Below are positions 1-64,000 of a stretch of DNA of 64,000 nt, one piece after another (position 1 is the first letter of the stretch; every line of letters begins with the position of its first letter). Position numbers and translations under genes: made by a program. This stretch comes from Somniosus microcephalus. Taxonomy: Eukaryota. The DNA is taken from positions 204,972,001-205,036,000 of the forward strand of contig CM126203.1 in the NCBI GenBank assembly GCA_052327205.1, read 5' to 3'. The notes under the pieces were generated by a model. It worked only from the letters and a program-made list of their open reading frames with translations. It did no database searches and had not been told where the DNA came from.

Positions 1-676
1 AAACAGCATCATTGGAGGTAAAAATGCAATAAACAAGGGAAGAATTGAGGGTCCCGAGGGTGCTGTCTACAGGCAAGTATTGCGCAGGCCAAGAAACAGG
101 GAGCCATCTTCCAATCAAATTGAAAGGAATGGGAAGACTTTTAAAAGTGGGACAGAATCAGCAAGTCGAGTACATAAAATTAATTAAAGCTCCTGCAGAT
201 CAAAACTGCCAGTTATTTGTTGTATCTACCAGGCTAATGGTTACTTAAGTGAATATCAGAGGCTCACTTAAGTTGGACTGACTGCACATTCTACCGTTAC
301 CAAATAACTCATCTCAGTTAATAATCACTTTTTCCGGGATGATCAGTAATATTATGATCCATTTTAGGTACAATACATAAAACTGCTTTTGGATTAATCG
401 CCTTGGTAAGTCTGAACAATTTGACTGGAGCAGGTTGGATGACCAAATAAAATATACGTACATCAGCAACTCTCCAAATAATAAGTCAGTCCGTTACAAT
501 AGGAACAAGCATTAATTCAGCTTAATAATATGGAGGCATTGAGTGATAATACTGATAATATAAATGATTTTCTCTACTTAGAACTATTATTAAAAGAAAG
601 ATAATTAGAGAAAAAACTTTTAAAACAGAATCAGTGACTGCAGAACAGGTTTTTAAAGCCAGAAATGGTTATACAT

Positions 677-1505
677 CAACAACAACAACAACAAAAACTT
701 GCATTAATATAGCACCTTTAACGTTGAAAAATGTCCCATGGCACTTCATAGATGCATAATCAGACAAAAATGAATGTTAAGACAAAGAAAAAAATATTGG
801 GAGATGTGATCAAAAGCTTGGTTAAACAGGTGGGTTTCCAAGAGAGTCTTAAAGGAGTGGAGGGAGGTGGAAAGTCAGCAGGGTTTAGGGAGGAGATTTT
901 AGAGCATGGGGCCTAGACAACTAAAGGCACAGCTACTAATAATGGGGTGAAGGGAGGTGGGGATGCACAAAATGGCCCTGTGGGTAGGGCTAAAGGTGGT
1001 TACAAAGAGTGGGAGGAATGAGGCTATGACAGTATTTAAACACAAGGATGAGAATTTTAGATTTGAGGCATTAGGGAGGAGCCAATGTAGGTCAACAAGA
1101 ACAGGGTCGATGGGTAATCAGGACTTATTGTGGAATAGGAGACAAGCAGCAGAGTTTTGGATGGACTGAGGTTAATGGAGGAAGGAGGATGGGAGGCTAT
1201 CCATGAGAGCACTGGATTGTCTGAGTCTGGAGGTGTCAAAGGCATGGGTGAGGGTTTCAGTGACAGATGGGCTGAGCCAGAGGCAGAGGTGTGCGATATT
1301 AGAGGTGGAAATAGGCGGTTTTAGTGATGGAGAGTATATGGGGTCGGAAGCTCAACTTGGGGTCAAACAGGAGGCTGAGATTGCAAGCAGCCTGGTTCAG
1401 CCTGAGACAATGGGCGAGGAGGGGGATGGAATCAGTGGTAAGGGAACAGGGTTTGTGGTAAGGGGTGAAGACAATGGCATCAGTCTTCCCAATATTTAAC
1501 ATCAA
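677..1505 (-). mobile_element. L2-clade LINE 3' fragment
   Basis: ORF 1299-1505 LNIGKTDAIVF...LFDPKLSFRPHI..ITKTAYFHL is the L2 RT C-terminus; the minus strand ends in ...aaatgcaag-like tail plus (gtt)n. Confidence 0.85.
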
Positions 1506-1699
1506 TTTTGCCTTTATCTTTAGGGGTTAATTTTATCCCAGCAACATGATCAAACAGTATTAGTTTATATTCGTATCACATTAGCATGTGATGTTGTTGC
1601 CAGACGGGGGTGGCAGACTTTTTTTTTAAAGAGTAGAACAGTGGAAGGAGTGCGGACCATATTAATGTGGCGCTGACTGCAAATTAATTTTTGGAGTGT

Positions 1700-2000
1700 T
1701 ATTGGCCCATAATTTGCGATCAGCGGCGAAGTGACGACAATCACCGGTGACCTCGAAGAAAGCAGCCCACAGAGATCGTGTGAATTTTTGTCAGTTCTAC
1801 TGATTTCATGGATTGTTGGCTATGGCGTTGTGTCCACAGCACAGCCTGTGGCGGAGCACGGAATGACTAGCCGCAACTTCAGGATTTCCGCGTGTATCTG
1901 AGCATGGGCTAAATCCTGAAGTTACGGTCAGTTTCAGAGCGGTAATGACCGCAAATGCTGACATTTTGCCGTCATTAGCACCGCAAAATCTGGGCCAATA
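1700..2000. mobile_element. MITE with terminal and internal inverted repeats
   Basis: TIR tattggcccataatttgcg / cgcaaaatctgggccaata; internal IR aacttcaggattt...aaatcctgaagtt. Confidence 0.75.
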
Positions 2001-2289
2001 TATGCTACATGATTCATTATGAATATATTTTGTAGGATTTACACTCAAATTATGTTTATTTTTAAAAAAAACTTTCCTAATTTTATTTTTCTTCCATATG
2101 GAAGACACTGAATCAAGGAGGGCTCCAAAAGGAACAGTCTTTCAGTACCTTGCCTTATGTGAGTGTTGGCAAGCTATTCAGTCACAGCCGTGTCTGATCC
2201 ATACCCGATGTTGACACACACAAACTTGTCAGCAGGGTTACTAAGTATCAAACAGGAGGACAAACTTAATCCTCTCTAGTCCACTCTAG

Positions 2290-2790
2290 GGGTTTGAGCA
2301 CATTATCTAGGCCAACACTTCAGTGAACTACTGAGGGAGCACTGCACTGTCAGAGGTGCTGTCATTTGGAGATGTTGAAATCATCTGCCTGTTCAGGAGG
2401 ACGTATAAGAATCTATGGCACTGTTCAAAGACGAGCAGCTGAGTTCTTTTGGTGTCCTGGCCAACATTTATCCTCAATCAACATCTCTAAAAACAGATCA
2501 ACTGCTTATTTATCTGGAAACATTCAGCAGGTCAGGCAACATCATGGAGAGAGAAACAGAGTTAACCTTTCAGGTCGATGACCCTTTGTCAGATTATTTC
2601 TGATTTCCAGCGTCCGCAGTATTTTGCTATTGCTTGTTTATCTCGCTGCTGTCTGCAGGACTGGTGTGTGCAAATTGGATGCCAAATTTGCTCATATAAA
2701 AGTGACTCCATTTCAAAACCAATACAATAGCTGTTCGGCACTTTGGGATGTTAAGAGGTCATGAAAGACGCTATACAAGCCTTTTCTTTT
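2290..2790 (+). mobile_element. Deu-domain-type SINE with nested Penelope-derived fragment (~2515-2630)
   Basis: Similar to SINE copies at 5339-5770 and 6557-6803. Interrupted by cagcaggtcaggcaacatc...ttaacctttcaggtcgatgacc, which also occurs in the Penelope repeat at 15252. Confidence 0.7.
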
Positions 2791-2954
2791 AAGCTTGGGT
2801 GTACTAAGGGTAAATTGTAATGTATTTACCCACCAAACTGAGCATTAATTTACACCTGCTGGTGCACTGAAGTATTGGGGGAGCTCAGTACTAGTTATTT
2901 TAATGTTAGTTATAAATTAAACATTTGGAAAGAAAGAAAGGAAGACAGACTTTC

Positions 2955-3070
2955 TACACTGTTGTAATTTAGGAAACACAGCAACCAATTTGCACACAGC
3001 AAGCTCTCACAAACAGCAATGTGATAATGACCAGATCATCTGTTTTTTTTTTAGTGATGCTGATAGAGAG
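2955..3070 (-). mobile_element. SINE fragment (same family as 5339-5770)
   Basis: Shared ggaaac..gcaaccaatttgcacacagcaag..cacaaacagcaatg block. Confidence 0.65.
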
Positions 3071-5338
3071 ACACATGTTTAGGAGGGAGGGCAATTAAGG
3101 GGCGTGGAGAAAAGGCAGGCAATGAGGTGAAAGGGATAGGCTGTGGCGGCTAACGGAAGGTAGAGCCTCCTCCTGTTCCCATTTCTCTTCTACCCACCCC
3201 CCCGTCCCCCTCAATGAAAGGAATTAAATTACAGGAGTCAGTGGCTCCCACAGTGAAGGTATGGAGGAATCACAGTGACAGCAAGTGCAATGGGCAGTGT
3301 GTGGATTTCTGAAATCACCGAGTGACTGATCAGACATCATAGCTCAGGCACAGAGAGAATAAGAACACGTCACCCCCCCCCCCCACGGTGAAATAAAAAT
3401 AAACCCGACCACAAAATGTCCAGGGTCAGCGGGGGGGAGGGGGGTGCAGGGCTCCAGACTCACTTCCAATATCACATTCTGTGTAACCCTTTTGATATGA
3501 AACTAATCTCTCAGATTCCACGTAATCTCTTGTCTACAAATGTATACTGGCAGTATAAGGGTTAAAACGGTGCCCTTGAAAGCAAGGCCACATGCGTTTT
3601 ACTCTGATCAACTTAAATGGTTAATACTTCTCTAAGTGATAAATAGGTTGTTAAAGGAGGATGTGGGGAAGACAAATGTCTAGCTCCATCTGGCTCAACA
3701 GCTAACTGGCAATTGGAACAAATGTTCAAATATTACAAACAGGATATTGACTAAGAAAGAGACTGTCGCAAGGCACGCAGAGGCAAGGCTAGAAACTCAT
3801 TCGTTTGAGAAAAACTAATCTGATACTATACTTAGACAAAGGAAACAAAGTTCTTTAAACAAGTTAAAAGTAAGTGGACATCAAATTTTTAAAAAGGTAA
3901 AAAATTATTGAATCAAGACTTTTGGAGGATTAAACAGACTCCAACTTTATTAGCTAAAAACAGTACATTAGTCTTTATCATAATGGGCAGAAATACCTGA
4001 ATCAGTGCAACAAGCAACACAATGGATTGATTGTTCATCACAACTAGAGGGGCCAGGCCATACCTGAATTATCTTACACGTTGATTGTCATCAGATAAAC
4101 GAGATATTACATTTGCCAGTTTCACACTGGTACAATCTTGAGAGTGGTACCAGCAAACAGCATCAAGTTATATTGCCTTTGGCAATCACCAAATATAGGC
4201 ATAAATTTTTAAATGCTAGTTAAGAGCCAATCAAATGTTCAAAGTGAGCCAGTGAATTACTTGAGTAATTTATAAACTTTCAGGTTTAAAATGTTGGCTT
4301 TGTACCAGTTGCATTTATTCTCTGGCCAGTGTGGGACATCCTCTGATGCAGAATCCCTGACACCAGTTTGGCTGCCATTGCACTGCACATTTTGTGTTGC
4401 TGGATTCATTTCACAATGATGCAAGATGTGCGATATAACTGCACTTTAAAGCAGCCATATATTTTTGTTAGAGTCATTTAACATGTAAAGTTAATAATGA
4501 GGGTTATATGCTTTCTTAGAGTGCCGTTTATACCTTAGATATCGGCAGAGTTTTATTACCGTGCCAACTGTACTCTGCTTGCTCCCCAGCTAATTAATGT
4601 TAGAAGAGTATAAATAACAATATCCTCTCTAACTCTAAAATGATTTGAAATTGAGTTTCTAAAATACTCGGGAGAAATCATGATTTAACCATCACTTTGT
4701 ACCAGGCTGGAGTTATCCTACCATCTTAGTACAAAGCCCAGACAGTGTTAAATTACTTATTAGAGATGGTCTCAGACCTCTTGGCTTCAGTGTGCATAGA
4801 TTGCCAATCTGACTTCCAAGTTACATTGCTGCTTTTGCATCAATACACAGTCAAAACCAATTCACATCAATGTGAAAGCTGTGGTTATGACAAGACTATT
4901 TTACTAATTTCACTACACATATTGAATTTCTCATGTTACGTTAACATAGACCATTGCTGGAGCTGTACAAATTAATTCTGAGAACTGGCTTTTGTTCGAT
5001 TTTGCTTATCTTCCTCACTTTTCTAACCATTATTGTCCTAATATTCCCTTTATGATTAATTAGCTTGTTAGTACACAGATTAGTCAAACCCTTGATATCT
5101 GTAACGGGAAACAAAGGTTAACTCTCATCAATGCTGAAGTGAAGTGAGAACTGCAGACTGTGATTTTTCTTGTATTTAATTTTTATGTAGGGGTGAATCA
5201 AACTGAAATTCTTATGTCACAGGAACCACTTTTCCAATGCTGTCAGCATAACAGAACCACATTTAAGTAAGTCCATGAATGTTAATGTGGGTCAGAAAGC
5301 TTTTGACAAGTTGCTGCGCAAAAGATTAGAAAGAGATG

Positions 5339-5770
5339 AAAGAACTTGCATTTCTATAGCGCCTTTCACAACCTCGGGACTTCCCAAAGCGCTTTACAGC
5401 CAATTAAGTACTTTTGAAGTGTAGTCACTGTTGCAATGTAGGGAAACGCGGCAGCCAATTTGTGCACAGCAAGGTTCCACAAACAGCAATGAGATATTAA
5501 CCAGATAATCTGTTTTAGATATGTTGGCTGAAAGATAAATTTTGTCCAGGACACCAGGGAGAACTGTCCTATTTTTTTCGACTAATGCCATGGAAGTGAA
5601 AGTGCCGATGGGGCCTCGTTTTAACATCTCATCCGAAAGACGACACCGACGACAGTGCAGCACTCCCTCAGTACTGCACTGAAGTATCAGCTTGGATTTT
5701 GTGCTCAAGTCTCTGGAATGGGACTTGAACCTACAACCTTCTCAAGAGTGCTACCACTGAGCCAAGGCTA
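5339..5770 (-). mobile_element. tRNA-headed Deu-type SINE, near full length
   Basis: Minus strand: A box (tggctcagtggtagc), B box (ggttcaagtccc), conserved body, L2-like tail ...aaaggcgctatagaaatgcaagt. Confidence 0.8.
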
Positions 5771-6556
5771 ACACCTAGGTTACTTAAAGGCTTACTACAA
5801 AGATCTTGGATTGGATACGGACTTGGTTTCCTTGATGGCAAAGGATTAATGGAGTTCATTCTGTGTAGAAACCGATTACTACTGTAGCTCCACAGCGATC
5901 TGTATTAGGACGGCTGCTCCTCATTTCTATTTAATGATTTAGATGAAGGTGTTGTGGGTACTGTCCACAAGTTCAAGGATGACACGAAGATTTGTGCTTG
6001 TGTTAGGATCGTAGATGAGAAAGAGAGACTTCAATCTGATCTGGATGCAATGGCGGAATGGACCCACATCTGTCAGATGTCCTTTTAATGTAGAAAAGGG
6101 TAGTGTTGTTCATGTGGGTAGAGTTAACACAAAGCATGTATACACCATGCTTGGTACAGAATTAAAGTCTGTTGAGTGGTAAAGTAGCCTAGGAGTTACA
6201 CTCTGAAGGTGCACACACAGTGCTGGGGAGCTATTGTGAAGGCAAATAGAGTATTAGGAAGTAAAGGATGGACAATCCAGTATAAAGCAAAAACAACTAT
6301 AATGTCCTTGTACAAGATCTTGGTTAAGCCTCATCTGGAACACTGTGCCCAGTTTTGGTCCCCTCACATGATAGATGATATAGTAAACCTGGAAAAGGTT
6401 CAAGGAAGGGTCACTAGAATGACCCCTAGTTTAAAAGCCTTTTATTATTGTAATAGGCTTAGTCAGCTGGGTCTTTTTACACGAGAAAAGCATAGATTTT
6501 GGGGTGATTTAATTAAAATATTACAAGTAATGAATGGGCTAATTTCTTTCAGATAA

Positions 6557-6803
6557 GATGTTAAACAGAGGCCCAACCTGCCCTCTCGCGACATGAAATA
6601 TCACACGGCACTATTTGAAGGAGCAGGGGCATTCTCCCCGGTGTCCTGGTCAATACTTCATCACTAAAACAGATTATCCAGTCATTATCACAATGTTGTT
6701 TGTGGGACCTTGCTGTGCGCAAATCAGCAAATGTGTTTCCTACATTACAACAGTGATTACACTTCAAAAGTACTTCATTGGCTGTAAAACGCTTTGGGAC
6801 GCC
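6557..6803 (+). mobile_element. SINE fragment (same family)
   Basis: Reverse-complement similarity to 5380-5630. Confidence 0.75.
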
Positions 6804-7035
6804 CTTTGCCTTTCTGAATCTAACCTATTTGAATTAGATAGGTTAGGGAAAATGAGGGGTCTTTTGTATAAGCTATATAAACATTGAACTAGGTTAGATG
6901 TCAGGAGGTTTTCTTTTCCCAGAGGGATTTCAACACTTATAAAAAAAAAGTCACTGGCTTGTGTGGTGAGTGCAGATATGTTGCCAATGATGAAAAAAGT
7001 GGCTGAATGAGTTCCTTGCTATGGCGAATATAAAT

Positions 7036-7910
7036 GCATTGGACAGGTTGGGTGATTGGGCAGAAGCATGGCAGATGCACTATAACGTGGATAAATGTGA
7101 GGTTATCCACTTTGGTGACAAAAACAGGAAGGCAGTTTATTATTTGAATGGCAATAGATTGGGAGAAGGGGAAGTGCAACGAGACCTGGGTGTCCTTGTG
7201 CTCCAGTCGCTGAAGGTAAGCATGCAGGTGCAGCAGGCGGTTAAGAAGGCAAATCGTATGTTGGCCTTCGTAGCGAGAGGGTTCGAGTACAGGAACAAGG
7301 ATGTCTTGCTACAGTTGTACAGGGCCTTGGTGAGACCACACCTTGAGTACTGTGTGCAGTTTTGGTCGCCTTACCTGAGGAAGGACGTTCTTGCCATGGA
7401 AGGAGTGCAGCGAAGATTCACCAGGCTGATACCTGGGATGGCAGGAATGACGTACGAGGAGAGATTGTGTCAATTGGGCTTATACTCACTGGAGTTTAGA
7501 AGATTGAGAGGGGATCTCATCGAAACCTATAAAATTCTGTCAGGTCTGGACAGACTAGATGCAGGAAGGATGTTTCTGATGGCCGGGGAGTCCAGAACCA
7601 GGGCTCATAGTCTAAGGATAAGGGGTAAGCCATTTAGGACTGAAATGAGGAGGAATTTCTTCACCCAGAGAGTGGTGAACCTGTGGAATTCTCTGCCACA
7701 GAGGGCGGTGGAGGCCAGTTCATTAAATATATTCAAGAAAGAGTTGGATATGTTTCTTGAGGCTGAAGGGATCAAGGGATATGGGGAAAAGGCAGGGACA
7801 GGGTACTGAATTTGGATGATCAGCCATGATCACATTGAATGGCGGAGCAGGCTCGAAGGGCCGAATGGCCTACTCCTGCTCCTATCTTCTATGTTTCTAT
7901 GTTTCTATGT
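7036..7910 (+). mobile_element. Young 5'-truncated CR1 (HER1-like) LINE
   Basis: Open RT C-terminal ORF to 7809, 3'UTR hairpin, (ctatgttt)n tail; highly similar to 62931-63796. Confidence 0.93.
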
Positions 7911-8297
7911 AAAAGGCAGGTGGGATGTTGAGTATGTATCTTATGGTCTCTGTGGTCTCCTAAACTCGTTTTGATCGCCTAAGGGGGTTGGAGAGGAATT
8001 TCCCAGATTTTGTTTCCCCTGAATTTGCCTGGGGCTTTTTAATCTGTTTTCTTGCCTCTTCCGGGCAATTACATAGCTGCTGATGAGAGGGGACACTGGG
8101 AGTCATGATGCTTAATTACGTTGTGAGTGTTTGGGATTGGCTTTTCATGCGTTTGTATGTTTCATATTTTGCTGTTACTGCAAATAGGATAGAATTGCAC
8201 ATTTTTTAAGCGTAGCTGCCAAAGCAATTTGCACAAATAAAACATTGCCTCTAACGTCTGAACTTGTGTTCTGTCCTCAAGTGCAGAGCATCCTTAC

Positions 8298-8380
8298 CTA
8301 CTCGGAGGCTTCAGTTTCTTTTTCAGGCCAAGGTAGAATTTTAAGGATTTCACAGGCACTTCTCTTTCAGCTTTATTGCT
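8298..8380 (-). CDS. ARAP2: ARAP2 coding exon (PH5 domain, middle)
   Basis: Acceptor aattttccag|, 83 nt = SNKAEREVPVKSLKFYLGLKKKLKPPS, donor |gtaagg. Phase 0 start matches the previous exon. Matches the ARAP-family motif FY.G.KKK.KPP. Confidence 0.9.
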
Positions 8381-8888
8381 CTGGAAAATTTAGACATTTT
8401 AATTAGTAAGCAAATTGAAAAGACTTTGGTCAATAAACATTTATTAGATCATTAGGCTGGCATTCTCAAAAGAAAGAACAACCTTGTTCTCATTCATCAC
8501 TTGAACCTTTGATTGACTATCAACGCATTATAACGGAGTCAGACATTCTCAAAACTGTTATTTTGTTGTTTGTTCGGGTCTCAAAAATACCATAAAAGCT
8601 AGAGCACTCTGTGTACTTGCTCACAGAAGAAAAACATCATTCGTAATCATGTATGAATGCAAGTTATTGAACCAAAGTTGATGCTGAAACTGGTCAGATT
8701 GTACTAGTTTTATTTTTAACAGCACAAAATTTGAACCGTCGAAGCTTACATCACAGGAGGAGGACATTCAGCCCACTGATGGTTCTTTGCTGGAACTCTA
8801 GATTTGACTTTAAGATCAAAGCAATGGTACCTTAAATAACAATGCAAGAACAACAGATTTGTGTTTATTAATACTACATTTAGGACAT

Positions 8889-11800
8889 TGTGGTAAACCA
8901 CTGTTATTGTATCCTACTGTTATCGTTATTGCATATTGTTACCTCTGGTTGGCGCTGTGTACCAATGCATGCCTCAGCTGGCTCCGCCCACATGACCAGG
9001 TATAAAGGCGGGTGTTTCGGCAACCCACTTCCTTCTTGGAACCAGTTGGCCATGAGAGGCATGCTCTGTTCTTTAGTTAATAAAAACCTCTTCATCACTT
9101 TCCTAATTCATCGCCTTTTATGGAGTAATTGATAAGCGTATCAATTTTATTAACTAAAAGTAAAATGTCCGGAACTGAGCAGCAACAACAGCAGGCATTG
9201 CTGCGAGCCCTCAGACCAGCATGCCTGGACCTCGACCCTCAAGCAGCGGGTTCATCGACCAATTTCGAACACTGGCTGAGCTGCTTTGCATCCTTCCTAG
9301 AAGCCTCCGCCGTGACATCGGAGGAGAACAAACTAAAGGTTTTGACCGCCCAGGTGAGCCCTCAAGTATATACACTCATCCAGGACGCTACTACGTACAC
9401 GGCGGCCCTCGAACTACTAAAAGGGCAATACACGCGCCCAGTGAACACGATTTACGCCAGACACCTCTTGGGATCCCGCAGGCAGCAACTGGGGGAATCG
9501 GTAGAGGCATTTTTACGGGCGTTACAGACGCTCTGCAGGGACTGCGACTGTAAGGAAGTAACAGCTGCGGGGCACGCGGAGGGACTTACCTGTGATGCCT
9601 TCGTTAGGGGCCTCCAGTCCGACTACTCCCGGCAGAGACTGCTCGAAAGCAAGGAGCTCGACCTGAAGACGACCGTAGCCCTTGCGCTCTTGTTAGATGC
9701 GGCCCACCGAAACCTCGAAGCATACTCACGTAACGGCGCCGCGCCATGGCCATCGCGACCTTGGGACATGGGACCGCCGCCCCCGGTACCAACTGCTGCA
9801 GCGATGTCCCGAAATCAACCGGGACCGCCGCCCCCGGTACCAACCGCAGCGATGCCCCGTAACCAGGCCCAAAAATGCTATTTCTGTGGCCAGTTAAAAC
9901 ACCCTAGAGCGCGCTGCCCGGCTAAGACCGCTACCTGCTCGGGCTGCGGGAAGAAAGGCCATTACGCCAATGCCTGCAGGGGGAAACCCGCGAACGCCAG
10001 CAGCGCCGCATGCGAACCGTGGGGGCAGCCATCTTATCCGCCATTTTGTGCACCTCCGGCCGCGTGGGGACCTGAATCATGGCCGCCGCCATTTTGTCTG
10101 CTGCACTCAACCGCCATTTTGTCTCCGGACTCGACCACCGTCTCGTCGGATGACCATATCGACTCACTAAGCCATACACTGGCCTCCGTTACGCTGGATC
10201 AAGCCCTGCCTCATCATCTGTCCAGGTCCATGATGGACATCACGGTAAAAGGCCGCGCCACCACTTGCCTATTTGACAGCGGGAGCACAGAGAGTTTTAT
10301 TCACCCCGACACGGTACGTAGCCACTCCCTCACGGTCCTGCCAACGCGCCATCGGATTTCTATGGCGTCTAAGTCCCATTCAATGGACGTCGGCGGCTAC
10401 TGTGTGGTGACCCTTTCGGTTAGGGGCACAGAATATAAAAATTTTAAACTTCTTGTCCTGCCCCGTCTTTGCGCTGCCGTGCTGCTAGGGTTGGATTTTC
10501 AGTGCCACCTTAAAAGTGTCACATTAGCATACGGTGGACCCCTCCCCCCACTCACAGTCTGCAACCAACACCTTTTAAATCGCCCGCCGCACACCACTTG
10601 CAGCCTTTCCACACTCAAAGTCCCCCCCCTCCCTTGTTCGCTAACCTCACCCGCAACTGTAAACCCATCGCTACCAAGAGCAGGCAGTACAGCGCCGGGG
10701 ACAGAGCTTTTATTAGCTCTGAGGTGGAGCGGCTCCTGAAGGAGGGCATTATTGAAGGGAGCACCAGCCCCTGGCGAGCCCAGGTTGTAGTCGTTAAAAC
10801 CACCGATAAACGCCGCCTGGTCATTGACTACAGCCAAACCATAAACCGGTACACTCAGCTGGACGCATACCCCCTTCCTCGCATATCTGATATGGTCAAT
10901 CAGATTGCGCAATACAGAGTATTCTCCACCATTGACCTTAAGTCAGCATACCACCAACTCCCCATCCGCCATGAGGACCGCCAGTATACCGCCTTCGAGG
11001 TGAACGGCCGCCTCTACCACTTCCTTAGGGTTCCCTTCGGCGTCACCAACGGGGTTTCGGTCTTCCAAAGGGAGATGGACCGGATGGTTGACCAGAACGC
11101 GCTGCAGGCCACCTTTCCCTACCTGGATAACGTCACCATCTGCGGCCACGACCAGCAGGACCATGACGCTAATCTAGAAAAATTCCTCCGTACGGCCCAG
11201 CGGCTGAACCTAACGTACAATAAGGAGAAATGTATGTTTCGCACCAAACGCCTTGCCATTCTCGGCTGCGTAGTGGAGAACGGAGTCATCGGGCCCGACC
11301 CCGACAGAATGCGCCCCCTTATGGAGCTCCCCCTCCCCCACTGCCAAAAAGCACTGAAGAGATGCCTGGGGTTTTTCTCTTACTATGCTCAGTGGGTGCC
11401 CCACTATGCGGACAAAGCCAGACCCCTCATCAAATCCACCTCCTTCCCCCTGACACCAGAGGCGTGTGCAGCCTTCACTCTTATCAAGAGCGATATTGCG
11501 AAGGCCACAATGCACGCAGTGGATGAGTCCATCCCCTTCCAAGTGGAGAGCGATGCATCCGACTTCGCCCTAGCTGCGACCCTTAACCAGGCGGGGAGAC
11601 CCGTGGCCTTTTTCTCAAGGACCCTCCAGGGCCCCGGGATTTGACACTCCTCTGTCGAAAAGGAGGCCGAGGCTATTGTGGAAGCGGTGCGTCACTGGAG
11701 GCATTACCTGGCCGGAAAACGGTTTACCCTTCTCACTGACCAGCGTTCAGTTGCTTTTATGTTCAATAATAAGCAGAGGGGCAAAATCAAGAACGACAAG

Positions 11801-13279
11801 ATCTTGAGGTGGAGAATTGAACTCTCCACCTACAATTACGATATCTTGTACCGGCCCGGGAAACTCAATGAGCCCCCAGATGCCCTATCATGTGGTACAT
11901 GCGCCAACGCGCAGGTTAATAGACTGCAGTCCCTCCACAATGACCTCTGCCACCCGGGGGTCACCAGGTTCTTCCATTTCATCAAATCCCGTAACCTGCC
12001 TTACTCCATCGAGGAGGTCAGGACCATGACCAGGAACTGCCAAATCTGTGCTGAGTGCAAACCGCATTTTTATAGGCCAGACAGAGCAAGCCTGATCAAG
12101 GCCACTCGCCCCTTCGAGCGCCTGAGCGTCGATTTTAAAGGGCCCCTCCCCTCCTCTGACCGCAATGTGTACTTCCTCAACATAATTGATGAGTACTCCC
12201 GTTTCCCGTTCGCCATCCCTTGCCCAGACATGACCAGTACCACGGTCATCAAATGTCTGAATGACCTCTTCACCCTGTTCGGGTTCCCTAGCTATATACA
12301 TAGCGACAGGGGCTCATCTTTCATGAGCGACGAACTTCGTCAGTACCTGCTCGCGAGAGGTATTGCTACGAGCAGGACCACCAGCTACAACCCCCGGGGG
12401 AACGGCCAGGTGGAAAGAGAGAACGCGACGGTTTGGAAGGCCGTCCTCTTAGCCTTAAAATCTAAGGGCCTTCCTCCCTCTCGCTGGCAGGAGGTCCTCC
12501 CTGCGGCGCTCCACTCCATCCGGCCACTGCTTTGTACTGCCACTAATGCCACCCCTCATGAGCAAATGTTCGTTTTCCCCAGGAAGTCCACATCGGGAAC
12601 CTCGCTACCGACATGGCTGACTTCTCCTGGGCCCGTCCTACTGCGGAGGCACGTGAGGACCCATAAAACAGACCCCCTGGTCGAGAGGGTGAACCTCCTA
12701 CACGCCAACCCCCAGTATGCCTACGTGGCGTACCCAGACGGGCGGGAGGACACGGTCTCCATACGAGACCTCGCACCCTCGGGTGCCCCTGAATTACCAC
12801 CGTTATCCCCCACCACTTCTCCCAACCCAACCCCTGTAGAAGGCATGCCGGAGCCCCAGGACCCTTCGTTGACCACCCAGACACCAGATTCGACGTTGGA
12901 TACTGCACCACCGCCGCCGCCACCACGATGATCAGGACGTCATACAAGGCCTCCTGATAGACTTACCTACACGAACTTGTAGTACACTTCACCCCGCCGG
13001 ACTAAATTTTAAACAAGGGGTGAATGTGGTAAACCACTGTTATTGTATCCTACGGTTATCGTTATTGCATATTGTTACCTCTGGTTGGCGCTGTGTACCA
13101 ATGCATGCCTCAGCTGGCTCCGCCCACATGACCAGGTATAAAGGTGGGTGTTTCGGCAACCCACTTCCTTCTTGGAACCAGTTGGCCACGAGAGGCATGC
13201 TCTGTTCTTTAGTTAATAAAAACCTCTTCATTACTTTCCTAATTCATCGCCTTTTATGGAGTAATTGATAAGCGTATCA
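8889..13279 (+). mobile_element. Full-length Ty3/Gypsy LTR retrotransposon A
   Basis: 255-bp TG..CA LTRs at 8889-9143 and 13025-13279 (4 mismatches), TSD GACAT, PPT aaacaaggggtgaa, gag-PR-RT-RH-IN order; no TGG-type PBS. Confidence 0.97.
9165..12982 (+). pseudogene. Gypsy A gag-pol (disrupted)
   Basis: Two CCHC knuckles, protease LFDSGS, RT YLDN, RNase H DAS, integrase HH-CC and DDE region. Frameshift at poly-C ~10621-10633; in-frame TGA at 11642 and 12929 (probable CGA>TGA). Confidence 0.92.
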
Positions 13280-13996
13280 GACATATAAAAAGTTAGCTAT
13301 ATGTTGTGGAAGTCACTTCTCGTCTCTCCCTCAGTGGCAAATTTTAAAGTATGATACTATGTAAAGTGGGATATAGGATTGACCCTTAGACGTTTATTCA
13401 CAGCTTGAACACTTTAACACAGTAGCCTAGGCTTTCTGCCCCCTCCTCAGATTGGGTCACCTCTCCAATGCGGTGGGCTTCCACCCACCCCAGGGATGTC
13501 CTGCTGGCCTCAGCCATATTTTCATTTATTTACGGGAGGCACGCTCCCTAGCCTCTGCCAGGGAGTTGTGCCAGTATAGGGGTGGAGGATTGCTGCAGCA
13601 GGCCTGGGAGATGAAGCAGGACAAACTGCCCGATTTAAAAAAAACACTTCAAAATACTCTGAAGGGTGCTTCCACTTTTTCGTTTACAGAGGAAGCTGAT
13701 AATAGGAAAACAGAAGTACCTGAGAAGGATGATGGATGAGCCACTACTGGAAATAAATATTCAAAATTAAGCTGTATTTAAAAAGTTAATGGGACTGAAA
13801 AACCATCAGGCCCAGATGGTTTGCAACCCAGAACACAGGGAGATTGGGGGAGGGCGGGGTAATAACTATCATTTTCCAAGATTCTTAAAAGTACTGGAGC
13901 ATGGCAAATGTTACACCACTGTTCAAGAAAGGGGAAAGGGATAACCCAGGAAATTATGGGCCAGTTAGTTTAATTCCAGTTGTGAATAAACTTCCA

Positions 13997-14196
13997 CGGG
14001 TAAATTTTGTACGGTGACACTTCCAGCATTGAGTGTTATCTAGAAGATGGATCATAGAATCTGGCAAGAATGTTAACGCAGCACTCTCAATTCCCAATGA
14101 TAAAATTAATCAATGGAAAATGAGGAGCGCCAGCATCCATGCCCAATTTTCCAATCCATCTTCTCACCAAGCGTGGAGTCTCACAAAATGTAATCT
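13997..14196. mobile_element. Palindromic MITE
   Basis: Arms agaagatggat / atccatcttct and ttttgt / acaaaa; interrupts the CR1. Confidence 0.55.
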
Positions 14197-14349
14197 GTTG
14201 AGTCGATAAAATGGTATAAAATTAGTGAACACCTTAAAACAAAAGTGGGCTGATCAGGCATGGACAGCATGGGTTTAGAAAGAGCATGTCATGCTCAACT
14301 AATGTAATTTTAAGCTGATATCACTGTGTATAGATAAGTGGACCACAGT

Positions 14350-14492
14350 GAATAAAAAGCAACGTACTGCAGATGCTAGAAATCTAGAACAAAAACAGAA
14401 AACGTTGGAGATACTCAGCAGCTCAGGTCGCATTCATTGAGAAAACACGAGACAATTGACATTTCAGGCATAAAACCTATCCTCAGAACTGA
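14350..14492 (-). mobile_element. Penelope-derived short fragment
   Basis: actgcagatgctagaaatct...aaaacagaaaa..ggagatactcagcag, as at 15252. Confidence 0.6.
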
Positions 14493-14520
14493 ATGGAATG
14501 CAGTGGATGTTGCATATATA

Positions 14521-15202
14521 GGCCCTGAATTTGTGTTCGGAGGCTTCCCGCGGGGAAATGCCTCCGATCCGCAAATAAAATCCGCACCTACCTGGTGGTC
14601 CGGGAGGCTCGCGATACTGGGCCTCTCTAGGTACCTGCGGGAAGAGGCACACATATCCCAGGGGCGCAGGCGGTTCGCAAGTGCCCATGGGATCGCATGG
14701 GCCAGACTAATGAATGACAGAAGGGAATCCCCAAACATTCTTATGGAGGTTCCGTATATACAGAAACCCCATAAGTATGAATGGGAATACCCCAAAAAAT
14801 ACACCTAGACATCAAATAAAAAAAATCACATTTAAAATGTAGAATTGCATTTAATTAAATATTTTGAAAATAAATGTATATGTTTTAAAGGGGCTAAAAA
14901 TAAACTTACCTTATTTAACAAGTTATTAAATGTATAAATTATTGATAAAATTTTATTTTTCTGTTTTTTAAAACTCTTATATTGGTAAAAGCAGGTCTTA
15001 CTAGGCGTAAGAATTTCATGGGCATTTGCTAGGCAGAAGTTGGGCTCCGCCCGCAGATGCCCTTTCCCCGGGGCTGCGGGTGATTTGTCTTGACAGATCG
15101 TAAGTTCTAGGTTTTAGCGCATGCCTAAACCCGGAACTTGCGCGGCCCCTACGGGCACATACACACCTCTTTTGCACCCATAGGTGCCACAAATTACTGC
15201 CC
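14521..15202. mobile_element. Non-autonomous TIR element (Harbinger-type MITE)
   Basis: Imperfect TIRs ggccctgaatttgtg / cacaaattactgccc, GC-rich ends with AT-rich core; related copy at 20126-20844. Confidence 0.7.
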
Positions 15203-15316
15203 AATGATTTTCAGAAGGCTTATGAAGAAGAAAAAACTTGTGAAAATTAAGAAATAAAAACAGAAAATGCTGGAAATACTCAGCAGGTCAAGAAGCATCT
15301 GTCGAGACAGAAATAG

Positions 15317-15353
15317 AGTTAACGTTTCAGGTCGATGACCTTTCGTCAGAACT
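15317..15353 (-). ncRNA. Minimal type I hammerhead ribozyme motif (Penelope-associated)
   Basis: Minus strand agtt-CTGACGA-a-aggtc atc gacct-GAAAC-GTT-aact: conserved core, helix II, palindromic helix III (aacgtt), short helix I. Confidence 0.75.
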
Positions 15354-16241
15354 GGAAAAAGTTAGAGATGTAACAGGTTTTAAGCAAGTGCGGGGGGAGG
15401 GGAGGAAAGGGAAGGTCTGTGATAGGGTGGAAAGCAGGAGAGATTAAATGAAAAAAGCCCACTGATGGTTCTTTGCCAGAACTCTAGATGTAACTTTAAG
15501 ATCAAAGCAATGGTACCTTAAATAACAATGCAAGAACAACAGATTTGTGTTTATTAATACTACATTGGAGATGGTTATGGGACAAGTAAAGAAACAAAAG
15601 ATGAGTCTAGAAGAGGTGTAAATGGGAATGGCAGAATTATCAACAGCTACCATGTGAAAAAATAGGGGCAGAGGGTATGGTCTAAAATTGTTGAACTCGA
15701 TGTTGTGGCTTTAAAGTGCCTAATAGAAAGATGAGGTCTTGCGCTTACGTTGAACTTCGTTGGAACAGTGTAAGAGGCCGAGGTCAGAGTGGGAGTGGAG
15801 TGGAGAATTAGTGACAGGCGACCGGAAGCTCGGGGTCACGCTTACGGAAGGTGGCATCATCAGGGCAGATGTGACAGAGACAAAGAAACTCGAAGTAACA
15901 ACAGAAAATGCTGGAAAAACTCAGCAGGCCAGGCAACATCCGTGGAGAGAAATTAGAGTTGACGTTTCGGGTCTAACCCTTTTTCAAAACTGGAAAGGAA
16001 ATGAAATAGGTCAAAAGGCAGGGCTGCAAGAGAACAAGAGAAGTGAAGAGACATTAAGAGGTATTCAAAACGAGACGAGATGGTGATAGGACTAGTGGAG
16101 ACAAAAGACAGCTCTAGATTAGGTGTGAAGTGCTCTGGCAGAATGAGAGACATCTGCCATGTGGGAGAAAAAAAAAGGGGGGGGAAAGGCCAAAACAAAG
16201 ATGTGGATAAAATATAAGCAAAAATGTAATGGGGGCCGAGG

Positions 16242-16524
16242 TTATGATCTGAAATTGTTGAACTCGATATTGAGTCCGGAAGGCTGTAAAGTGCCTAATC
16301 GGAAGATGAGGAGCTGTTCCTCGAGTTTACGTTGAGCTTCCGTGGAACAATGCAAGAGCCCGAGTACAGTGAGGTCTGAGTGGGAATGGGGCGGTGAATT
16401 AAAATGACAGGCGACCGGAAGCTCGGGGTCCCCCTTACGGACTGAACGGAGGTGTTCCGCAAAGCGGTCACCCAATCTGCGTTTGGTCTCCCCAATGTAG
16501 AGGAGGCCGCATCGTGAGCAGAGC
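16242..16524 (-). pseudogene. Penelope GIY-YIG endonuclease C-terminal fragment
   Basis: CSRCGLLYIGETKRRLGDRFAEH...VACHFN...H...EQ..IFRLGTLQPSGLN. Confidence 0.9.
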
Positions 16525-16789
16525 AAACTCGAAGAATGGATTAGAGTCCTTACAGGAAGCGGGGTGGGAGGAAATGTATTCCAGGTAGCTGTGGGAGTCA
16601 GTGGGCTTATAGTGGATGCGAAAATTAAGGCACATGGTGTTACGCGGAATGTAGCTGCATGAATAGATGGCTAACCAAGGACTGGGGGGAGCTTGAGAGT
16701 AAGAGTAAAGGGATGCTTTTCACAGTAGGGCATGTGTGTAGTCATGTCATCCAGAGAACTGTGCGGAGACCTTTGCTGTCTTCCACTTA

Positions 16790-17124
16790 CAGGAAACTTT
16801 GTGCTATCCGGCACCGACGGGACCGAGCTGTTGCCGTTCCCTCAAAACTGCCGGACACACCAGCGTTAATGTTGAAGCATACGGAGCTTTTCATCTCCGT
16901 ATCTGACAACAAACACTGTTGCTTAGCAACAGCTTCTAAACAGTTGGCCCGTACCTTGGAAGCGTCTCTGTAGCTTAGCCACAGCTTCAGAGAGACTTTC
17001 TAGAGTCTGACTGTTGGAAAAAAAAGCCACGAGAAGAAAAAAAACCTAACAAAACGGCTCCTGATTTTTGCCGGTGGCTCGAGTTTGCCGGACACTTAGC
17101 CTCCAGATAACATAAAGTTTCCTG
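16790..17124. mobile_element. Tc1/mariner-type MITE
   Basis: TIR caggaaacttt / aaagtttcctg, TA TSD; inverted relative at 25997-26328. Confidence 0.85.
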
Positions 17125-17799
17125 TACATAAATGATTTGGGCAAAGTTATAAAAGGAATGATAGTGAAGTTTGTCAATGATATCAAATTAGGGACGCTGG
17201 CAAATTGTGAGGAAGATTGCAGGAGTTTATTGACAGGTTAGCAGAGTGGACAGATAGGTGGTAGGTGCAGTTCAATTTGGAACAGCAGTGAAAGGAAGCA
17301 TATCTTAAGTGGCAAGACTCAAAGTGAAGGAACAAAGACACCTAGAGGTGCAGATAGATCAGTCTGTAAAGGTGCGAATGCATGGGGAAAAACCCATGGA
17401 AAGGCAAATGAGATTCTGGTTTTTATATATAGGGGCATTGAATACAAAGGCAAGGTAGTGATGCTGAATTTGTGCATAATGTTGGTCAGGCCACAGTTGG
17501 AGTATTGCATGCATGTCTAGGCACCACATTATAGAAAGGATATTAGAGCCATGGAAAGAGCACTGCAAAGATTCACTAGGTAGAATGATAAGTTATATTT
17601 AAGAATAAAAGCAACAAAAATTGGGGCTTTTTTAAACTGGGGCAGAGAAGGTTAAGTGGGGGGTTTAATAAAAGTTTTCAAAATTATGTAGGGTTTTAAG
17701 AGTGCACATAGTGAAAGCTTGATCCACTGGTTGACAAATTAAACACCGAGGATAGAATCTACATTATGAATCTGAAAACTAGGGATAATTAGGGATTTT

Positions 17800-18205
17800 G
17801 GGGGTATGGTAGCATAGTAGTTATATTTACTGGACTAGTAATCCAGTGGCCTGAATTAATGATCCAGAGAATGTGAATTTAAATCCCACCAGCGCAGTTT
17901 GAGAACTGAATTCCAGTTTTTTTTAAAAAATCTGGAAATAGAAAGCTGGTATCTGTAAAAGTTACCAGGAAGCGGTCAGATTGTTGTAAAAACCAAACGG
18001 TCCCCTAATGTCCTTTGGGGGAAGGAAACCTGCTGTCCTTACCCAGTCTGGCCAATATGTGACTCCAGTCCCACACCACCATGATTAATCCTTAACTGCC
18101 CTCTGAAGTGGCCGAGCAAGTCACTCAGTTGCATCAACAGCTAAGTGATTCAAGAAGGCAGCCCACCACCACCTTCTCACAGCAACTTGGGATGGACAAT
18201 AATAA
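17800..18205 (+). mobile_element. tRNA-derived SINE with LINE-derived tail
   Basis: Head ggtagcatagtagtta...aaatcccacc; tail aaggcagcccaccaccaccttctc..ggatggacaataa resembles the LINE 3' end at 60870-60920. Confidence 0.75.
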
Positions 18206-18235
18206 AAAATGAAAATGTTGTAAATGATACATAAA

Positions 18236-20000
18236 GGTCTAGAAATTCATGTTCACCATGAAAGTTGCAGGTGTCACTGGCAATTGGAGTTAACGGCCGC
18301 TGAAAATGGCAGCAATGCTAAGGAGAATAAATTTGTCAAGGGGAGCTGGAGATTGGTGGTGCATCACTAAGCTTCCGTGCAACGCCCTCCTGGTGGCGTT
18401 AGTGGGGACCTCCGAGGCGAAGTTCCCATCCTGAAGCGGCGTTTGAGCTTCGCACAGCCTCTGGGAGCGAGCCTGTTGAGCTCATAAGGAATTATGGGCA
18501 ATTAAAAGGGTTATGAATTAAAGGGGCAATGCATTCGGAACTAATACAAATTAAAATGCAGTGAAAAAAATGCAGTTTTCAACCCTTACTCCCTTCCAAA
18601 AAAAAATTTCACGTTAAAAGATGACACAAAATATTGCGGATGCTGGAAATCTGAAATAAAAACAGAAAATGCCAACAGGTCAGGCAATATCTATGAAGAG
18701 AGAAGGTCATCGACCTGAAACGTTAAATCTGTTTCTCTCTTCATAGATGCTGCCTGACCTGCTGAGCATTTCCAGCATTTTCTGTTTTTATCCCAAATGT
18801 GATTATTCAGCTCTTAAAGCTTAATTCCCTTCTGAACCTTAAAAAATGGGAAAAGTACTTCAACACCAACACAAATGGCCCAGCAAGCCAGGGAAGGGGC
18901 ACCCAGGGTTTCATGCGCAGCACTCCAGCTTTGTGGAGGGGGCCAACACTGCAAGAGAGCTCCTCTACCCACAGGGACCAGGAGGCCCTCCAGAAAGAAC
19001 GATGTGGGACCAGATCACCGAGGAAGTCACTGTCAGCAGTGTCACCCCCACCACCTGGCTCCAGTGCCCAAAGAAGCTTCATGACCTCAGAACAGTGGTC
19101 AAGGTCAGTGAACATATCTTCAAACGTCGTCTCCTACCAACTGCACCACTAGCCTCTCACATTTCTCAATGCACGACTCCACCCCCACAATCACTCACCT
19201 ACTAACAATCTGCACAAATCACAAGGCGCATCTCCCATTCCTAGCCTCACGTCACCCAATTGGAGGAGACAGTACAGGCTATTCTTGGCAGGGGCATGGC
19301 TGAGCCCTTGGCCAGTGGTGGGGCTGAAAGATACAAGATTCAGGTATCCTTGTATGTTATCCTCCTTCTCGCAAGCACCTCTTGCTTACCCACCCTCCTG
19401 TCATCACAACTCCACCCTTGTACCTTCCTCATTTCACACACCCAAGAAATGCAGCCTGCCCAGCCAGTGGTTGGCCAAGAAGAGGGTGCGGAGAGGAGGA
19501 GGAAGGAAGAGGAAGAAGAAACGCCGTAACTCGATTTCACACTCCCAGCCACCAGCTTCTCGAGGTCGACCAGCAAGGCCATTTACAGTGTCCCCCACTG
19601 AAAGTCATCAGCCTTCCACCAGCCATGTTGCAGCCACTGAGGTAGCACCGTGTGACATCAGTAGGATAGGCAAAGGCTCACACAAGACAGTCACTAAGGG
19701 AATGCATAAGGGTGATGAGTTGATTTCTTGATGTAATATTGGATGGATAGATGTCTAAAGTTGGATTGGAAAGTTTGCTTTGTGGTGGCTTTTATTTCAG
19801 CATTGAGGCTAAGAGGACACGGTGATGGTCAGTGACAAAGGGAAGGTAAGGTGTGGGACAAATGTTGAAAGGGCAATTGGGGCTGTGGTCACTGGTACAG
19901 CAGGCAGATGATTCCATCCCGGATGTCCCGGCCAGAAAGGGGCTGTCTGGGTTGCATCCATCCTTCACATCGGAACTCCCTTGTCACCTCCCACATATAT
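18236..20000 (+). mobile_element. Degraded PIF/Harbinger element with Myb/SANT gene remnant
   Basis: Terminus ggtctagaaatt; MAQQAREGAPR... and MWDQITEEVTVSSVTPTTWLQCPKKLHDL (frameshifted) at 18875-19110; homologous to 41134. Right end uncertain. Confidence 0.7.
18628..18791. repeat. Penelope-derived fold-back palindrome
   Basis: Arms caggtcaggca.tatctatgaagagaga / tctctcttcatagatgctgcctgacctg around gtcatcgacctgaaacgttaa. Confidence 0.75.
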
Positions 20001-20125
20001 TCTTCCTTAAAGTTAAGGGCAACAAGTGAATATGTTTAAACTCCTTTCCATCTCCATATATCAGTAACTTTTAAAAATTCTGGTATGTCTTTTCAATTGT
20101 TAGACATAATTCTCACTATCATAGT

Positions 20126-20844
20126 GGCTCAGAATTTCGGGTCGGGGGCTTCCCGCGGGTGTAAGCCCCCGACCTGCACTTACCTTGCGCGCCAGCCATT
20201 GAGCTGTGGGCCCCCGTGGAATTCCGATCCTGGGCCTGCTCCAGCTGCCGGCGCGCAGTGCTTGCGTATCCGAGGGGCGCAGTTAGTTCGATGCGGATCA
20301 CGTGGGCCATGGGGAGCCAATCAGAGCAGGGAATGCTCCATTCATAAGATTGACAGGAAGAGCTGTCAAAACTTATAAATACTACGGGCCCCAAAAATCA
20401 CATTTTTTAAATAAACTATAAATTACATGAAATAACTATTTTAAACAATAATTTAAATTAAAAAAATTTTTTTTTTTATTTTCTAACGGGGCTAAAAATA
20501 AACCTACCTTGCATTAAAGTATTAAAAAAAAAAAATCTGTGGAAAAAGAGTTTTAATTTTAATTCACCACTTACCTTGTAAAAAGCAGGCCTTACGTCTG
20601 CTTTTTTTATGTGTAAATTCTGCAGACTTACCCTCCCGGGAAAACCTGTAAAAAAAAACTAAGTTCGATGCGCATGCGCAGCCTCTCCCGCGCATGCGTT
20701 CGAACTCTGAACCCCTTCATTCAGGGGAACGGAAGTGCCGGTTTCCCGCGCATGCGCAGTGCATGCAGTAAACTGCCACTTCCATTGGGCCTATGGGTGA
20801 GTACCCAGCGCGTACTCACCCGTGGAGACCTGAATTTCTGGGCC
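20126..20844. mobile_element. Harbinger-type MITE
   Basis: TIR ggctcagaattt / aatttctgggcc; shares ggcttcccgcggg and ggggctaaaaataaac with 14521-15202; tgcgcatgcgca palindromes. Confidence 0.7.
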
Positions 20845-21075
20845 ATTATCTCTGGAGACCCACTTCGTGTGGTGCTGTCTAAGTATAATTGTCAATGTAC
20901 ACAATATGCCCCTTGCCCTGCAGTGCTTCCACGTAACAGTCTAGGTTAGGCCGCTTGCTCTCCTCACCTTTCTGCTGTATATGGGTTGAAGTTCATTACA
21001 TAGCCCTTTCAAATTCAAGCAGTTTGTAAAAAGTTTATTTTTTTTGTATTTAGTTGACATAAATAGTGACCCTTC

Positions 21076-24000
21076 TGTTAAATCCGTGAATCTTGATGTA
21101 TGGTGTCCTTCAATAAATAGACAGAGACTGCAGAGGAACAATCAACGGTGTTTACTGGATGAGGGTTACTCTAAAACTTACAGTACAGATCCCTACTCAG
21201 GGTTTGTATACAGGTGTGGTCACTGCCGGTACTACAGTATACAGGAGCTGTAAAAAGTAGTTCTCCCCTTAAAAGGTACATACACTACAATTCCTCCCCT
21301 TTTAAATTAACAGCACCATAACATTCATTTAACAATTAACACTTTTAACATGCAACATTAACTGAAAATAGTCCATTTATAAATTCAGTCTTTGGGGCGG
21401 CTTCCTGATCCTTTCTGGATAGTGCCTTTCCTGAGTGTCTTGCTCTTGGTACGGAGGCGATTCCGGCCCCCTGTCGTCGGTTGGCTCATCAGCTTCCGAT
21501 GCTACTGTTTCTGGGGTAGATGCTACCTGTATGTCGGGTTCATCACCAGGTACGCGAGACATGGGGTTGACTCGTTCCTGTGACTCTGGGATCTGGTCGA
21601 CATGGCGTCTCACAGTGTTCTCCCCAACATCCACTGTGTACATTAGTGGCCTCTGCCGTGTGCATATCATTCCTGGTTGCCATTTCTCTGTTCGGTAGTC
21701 GCGGGCCAAGACTGATTGCCCTACATTGAAGCTCCTTGTCGGCTTCTCATGGATATGCTGGAATTGCTTATTCTCAACATCTCTTCGTACATTTGGTCTG
21801 AACAAATCCATACGAGATCTCAACCTTCGGTTAAAGAACATCATGGCTGGGGTCTGGTTGGTGACTGCATGTGTCGCATTTCTGTAGGCTAACAGGAAAT
21901 TGTCCACCTTGTGCTGCAGTGGAATGTCGTCATCGCACATGGCCCTTACTGCTTTCTTAAAGGTTTCTACGAACCTCTCAGCCAATCCATTTGTGGCTGG
22001 ATGATACGGGGCGGATGTGAAATGCTTTACCCCATTCCTCTTCATAAATCTTCGAAACTCCTCAGACACAAACTGTGGTCCGTTATCAGAGCAAATCTGC
22101 TCTGGCAAGCCGTTCCTGGCAAATATGGTCCGTAGGACTGCAATAGTTTTCTCCGTGGTGGTGGAGGACATCTTGATCACCTCAGGCCATTTTGAGTGCG
22201 CATCCATGGCTATTAAAAACATTGAGTCCATGAATGGACCAGCAAAATCAATATGCACCCGTTGCCATGGAGATGAGGGCCACTCCCATGGGTGTAGAGG
22301 GGCATGTGGTGGTGCATTTTGGACCTTCTGGCATCCTGAGCAGCTCTTTGTCAGGTCCTTGATTTGCTGATCGATCCCCAGCCACCACACATAAGCCCTA
22401 GCAAGGCTTTTCATTTTCACCCCTCCCAGATGGCCTTCGTGAAGCTCATTGAGCACTCTCTCCCTTAACGTGGGTGGAATTACCACTCGGGATCCACACA
22501 TCAAGGTCCCCTGGCATACTGACAGCTGTTCTCTTCTGGATGAGAATGCTGGCAACAGTGAGTCGTCATGTGTTGGCCATCCCTTCACCGTCAAGTCATA
22601 TACTGGAGACAGTGTCGGGTCATTTCGGGACTCCTTCTCTATATCAGCGTTAGTTACAGGCAAGCGTTCAATTATAGTCGAATGAAATATTTCGACAGGG
22701 TCCACTGCTGGTGCTTCCTCCGCAGTAGGCAGTGGCAGGCGTGATAGCCCATCAGCGTTTCCATGCTGTTTCGTGCCCTTGTACTCGATTTCATATTGGT
22801 TCGCCCCTAGAAAAAGGGACCATCTTTGTAGCCGTTGCGCAGTCATCACCGGAACGCCCTTCTTTGGATTAAAGATGGAGACAAGTGGTTGGTGGTCAGT
22901 CAGCAAGGTGAACTTCTGCCCGTGCAGATAGTGGTTGAACTTTTTCACTCCCCACACTAGGCTGAGGGCCTCCCTGTCAACCTGGGCGTAGTTACGCTCG
23001 GCTGAGGTTAGTGATCGTGACGCAAAGGCTATTGGCCTCTCTGAGCCGTCCGAGAATTTGTGCGACAGCACCGCTCCAATGCCATAGGGTGATGCATCAC
23101 ACGCCAACCTAATTGGTAATGCTGTGTTGAAATGAGCCAACACCTCTTTTGATGTGATCAATTCTTTGCTCTTCTGGAAAGCTCGTTTACATTCGTCATT
23201 CCACTTCCATGGTACCCCCGTTTGCAGTAGGGTGTTCAGTGGGTGTAGTACGGTAGACAAATTTGGCAAGAACTTATGGTAGTAGTTCACCAGCCCGAGG
23301 AACGACCTCAGTTGTGACACATTTTCCGGTGCTGGAGCCTTGACTGCTGCCTCAATCTTTTCAGGGGAATTATGTAACACCTCTTCATCAATAACGTGGC
23401 CACAATACGAGATCTGCTTCTGGAAAAACTCGCATTTGTGGCGATTAGCTCGGAGCCCGTATTCCTTCAATCTAGTGAGCACCTGCTCCAGATTGGCGAG
23501 GTGATCACTGTCATTTTCGCCCGTGACCAGGATGTCATCCAAATAACACTGGGTCCCTGGAATCCCTTGCAGGACTTGATCCATTGCCCTTTGCCAAATA
23601 GCCGGAGCAGATGCTACCCCGAACACCAGCCTGTTGTATTGGTAGAGACCTTTATGAGTGTTGATCGTGAGGTACTGTTTCGAGGCTTCTTCTACCTCCA
23701 TTTGCAGGTACGCCTGGGCCAGATCAATCTTAGTGAAGCATTTCCCTCCAGATAGCGAGGCGAAAATATCTTCAATCCGTGGAATCGGATATTGTACCGT
23801 GTGAAGGATTGGGTTCACTGTCACCTTAAAGTCCCCACAGATGCGAACCTTCTTTGGTTCCCCAGGCGTATTACTCAATGACCTCTTCATTACAGGAACG
23901 ATGGGTGTAGCCCACTCACTCCAGTCCACTTTGGACAGTACTCCTGAACGTTCCAAACCTTCCAGCTCTGCTTCGACAGCTGGGCGGATCGCATAAGGCA

Positions 24001-25985
24001 CCGGTCTGGCCTTAAAAAACTTTGGGCTTGCAGTTTCCTCTATTTTGATCGTCGCTGTTATGCCTTTTAGTGTTCCGAGTTCCTCCTGGAACACTTCTTG
24101 TGTGTCAGTTAGCATTTTTGACAGTCGTCCAGGTGTGACGTCGTCATCCTTTTTGGCATCTACAGTCAGTGCTTGTATGGAATGCCAATCTAGCTGTATC
24201 TTCACGTCCTAGTAGTGGTGGTCCTCCCTCTGGCAATACATATAGGTCCATTTTTGGTGTTTCCTTGCCGTTATATATAACGTTCACCCTTATTTTTCCT
24301 TTGGGGTAGATTTTTTGCCCCGTGTACGTCTTCAAGACGATCTCTGTATCTCTCAAGGGTATATGTGAGAATGGACGCTTGTAGTCCCTTCGGTTTATGA
24401 CTGTTAGGGCTGATCCTGTGTCCAATTCCATTTTCACTTGGACTCCGGCTATCTTGAGCGTGACCCAGATAGTTTGGTGATCCTCCGTTTTGATCACATT
24501 ATGTAGTTTCAGACAACCCAGCTCCTTGCTTCCGGAGTCTGTATCCCTTTTCTGTTCGTCTGAACTACTCTCCGTCACCTTATGTACCTTCTTGTACTTC
24601 TCCTGTGGAGATTTCTTGCTGCTGGTTTTCTTTTCCAACCTGCAGACTCTTGCTATGTGTCCTACTTTTCCACACTGTCTGCACACTTGGTCCTTGAACC
24701 AGCAATCCTTATGCTCGTGTGTTGTTCTGCCGCAGCGACAGCACTTCACTGCTCCGTATGCCATTTCATTTGTGCCATATTCTTGCGGTCTCCGTTGTAT
24801 CTCAGCCATGCCCCGTGCTGCTGCTTCATGTGATACTGCCATGCTGAAAGCCTTGTCCAGCTTAAGATCCTTTTCTGATAGAAGCTGGTTCTGGGTTCCT
24901 TCACTTTGAAGCCCACACACGAACTTGTCCCTTAAAGTATCTGCTGGTCCCGTTCCAAACTGGCAGTGTTTCAATAGCTTGCGCAGTTCCGTTAAATACT
25001 CAGCATTACTTTCATCTTTATGCTGGTTCCTTTTGTGAAACTTAAATCTTTCTGCTATCAGCAGCGGTGTGGGGTTTAAAAGAGGTCCCGTAGGATTGAC
25101 ACTATGTTTTCAAAATTCTTTTCCGCTGGTTTCTCTGGGGTTACTAGGTTTCGCAGTAAGCCATACGTTTTTGCACCCATTGAATTCAACAATACCAGTG
25201 CTTTCTTGTCATCTGGCACTTCATTTGCCTTGTAGTATACTTCAATGCGTTCGACATATGTCGTCCAATCTTCGACTTCATTGTCGAACGCTGTGATACT
25301 GCCACTCTTCGGCATTTTTTTGTTGTTTTTCTTTTGGTGTGGTTAGACCGGCTCAAAATGGCATCTCCCGCGCTCTCCCTTCTTCTCCGCTGCGGCTCAA
25401 AATCGCGTCTCCCGCGCTCTCCCTTCTTCTCCGCTGCAGCTCAAAGGGCGTCTTCTGTGCTTTCCTCTCTTCCCCCGCGGATGCTGCTCAGCCCTTGAAC
25501 ACCGGCCGCGCTCTGCGCGTTTTCCTGCGCGTCTCTCTTGTTGACGCCACTCGGTCCTGAACCCCGGCTGCGCCCCGTGCGCTCTACCCTCTCTCTTACA
25601 CCGTCGACGCTGCTCGGTCTTCCCCTGTGCCGTCGGTCGGCTCCAGCCGCCGCCGTCCGGGAAGGGTCTGCGCCGTACCCGCTGCCAGCCCATCTCGCTG
25701 GTCGACGCCGTGCCCTTGGAATTGGCCTTCTTCTGCAGAGTTGCAGGTAGGTTTGAATCGACTCGTCGCCAATGTTAAATCCATGAATCTTGATGTATGG
25801 TGTCCTTCAATAAATAGACAGAGACTGCAGAGGAACAATCAACGGTGTTTACTGGATGAGGGTTACTCTAAAACTAACAGTACAGATCCGTACTCAGGGT
25901 TTATATACAGGTGTGGTCACTGCCGGTACTACAGTATACAGGAGCTGTAAAAAGTAGTTCTCCCCTTAAAGGTACATACACTACA
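21076..25985 (-). mobile_element. Full-length Ty3/Gypsy element B1 (Mag-like)
   Basis: LTRs 21076-21289 and 25773-25985 (4 substitutions + 1 indel), TSD CCTTC, PBS TGGCGACGAG (complement of tRNA-Ser(GCU) 3' end), PPT aaaaggggaggaa. Confidence 0.97.
21377..25315 (-). pseudogene. Gypsy B1 gag-pol (frameshifted; RT-RH-IN open as a 942-aa ORF)
   Basis: Gag MPKSGSITAFD, two CCHC knuckles, PR LDTGS, RT YLDD, IN HIDFAGPF/SDNGPQF/NGLAE. Confidence 0.93.
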
Positions 25986-25996
25986 CCTTCCACATA

Positions 25997-26328
25997 CAGG
26001 AAACTTTGGTTTATCCGGAGGTTGTATGTCCGGAATACTCGATCTAATGGCAAAAATCAGGAGCTGTTTTCTGTAAGTTTTTTTAGATCTCGTTTTTTTT
26101 TTCCCCCAGTCAGCCACTTCAAGTTCTGTAGCTATAGCAACAGCTTCAGCTAGAGATGCTTGCAGCTACAGCCGACTCTTTAGAAGCTGTTGCTAAACAA
26201 CAGTGTTTGTTGTCAGTTACGGAGATGAAAACCTCCGTATGCTTCAACATTAACTTTGTATGTCCGGCAGTTTTGACAGATTGGCAACACGCCGGTCCCG
26301 TCGGTGCCGGATATCACAAAGTTTCCTG
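25997..26328. mobile_element. Tc1/mariner-type MITE
   Basis: caggaaacttt / aaagtttcctg TIRs with TA TSD. Confidence 0.85.
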
Positions 26329-26829
26329 TATATTGCTTAGATTACTCAGTCACACACATATTCCCTGAAATTTATAAAAGTGTCCTTTCTTGCAAACTGA
26401 GCCACTGCTGCGCTGCTGAAAAGTGCTTACTGTTATTATAACAACAGCCCAAGGACAAATTTAAGTTTATCCCTCGTCAAAAGGGGTTAGATGAAGTGGG
26501 GTGGGAGGAGGCTCGTATGGAGCATAAACACTGGCATGACCTGTTGGGCCGAATGGCCAGTTTCTGTGCTATAAATACTTTGCAATTGTAATAAGATGGA
26601 TTTTTAAAACCAGTAGTAAGATATTTTCCCAACATTCACATATTTCAGCACAAACAAAACATTACTTCATTATCTGCTTTTAAATCAGTATTTCCTTGCT
26701 TTGACAAGCTATACGTGCCGTGATGCTGCAGTGTTTTTTCTTTGCATCTGCTTTGTCCCAGCAATATACTGAAACCCAATTGCATCAAAGTGACCATATC
26801 ATCACAACAAAAATCCTCGTGGCATTCAG

Positions 26830-27280
26830 ATGAAATTTAAAGGAATGTGACATTTAAAAGAGAAATGGCAGACTGGATGTCTAAAATCTGAGGAAGTCAG
26901 GATCAATCTGTACAGTGCTTTGACCAGACCGCCTCTCAAGAATTCGCCACCAAGACAGAAGGGTGACAGACAAACTTTCGGGGCAGTGCAGAGAAGAACC
27001 ATGAGGCTGGTCCCTAGTGTCAAAGGATTGAGCTATGAGGAAAGAAAGATAGGAATTGTCTGAGAAGCGATCTTAGAGGTACACCAGATAGTTAGAAGAA
27101 TGGAAAACATAAATCCAGATTATTATTTTAACTTAAATCATAAGATTAGCTAAATTTAGGACTGCTGTCAAGGATTTTTTTTTAATTTTTTTACACACAG
27201 CGATTAACAAACGGATTAGAATGTCATTACAAGTAGTGAAGGTGATAGGCCTGGAATGTTGCAAGAAACAGTTGGATGCG
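26830..27280 (+). mobile_element. Old CR1 3' fragment (tail resumes at ~38410-38480)
   Basis: LYSALTRP, VQRRTMRLVP..KGLSYEE remnants; CR1-like tail gatgggccaaatggcc at 38455. Confidence 0.6.
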
Positions 27281-27361
27281 CTCCCTAAGACCTACCTCTT
27301 TCAACAAACTTTTGGTCACCTGCCCTAATATCTCTTTGTGTGGCTCGGTGATTTTATTTGA

Positions 27362-27810
27362 TATGAGGACAGATTGAGTAGATTGGTCCTATACTCTCTG
27401 AAGTTTAGAAGAATGAGAGGTGATCTCATTGAAACATATAATATTCTGAGGGGGATTGACAAGGTAGATGCCAAGAGGTTGTTTCCCCTGGCTGGAGAGT
27501 CTGGAACTAGGGGGCATAGTCTCAGAATAAGGGGTCAGCCATTTAAGACCGAGATGAGGAGGAATTTCTTCACTCAGAGGGTTGTGAATCTTTGGAATTC
27601 TCTGCCCCAGAGGGCTGTGAATGCTGCGTCTTTGAGTATATTCAAGGCTGAGATAGATAGATTTTTGGACTCTAGGGGAATCAAGGGCTATGGAGATTGG
27701 ACGGGAAAGTGGAGTTGAGGTCAAAGATCAGCCATGATCTTATTGAATGGCGGAGCAGGCAGGAGGGGCCATATGGCCTACTCCTACTCCTAATTCTGAC
27801 GTTCTTATGA
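27362..27810 (+). mobile_element. Short CR1 (HER1-like) 3' fragment inside an L2 tail
   Basis: ORF 27374-27718 RRMRGDLIETY...FFTQRVVNLWNSLP; flanked by L2 3'UTR pieces 27281-27360 and 27811-27840. Confidence 0.9.
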
Positions 27811-28451
27811 CACTCCTGTGAAGTGACTTGGGACGTTTCATAGTCTCATATGGGGAGAAATTGGGTCGCGCCCCCTTTGGGGCACTAACATCGCCAGGGC
27901 ATTAAAAGTAGCGCCCCTGCACCTGAAATTCACCGGTAGCACCCCAAGAGGGCTACTGGAAGCGCCCCGCCTCCCTCTTGGGGTGCTGCGAATGAATATC
28001 ATGGTGCTACGTGCTGCAGCGCCATGCTCTGCGGCTCGTTGCGCCGCAGTACTGCAGGCCTTCCTCCCCTTATTAAAGGGAAGGGGCCTAGCACAGCGTG
28101 ACCCAGGGCCCACCAGGGATCGGAGTGCTGGCAAAACAGCCCGGCACTCAAGAGAAGTGCTGGGCTCATGAAACGCAGCCGGCACTCCGTGGGGGGGCTG
28201 CAGAGGAGGCCGGGGACGGCAGAGGGGGCAGGTGCCAGCAGGCGGCCAGCAACAACAATGGCCGCCCAGCACCTCCCCTTTAATTTGTGCCGCCCCGGTC
28301 GCAGGTAGACCCCTGACCCCGTTGGACATAGCGTCCAGCGGTAAGTCCGGGGGCGCTACCGAAGATCATGGCCGGGGCGCTGCGCACGGCAATGGCGTCA
28401 TCGCCGGCAGTGCAACGCCGCAGGGCGCTAACGGTTACCGCTGCCGCTAAC

Positions 28452-31400
28452 TGTGGTGTATGTGCCTTTAAGAGCCCCTGTGTACTGTAATGCCGGTAGT
28501 GTCCACTCGGGCTATATAAGCCTGTATAGTGTCTTGTATCTTTTAGTTCACCTCCAGACTTTGTTCAGTAAAAACCTGTTAAACCAACTCCTGCATTCCG
28601 TGTCTCCATTACCACATGGATACAACAGTGGTGACGAATTGGAAACGGACTTATCTGCAACTCGGCAGCACCTCAAGGAGATCGATTCCTCAGACGAAGG
28701 TCGAAGAAGAAAAAAAAAGAAAAAACTCTGGTTTCACCAGCTAGCCAGGCTGGTGGCAGGTACTGCAATAATCCTTCCTGGGCGGCGGTCTGGGGCTCTA
28801 TCGGCTGGCTCTGCAGCGGGGCCGAGCAGCAAAGGCGGAGGCAAACAGAGACGGAGGGTGGAGCACTCGGGAGACGGCCAGCGCTGCAAAGCAGGTCGGC
28901 GTTCGGACCAAGCAGAGGGAGGGAAAAGTCCCAGAGAGTCCGGCGGGAACGAGTCTCCAACTATTAAAAATATCTGTATAAATAAAAACCGCGGAGAACA
29001 GCGTTGTCAGCAGCGGCAGCGGCGGGAAAGCGCGGGAAGCGCCATTTTTTCTCGGCAGGGAAGAAAGGAAAGCGCGGGAGGCACCATTTTTTTTCAGGAT
29101 GCCTAAGACTGGCAATATTACTGCTTTCGATAGTGATGTAGAGGATTGGACCACATATGTGGAAAGAGTGGAGGTATATTGCACAGCGAATGAAATAGAG
29201 GATGATAAAAAGGCATCGGTACTTCTAAATCTAATGGGCGCAAGGACATACGGGCTGTTACGAAACTTAATCACTCCAGCCAAACCGATGGACAAGAATT
29301 TTAAAGAGATTGTTGATACCCTACAGGAGCACTTAAACCCAACACCGCTGCTGATAGCGGAACGATTCAAATTCTTCAGGAGGAATCAGCACAAGAATGA
29401 AAGAAACGCTGATTACCTCACCGAATTAAGAAAGCTGTCAAAGCACTGCCAATTCGGGGCAGGGCTGGCAGATTGTCTTCGAGACAAATTTGTCTGCGGT
29501 CTCCTAAGTGAAGGAACACAGAAAAGGCTACTTTCTGATAAAGATTTAACACTGGACAAGGCTTTCAGTGCGGCTGTATCATACGAAGCAGGCGCAAGAG
29601 GAGCTGCAGAGATACAGCAAAAGCCACAGGACTTCGGCACCCATGAAATGACACAGGGTTTCGAGAGATGTTATCGCTGCGGCAGATCCACCCATGACCA
29701 GAGGAACTGCTGGTTCAAGGACAAAGCATGCAGGCAATGCGGAAAGATGGGACACATTGCACGTGTATGCCGATCTGGAAACAAAAAATCCACTGACAGA
29801 AAAAAAATCAATAAGGAAAAGTACAGAAAGGTACAAATGATGACGGACAGTAGCTCCGAAGACCAGAAGAGCGATAGCGACTCCGGAAACAAGAGACTAA
29901 GCTGTCTCAAATTACATAATGTAATTGCCAAAGAAGATTACCAGACCATTTGGGTTACCCTCACGATAGCGGGGTTCCCCAGTTAAAATGGAGCTAGATA
30001 CAGGATCAGCTCTGACCGTCATAAGTCGACGGGATTACGAGCGGCTATTTCCGCATATACCTTTGAAAGACACATCCATTATCTTGAAAATATATACAGG
30101 GCAGAAAGTATACCCCAGAGGGAAAATAAGGGTGCCTGTTGTATACAACGGCAAGGAAATACAGAAGGTGTATTTATACGTTCTGCAAGATGGTGGTCCA
30201 CCGCTGTTGGGACGTGAATGGACCAGGCAGATACGTTTAGACTGGCACTCCATTCAGGCACTGACGGTGACCAGTAAGAAAAAAAATGATGATGACGTCA
30301 TACCTGAACGATTAAAAGACATCTTGGCCAACGCCAAAGAAGTGTTTCAACAGGAACTAAGAACCTTGAAAGGCATCACCGCCTCAATAAAAGTAGAAGA
30401 TGCGGCAATTCCCAAGTTTATTAAGGCAAGGCCAGTGCCATACGCAATTCGTCCAGCAGTCGAGGCAGAGCTGGAGAATTTGGAAAAGGCAGGCATGTTA
30501 TCCAAGATAGATTGGAGCGAGTGGGCAACACCCATCGTCCCGGTCATGAAGAAAACGTTGAATAATGATAAAGCTGAAGAACAGAGAAAAATTAGCATCT
30601 GTGGGGACTTCAAGGTGACTGTAAACCCGGTCCTTCACATGGTACAGTATCCTCTTCCGAGGATAGAAGATATTTTCGCCTCACTATCAGGAGGGAAACG
30701 TTTCACCAAAATTGACTTGGCACAGGCATATCTACAGATGGAGGTTGAGGAGGCCTCTAAAAAGTATCTCACGATAAACACACACTTTTTTGTAACTTTT
30801 GAAACTTTTGAAACCGGAACGCTTGGATTTGGACCCGCATGCTTCGGATGCATCGGCACGGTTTGGACACTGGTTCCAGTGCTTGGAATTTTTTATGGCC
30901 AACTCCGAAGCCGTCACAGCCTCTAAAGCCACCGGAGATGTGAAACTCGGGATCCTGCAGAATCGGGTAAGCCACCGGGTTTTTCCACTCATCCAAGACG
31001 CCGCCACCTACCTGGATGCCTGCAACATTCTAAAGGCCCACTATCAGCGGCCTACCAATGAGGTGTACGCCAGGCACCTGCTTGCTACCTGCACACAGCG
31101 ACCCGGAGAGTCGCTAGAGGACTTTCTAGTCACCCTAAAAGTGCTTGGCAAAGACTGCAAATGCAAAGACGTGAAAGCCACGGTATACACAGACGAGCTT
31201 ATTCGGGATGCCTTTATCGCAGGCCTTAGCTCTAATTACATCTGGCAGAGACTGCTAGAGAAAACGGGCCTAGATCTGACACAGGCTGTGGACACAGCGT
31301 GATCGCTGGATGTGGCTCAGAAGAACTCTGACTCCTACTCGTCAGGCCGCGCGGCCCACGCCGCCTCTGCTTCCCCGCCCGGTAGCCCAACACCGTCGGG

Positions 31401-34400
31401 GCCCTGCTCTCCCCCCAGAAGCCCTACGACCGCCGCGACGCATCGGGGCCCCAAATGCTACTTCTGCGGGCAGCCGAAGCGCACCAGGAACCTGTGCCCG
31501 GCGAAAGGCACCACCTGCTGTAAGTGCGGTAAGAAGGGGCACTTTGGGAAGGTGTGCAGAGGGAACCCTGCAGGCAAAACCGCCACCGCCGTGTGCGCGC
31601 CGTGGGAGCGGCCATCTTGGACGCCATCTTGTCCGACCTCGTGGGGTCCGACATCTCGCGAGCAGATATCGTGGACGCCATCTTCCCGGCCTCGTGTGGC
31701 CCACCATCTTGTCCCGATCAGGGCCCTACAGTGGCATCGATCACAGTGGACCAGTCCAGACCGCACCCACTATCCAAATCGATGGTGGACATCGAGGTAA
31801 ACGGGTGCAAGGTTAAATGTTTAATTGACAGCGGGAGCACGGAGAGCTTCATTCACCCTGATCTGGTACAATGACTCTCTCTAACTATAGTCCCGACTCA
31901 GGGCAGAACCAAATCGCCCAATACCGGGTGTTCTCCACCATCGACCTCAAGTCAGCGTATCACCAGCTCCCTATCAGACCAGAGGACCGTTCGTACACCG
32001 CCTTCGAGGCAAACGGACGCCTCTACCAGTTCCTCAGAGTCCCCTTTGGGGTGACGAAAGGGGTCTCGGTCTTTCAGAGGGAGATGGACTGCATGGTCGA
32101 TGACCACCACTTGCAGGCAACCTTCCCCTATCTCGACAACGTCACCATCTGCTGCCACAGCCAACAGGACCACGACTCAAACCTCGCGAGGTTTCTGAAA
32201 ACCGCACAAAAACTCAACCTCACCTACAACGAGGACAAGTGCGTTTTCAACACCACGCGCCTCTGCATACTAGGCAGCGTGGTGGAGAATGGGGAAGTCA
32301 GACCAGACCCCGACCAATTGCGCCCCCTACGGGAGCTGCCCCTGCCCAACACTCCCAAAGCCTTGTTTTATTCAGTTAACTTTGAGTCTTGAAGTTACAA
32401 AAAGTCTTGAAGTTACAAAAGTCAAAAGTTTCAAAAGGATTGTACCAGTACAATCGACTGGTTTTCGGAGTAGCATCAGCTCCAGCTATCTGGCAAAGAG
32501 CTATGGAGCAAGTCCTGCAAGGGATTCCAAGGACTCAATGCTACCTAGACGACATCCTTGTAACAGGAGAAAACGACAACGAGCACCTTGCCAATTTGGA
32601 GCAGGTGCTCACTAGGCTGAGAGAACAGGGCCTACGAGCAAATCGCCCCAAGTGTGAATTTTTCCAGAAACAAATATCATATTGTGGCCACATAATCAAC
32701 GAAGAAGGGTTGCATAAGTCACCTGAAAAAATTGAAGCGGTCATAAAAGCCCCTGCACCTGAAAATGTCTCACAATTAAGGTCGTTCCTGGGATTGATAA
32801 ATTACTATCATAAATTTTTACCGAACTTGTCAACTGTTCTGCACCCTCTTAACAAACTGCTACAAACGGGAGTAAATTGGAAATGGAGCAAAGGCTGTAA
32901 AAGTGCCTTCCATAAATGTAAAGGCTTGATCACGTCCAAGGAAGTTTTGGCTCATTACAACCCATCACTGCCAATCAGACTGGCGTGCGATGCATCCCTT
33001 TACGGCGTAGGAGCGGTATTATCGCATAGTTTCCCTGATGGCTCGGAGCGGCCGATAGCTTTTGCGTCACGCTCATTGAACTCAGCTGAGCGTAACTATG
33101 CCCAGATCGACAGGGAAGCACTCAGCCTGGTGTGGGGAGTGAAGAAATTCAACCATTACCTACACGGACAAAAATTTTCCTTGTTGACTGACCATCAACC
33201 CCTCGTCTCCATATTCAACCCTAAAAAGGGCGTTCCCATTATGACAGCGCAAAGGCTACAGAGGTGGTCCCTTTTCCTAGGGGCACACCAATATGACATA
33301 GAATACAAAGGATCAAAACAGCATGGAAATGCTGAGGTTTATCGCGTCTACCGTTGCCAACGGTAGAAGAGGCACTTACAGTGGACCCAGTGGAGATGTT
33401 CCACTCAACCATAGTGGAATGTCTATCAGTAACAAATTCTACCATTGAAAAGGGAACGAGAAATGACCCGACTCTCTCACGAGTCTACGATTTAACGGTG
33501 AAGGGATGGCCAGCACATCGCGAACCACTGTTGCCAGCATTCTCGCAAAGAAGAGAACAGCTGTCAGTGTGCCGAGGAACCTTGATGTGTGGATCCAGAG
33601 TGGTGATTCCACTCAAACTCCAGGATAAAGTGCTGAAGGAGCTTCACGAGGGGCATCCGGGTGGAGTGAAAATGAAGAACCTAGCCAGAGCATTTGCGTG
33701 GGGGCCAGGTATCGATGGAGACATCGAAGAAATGACCAAGGGCTGTCTAAGATGCCAGAAGGTCCAAAACGCCCCACCACAGGCCCCTCTACATCCATGG
33801 AAGTGGCCCTCATCTCCATGGCAAAGGGTACACATCGACTTTGCTGGTCCATTTATGGACTCAATGTTCTTAATCGTGGTTGATGCACACTCCAAGTGGC
33901 CGGAGGTAATAAAGATGTCCTCCACCACCACGGAAAAAACCATCACAGTATTAAGAACCATATTTGCCAGGAATGGGCTGCCTGAACAGATCTGTTCTGA
34001 TAATGGACCGCAATTTGTGTCCGAAGAATTCAGGAAGTTCTTAAAAAAACAATGGGGTTAAGCACTACACGTCCGCCCCATACCATCCCGCCACCAATGG
34101 ATTGGCTGAAAGGTTTGTCCAGACCTTCAAGAAGGCCATAAAGGCCATGGTTAATGAAGACATAAATCTACAGCATAAGGTAGATAACTTCTTGTTTGCA
34201 TACAGGAATGCAACACATGTGGTTACAAACCAAACTCCTGCCATGATGTTTTTCAATAGAAGACTAGGATGCCGGCTGGATTTGATCAAGCCAAACATCA
34301 GAAGGGACGTAGAGAACCAGCAATTTCAAGGCATGAATGAAAGGCCAACTAGAACCTTCCAGATAGGTCAACATGTTTTGGCCCGGGACTACCGTACCGA

Positions 34401-34991
34401 GAAATGGCAGCCTGGAACTATTTGCACATGACTAGGACCGCTGATGCATACCGTGGACATTGGAGAAAGCATAATAAGGCGCCATGCTGACCAGATCATA
34501 GAGTCATCCGAAAAGGGACAACCTACACCACAACTCTATACGCCTAATGATGAAGCAGAGATACCCATAGTATCTACCTCCGATCCGGTGATACTGGAAC
34601 CACATGAACCCGACACTGGCATTCAAGCCGAATCGACCTTGCCAAAAGAACCTACTACACCACCGAGGCGTTATCCGGACCGAGTCAGGAAGCCTCCAGA
34701 GAGACTGAATTATAATTGATTAACTGCAGCAAATGTGTAGATTATTGTTCTTGTAAACATGTTAATTAATGATTACTTAAAATGTTATGTACTGGTTGTC
34801 TAAAAGGGGAGGAATTGTGGTGTATGTGCCTTTAAGAGCCCCTGTGTACTGTAATGCCGGTAGTGGCCACTCGGGCTATATAAGCCTGTATAGTGTCTTG
34901 TATCTTTTAGCTCACCTCCAGACTTTGTTCAGTAAAAACCTGTTAAACCAACTCCTGCATTCCGTGTCTCCATTAACACATGAATACAACA
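28452..34991 (+). mobile_element. Full-length Ty3/Gypsy element C (Mag-like, relative of B) carrying a foreign insert
   Basis: 176-bp LTRs 28452-28627 and 34816-34991 (4 mismatches), TSD CTAAC, PBS TGGTGACGA, PPT aaaaggggaggaa; disrupted gag-pol 29099-34719. Confidence 0.96.
30786..32433 (+). mobile_element. LTR-less, internally deleted gag-PR-RT segment of a Gypsy A-lineage element
   Basis: KPERLDLDP, CCHC x2, LIDSGSTESFIHPD, NQIAQYRVFSTIDLKSAYHQLP, YLDNVTIC, all homologous to element A; inserted between TINTH and KGLY of element C. Confidence 0.9.
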
Positions 34992-35095
34992 CTAACCTCA
35001 CGCTGAATTTCATGGGAGGCGTTGGCAGCGCCGCGCCAAGGCACTAGTTACAGCGCTAACGGGAGGCACAAATGAACTGAATTTTTAGGCCATAT

Positions 35096-38000
35096 AGTCA
35101 TAACGGCATAGAAGGAGGCCATTCGGTCCATCAAGTCCATGCCGGCTCTCTGTAGAGCAATCCAGTCAGTCCCATTCCCCCGCTCTATCCCTATAGCCCT
35201 GCAAGTTTAGTTCCCTCAAGTGTCTATCCAGTCGCCCCTTGAAAACATTGAGCGTATCTGCTTCCACCACTTCTGTCGGCAGCAAGTTCCAGGTCCTCAA
35301 CACTCGCTGCGTAAAAAAGTTTTCCCTCACATCCCCCCTGAATCTCTTGCCCAAAACCATAAATCTGTGTCCCCTAGTCCTTGTACAATCAATTAGTGGG
35401 AACAGCCTTTCCCCGTCTAGCCTATCCAATCCCGTCATAATCTTGTGCACCTCTATCAGACCACCCCTCAACCTCCTTTGCCCTAATGAAAATAAATCCA
35501 GCATCTCCAACCTGCCCTTGTAGCTAAGATCCGCCATCCCCGGAACCATTCTGGTAAACCTACTCTGCACCCTCTCAAGGGCCTTCACATCCTTCCTAAA
35601 GTGTGGCAAGCAGAACTGGACGCAATACTTCAGTTGTGGCCTAACCAGTGCTTTATAAAGATTCAGCATAACTTCTCTACTTTTGTACTCAATACCTCTA
35701 TTTATGAAACCTAATATCCCATACGCTTTGCTAACCACTCTCTCAATATGTCCTGCCACCTTCAGGGACCTATGCACATTAACTCCCAGGTCCCTCTGTC
35801 CCTGCACACTCTTTAAAACTGTGCTATTAAGTGTATATTGCCTCTCCCTGTTCCTTCTGCCAAAATGCATTGCCTCACACTTCTCTGCATTAAATTCCAT
35901 CTGCCACTTGTCTGCCCATTCTGCTAACCTTTCTATGTCCCATTGCTGTCGATTGGTATCATCCTCACTGTTTCCCACATCCCCAAGTTTGATATCATTG
36001 GCAAATTTAGAAATTCTACTTTGTATTCCAATATCCAGGTCATTGATATATATCAAAAAAAGCAGTGGCCCCAGCAATGACCATTGGGGAACACCACTGT
36101 CTACCATCCTCCAGTCTAAAAAACAGCTATTTACCACAACTCGCTGTTTTCTGTCCTTAAGCCAATTCCTTATCCAAGCTACCACTGACCCACCTATTCC
36201 ATGAGCCTCAGTTTTGTTAATGAGCCTTCTATGTGGTACTTTGTCAAACACCTTCCTAAAATCCATGTAGACAACATCCATTGCATTCCCTTCATCGATC
36301 CTCTGGTACTTCATCAAAAAGTAAATTAGATTAGTCAAACACGATCTGCCTTTTACAAATCCGTGTTGGCTCTCCTTAATTAGTTTAAACCTCTCCAAGT
36401 GCCCGTTAATTTTTTCCTTGATTATTGTTTCTAAAACTTTACCCACCACTGATGTTAAACTGACCAGCCTATAGTTACTAGGATTGTCCTTCCACCCTTT
36501 CTTGAACAATGGTGTCACATTTGCCACTTTCCATCCTCAGCCACCTTCCCTACATCTCGGGATGATTGGAAAATTATGGCAAGCCCTTCGCTATCTCCTC
36601 CCCCCATCCACTTAGCAATCTGGGATGCAAGCCATCTGGACCAGGCGACTTATCCACTCTAAGCATACCCAGCCTTTCTAGTACATCCTGTCTGTCAATT
36701 TTCACCCCTTCCATTGCTTCTACCTTTTCCACTGCTACCGATATTTTGTCAGCATGCACCTCCTTAATAAACATCGATACAAAGTACTCATTGTGTATTC
36801 TAGCCTTGCCTTGCGTCTCTAAGCATACCTTCTTTGTCGCTAATAGGCCCAACCCTGCTTCTTACTACCCGCTTACTGTTTACATGCCGGTAGAAGATTT
36901 TTGGGTTCCCTTTTATGTTAACCACCATTCTACACTCATATTCTCTCTTTGCCAATCTTATTTTCATCTTCACTTTCCCTCTCAACTTATTGTATTTGGT
37001 TTGGTTCTCCCTTGAAGAAGTCACTGACATGCATCATGCACCCTCTTTTTTTGATTCATCATCTTCTCTATCTCCCTCATCATCCAAGGAGCCCTTGCTT
37101 TGGTTCCCTTACCCTTCCCTCCTGTTGGAATGTACCTAGCCTGTACTTGGAACATCTCCTCCTTAAAGATCACCCATTGTTCCATTACAGTTTTTCCTGT
37201 CAGTCTTTGGTTCCATTTTACCCTGGCTAGATGCTTTCACATCCCATTGAAGTTAGCCCTATTCCAGTTTAGAAGTTCCACTCTAGATTGTTCCTTGCTC
37301 CTCTCCATTGCTAATCTAAATCTTATGATACGATGATCACTCATACCCAAGTGTTCTCCCACAGACATTTGGTCGACCTGGCCCACCTCATTCACCAGCA
37401 CCAGATCCAGCACTGCCTCCTTCCTAGTTGGGCCAAGAACATACTGGTCAAGGAAATTCTCCTGAACATATTTCAGAAATTCCTCCCCATCCTTTCCCTT
37501 TATCCTAGCATTATCCCAATCGATATTTGGGTAATTAAAGTCCCCCAATATCACCACTCTATAGCCCTTGCATATCTTTGCGATTTCCCTGCAGATTTGC
37601 TCCGCTACCTCCCTCTCACTACTTGGAGGCCTATAGAATACCCCCAATAGCATGATCATACCCTTTTTTCTCCTCAACTCTAACCAAATGTCCTTGTCCC
37701 CTCAAGAACATCCTCCCTTTCCAACACTACAATGTCTTCCTTAATCAGCACTGCCACCCCACCTCCCTTTTTTCCTTCCCTATCTTTACTGAACATCTTG
37801 TACCCTTGAATATTAAGTGCACAGTCCTCACCGTTTTTAATCCACGTTTCCGTTATTGCCACAATATCATATTGCCACATGACTAATTGTGCTTGTAGCT
37901 CACCAACCTTATTCACCACACTTTGTGCATTTACGTACATGCATTCTAAACCCATTTTAAAAATTTTCGTAGTCTTTCTTAGTCTGCTCCTATCTTAATA

Positions 38001-38372
38001 TGGTACTACCTCTGGTACTAATTTCTTCTCTAGTACTATCCAACACACTCACTCTTTCATGCACCTTATTCCTCTTTTCTACTCCTATATGCTGGTGCCC
38101 ATCCCATTGCCAAGCTAGTTTAAACCCTCCCCAACAGCACTAGCAAACCTCCCCGCGAGGATATTGGTCCCGGCTCTGTTGAGGTGTAACCTGTCCGGCT
38201 TGTACAGGTCCCACCTTCCCCAGAAATGGTCCCAATGCCTCAGGAATCTAAAGCTCTCCCTCCTGCACCATCTCTCCAGCCATGCATTCATCTGTTCTAT
38301 CTTCCTATTCCTGTACTCACTAGCACATGGCACCGGGAGTAATCCGGAGATTACTACCTTTGAGGTCCTGCT
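35096..38372 (-). mobile_element. CR1 LINE: ORF1 C-terminus (SGNH esterase-like), APE endonuclease, RT, 3' tail
   Basis: ORFs 38115-38333 (NAWLERWC..F..HWDHFW..D.LHLN), 37680-37955 (AITETW), 37237-37677 (GDFN, SDH), 35166-36527 (RT). Confidence 0.93.
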
Positions 38373-40854
38373 TTTTCATTATGTTAAAGGTGCTGAATAA
38401 ATGCAAGTTGTAGAAATGGGGCAACAGTAGGATCTCTATGGATGGATGAAGTAAGATGGGCCAAATGGCCATCCTCACCCGGAATTATCTTGTGAGGTTA
38501 ATATACTTCTGAGATCTATTAAAAAAAATCTGCAGTAAGACTGTGCTATAAACTAGAGCATGGTATGAGTTGAACATAAACAAAATCAGCTTCTCAACTT
38601 CAGAGGGATGATGTTGAGCCAGGACAAGTACTAGTGAACTAAAATGCTGTTGATTATTAAATGAAAAAAAACCTTCATAGTAGATATAGTTGAAGTGAAG
38701 AGCTTCCAAAGCAGGCTACAGCAGAACTATTCCTAGAACTATTTACTGCAAACCTACAGAGACTCAAGAGTAAAGAAATTAATCAAATTAAAGGGCAAAA
38801 ATGTGTACACAGCAATTGTATGTTTTTCCACATGTGTACACAGCAATCGAGTTTGCTGATGAAAGGAGAAAAAGAACAAAGGATGCAGCTCAAAACAAGA
38901 CTTTTATACAACAGGATGGGCAAAAAGATCATCTAATTAAAATACCAACTCAACGTCATGAATCTCTAAAGGAAAAGCGTACCTAGCTGAATCCTTCTCA
39001 GTCCTTAGGTTGATGATAATTCTCATTTATATGTGATTCAACAAATGCAGTTAAACCACGGTTTTACCATCTACTGTTTTGTGTTTCATCTTTTGAGGTA
39101 AACATTTCCATTCTTTTCCTGTGATTTGGTAATTTTGCTTAACTCTCCCCATGAAGTAACTGTCTTGCAACTCTACTTTATATTCTCTAGTCTGAAGAAG
39201 TTTAAAACTTCCAACTTAAGTCTCCAAATGTTTTGGTAATCCTGATGTACAGCTGATATTTGGGGAAGGCTTAATTTATAATTTAGAAGTACTCAGAGGG
39301 ATAAAGCAGTTGTTTGTAATATGATGAGGTTGCCTTGCCATTCACAATCAGTGAAAATGGGAGCCAATGCTCACTTAACAGTTTATTTTAACCTTATTCT
39401 TAATTACGAGGTGAGCTGTGCTTATTTATATGCAGTGCTGTGCTGTGCTCTAATTCCAATCTTTAACCCTGAATAATTAAAAGCAACAACCGGAGGAAAT
39501 ATGACTGGGAACATTTTTGCAACACCTGCTTAGAAAATACTCTACATGTTTTGTTTGCTTAATTAAATGCAGGCTTGATGTCAACATTTATTTATAAAGC
39601 TATTTAAAATGAAAGCTTAAAAAAAACTGTTACATCTGTGTCCTACAACTGTCCTACAAAACTTTACTTCCTCTTCATTCACCTTCGGTGGACCTAGAAA
39701 TGTTGGTGTAATAAATGGGGTATCAGTGTGATGAGAAATTTAGGTCACTGGGGGAGTTTAAAGTTGCGGCTGTGGCGTCACCTTATACTTGGGTTACTGT
39801 GGTAGATGGTACTGTAGCTCAGCCTGGAGGACTGCACTCACCTGCTAATGTCCACAAATAACTGCTCTTGTCTGTTCTGGACTCTCCAGCACATTCTACC
39901 ACTCTCTTCTCTCTGGACCCACCATTCTGGGTTCAAGGCTGCCCTTTGTGTTAATGGATAGCAGTGGCAGCATCTTACACAGTCAACTTTTCATTAAAAT
40001 CAGACTTTGTGCTCTCTGGTAAACCACACCACCTCATGGGGTTGACTTCATAGAATGCTAGACGATTTTAAGGTGCACGCTGACTGTTCCAAGTCCTGCC
40101 GCAGCTATGCAGCAGTACAAGGGAGTGGAGCAGGAGATTGGGAGTTGTCTTAAACATCTTAGACCACTCCTGTAGATGAGTCCCCACTCTCTCTTGCCTT
40201 GCAGTCTGCCTTTACCTACCAATATCTAGGTAATTTGCAGCTGAGCGCCTGGATCAAACAGAAATCCCTCATTGCTGTATTTCAGCTACTGATTATATCA
40301 CATAGGAATATAGGAATTGTTGGAAGAAAAAGACCTCGGTCCATCTAGTTTGTCTTTTACCATCCTGGTAGTCATATAGAATTACATAGAACAACATGCA
40401 TGATATGATAATGGAGCTGTTGACTAATCATAGCAATCAATCTCCATCAACTTGTCTGCAACAGACCCAGGCATGAGGTGAGGAAACCTGCAGCGGCGGA
40501 AAGCTTTGAGAACCATCGGTCCAATGTCGCCTGTCGCTCCCAAGCATGCTGCACCTACCACATGACATGTCTCAAATTACTCATGTGCCGTATCCCATGT
40601 ACACGCACATAATCTTCCTCAGCTTCGGTAGGCGGTTAAGCAAATATTTCACTAGACTGTGTGTTAGGTTATAATCTGCCAAGAAGATTCATTAACCAGT
40701 AAATGGGGAAGTAAACTGAAGTAATGAACATGCTGTAAATCAATAATAGTTACAGCTTTAAGTATTTCTCCTTGGACGATAAAAAAAAACCCAGTTGCAT
40801 CAGCTGCTCTAAACTGCAATGTAAACGAGACCATACAAAATGTACTTGAATATT

Positions 40855-42750
40855 GGCCTAGAAATTGGATTAGGCCCGAAAACGGGCGGTGTCATGGGCC
40901 AGTGCTATTTGCCTGTGCCCGTTCAAAATTCGCGCTGCCTGCTCATTATAATGATTGTGGAGCGTTGATCTCAGCACTAAACGGGTTGCTGATTGGCTTA
41001 GCGCTCAACAGGGGGAGGGGAGCAATATCAGGTGCAGTCTAATGGTCAGTATTATTTGGCCTGGGCTCTCTGCACTACTTAAAGGGGAGGTGCATTGTTA
41101 CAGCACCACCTCATTATCAGTCAGGCTGAAGAGATGGCTCAGCAACCTAGGGAGCGAGCACGAAGGTTCTCGGATGCTGCACTGGAGCCCTTTCTTGTGG
41201 CCGTTCAACAAAGACGGGCTGTCCTGCTTCTGCATGATGGCAGGAAGCCATCCAAGGCCAACTGCAGGAGGCTATGGGAGGAGATAGCTAACTCTGTCAC
41301 AGCCACCAGTGTGGTCCCAAAGACGTGGATCCAGTGCCGAAAAAAGTTTAATGACCTCACGTCAAGATGAGTGTAAGCTTCAGCAATGCCATATCCCACC
41401 ATCTGCACCACGAGCCTCACACACTGCTCAATGCACCACACCCCCAGCACTCACCTACCAAGAATCTCTACCTATCACCACTCACACTTCACAATCATAG
41501 TTTCACTTCGCCCTCACAATCTTACCACTAATGCAACACTCACACCTACATCTCACGCCTTGCACACATTGACAGCTATTCAACTGTGGCAGGCACATCA
41601 CCCAAACACATTACATTACACTCACTGACACACTTCTATTTCTCTTGCAGGCATAGGTGGCACAGAACAGGAGGGAGCAGCAGCAGATGGGAGGCAGCCA
41701 AGCCGCTATACAGAACCTCAGCGACCTGGAGGAATCCGCACTTGACATTATTGGAAGGGCAGTGATGGAGACTGTGGTCACGGGAGAAGTTGAAGCCCTT
41801 GCTGATAATGATGGTATGGTCATACCTAATCCTTCTTCTCACAACCCACTTCACTCTCATCCCACAATCTTTTCTCACTTAAAAGTTGATGACGGTGTTA
41901 TGCTTTCTTGCATTCCCCCATCCCCTTACCACAACCCGACCCTTCTGTCTTTCTGCTTTCGGATATTCAAGAACTGCCAAATTCATGGAGGAGAATGGAG
42001 ATGAAGACGACACACCGTCCCTGCATCTGACACTCACAGACACCGGCTCAGAGAATGTAGAGGGTAGTATAGAGGTGGGATCTGCACACGGTGAGGCACT
42101 GAGCACGAATGGGCTGCAGCAAGGCCTGGGGAAAGGGTCGCTCCGGGGCCAGCTCCCCAGAGGGCGAGTTCATGCACGAGTTCTGCTGCATACAACTCAG
42201 ATGATGACCTCGATGGGGTGGCTTTCAGAAGAAGGGCGATGGGCATGCACATGGAAATGCTAGGTGCATTGGCAAGCCTGCCAGAGAGCCTCTCATCAAT
42301 CTCAAGTAGCATGGAGGAGTCCGGCTTCAACACTGGACGGGGCTTTGTGCAGAGCTTGGAGCCCATGATTTCCAGGATGGAAATGATGGACAACTCCAGG
42401 AGAGACCTTGTGGACCCAGCCATGACGCTGTGTGTGATGGGTGATGTCGCAGCTTCTATTGCAGCACAGGCAGAAGCAACCCAACATCTCAGTGCTGCAG
42501 TGGAAACGCAGACTGCTCTCCTGCAGGCTCAGCTTGCTGCCACGCAAGCTCAGACTGCTCTCAGGCAATCTCATCCACGCAAGCTCAGATTGCTGCCATC
42601 GTCGCTGACTTTATGAGTGTCAAAAGGGGCTTGCAGGGTGTCACAGCAGGACAGCAATCTGTCCTCCAACAGATTGTTAGGAATGCTGAGGCGCCACCCC
42701 AGGGGAGTGGCAGTGGGTCAGTGGAGCAAGAACCTGCTGTCCTCTCTCAT
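40855..42750 (+). mobile_element. PIF/Harbinger remnant with spliced Myb/SANT-like gene (pseudogene, ATG 41134)
   Basis: Terminus ggcctagaaatt; MAQQPRERARRFSDAALE...LWEEIANSV...KTWIQCRKKFNDL; decayed donor (atgagt) ~41368, acceptor tttctcttgcag 41650, second exon VAQNRREQQQMGG. Confidence 0.8.
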
Positions 42751-43407
42751 GGCTTCAGCCTGACTAATCAATTTGAACAAGGCAGGCTGAGAAATATTTT
42801 TCAAAACAATCACCAGGACAAATATGTCTGAGGCTCATAAAGAGTCGTCAATCAAACACAACTATTATATATTAAAATTGCTCAGTCAAAACCTTCCATT
42901 TCAAATGCATTGAAAAGTCATGCACCAGATAGATTCTCCCAAACCTGCCTGCCCGGCCTCCCCAATGCCAAATAAGTGCGCGTGCTTACTTGGTCAACCA
43001 CCTGCCAACTGGACCCCAATTTCTAAATGTTCCTGTGTTATAAATAAATGCATGGAACCCACAGATAATAACTTTAAATTCTGGCAAATGATTCTAAGTG
43101 TCGGCATCCTTGATTGATGACTGGTGCTTTTGACTGCAGTGAAACACACTCTGCCACATTGTCTGCGCCCCCCCCGCCACCCCCCTATTGCTTGGTAGAG
43201 GCTTCTTTCTCACAGAGTCAGAATATTTCCCATTGCTGAAGTACCAAATTACCTTTGATAGCTTAATGCCTTCAGTTCACCCAGTCAACGTGTTGGGCTA
43301 CTCATATTTTAACTACGGTATTACTCATAAACTATTTTCGCACATACGTATAATAATCTCATCCCCTCCCCAAAAATAGTTTGCAACACTCGATGCACTG
43401 AAATATT

Positions 43408-44190
43408 GGCCCCAATCTTAACTTCAGGGCGCGTACAGGGGTGGGAGGAGTGGAAACCGGAAGTACGGGTTTCCCGAACGTCCTGCAATTTTTAACTGCA
43501 GCATGTCTTTTCAATTTTCTCTGTAGGTTTCCCACCCACAGCCAGCCTGATCGACAGGCTAGCCTACCTGTCGGGCGGGAAAGGCTGCAGCACATGGCCG
43601 CAGCCGAGCTCAGAGCAGGTAGGTCTAGTGGGGAAGGATGGGGTTGAGAGATCATGGTGGGGTCAGGGGGGGGTGGGTCCAGTCACAGGGGTGGGGGGTA
43701 GATGGTGGTGGGGGCGTGGGTTGGGTGTCTGATCATGGTGGGGGGGTGGGGGGGAGTAGGGAGGAGGCGAGAGCAGCAAATGTTGGTCGGGGAGACCGAG
43801 TGCAGAGTGGGGGGCAGCAGATAGATCGCGGGGGTGGGGGGAGGTGGGTTTGCTGGTAAGCCTGGTGGGCCTGGAGAAAATGCTCCTCCTGGCCCACAAG
43901 CAGTGCTGTAAAGGTACTTAACTTAGGATTCAGCCCGTTTTGCTTCCTTACACCTGCCGGGTTTCCCGAGACCCGGGAAACCCGGTCAAATGTGGTTAAA
44001 AATAGAATCACTGTTAAAATGAAGGCAGGCAGCCTCATTAAAATATTTAAATGACCATCCCGCCTCCTTGTCCCACCTCCGTTAAAACCGGAAGTGGGCG
44101 GGTTAGGTTCCTGTTTCAGATTTTTAGCTTTTTAACCTCCCACCCAAACCAAATCAAACCACCCATTTTTGGAGGTTAAAATTACCCCCT
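43408..44190. mobile_element. TIR element (MITE), G-rich interior
   Basis: Ends ggccccaatcttaac / gttaaaattaccccc; inverted homolog at 45716-46530. Confidence 0.7.
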
Positions 44191-45171
44191 TTGAGAGTAA
44201 CCATGTATGCTCTTAGACTACCTTTGGACGATAGCATGATCATATCTACTGTGCTTTGTTCAGCGATTTGTGAATGCAGGCAATAAAATATTATGAATGT
44301 ACACAAAGTCTCCCTTTTGGAGTAAATGGCAGGGCATACTTGGAATGATTTGCTTATATTCATTATGTGTAATGTCAGGATGGTTTTATGCAATGCTTTA
44401 AATAATGTACCAAAAAACCTTCTCTGTTAATGAGGATGAAGTAAAACCAAGAATAATTCTGCTTTTATGAGGACATTTATTGTACGAAACAAAGCTACTA
44501 ATGCAAATTTTGCTGAGTGACCAAGAAGAATGCATCAAATTTATTTGAAACTGCACTTTGTAAACATTTTCAAAATACAGCTAAATGAAGCTACATCATT
44601 TAATGGAGTGAAAACAGGATAAAAAGAAAAACATTATGCGGACCATCTTGATTATTAATGTGGGCTGGGTGGGGGCAGGGGAGGATGGAGAGAAAGCGCA
44701 TTGAGAAAACGAATGTCAGGGACCTACGAGAAGGTTTGGAAAATGAATTTGAAACCGAACATAATATTTTATTTTATTAAAAATGTGCAGCCATTTGTTT
44801 CTCTAATACAAAGACTACATTAATAGTTTATCTCAATCCTTAATCTCAGTTATGATACCATTTACTAACTAATGATATTTTGGATCAACAATGTCATAAG
44901 GTAAACATCCCTGTCTACACATAATTACCTGGTCAAGTTGATGGATATATCAGAAAAGCAGTTCAAAGCAATCAACTCAGTCCACTTCAGCTATTTGTTC
45001 CCTCACAAAATTATGATGAGGTTTTCATTGCGAGATCATTTCTACACATTCCAATCCTACACTGATTTAATACATTACACGCCATCTTTCCAACCTTCAT
45101 ACCAAGATTCAGATTCATCTAATCCAAACACAATAACTTTTAAACAATCAATGCAAAATGTATATACTTAC

Positions 45172-45311
45172 CTTCACATCCTTGTAAAGGAGTAACTTTT
45201 CATCCCGCAGGACAAAGTAACGCTCCTGAAATTTATTTCCAGATAACAGTTTAGATGGCTCTTCTCTCCATTTTAGAGTCCCTGCTTTCCCAGAATCTTT
45301 GATATTCTTTG
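45172..45311 (-). CDS. ARAP2: ARAP2 coding exon (PH5 domain, N-terminal part)
   Basis: Acceptor tttttttaatcacag|, 140 nt = (A)KNIKDSGKAGTLKWREEPSKLLSGNKFQERYFVLRDEKLLLYKDVK, donor |gtaagt. Phase 1 start joins the previous exon (G+CA). Matches recalled ARAP2 EEPSKILSGNKFQDRYFVLRDG..LYKDVK. Confidence 0.93.
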
Positions 45312-45715
45312 CTGTGATTAAAAAAAAGTGAAGCTTCAGTTACTTTCCACACTCGTCCCACACTGGCTGACCTGTTCCGCTAGATCAGATATATCAGAAT
45401 GCTGCATTTGATCAACTTGACCAGTTTGAAAATACATCACAATCACATTCTGAGCTGCTGTAACTTTGATATTACCACCTAGAGCAGATGAGACCCAAAC
45501 CACTCTCCCAAAGGCTACCTACTACCAAATATCAAAATGTACTCATCACAAAAATTATTCCTCTTATTTGTGCAACAATTATGTGAGCAAAGCTTTTGGT
45601 TACGTTCCATTATGTTGTCTTCTGTACCCATGCTCCAGTGGAGGTATTTGATGATATGTACGAAATGGGGCAGCAAACAATGGGTGCAGATTAGAACTGA
45701 CTTCCAAAAACATTG

Positions 45716-46530
45716 GGGGGAATTTTAACCCAAAAAAACAGGTGGGCTGGGGTTGGATGGGTAAAATGTCTGAACCTGACCCCAACCTGCCTACTTCCGG
45801 TTTTAACGGAGGCGGGTCGGGGGCGGGCAGCCAACCCGCTCTCCCAAGAGGTGGGTCGCCCATTTAAATATTATAATAAGGCTGGCGTGCCTCAGATTTA
45901 ACCGCCATTTTAAATTTAAATGTAGCTGGTCGGGTTTTGCTGGCCTTGCAAAACCCACCAGCTAAAGTAAGGCCTTTACAGTTACCTCCTGGATTCTGCA
46001 TCACTGCCTAACCCACCACCCGCTATCGGAGACCCCCCCACCCCACAAGGCCTCCAATCACCTGCCCCCCGCAATCTCTGATACCCCCACAGAGCCTCCT
46101 GGCCACCCGTGCTGCTCCCGGTCCTCTGATGTGTTCCGGACCCGCCCCCCTTCCCCCAATGTATTCCAGACCTGCCCGCCCCCCCGATGTGTTCCGGACA
46201 TGGCCCCCCCAATGATCTCTCCCCTGCCCCCCACTTCCCCCCTTGCACCTCTGGCCCTCCAATGATCACCATCACCCCCCACTTCTCCGGCCCTCCAATA
46301 ATCACCCAGCCCCCACGCGATCCCTCCCTCCCTCCCTCCTCTCTGCAGCCCAGTGCCACAGGCCTACCCTCAATCTGGCTGCGAGTGGGAAACAGAGGTC
46401 TCCAATCCAAATTAGGCTCTGCCGTTAAATTCGGCCAGGCCTGCGGGAAACCCGTTCACCTAGGTTTCTCGTCCGCTTCCGAGCCACCCCCCAGCCCGCT
46501 CCCAACCCGCCTCCCAATTAAAATTCAGGT
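45716..46530. mobile_element. TIR element (MITE), C-rich interior
   Basis: gggggaattttaacc...acttccggttttaacggagg...catttaaatatt matches the reverse complement of 44020-44190. Confidence 0.7.
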
Positions 46531-46855
46531 GATTATTTCAGTTTGATTATACGGAAATACACTTGGGAACCAATCACAAAAAATATAATACAGATTAAAT
46601 TAATTGGTTGTCATAATCAGAGGGACTTTAGGAATTATTTTACATTTCATTATATACTACTTAATGAACTTCCGCATTCAAACTATGTCTCTATTAAATA
46701 AAATTAGAAAAATATTTTGATCAAATAAGAAATAAAGCATGAGTACATTTTTCTTATTAAAGCAGAGATTGTGTATTCTAATTAGGAATCAGCAGCACAG
46801 CATCTCAGTTGCTTTACTAATAAACAGAGTCAGATGCTGGATATTTTCTCCACTA

Positions 46856-49800
46856 TAAGAACATAAGAACATAAGAAATAGGAGCAGGAGTAGGCCAATC
46901 GGCCCCTCGAGCCTGCTCCACCATTCAATAAGATCATGGCTGATCTGATCCTAACCTCAAATCTTCTATCACTCTGCATCCACCCGAACCCATGTGATCT
47001 CCCGGGAGAGGCGAAAAACCAGATAAAGACCCAATGGCCAATTTGGGAGAAAAAAATCTGGGAAATTCCTCTCCGACCCATCTAGGCGATCGAAATTCTT
47101 CCAGGAGATCACTCTGTCCCTATATTTTCTACAGTACTTACCTTCTGTAAAGGCGATCTCCACCCCAGCCAGGAACAGGAATAAAACCATCTCCTGAAAT
47201 CTAACAGAATTAGAACACAGTAGGAGCTGAACAAGGCTACACGGCCCCTGGGCCCGCTCCACTACCCACAGGGCCATGACCATTCCGAACCCAGACTCAT
47301 GTCCAATTTACTGCCCGCTCCCCGTAACCCTTTATTCCCTTTACTTCTAGGAAACTATCTATTTCTGTTTTAAATTTATTTAATGATGTAGCTTCCACAG
47401 CTTTCTGGGGCAGCAAATTCCACAAACCTACCACCCTCTGAGTGAAGAAGTTTCTCCTCATCTCAGTTTTGAATGAGCAGCCCCTTATTTTAAGATTATG
47501 CCCCCTAGTTCTAGTTTCACCCATCATTGGGAACATCCTCACCGCATCCACCCGATCAAGCCCCTTCACAATCTTATATGTTTCAATAAGATCGCCTCTC
47601 ATTCTTCTGAACTCCAATGAGTAGAGTCCCAATCTACTCAACCTCTCCTCATATGACCACCCCCTCATCCCCGGGATTAACCGAGTGAACCTTCTTTGTA
47701 CTGACTCGAGAGCAAGTATGTCTTTTCTTAAGTATGGACACCAAAACTGTATGCAGTATTCCAGGTGCGGCCTCACCAATACCTTGTACAACTGCAGCAA
47801 TACCTCCCTGTTTTTATATTCCAACCCCCTAGCAATAAAAGCCAACATTCCATTGGCCTTCTTGATCACTTGCTGCACCTGCATACTAACTTTTTGAGTT
47901 TCGTGCACCAGGACCCCCAGATCCCTTTGTACTACAGTACTTTCCAGTTTCTTGCCATTAAGATAATAACTTGCTCTATGATTTTTCCTGCCAAAGTGCA
48001 TAACTTCACACTTTCCAGTATTGTATTCCATCTGCTAAATCTCTGCCCACTTACTTAGCCTGTCTATGTCCCTTTGCAGGTTTTTTATGTCCTCCTCACT
48101 CACTACTTTCCGTCCCATCTTTGTATCATCTGCAAACTTTGATATGTTACACTCGGTCCCCTCCTCCAAATCGTTAATATAGATTGTAAAGAGTTGGGGA
48201 CCCAGCACTGACCCCTGCGGAACACCACTAGTTACTGGTTGCCAATCTGAGAACGAACCATTTATCCCAACTCTCTGCTTTCTGTTAGAGAGCCAATCCT
48301 CCACCCACGCCAGAATATTACCCCCAATCCCGTGATTTTTTATCTTGAGCAATAATCTTTTGTGTGGCACCTTGTCAAATGCCTTTTGGAAGTCTAAATA
48401 CACTACGTCCACTGGTTCCCCTTTATCCACCCTGTATGTTACTTCCTCAAAAAACTCAAGCAAATTTGTTAAACATGACTTCCCCTTCATGAAACCATGC
48501 TGAGTTTGCCCTATTAAATTGTGTTTATCCAAATGTCCTGTTACTGTCTCCTTAATAATGGACTCGAACATTTTACCAACCACAGATGTTAGGCTAACAG
48601 GTCTATAGTTTCCAGCCTTCTGCCTACTACCCTTTTTAAATAATGGTGTTACATTAGCAGTTTTCCAATCTGCCGGGACCTTTGCTGAGTCCAGTGAGTT
48701 TTGGAAAATTATTACCAATGCATTCACAATCCCTACCGCTACTTCCCTCAAGACCCTGGGATGCAAGCCATCAGGTCCAGGGGATTTATCCGCCTTGAGT
48801 CCCATTATTTTACCAAGTACCACTTCCTTAGTGATTTTAATTGTATTTAGTTCCTCCCCCCCCTAGAGCCCCCTGTTTGTCCAGTGTTGGGATATTCTTA
48901 GTGTCCTCTACTGTAAAGACTGATACAAAATAATTGTTCAGTGTTTTTGCCATCTCCATGTTTCCCACCATTAATTTCCCGGTCTCATCCTCTAAGGGAC
49001 CAACATTTACTTTAGCCACCCTTTTTCTTTTTATATAACTATAGAAACTTTTACTGTCTGTTTTTATATTTTTTGCTAATTTACTTTCATAATCTACCTT
49101 CCCTTTCTTAATCAATCTTTTTGTTATTTTTTGCTGTCTTTTAAAGACTTCCCAATCTTCCATCCTCCCACTAGATTTGGCTACCTTATATGCCCTTGTT
49201 TTTAATCGGATACTATCCTTAATTACTTTACTTAGCCACGGATGGCTATCTTTTCTTTTACACCCTTTTTTCCCTCAGTGGAATATATTTTTTTTGGAAG
49301 TTGTAAAATAACTCCTTAAATGTACACCACTGGTCATGTACCGTCTTACCCTTTAATCTATTTTCCCAGCCCACTCTCATTAATTCCGCTCTCATACCTT
49401 CATAGTCTCCTTTATTCAAGCTCAGCACGCTTGTTTGAGATCCAACCTTCTCACCCTCTAATTGAATATGGAACTCAACCATGTTATGGTCACTCATTCC
49501 AAGGGGATCCTTTACTAGGACATTTTTAATTAATCCTGTCTCATTACACAGGACCAAATCTAAGGTTGCTTGCCCCCTGGTCGGTTCAGTTACATACTGC
49601 TCAAGAAACCCATCCCTAATACACTCAATGAACTCTTCCTCAAGGCTGCTCTGCCCAATTTGATTTGTCCAGTTAATATGATAATTAAAATCCCCCATAA
49701 TTATAGCTGTTCCCTTATTACAAGCCTCAACTATTTCCTGATTAATACTCCGTCCAACAGAGTTGCAACTGTTCGGAGGCCTATAGACTACACCCACTAG

Positions 49801-50110
49801 TGTTTTTTCCCCTTATTATTCCTTACCTCCACCCAAACTGTTTCACTATCGTGCTCCTTTGACCCAATATCATTTCTCTGTATTATAGTGATTCCTTCCT
49901 TTATTAACATAGCCACCCCACCTCCTCTCCCTTCCTGCCTGTCCTTCCTGATTGTTAAATAACCTGGTATGTTTAATTCCCAGTCATGGTCACCCTGCAG
50001 CCATGTTTCTGTAATGGCCACAAGATCATACCCATATGTCATTATTTGTGCCGTTAACTCATTCATTTTGTTACGAATGCTACGTGCATTCAGAGAAAGA
50101 ACTTTCAAAT
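46856..50110 (-). mobile_element. CR1 LINE ORF2 (APE + RT), extended 3'UTR, (ttcttatg)n tail
   Basis: ORFs 49797-50108, 49258-49797, 48837-49163, 48035-48823 ([14 protein letters not shown]), 47297-48031. Confidence 0.95.
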
Positions 50111-50635
50111 ATGTTTTGTAACACTTAGTTTAGTATATTAGCTTCAATCAAATTTATTTCTCCAAGAAGATAGTTTTGATAATTGACACAAACAGAAATA
50201 AAATCCTGCCGGATGGTCAAGAACCACCTGTTCTAATGAAGATATTGCTCTTTACCTAGATGGTGTGTCATGGAAAGCTGGTTCTGTTTGAGTAGAACAG
50301 GACTCGATCCACCGAACCAAACAGGTGGGCTGACACAGAAAATATCACCATTTGTGTGGCTGACAAGCATGATGAATTACATTATCTCTCTGAAAATGTC
50401 TATTCCTTGATCCAGAACCAAACCTGTCAGCTAAACATTCAGCATATGCTCATTTATCTTAGCTGGTCACATTCAGATTGCCTTGGCTTTCAGACTTCAT
50501 TCAGCACACACCCAAACATTATATCACTGCCATAATAGCATGGAATTTATTATGTAATTTTCAGTGCACAGAAAAATCCTGGCAATTTGCTGTTACCCTG
50601 TGGACTTGAGCTGTTCCAATAGTCTGAAACTGCTA

Positions 50636-51340
50636 TACTATAAACTAAATGGTACAATTTTAAAGGGGGTGCAGGAACAGAGAAACCTGGGGTTTACACA
50701 CACAAATCTTTGAAGGTGGCAGGACAAGTTGATAAGGCTGTGAGAAAAGCATATGGGATCCTTGACTTTATAAATAGAGCAATAGAGTATAAAAGCAAGG
50801 AAGTTATGCTAAATGTTTATAAATCACTGCTTACGGCTCAACTAGAATATTTAGGAAGGATGTCAAGGCCTTGGAGAGGGTACAGAGGAGATTTACCAGG
50901 ATGATACCAGGGATGAGAGACTTCAGTTATGTGGAGAGACTAAAGAAGCTGGGATTTTTCTCCTTAGAGCAGAAAAGGTTAAGGCGAGATTTAATAGAGG
51001 TGTTCAAAATTACGATAGATTTTGATAGAGTAAATAAGGAGAAACTATTTCCACTGGCAGGAGGGTCAGAGATTCAAGATAATTGGTGAAAGAACCAGAG
51101 GGTAGATGAGGAGAATTTTTTTTGAATGCTGCAAGTAGTTATGATCTGGAATGCACTGCCTGAAAGGGTGGAGGAAGCAGATTCAATCATAACTTTAAAA
51201 TGGAAATTGGATAAATGACTGAGAAGTAAAAACTTGCAGGGTTATGGGGAAGTGGGATTAATTGAATAGCTCTTACAAAGAGCCAGCACATGCACAATGG
51301 GCTGAAGGCCCCCTTCTGAGCTGTAAGATTCTATGATACT
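50636..51340 (+). mobile_element. CR1 3' fragment
   Basis: ORFs 50710-50904 and 50871-51089 (RVQRRFTRMIPG..RRDLIEVFK) followed by a CR1 tail. Confidence 0.85.
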
Positions 51341-51950
51341 GTAGCATTGTTGATTACACATGCTTCTAAGTGCTTTCAGGAAAAAAAACATGCTAGATTG
51401 TTCAGGTGCTATAAAACAACCACTCAAATTCTATTAAGCAACAAAATGCATTTAAAATACATACAAGTTAAATTTTATTCCATGCGAATGAATCTTATCT
51501 AGAATACTGATCAGTAATGTGTGCCTTAATTTCTTCAGCTAAATACAGAGTCCCCTCATTTAAAACTGCTTCCAAAAGTCACATTTGAAAGAATTTAGAT
51601 TCTCTTTCCTGTTCATTCGGTTTGTCTTTGTTTTCATTTTGAATATTTTTGTTTAAACAGCAAATGCTGATGACATTATTACAGCATCTGTTTGGTGAAT
51701 ATAATGAGCGCCAATTGGAGTTCAAATGAGCTGATATACAGCCAGAAGCAAAAAATTTTTAAAAAGACAGAAAGGGGCCTGAATTTAGGAATATCTTACG
51801 GGAGTTCAATTTCCTTAGTGTCAGATGTAGAAATTCGGTGTTCCTCAGATGTCAAACAAAATGATTTACACCAAATTATGCATGATTAACATAAAAATAA
51901 CATGCATTTAAAAAAAAATGTACAAAAAGGATGCAAACATTAAATTATTA

Positions 51951-54900
51951 GGGGGAAAAAATTCAGTTGCTTTGCGCCTACCGTTAGCGCCCTAGCGGGG
52001 TGCAAAGCAACTAGCGCCCAGGCGCGGCACCGCCAACGCCTCCCACGAAATTCAGTGGGAGATTAGCGACAGCAGTAACTGTTAGCGCCCATGGTGCTGA
52101 ATAGCCGATGATGATGTTGTTAGATCCGTGTATCTTGATGTTGTATTTCCTTCAATAATGAGACAAGAGACTGCAGGGAACAATCAACAGGGTGTTTACT
52201 GGATGAGGGTTACTCTAAAACTAACGATACAGATCCCTACTCAGGGTTTATATACAGGTGTGGTCACTGCCGGCACTACAGTAGACAGGAGCTGTAAAAA
52301 GTAGTTCTCCCCTTAAAGGTACATACACTACAATTCCTCCCATTTTAGATTAACAGTACCATAACATTCATTTAACAATTAACACTTTTAACATGCAACA
52401 TTAACTGAAAATAGTCTATTTATAAATTCAGTCTTTGGGGAGGCTTCCTGATCCTTTCTGGATAGTGCCTTTCCTGAGTGTCTTGCTCTTGGTGCGGAGG
52501 CGATTCTGGCCCCCTGTCATCGGTTGGTTCATCAGCTTCCGATGCTACTGTTTCTGGGGTAGATGCTACCGGTATGTCGGGTTCATCACCAGGTACGTAT
52601 GGGCGAGACATGGGGTTGACTCGTTCCTGTGACTCTAGGATCTGGTCAACATGGCGTCTCACAATGTTCGCCCCAAAATCCACTGTGTACATTAGCGGCC
52701 CCTGCCGTGTGCATATCATTCCTGGTTGCCATTTCTCTGTTCGATAGTCGCGGGCCAAGACTGGTTGCCCTACATTGAAGCTTCTTGTCGACTTCTCATT
52801 GATGTTTTGGAATTTCTTATTCTCAACATCTCTTCGTACATTTGGTCTGAGCAAATCCAGACGAGATCTTAACCTTCGGCTAAAGAACATCATGGCCGGG
52901 GTCTGGTTGGTGACTGCATGTGTCGCATTTCTGTAGGCTAACAGGAAATTGTCCACCTTGTGCTGCAGTGGAATGTCATCATCGCACATGGCCCTTACTG
53001 CTTTCTTAAAGGTTTGTACGAACCTCTCAGCCAATCCATTTGTGGCTGGATGATACGGGGCGGATGTGTAATGCTTTACCCCATTCTTCTTCATAAATCT
53101 TCGAAACTCCTCGGACACAAACTGTGGTCCGTTATCAGAGCAAATCTGCTCTGGCAAGCCGTTCCTGGCAAATATGGTCCGTAGGACTGCAATAGTTTTC
53201 TCCGTGGAGGTGGAGGACATTTTGATCACCTCAGGTCATTTTGAGTGCGCATCCACGGCTATTAAAAACATTGAGTCCATGAATGGACCAGCAAAATCAA
53301 TATGCACCCGTTGCCATGGAGATGAGGGCCACTCCCATGGGTGTAGAGGGGCATGTGGTGGTGCATTTTGGAGCTTCTGGCATCCTGAGCAACTCTTTGT
53401 CAGGTCCTCGATTTGCTGATCGATCCCCGGTCACCACACATAAGCCCTAGCAAGGATTTTCATTTTCACCCCTCCCAGATGGCCTTCGTGAAGCTCATTG
53501 AGCACTCTCTCCTTTAACTTGGGTGGAATTACCACTCGGGATCCACACATCAAGGTCCCCTGGCATACTGACAGCTGTTCTCTTCTGGATGAGAATGCTG
53601 GCAACAGTGAGTCGCCATGTGTTGGCCATCCCTTCACCGTCAAGTCATATACCCGAGACAGTGTCGGGTCATTTTGGGTCTCCTTCTCTATCTCCGCGTT
53701 AGTTACAGGCAAGCGTTCAATTATAGTCGAATGAAATATTTCGACAGGGTCCACTGCTGGTGCTTCCTCTGCAGTAGGCAGTGGCAGGCGTGATAGCCCA
53801 TCAGCGTTTTAATGCTGTTTCGTGCCCTTATACTCGACTTCATATTGGTTCGCCCCTAGAAAAAGGGACCATCTTTGTAGCCGTTGCGCAGTCATCACCG
53901 GAACGCCCTTCTTTGGATTAAAGATGGAGACAAGTGGTTGGTGGTCAGTCAGCAAGGTGAACTTCTGCCCGTGCAGATAGTGGTTGAACTTTTTCACTCC
54001 CCACACTAGGCAGAGGGCCGCCCTGTCAATCTGGGCGTAGTTACGCTCGGCTGAGGTTAGTGATCGTGACGCAAAGGCTACTGGCCTCTCTGAGCCGTCC
54101 GAGAATTTGTGCGACAGCACTGCCCCAATGCCATAGGGTGATGCATCACACGCCAACCGAATTGGTAGTGCTGGGTTGAAATGAGCCAACACCTCTTTTG
54201 ATGTGATCAATTCTTTGCTCTTCTGGAAAGCTCGTTTACATTCGTCATTCCACTTCCATGGTACCCCCGTTTGCAGTAGGTTGTTCAGTGGGTGTAGTAC
54301 GGTGGACAAATTTGGCAAGAACTTATGGTAGTAGTTCACCAGCCCAAGGAACGACCTCAGTTGTGACACATTTTCCGGTGCTGGAGCCTTGACTACTGCC
54401 TCAATCTTTTCAGGGGACTTACGTAACCCCTCTTCATCAATAACGTGGCCACAATACGAGATCTGCTTCTGGAAAAACTCGCATTTGTGGCGATTAGCTC
54501 GGAGCCCATCTTCCTTCAATCTAGTGAGCACCTGCTCCAGGTTGGCGAGGTGATCACTGTCATTTTCGCCCATGACCAGGATGTCATCCAAATAACACTG
54601 GGTCCCTGGAATCCCTTGCAGGACTTGATCCATTGCCCTTTGCCAAATAGCTGGAGCTGATGCTACCCCGAACACCAGCCAGTTGTATTGGTAGAGACCT
54701 TTATGAGTGTTGATCGTGAGGTACTGTTTCGAGGCTTCTTCTACCTCCATTTGCAGGTACGCCTGGGCCAGATCAATCTTAGTGAAGCGTTTCCCTCCAG
54801 ATAGCGAGGCGAAAATATCTTCAATCCGCGGAAGCGGATATTGTACCGTGTGAAGGACTGGGTTCACTGTCACCTTAAAGTCCCCACAGATGTGAACATT

Positions 54901-57714
54901 CTTTGGTTCCCCAGGCATATTACTCAATGACCTCTTCATTACAGGAACGATGGGTGTAGCCCACTCACTCCAGTCCACTTTGGACAGTACTCCTGAACGT
55001 TCCAAACCTTCCAGCTCTGCTTCGACGGCTGGGCGGATCGCATAAGGCACCTTAAAAAACTCTGGCCTTGCATTTTCCTCTATTTTGATCGTCGCTGTTA
55101 TGCCTTTTAGTGTTCCAAGTTCCTCCTGGAACACTTCTTGTGCATCAGTTAGCATTTTTGACAGTCGTCCAGGTGTGACGTCGTCATCCTTTTTGGCATC
55201 TACAGTCAGTGCTTGTATGGAATGCCAATCTAGCTGTATCTTCCGGATCCACTCACATCCTAGTAGTGGTGGTCCACCATCTGGCAATACATATAGGTCC
55301 ATTTTTGGTGTTTCCTTGCCATTATATATAACGTTTACCCTTATTTTTCCTTTGGGGTAGACTTTTTGCCCCGTGTACGTCTTCAAGACGATCTCTGTAT
55401 CTCTCAAGGGTAGATGTGAGAATAGCCGCTTGTAGTCCCTTCGGTTTATGACTGTTAGGGCTGATCCTGTGTCCAATTCCATTTTCACTTGGACTCCGGC
55501 TATCTTGAGCGTGACCCAGATAGTTTGGTGATCCTCCATTTTAATCACATTATGTAGTTTCAGACAACCCAGCTCCTTGCTTCCGGAGTCTGTATCCCTT
55601 TCTGTTCGTCTGAACTACTCTCCGTCACTTTATGTACCTTCTTGTACTTCTCCTGTGGAGATTTCTTGCTGCTGGTTTTCTTTTCCGACCTGCAGACTCT
55701 TGCTATGTGTCCTACTTTTCCACACTGTCTGCACACTTGGTCCTTGAACCAGCAATCCTTATGGTCGTGTGTTGTTCTGCCGCAGCGACAGCACTTCACT
55801 GTTCCGTATGCCATTTCATTTGTGCCATATTCTTGCGGTCTCTGTTGTATCTCAGCCACGCCCCGTGCTGCTGCTTCATGTGATACTGCCATGCTGAAAG
55901 CCTTGTCCAGCGTAAGATCCTTTTCTGATAGAAGCCGTTTCTGAGTTCCTTCACTTTGAAGCCACACACGAACTTGTCCCTTAAAGTATCTGCTAGTCCC
56001 TTTCCAAACTGGCAGTGTTTTGATAGCTTGCGCAGTTCCGTTAAATACTCAGCATTACTTTCATCTTTATGCTGGTTCCTTTTGTGAAACTTAAATCTTT
56101 CTGCTATCAGCAGCGGTGTGGGGTTTAAGTGGTCCCGTAGGATTGACACTATGTTTTCAAAATTCTTTTCCGCTGGTTTCTCTCGGATTACTAGGTTTCG
56201 CAGTAAGCCATACGTTTTTGCACCCATTTAATTCAACAATACCAGCGCTTTCTTGTCATCTGGCACTTCATTTGCCTTGCAGTATACTTCAATGCGTTCG
56301 ACATATGTCGTCCAATCTTCGACTTCATTGTCGAACGCTGTGATACTGCCACTCTTCGGCATTCTTGGGTGTGGTTAGACTGGCTCAAAATGGCGTCTCC
56401 CACGCTCTCCCTTCTTCTCCGCTGTGGCTCAAAATGGCGTCTCCCGCGCTCTCCCTTCTTCTCTGCTGCGGCTCAAAATGGCGTCTCCCGCGCTCTCCCT
56501 TCTTAATAGCGTCTCCCGCGCTCTCCCTTCTTCTCCGCTGGAACTCGGCCCTTGAACACCGGCTGCGCTCTGCGCGTTTTCCTGCGTGCCTCTCTCTCTC
56601 TTTGCCGCTGCTTGGTCCTGAACACCGGCTGCGCCCTGTGCGCTCTACCCTCGCTCTTCTCCCGTCGACGCTGCTCGGCCTTTTCTGTGCCGTCGGTCGG
56701 CTCTAGCCGCTGCTGTCCGGGAAGGGTCTGCGCCGTACCTGCTGCCAGCCCGTTTAGCTGGACCACCGTGACTGGAGAACCAAGCCCAGCTCTCAACAGC
56801 CTCCCCTGCGATGCTCAAATCTCTGCTGGATGGTCAACGCCCGTGCTTCTGGACTCGGCCTTCTTCTTTCACTGTTCTCCAGGAGCGAATCCCTGAGAGG
56901 TGATGCAGAGTTGCAGGTAGGTTTGAATCACCTCGTCACCACTGTTAGATCCGTGTATCTTGATGTTGTATTTCCTTCAATAATGAGACAAGAGACTGCA
57001 GGGAACAATCAACAGGTGTTTACTGGATGAGGGTTACTCTAAAACTAATTATACAGATCCCTACTCAGGGTTTATATACAGGTGTGGTCACTGCCGGTAC
57101 TACAGTATACAGGAGCTGTAAAAAGTAGTTCTTCCCTTAAAGGTACATACACTACAGATGTCACCACCGTACGCAGCGACCCGCTCGCGCCCCGGCTGCG
57201 ATCATCGATAGCGCCCCCTGACTTATGCTATGTCTGATGGGGTCTGGGGGGCCTACCTGCGGCCAGGCCGGTGCTAGTTAAAGGGGAGGTGGCGGGTGGC
57301 CATTTTTGTTGCTGGCCGCCTGCCAGCACCTGCCCCCCGTTGCTGTCCCCGGCCCCCATGAAGCTCCCCCACGGGGTGCCGGCTGCTCTCCGTGAGCCAG
57401 GCACTCCTCGAGTGCCGGGCTTGTTTGCCGGCACTCCCGATCCCTGGTGGCCCAGCTGGGCGCTGGGGCATGCTGTGCCAGGCCCCTCCCCTTTAATAAG
57501 GGGAGGAAGTCCTGCAGTACCGCGGCACATAGCACTGTGATATTGCCTCGCAGCGCCCCAAGAGGGACGTGGGGCGCTTCCAGTAGCACCCCTCCTCCCT
57601 CTCGGGGCGCAACCTGGGAAAATCGGCCGCGGGGCCGCTAATTTTTTTGAGGTGCTAAAAGTGGCGCCCTGGCAAAGTTAGCACCCCAAAGGGAGCATGA
57701 ATCAATTTTTCCCC
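51951..57714. mobile_element. GC-rich MITE split by Gypsy B2
   Basis: Pieces 51951-52117 and 57157-57714 are reverse-complement homologs of 34992-35091 and 27852-28451. Confidence 0.75.
52118..57156 (-). mobile_element. Full-length Ty3/Gypsy element B2 (same family as B1)
   Basis: LTRs 52118-52332 and 56943-57156 (5 substitutions + 1 indel), TSD GATGT, PBS TGGTGACGAG; disrupted gag-pol 52420-56362, near-identical to B1. Confidence 0.97.
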
Positions 57715-57810
57715 TATTTCTTTTTATCTCTAACATTTGAAAAGTTGTAACTACATTTCAAACCATATTTAAGATTTCTAAACAATTTTCACAGACACAA
57801 CAAACATAAT

Positions 57811-58080
57811 GGCCCAGAATTCACAGTCGGTACGCCATCATACAGCCTTTGAAATTCACCTCAAGTTGGGATTTCCGCATGCACATGCGCTACATCCCGA
57901 ACTTGCGATCTGTCAAGTTCTGACTGTGCATAGACTTCCTGCACGTTTCACCTCCTCATACAAATGAACGTACTGGCGAAAGGTTGGGCTAATTGCCCAC
58001 CTACTGTGAGTTAATTACCGAAAATTTTTACGTCTGGTGCAAACCGGTGTAGGAAGCCTGTTGCACTGAGTAAGGGGGCC
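57811..58080. mobile_element. MITE fragment
   Basis: Starts ggcccagaatt; cgcatgcacatgcg and ccgaacttgcg blocks shared with the 14521/20126 family. Confidence 0.45.
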
Positions 58081-58272
58081 AGGATGTGAACATTGTATTG
58101 CAAACCTGTTCCAAACATTGCTGCTGTCACACAAAAAAGCCAATTTTTAATTCATCTCCCATATACAATATATCAAGGGAGCACTTTCTGTCCATTAGAT
58201 GATTTGTATTGATAAATACATAGCAAATTTATTTCCAGCAGATTAGGTTATTCATACTGAAAGAAAGAGATT

Positions 58273-59106
58273 GGGTAGGATTTTCATTGGGCCGTGGAGG
58301 CGGGACTGGACACGTGTGGGGGGTTAAAATCCCAAAATCGGGGGGCACAAACCCATCCCGCCCCCAACCCGCCTCCATGCCAGTTTCAAAGGAGGCGGTT
58401 ACCCGACCCGCACTGGGACCCGCCTCCCCGAGGCGGGAAGGGGATTAGTGCCAATTAACTGCCTGTTAACAGGTAGTTAACAGGCAGTTTTTAGTCTAAT
58501 CCCTATTTTCATTCTTGAAGTGTGAGATTCCCAACGGCTCCAAACCACGCCAAGTTAGCGAGGCGGCCCGTCGGGCTGAAGGGCTTGGAGGGGTCGAGGT
58601 GTCCGGTGTTCAGGTGAGTGATGGGTGCATGAGTACAGAGGTAAGTGTGTTTGGTGTGTTTAAAGTGTTTAAAGAAGTTTTACTTACCTTTACAGCCTTC
58701 CTTTCTTCAGGTCTCGGGAGTCCCTCATCTCACCTGCACAGAAACCAGAATGGCCGCGATCTGTCAAAAATTGCAGCATTCAGCTTTCTGTTCCGGAGAG
58801 ATCTCTAAATCATCCTGAGAGGAAGGAATTAACTTAGAGTACAGATTGTCAGTGTTTGACAGCTTCAAACGGCTGTTGAGTGCTGATATTTCATCTGTAA
58901 TAAGGTCTTGACAGATGAAATATCAATCTGTGACATCACCTGTTGCTGGGTGGCCCTTAATTGGCCTGCTGAGCCCACTGGGCGGGCTCAACAAGGTCAA
59001 TCAAGTCAAAATCGCGTGGGTTGGCTAGAACTCAATGGAGGCGGGACTACAACCCCGAAAGTTGTAGTCCCGCCTCCTACCCGCCTCCTCAATGAAAATC
59101 CAGCCC
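58273..59106. mobile_element. Harbinger-type MITE
   Basis: TIR gggtaggattttcattg / caatgaaaatccagccc; internal hairpin ggcgggactacaac..gttgtagtcccgcc. Confidence 0.8.
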
Positions 59107-60544
59107 ATTGTGTCCATTATCCAAGCTGTGTTTTTTTTTAGATATAGTGGTAATACCTTGTCTTGATTATTGGGTAGAAAATAGCTTGAGAAAATTAAAT
59201 GGGACTAATATCACCGCTACGTTTTATTAGTGGACAATTGTTTTATATACTTTATATGAAATACATCATTTCTATTCTCTTTGTACAATGAACTATTAAT
59301 CTCTGTAACTGAATGGCATGCATGTTTTAATATCTTTTTAAAATGAGTTGTGGGCAAATCAGCAATCTCCTTTGTTTCCGGATTGGCTAAGAGTCAGGAA
59401 GTGAATCATGCCCCACGTGATCCATGGTTCACATAAGCACAACGGTGCACTCCTGGGCTCTGTGGAGCACCACGCTGGGCACAACTCTGCAACATTTTCA
59501 AACAAGTTCTCAAAGGGAGGTTCATACGAGGTAAGCACAGATTTCATTCGGATGTCGGTGGCGTACTCCTTATCTATGCTGCTGAGAATAAAATGCTGTT
59601 CATTATTACAGAAGCATTCAAATGTGGAGATAGAAACAATCAAGGAGTTCTTGAAATCCCACTGCTGTAGAACAGCACTGAATTTTATTGACAGCAATGT
59701 TCCAGACTCTGTATGTTCAATGTACATCTGCATTACTGAGAAGCCAACATTTTCCATTTTTCTACATTTTATTTGACAGGTATGACGATGAACCTGTTGA
59801 GATATCAGTTTGGTTGTTGAAAGACTTTTGATGATAAAGCAGAAGATACATATTAAAAAAAATTACAAGATTTTATAGCTGACATCTTCAATAATACCGT
59901 TACTATTGCTGATAAAGCACCTACATTTATATTAACGTGAAAATGAAGCAACATTTTAAATGGCTATCAAACAAAGCATTTATTACTTATTCTCTGTAAC
60001 CTGCTTTTTTTCAAAAAAATTCTTTGATGATAACTGTTCAGAACGTCTATAGGTATCACCACAGCTAGAGTAATGAATGGGGAAATAAAGAAATACTTTG
60101 TCATACGAGCTTTAACATTGTCAGTAAAGGTGTTATATTTTCCAGGCCACAAATGGACCAACATATCAAAATCCCCTGTTTTATGACAACATGGAAGATG
60201 TCATAGTTTCTAGTATTATATTATACTCTTCCTGAAAAAAAACTCACTGCACTGTTAATATATGGAAATAGGTAAGATATAATTGATAGAAACTTAGGGA
60301 TCAAATAAGTGGGATGCAGAACCAAATCTAAAGCAGAAAATAGAGCAACATGCACCAACAGAACTTTTGATGTTTTATTGGGAACATTAAAGCATTAAAA
60401 TCAATGAGAAGGAAAATTGGACGGGTGTATAAATGGCGGCCAATCCCAAGTCAGCTGTTATATGCTCCTGCTGAAGTTGGAAGTACCGCCCGTCGTATAC
60501 TCCAGTCACACACTGAAACCAGCTTTGGTGCCACAATGTAATAA

Positions 60545-60920
60545 TGCCCAAGACTCATTCCCTAATGCCTGTCTGCTTGATCAGTACCCCTGCCACTGAA
60601 CTCAATATCCATCCCTCCATCACCAGAGTACTGTGGCTGCGGTTCGTGCTAGTTAGAGGATGCATTGTGACAATTCACCAGTATCTCCCAAACTCACAAC
60701 CTGTCCCACCAAGAACATGGCGACATCGCCTCCAATCACTCTCCAAGTCACACACCATCCCGACTCGGACATATACTGGCATTTTTCATCTCAGCATCAA
60801 AATCCAAGAACTCTCTACTCAACATCATTATAGGAGCACCATAACCACAAGGACTGCAACAGTTCGAAGAGAAGGCCCACCACCACCTTTTCAGGGTAAC
60901 GAAGGATGGGCAATAAATGG
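60545..60920 (+). mobile_element. Old CR1/L2-group LINE 3' end
   Basis: LNIH.LHH-like remnant and tail cccaccaccaccttttc..ggatgggcaataaatg, shared with the SINE at 17800. Confidence 0.6.
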
Positions 60921-61042
60921 AGATTTGTTAAAGTCATCTACATTGCAAATGGACAGGAGCACAGTTAGTAGGCCCACATTAAAAATGCCATCCTTCCTTA
61001 AGATATAAATTATATGCATGTTTAATTGGGAGTTTGCTGGTA

Positions 61043-61397
61043 CAGGAAACTCTTTTTTATCCGGCACCGACAGGACCGGCGTGGTGCCGGTTGATCAAAC
61101 AGTCCAGATTACAGAGAGGTATACTTACCAAGGTACGAGAGCCCCGTACACGGCCACAGGTGCAGAAGCCCCGGTTACAGGGCACTTGTGCAGGAGTCCC
61201 GGTTACACGACCACAGATCCAGGAGTCCCTGTTGCACGGCCACAGGTGCAGGAACCCCGGTTACACGGCCACAGATCCAGGAACCCCGGTTACACGGCCA
61301 CTAATATACAGTAAAACTTACCTGAACCTACTCCTGAATTTTGCCGGTTAAGAGAGATTTCCTGATATTTAGGTGCCGGTTAAAAGAGAGTTTCCTG
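61043..61397. mobile_element. Tc1/mariner-type MITE with internal ~29-bp minisatellite
   Basis: TIR caggaaactctt / agagagtttcctg; about 6 units of cccggttacacggccacaggtgcaggag at 61140-61300; right end duplicated. Confidence 0.75.
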
Positions 61398-61543
61398 TTG
61401 TAGGATTCCAATATGCTGTCAGCAAAACCGGTTAGGTTCACCACCAATAGATAAGCAAATATGACATGCATTTACAGTTTTGTTCTAGATGTGCGTGCAA
61501 TGATCTGGTTTCAGTAAAAACATGTAAAAGTTGACATTCATAC

Positions 61544-61672
61544 CTAGGTACTTTTTGATTGCATTTGCTGCTTGAAACTGTTTTACGATCAGGTAAGCAG
61601 ATTCAGGCTCAGATAGTGTACTCCACTGGAGAACCTGTTCCAGAACATTCTCTCTGTAGTGCAGTGCTCTCT
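61544..61672 (-). CDS. ARAP2: ARAP2 coding exon (end of Ras-association domain)
   Basis: Minus strand: acceptor ctttcccttccacag|, 129 nt encoding (E)RALHYRENVLEQVLQWSTLSEPESAYLIVKQFQAANAIKKYL, donor |gtatga; phase 1/1. Matches recalled ARAP2 ERPLHYKENVLEQVLRWSSLAEPGSAYLVVK. Confidence 0.9.
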
Positions 61673-62000
61673 CTGTGGAAGGGAAAGTGTAAAGCAATGG
61701 CATAAAATAAGACGCAATAGTGATATTTGAAAACATTATCGTATTTATTCCTTCATACACTTCAATTGTAAAAAATGACTAACCATGACTGACCGGTGGG
61801 TCAAATTAAGGATATATTTATATGAAAGTAAACAAATTAAATGGTATTCTACAATATTAGTCCTCAGTTTAATGTGATAATTTCTGCAAACAATCCCTCA
61901 GATATAGGTTTCATCTTCCTTCAGCAAAATGCATTACCATTTAGCCACTTTAAAATTAATTTGCAATTCCTTAGTCCACCCACCAATTATCACAGAAATC

Positions 62001-62328
62001 ACAGCACAGCAACCCCACAATGCAGATAGAGGCCATTTCGGCCCATCGAGCCTGCACCGACACATATCCCACCCAATCCCCGTAACCCCTACACCAACAC
62101 ATATCCCACCCTATCCCTGTAACCCCACGTATTTAATCCCCCTAACACTAAGGGTCAATTTTTATCATAGCCAATCAACCTAACCCGCACATCTTTGGAC
62201 TGTGGGAGGAAACCGGAGCACCCGGAGAAAACCCACGCAAACACGGGGAGAATGTGCAAACTCCACACAGTCACCCGAGGCCGGATTCGAACCCGGGTCC
62301 CTGGCGCTGTGAGGCAACAGTGCTAACT
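62001..62328 (-). mobile_element. HE1-like V-SINE
   Basis: tRNA head (gttagcactgttgcctcacagcgcc..gggttcgaatcc), V-domain (gcgtgggttttctccgggtgctccggtttcctcccacagtccaaagatgtg), CR1-derived tail. Confidence 0.88.
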
Positions 62329-62503
62329 AGTTCAGATCTCTCTCATTGTCGTAAATCTCTATATGCTCATCACTTAAGACATAGGCTGCGATTTTACCAG
62401 TGCTCAGAGGGCAGGTTTGGAGGTGGGTCAAAGGTTAAAATCATTTTGATTGACGGCAGGTTGCGATCCTGCCGTCAACCAGCCTCCAAACAATTTTATT
62501 CAG

Positions 62504-63796
62504 ATTTACAAAAGGTAAATTGTGCTTGACTAATCTACTGGAATTTTTTGAGGATGTAACTGGTAGAATAGATAAGGGAGAGCCAGTGGATGTGGTGTAT
62601 TTGGACTTTCAGAAGGCTTTCGATAAGGTCCCGCATAAGAGATTAGCGTGTAAAGTTAAGGCACATGGGATTGGGGGCAAGGTACTGACTTGGATAAAGA
62701 ATTGGTTGGCAGACAGGAAGCAAAGAGTTGGAATAAATGGCTCTTTTTCCAAGTGGCAGGCAGTGACTAGTGGGGTACTGCAGGGATCGGTCCTAGGACA
62801 CCAGCTATTCACAATGTATATAAATGATCTAGACGTGGGAAGTAGATGTAATATTTCCAAGTTTGCAGATGACACAAAGCTGGGTGGGCGTGTGTGCTGT
62901 GAGGAGGATGTCGTGAAACTCCAGTAGGATTTGGACAGGTTGGGTGATTGGGCAGAAGCATGGCAGATGCAGTACAATGTGGATAAATGCGAGGTTATCC
63001 GCTTTGGTGGCAAAAACAGGAAGGCAGATTATTATCTGAACGGTAATAGATTGGGAGAAGGGGAAGTGCAACGAGACCTGGGTGTCCTTGTGCACCAGTC
63101 GCTGAAGGTAAGCACGCAGGTGCAGCAGGCGGTTAAGAAGGCAAATGGTATGTTGGCCTTCGTAGCAAGAGGGTTCGCGTACAAGAACAAGGATGTCTTG
63201 CTGCAGTTGTACAGGGCCTTGGTGAGACCACACCTTGAGTATTGTGTGCAGTTTTGGTCACCTTATCTGAGGAAGGATGTTCTTGCCATGGAGGGAGTGC
63301 AGCGAAGATTCACCAGACTGATACCTGGGATGGCAGGAATGACGTATGAGGAGAGATTGGGTCGATTGGGCTTATACTTGCTGGAGTTTAGAAGAATGAG
63401 AGGGGATCTCATTGAAACTTATAAAATTCTAAGAGGACTGGACAGACTGGATGCAGGAAGGATGTTCCCGATGGCCGGGGAGTCCAGAACCAGGGGTCAC
63501 AGTCTAAGGATAAGGGGTAAGCCATTTAGGACAGAGATGAAGAAGAATTTCTTCACCCAGAGACTGGTGAACCTGTGGAATTCTCTACCACAGAAGGCAG
63601 TGGAGGTCAATTCATTAAATATATTCAAGAAGGAGTTGGATATATTTCTTAAGGCTAAAGGGATCAAGGGATATGGGGAGAAGGCAGGGATAGGGTACTG
63701 AATTTGGATGATCAGCCATGATCTCATTGAATGGCGAAGCAGGCTCGAGGGGCTGAATGGCTTACTCCTGCTCCTATCTTCTATGTTTCTATGTTT
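62504..63796 (+). mobile_element. Young CR1 (HER1-like) RT + 3'UTR, inserted in a MITE (62383-62503, 63797-64000)
   Basis: ORFs 62520-62927 and 62931-63701 are in frame with one premature TAG; (ctatgttt)n tail. Confidence 0.94.
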
Positions 63797-64000
63797 CCCA
63801 AGTGTCGGGTCCCTGATTTGCGAATGGACCCGACACCTAGCGGTGGGAAGAAGATTAAAGGCAATTACCTGCCTATTAACAGGTACTTGCCAGTAGTTGA
63901 CAGCCTATTTTTGAATTTCGCCACTTCTGGCTCGGGTTTCCCAACATCCAGACACCACGCCAGGTAAGTGTGGTGTGTTGTGAGTTTGCTGTAATGTTTC

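What the first reader, a model, noticed from the sequence alone, without database searches (positions are those of the whole stretch)
30786..32433. LTR-less Gypsy A-lineage segment patched into the RT of Gypsy C with inverted templated junctions
Seen: 1648 bp inserted exactly between codons H (30783-30785) and K (32434-32436), with no TSD and no loss. The insert has no LTRs, starts at the gag N-terminus, lacks roughly 0.55 kb between PR and RT (junction ~31905) and stops mid-RT. The right junction is a patchwork of reverse complements of the left: cttttgaaacttttga vs tcaaaagtttcaaaag (16 bp perfect), and tttttgtaactt vs aagttacaaaaa with gtcttgaagttacaaaa repeated. It also contains ttttattcagttaac, reminiscent of the post-LTR leader of element A. 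Inference: this was not integrase-mediated. It fits cDNA capture at a double-strand break (polymerase-theta-like iterative templating) or template switching between heterologous co-packaged RNAs.
Basis: partly seen in the sequence, partly recalled or inferred. Interest (0 to 1): 0.7.

Follow-up and report, generated by a model that had tools for sequence, protein, structure and literature searches.

The report
Failed retrotransposon copy maps self-priming
A 1.65-kb broken copy of one jumping gene sits inside another, and it is likely a half-made DNA copy that was pasted into a chromosome break; it and ten similar copies in the genome break at the same spot, which likely marks where this family of jumping genes cuts its own RNA to start copying itself.

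Summary
The insert and its inverted junction patches are real, but three details are wrong. It comes from a young sister family (98% identical, against 74% for element A). It is not LTR-less: it ends in 41 nt of the donor LTR, joined to mid-RT by 6 nt of microhomology. The host target is altered by 2 nt, probably a 7-nt loss refilled by templating.

The LTR piece begins just after a 13-nt LTR segment that pairs with the primer site, a covarying stem seen in 28 of 42 relatives examined. The scan noted this stem before in other genomes. Eleven loci in three families join internal sequence to that same LTR position; four control windows show no such join (the family with most joins lacks a control). 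Another 67 loci read through the primer site into an inverted LTR arm, often stopping about 30 nt after the TATA-like box.

Best reading: a self-primed strong-stop cDNA jumped to the wrong site, lost the plus-strand primer site, and was captured without integrase at a break with polymerase-theta-like patches. Capture is a known process. The new part is a genomic map of both primer ends in a chromodomain-less animal Gypsy lineage.

The parts
28452..28627 (+). Host Gypsy (family C) 5' LTR, preceded by a 5-bp TSD at 28447-28451 and followed by a TGG-type primer site
   Evidence: (D15, 97%)
29970..30785 (+). Host protease and N-terminal part of RT, ending at the insertion point
   Evidence: empty site in 29 of 29 copies
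30786..30802 (+). Left templated patch (17 nt): a slipped repeat of the donor gag start plus an inverted copy of the right-end patch, with 2 nt of microhomology to the host
30803..31905 (+). Donor gag and N-terminal protease, starting 31 nt after the donor LTR end; broken by stops (one at about 31300)
   Evidence: 98.6% to the best donor copy
31906..32362 (+). Donor RT fragment, after a 505-nt internal gap with 0-1 nt of microhomology
32357..32397 (+). Donor LTR piece (R-U5 downstream of the self-pairing poly(A)-signal segment), joined to RT by 6-nt microhomology at 32357-32362 and ending 13 nt short of the LTR end; the predicted trimmed minus-strand strong-stop cDNA. RNase H, integrase, the polypurine tract and U3 are skipped
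32398..32440 (+). Right templated patch: a direct repeat of the LTR-piece end (13 nt), inverted copies of the gag start (7-10 nt each; 16 nt against the left junction), and probably a fold-back copy of the host flank giving the two changed bases
32441..33366 (+). Host RT C-terminal part and RNase H, resuming after the insert
34813..34991 (+). Host 3' LTR, followed by the TSD at 34992-34996
8889..13279 (+). Element A: a sister family of the donor (74%), not the source. It has the same self-pairing stem (LTR 9072-9085 with leader 9145-9158)

Best explanation
The insert is a single-copy, TSD-less mosaic of a sister Gypsy family (gag-PR, part of RT, then a 41-nt LTR piece), and it is likely a failed minus-strand cDNA that was captured without integrase at a double-strand break in the host element. 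Steps: (1) Shown: in this lineage the primer site pairs for 13-15 nt with the LTR segment that ends in the poly(A) hexamer, about 52 nt upstream. Inferred: the 5' ~55 nt of the RNA are cut off at the end of that stem and prime reverse transcription, Tf1-style. (2) Inferred: the resulting ~52-nt strong-stop cDNA annealed by 6 nt to a site inside RT instead of the 3' R region. Shown: the join lies at the stem end. (3) Shown: this skips the polypurine tract and U3. Inferred: the molecule could not be finished or integrated on its own and stayed single-stranded; a second jump removed 505 nt, at an unknown time. (4) Inferred: the fragment, trimmed by about 13 and 31 nt, was joined into a break in the host RT by iterative microhomology-primed synthesis (polymerase-theta-like), its two ends templating each other in inverted orientation.
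For: Donor map and LTR piece. Stem in 28 of 42 elements examined, with 11 distinct perfectly paired 13-mers; own pairing averages 12.9 of 13 against 10.8 across families, and shuffled LTRs give at most 11. Internal-to-LTR joins at the stem end: 12 of 23 hits (11 loci, 3 families, 6 acceptor sites) in five test scans (sorted in 25, 55, 64, 71, 79), against 0 of 12 hits in four control windows. L082 and L140 end at the full LTR end plus 4 leader bases, and L137, L141 and L142 plus all 14, which a deletion in integrated DNA would not give. L140 is a near twin: gag start, internal jump, R-U5, no TSD. 67 loci read through the primer site into an inverted LTR arm. Of the 59 analysed, 27 arms end inside the LTR, 25 of them within 67 nt of the stem end against 6.5 expected; this is 22 of 24 after dropping three that resume further on. 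7 of 9 donor arms stop at one landmark about 30 nt after the TATA-like box although their lengths differ. The junction patches parse into local templates. Precedents: PMC1976456, PMC10802722, PMC4516963, PMC7165422 (passages).
Against: No read evidence for the window's junctions: 4 contig runs show only empty sites and donor ends. RNA reads mapped neither a start nor a poly(A) site and showed no RT-to-R join. The family with 8 of the 11 join loci has no control window; in the families with controls the count is only 3 against 0, and two families gave no join in 8 hits. Acceptor sites recur (2, 2 and 4 loci), and 3 of the 11 loci have a 5' LTR and a 5-bp TSD, so deleted, integrated sources can exist. 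L143 has no microhomology downstream of the stem end. Two in-LTR deletions (L075, L133) affect the 3' LTR only, not both as a simple reverse-transcription origin predicts. 32 of 59 inverted arms run to the LTR start or beyond, which needs an extra template switch. The window copy is trimmed and lacks the cDNA-only bases. Neither the cleavage nor the polymerase is tested.
Confidence: 0.68

Rival explanations
1. The RT-to-R join arose earlier, in an integrated and internally deleted master copy. Its transcript was reverse-transcribed and captured twice (window and L082). Capture at a break still holds, but the join is inherited.
For: The window and L082 share the exact acceptor. In a sister family, three TSD-flanked elements with a 5' LTR carry such joins (L139, L143, L144), and acceptors recur.
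Against: Only 2 loci carry the donor-family join, allowing 2 mismatches, and neither could be a master. The window and L082 share no derived variant (weak, because the family is star-like). The rival does not explain why the LTR-side breakpoint sits at the stem end at 6 acceptor sites in 3 families.
Confidence: 0.17
2. The joins and inversions are DNA-level events in integrated copies: microhomology deletions and template switches favoured by the 13-14-bp inverted repeat (stem and primer site). The fragment was then copied into the break from chromosomal DNA.
For: An inverted repeat with a 52-nt spacer is a plausible fragile or switching site. L131 fits a four-point template switch. The L075 and L133 deletions are in one LTR only.
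Against: TSD-less fragments end in LTR end plus leader bases placed downstream of internal sequence, an order that no integrated copy has. Inverted arms stop at a TATA-linked landmark regardless of length. No source-locus flank was carried along in the window.
Confidence: 0.07
3. The host RT switched onto a co-packaged donor template during its own reverse transcription and returned, giving a chimera that was then integrated.
For: Host and insert have similar private divergence: 42 of 3176 and 17 of 1554 sites, Fisher p = 0.58. The host has intact LTRs and a TSD.
Against: There is no homology at the junctions, but multi-patch templated filler. The same kind of fragment lies in non-Gypsy DNA. 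The chimera is single-copy.
Confidence: 0.04
4. The insert is an assembly error, a LINE-type retrocopy ending in poly(A), or a DNA transposon with terminal inverted repeats.
For: No read support was obtained. A short A run follows the LTR piece.
Against: The same RT-to-R join occurs on another contig. The insert has its own 1.1% private changes. The A runs are parts of inverted gag-start copies. Sister events end at different places, several beyond the LTR end. There is no TSD and no second copy of the junctions.
Confidence: 0.04

Closest known systems
Capture of Ty1 cDNA intermediates at double-strand breaks in yeast (PMC1976456, PMC10802722; passages read; the Moore & Haber 1996, Teng 1996 and Yu & Gabriel 1999 originals were not read)
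   Same: Integrase-independent patching of a break with truncated, sometimes discontinuous retrotransposon cDNA; microhomology at the joints; cDNA-only bases at LTR ends.
   Different: Here it is a fixed natural insertion in a large animal genome, with both ends carrying iterative inverted patches, and the internal join recurs at a predicted primer-cleavage site.
MuERV-L/MaLR capture at CRISPR breaks in mouse zygotes, 'RMDR' (PMC4516963; passages read)
   Same: A vertebrate LTR-element fragment, truncated at both ends, mostly without TSD, with 1-7 nt microhomologies.
   Different: No strong-stop mis-transfer or primer mapping appeared in the passages read, and those elements are retrovirus-like.
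Tf1/Tf2/Tj1 and Tf1/sushi self-priming chromoviruses (PMC4600332, PMC10085805, PMC5341516, PMC11042837; passages read)
   Same: The primer site is complementary to the element's own LTR, cleavage is predicted at the end of the duplex, and primer-site bases stay at the ends of integrase-independent insertions.
   Different: The donor has no chromodomain hit. The pairing segment covers the poly(A) hexamer and lies about 40 nt inside the inferred RNA start, so the primer would be about 55 nt with the stem at its 3' end (11 nt in Tf1, recalled). The loop is only about 52 nt.
Polymerase-theta templated insertions (PMC7165422; passages read)
   Same: Short AT-rich direct and inverted copies of flanking DNA, made in several rounds.
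   Different: The inverted templates here are the two ends of a 1.6-kb captured fragment. The enzyme cannot be named from sequence.

Membership tests
cDNA capture at a double-strand break | No TSD and no integrase att ends | tested here: met
cDNA capture at a double-strand break | Truncated or discontinuous element with microhomology joints | tested here: met
cDNA capture at a double-strand break | Bases found only in cDNA intermediates | tested here: inconclusive
   Trimmed off in the window copy; present in L082, L140, L137, L141, L142
cDNA capture at a double-strand break | Dependence on reverse transcriptase and on a break | not testable with these tools
   needs experiment
Polymerase-theta templated insertion | Short AT-rich direct or inverted copies of flanks, in several rounds | tested here: met
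   definition from PMC7165422 passages
Polymerase-theta templated insertion | Genetic dependence on POLQ | not testable with these tools
   none
Tf1/sushi self-priming chromoviruses | Primer site complementary to the element's own LTR | tested here: met
   28 of 42 elements, covarying
Tf1/sushi self-priming chromoviruses | No tRNA matches the primer site | not tested
   not compared with a tRNA set
Tf1/sushi self-priming chromoviruses | Pairing segment at the very 5' end of the RNA | tested here: not met
   Indirect: TATA-like box 78-84 nt before the stem end, and inverted arms ending about 30 nt after it; RNA reads uninformative
Tf1/sushi self-priming chromoviruses | Chromodomain at the integrase C-terminus | tested here: not met
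   no Pfam chromodomain at E <= 0.05 in the one donor polyprotein scanned
Tf1/sushi self-priming chromoviruses | Three-duplex 'pretzel' structure | tested here: inconclusive
   Predicted folds of 4 elements all show the stem, with differing inner helices
Tf1/sushi self-priming chromoviruses | Primer released by RNase H cleavage | not testable with these tools
   only the junction positions bear on it
Mobilised chimeric element | Several copies with the same insert | tested here: not met
DNA transposon or LINE retrocopy | TIRs with a TSD and several copies, or poly(A) with a TSD | tested here: not met

The most novel reading that the evidence does not exclude
A very abundant, chromodomain-less animal Gypsy lineage primes reverse transcription with its own ~55-nt 5' leader, cut at the poly(A) hexamer; the A at position -1 at all 6 acceptor sites suggests the primer ends exactly in AAUAAA. 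The strong-stop cDNA is only about 52 nt and mis-transfers often, and the genome holds dozens of captured intermediates that map the RNA start, the cleavage site and the primer-cDNA junction at near-base resolution. The same pairing could also hide the 5' poly(A) signal.
Probability: 0.55. Interest if true: 0.75.

Novelty: new variant of a known kind. Interest (0 to 1): 0.62.

Why it matters
According to the passages read, self-primed reverse transcription was demonstrated in yeast Tf1 and is only predicted elsewhere. Here failed intermediates fixed in an animal genome give evidence independent of base-pairing, and they predict exact RNA ends that one 5'-end or cDNA sequencing experiment can check. 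The approach (scanning a genome for joins at a predicted strong-stop end and for primer read-through) can be applied to any high-copy LTR family. It also shows natural germ-line capture of single-LTR cDNA with templated scars. The insert alone is one repair accident and has no evident function.

Tried and rejected
Element A as donor: rejected at 74% identity. Splicing as the cause of the two gaps: no GT-AG ends on either strand. Poly(A) tail: rejected. A host subfamily carrying the two changed bases: the 3 other hits belong to a family about 70% identical. A shared-variant test for a common master: no shared derived site, and uninformative in a star-like family. Dating insert against host: indistinguishable.

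Read support: no RNA holder was listed among the indexed runs. Four contig runs were laid and none was listed with a junction, which is inconclusive because contigs drop rare forms, the tables are cut and the individuals may differ. Two RNA runs had low LTR cover and gave no start, no poly(A) site and no RT-to-R joint.

A first junction scan found only 2 in-LTR deletions. Test scans in two families gave 0 internal joins among 2 and 6 hits: a tandem duplication, two point variants, one U3-to-stem-end deletion with TSD, and four R-U5-only pieces of unclear origin. My first idea that L144 also begins at the stem end was withdrawn, because a nested insertion explains it. Priming by the RNA 3' end was considered; it is disfavoured by the arm ends near TATA+30, though 3 arms run far into the internal region. 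Control windows for the family with most joins were not run. The clade name was not settled: homologues are unnamed, with the best in sharks and rays. Levin 1996 (PMC231564) is not held.
Full report
Setting. The window is G000:C2:204972001-205036000 in a 6.4-Gb genome. The closest named RT homologues come from sharks and rays. The host is a Gypsy element with 176-nt LTRs that are 97% identical, a 5-bp TSD and a TGG-type primer site.

Observation. 29 of 29 fetched host-family copies have the empty site and no insert sequence. The insert has no TSD. Its junctions share a 16-nt perfect inverted match; the best in 5000 shuffles was 12 nt. Each internal junction pattern occurs once in the genome. 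Two bases next to the right junction (32439-32440) differ from all 29 host copies. They lie in an 8-nt inverted copy of the host's downstream flank, and no host subfamily has them. About 7 host bases were therefore probably lost and refilled, and the intact-looking codons are likely a coincidence.

Source. Element A matches the insert at only 74%. The true donor is a young sister family: 40 scored hits at 99-100% out of 2210 candidates, about 4.37 kb long, with ~280-nt LTRs and 5-bp TSDs. The insert maps as follows: gag-PR from 31 nt after the LTR end (30803-31905); a 505-nt gap with 0-1 nt of microhomology; RT (31906-32362); then 41 nt of the LTR 3' part (32357-32397), joined by 6 nt of microhomology and ending 13 nt short. 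RNase H, integrase, the polypurine tract and U3 are skipped. This order (leader end to U5, with one partial LTR at the 3' side) is that of a minus-strand cDNA before second-strand transfer. This last point rests on established retroelement biology, recalled.

Primer stem. In the donor, the bases after the LTR end are complementary for 13 nt to the LTR segment that ends in the poly(A) hexamer. I examined 42 elements: 40 picked by hand to cover motif variants among the first 100 of 12,027 RT-motif hits, plus element A and one donor. 28 show the stem (27 of them 13-15 nt), 48-58 nt before the LTR end. 11 had no LTR pair, 2 had no called end and 1 was a false call. There are 11 distinct perfectly paired 13-mers. 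Own pairing averages 12.9 of 13 and cross-family pairing 10.8; shuffled LTRs reach at most 11. I held this reading before the look-up. Two earlier scan notes report the same stem in other genomes.

The join recurs at the stem end. The LTR piece in the window starts at the stem end. I scanned for foreign sequence within 4 nt upstream of that position, a pattern that by design catches about a third of such events. Five scans gave 23 hits. Twelve hits, at 11 loci in 3 families and 6 acceptor sites, join internal sequence to R-U5 there. The other 11 are in-LTR deletions, duplications or variants (5), R-U5-only pieces (4), one variant LTR with an inverted arm and one inverted insertion. Four control windows gave 12 hits and no such join. 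Caveats: 8 of the 11 loci belong to one family that has no control window; with controls the score is 3 against 0; and two families gave no join. By eye, 7 loci have no TSD, 3 have a 5' LTR and a 5-bp TSD, and 1 has a 5-bp repeat with one att-like end. L082 shares the window's acceptor but has different ends and lacks the 505-nt gap. L082 and L140 end at the LTR end plus 4 leader bases, and three loci plus 14. All 6 acceptors have A at position -1, against 0.15-0.24 in the background, which hints that the cut leaves the primer ending at the hexamer. L143 lacks downstream microhomology.

Primer read-through. Patterns for LTR end, primer site and then inverted LTR gave 38, 15 and 14 hits in three groups; 59 of the 67 were analysed. 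In 32 the inverted arm runs to the LTR start or beyond (3 of them far into the internal region). In 27 it ends inside the LTR, 25 of them within 67 nt of the stem end against 6.5 expected under uniform breakage. Dropping three arms that resume further on leaves 22 of 24. A TATA-like box lies 78-84 nt before the stem end in 6 reference LTRs. 7 of 9 donor arms stop within a few bases of one landmark about 30 nt after it, although repeat variation makes their lengths differ (about 51-65 nt). This argues for a template end, the RNA start, rather than a limit on synthesis length. The primer would then be the 5' ~55 nt of the RNA.

Capture. The right patch parses into a 13-nt direct repeat of the LTR-piece end and 7-10-nt inverted copies of the gag start. 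The left patch parses into a 12-nt slipped copy of the gag start and an inverted copy of the right patch. Short, AT-rich, multi-round direct and inverted templated insertions are described for polymerase theta, the inverted ones from intramolecular priming (PMC7165422, passages). Inverted cross-copying between ends 1.6 kb apart fits a single-stranded fragment (inference). Host and insert ages cannot be told apart: 42 of 3176 and 17 of 1554 private sites, p = 0.58.

What failed. No read evidence for the junctions was obtained, and RNA reads did not map any end. Two in-LTR deletions affect the 3' LTR only. The window and L082 share no derived variant, which does not separate independent mis-transfer from a lost master.

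Relation to what is known. Capture of retrotransposon cDNA at breaks is established in yeast (PMC1976456; PMC10802722) and in mouse zygotes (PMC4516963). Primer-site bases are retained in integrase-independent Tf1 and HIV-1 insertions (PMC11042837). Self-priming is described for Tf1/sushi chromoviruses and predicted for plant Tcn1 and TAR lineages (PMC4600332, PMC10085805, PMC6317226, PMC5341516). The donor works like Tf1 but is not filed as Tf1/sushi: it has no chromodomain hit and its stem is not at the inferred RNA 5' end. Searches listed no paper on self-priming in a non-chromovirus animal Gypsy lineage or on genomic strong-stop mis-transfers. The library lacks most subscription papers, including Levin 1996; Butler 2001 and Repbase notes were not seen. 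All papers were read as keyword passages only, with no supplements. PMC3601003 and PMC2939329 added nothing decisive.

Verdict. Its value is as one of a class of trapped intermediates that likely map both ends of a self-primer in an animal Gypsy lineage. Best explanation 0.68; new variant of a known kind; interest 0.62.

Noticed in passing
window 9072-9085 and 9145-9158: Element A has the same 14-bp stem between its poly(A)-signal segment and its primer site.
   Followed up: yes
L131 1470-1514 (G000:C11, near 3011244): An LTR with a 5-bp TSD carries, right at the stem end, an inverted copy of U5: the sequence expected of a primer joined to its first cDNA bases. A DNA template switch could also give it.
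   Followed up: partly
L163 3626-6977 (G000:C3, near 157968000): A tandem-like molecule: R-U5, primer site, gag to RT, R-U5 again, primer site, then 1.7 kb inverted, with the same internal jump used twice.
   Followed up: partly
L139, L143, L144: Elements lacking the polypurine tract and 3' U3 are nevertheless flanked by 5-bp TSDs, which suggests that a plus-strand piece from a sibling molecule can rescue a mis-transferred minus strand.
   Followed up: partly
L176-L234: About half of the primer read-through loci run inverted to the LTR start, and several then look integrated. Many of the others jump forward into internal sequence (aberrant second-strand transfer).
   Followed up: partly
L075/L170, L133/L172, L076/L169, L146: In-LTR deletions with one breakpoint at or next to the stem end. 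In the two full elements checked, only the 3' LTR is affected.
   Followed up: partly
L134; L148-L150: Isolated R-U5 pieces from the stem end to the LTR end. One follows what looks like another element's LTR end; three lie in a tandem array.
   Followed up: no
window 32398 onwards (missing 13 nt of the donor LTR): The 13 nt trimmed from the LTR end form a small hairpin with the first leader bases, and a similar hairpin is seen in sister families.
   Followed up: no
window 21076-25970 and 52120-57141 (minus strand): Two copies of another Gypsy family related to the host (72-75% identity), 93-98% identical to each other.
   Followed up: no
G000 genome-wide: One codon variant of the donor-lineage RT motif alone has 12,027 exact matches, so the lineage is very abundant.
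   Followed up: partly
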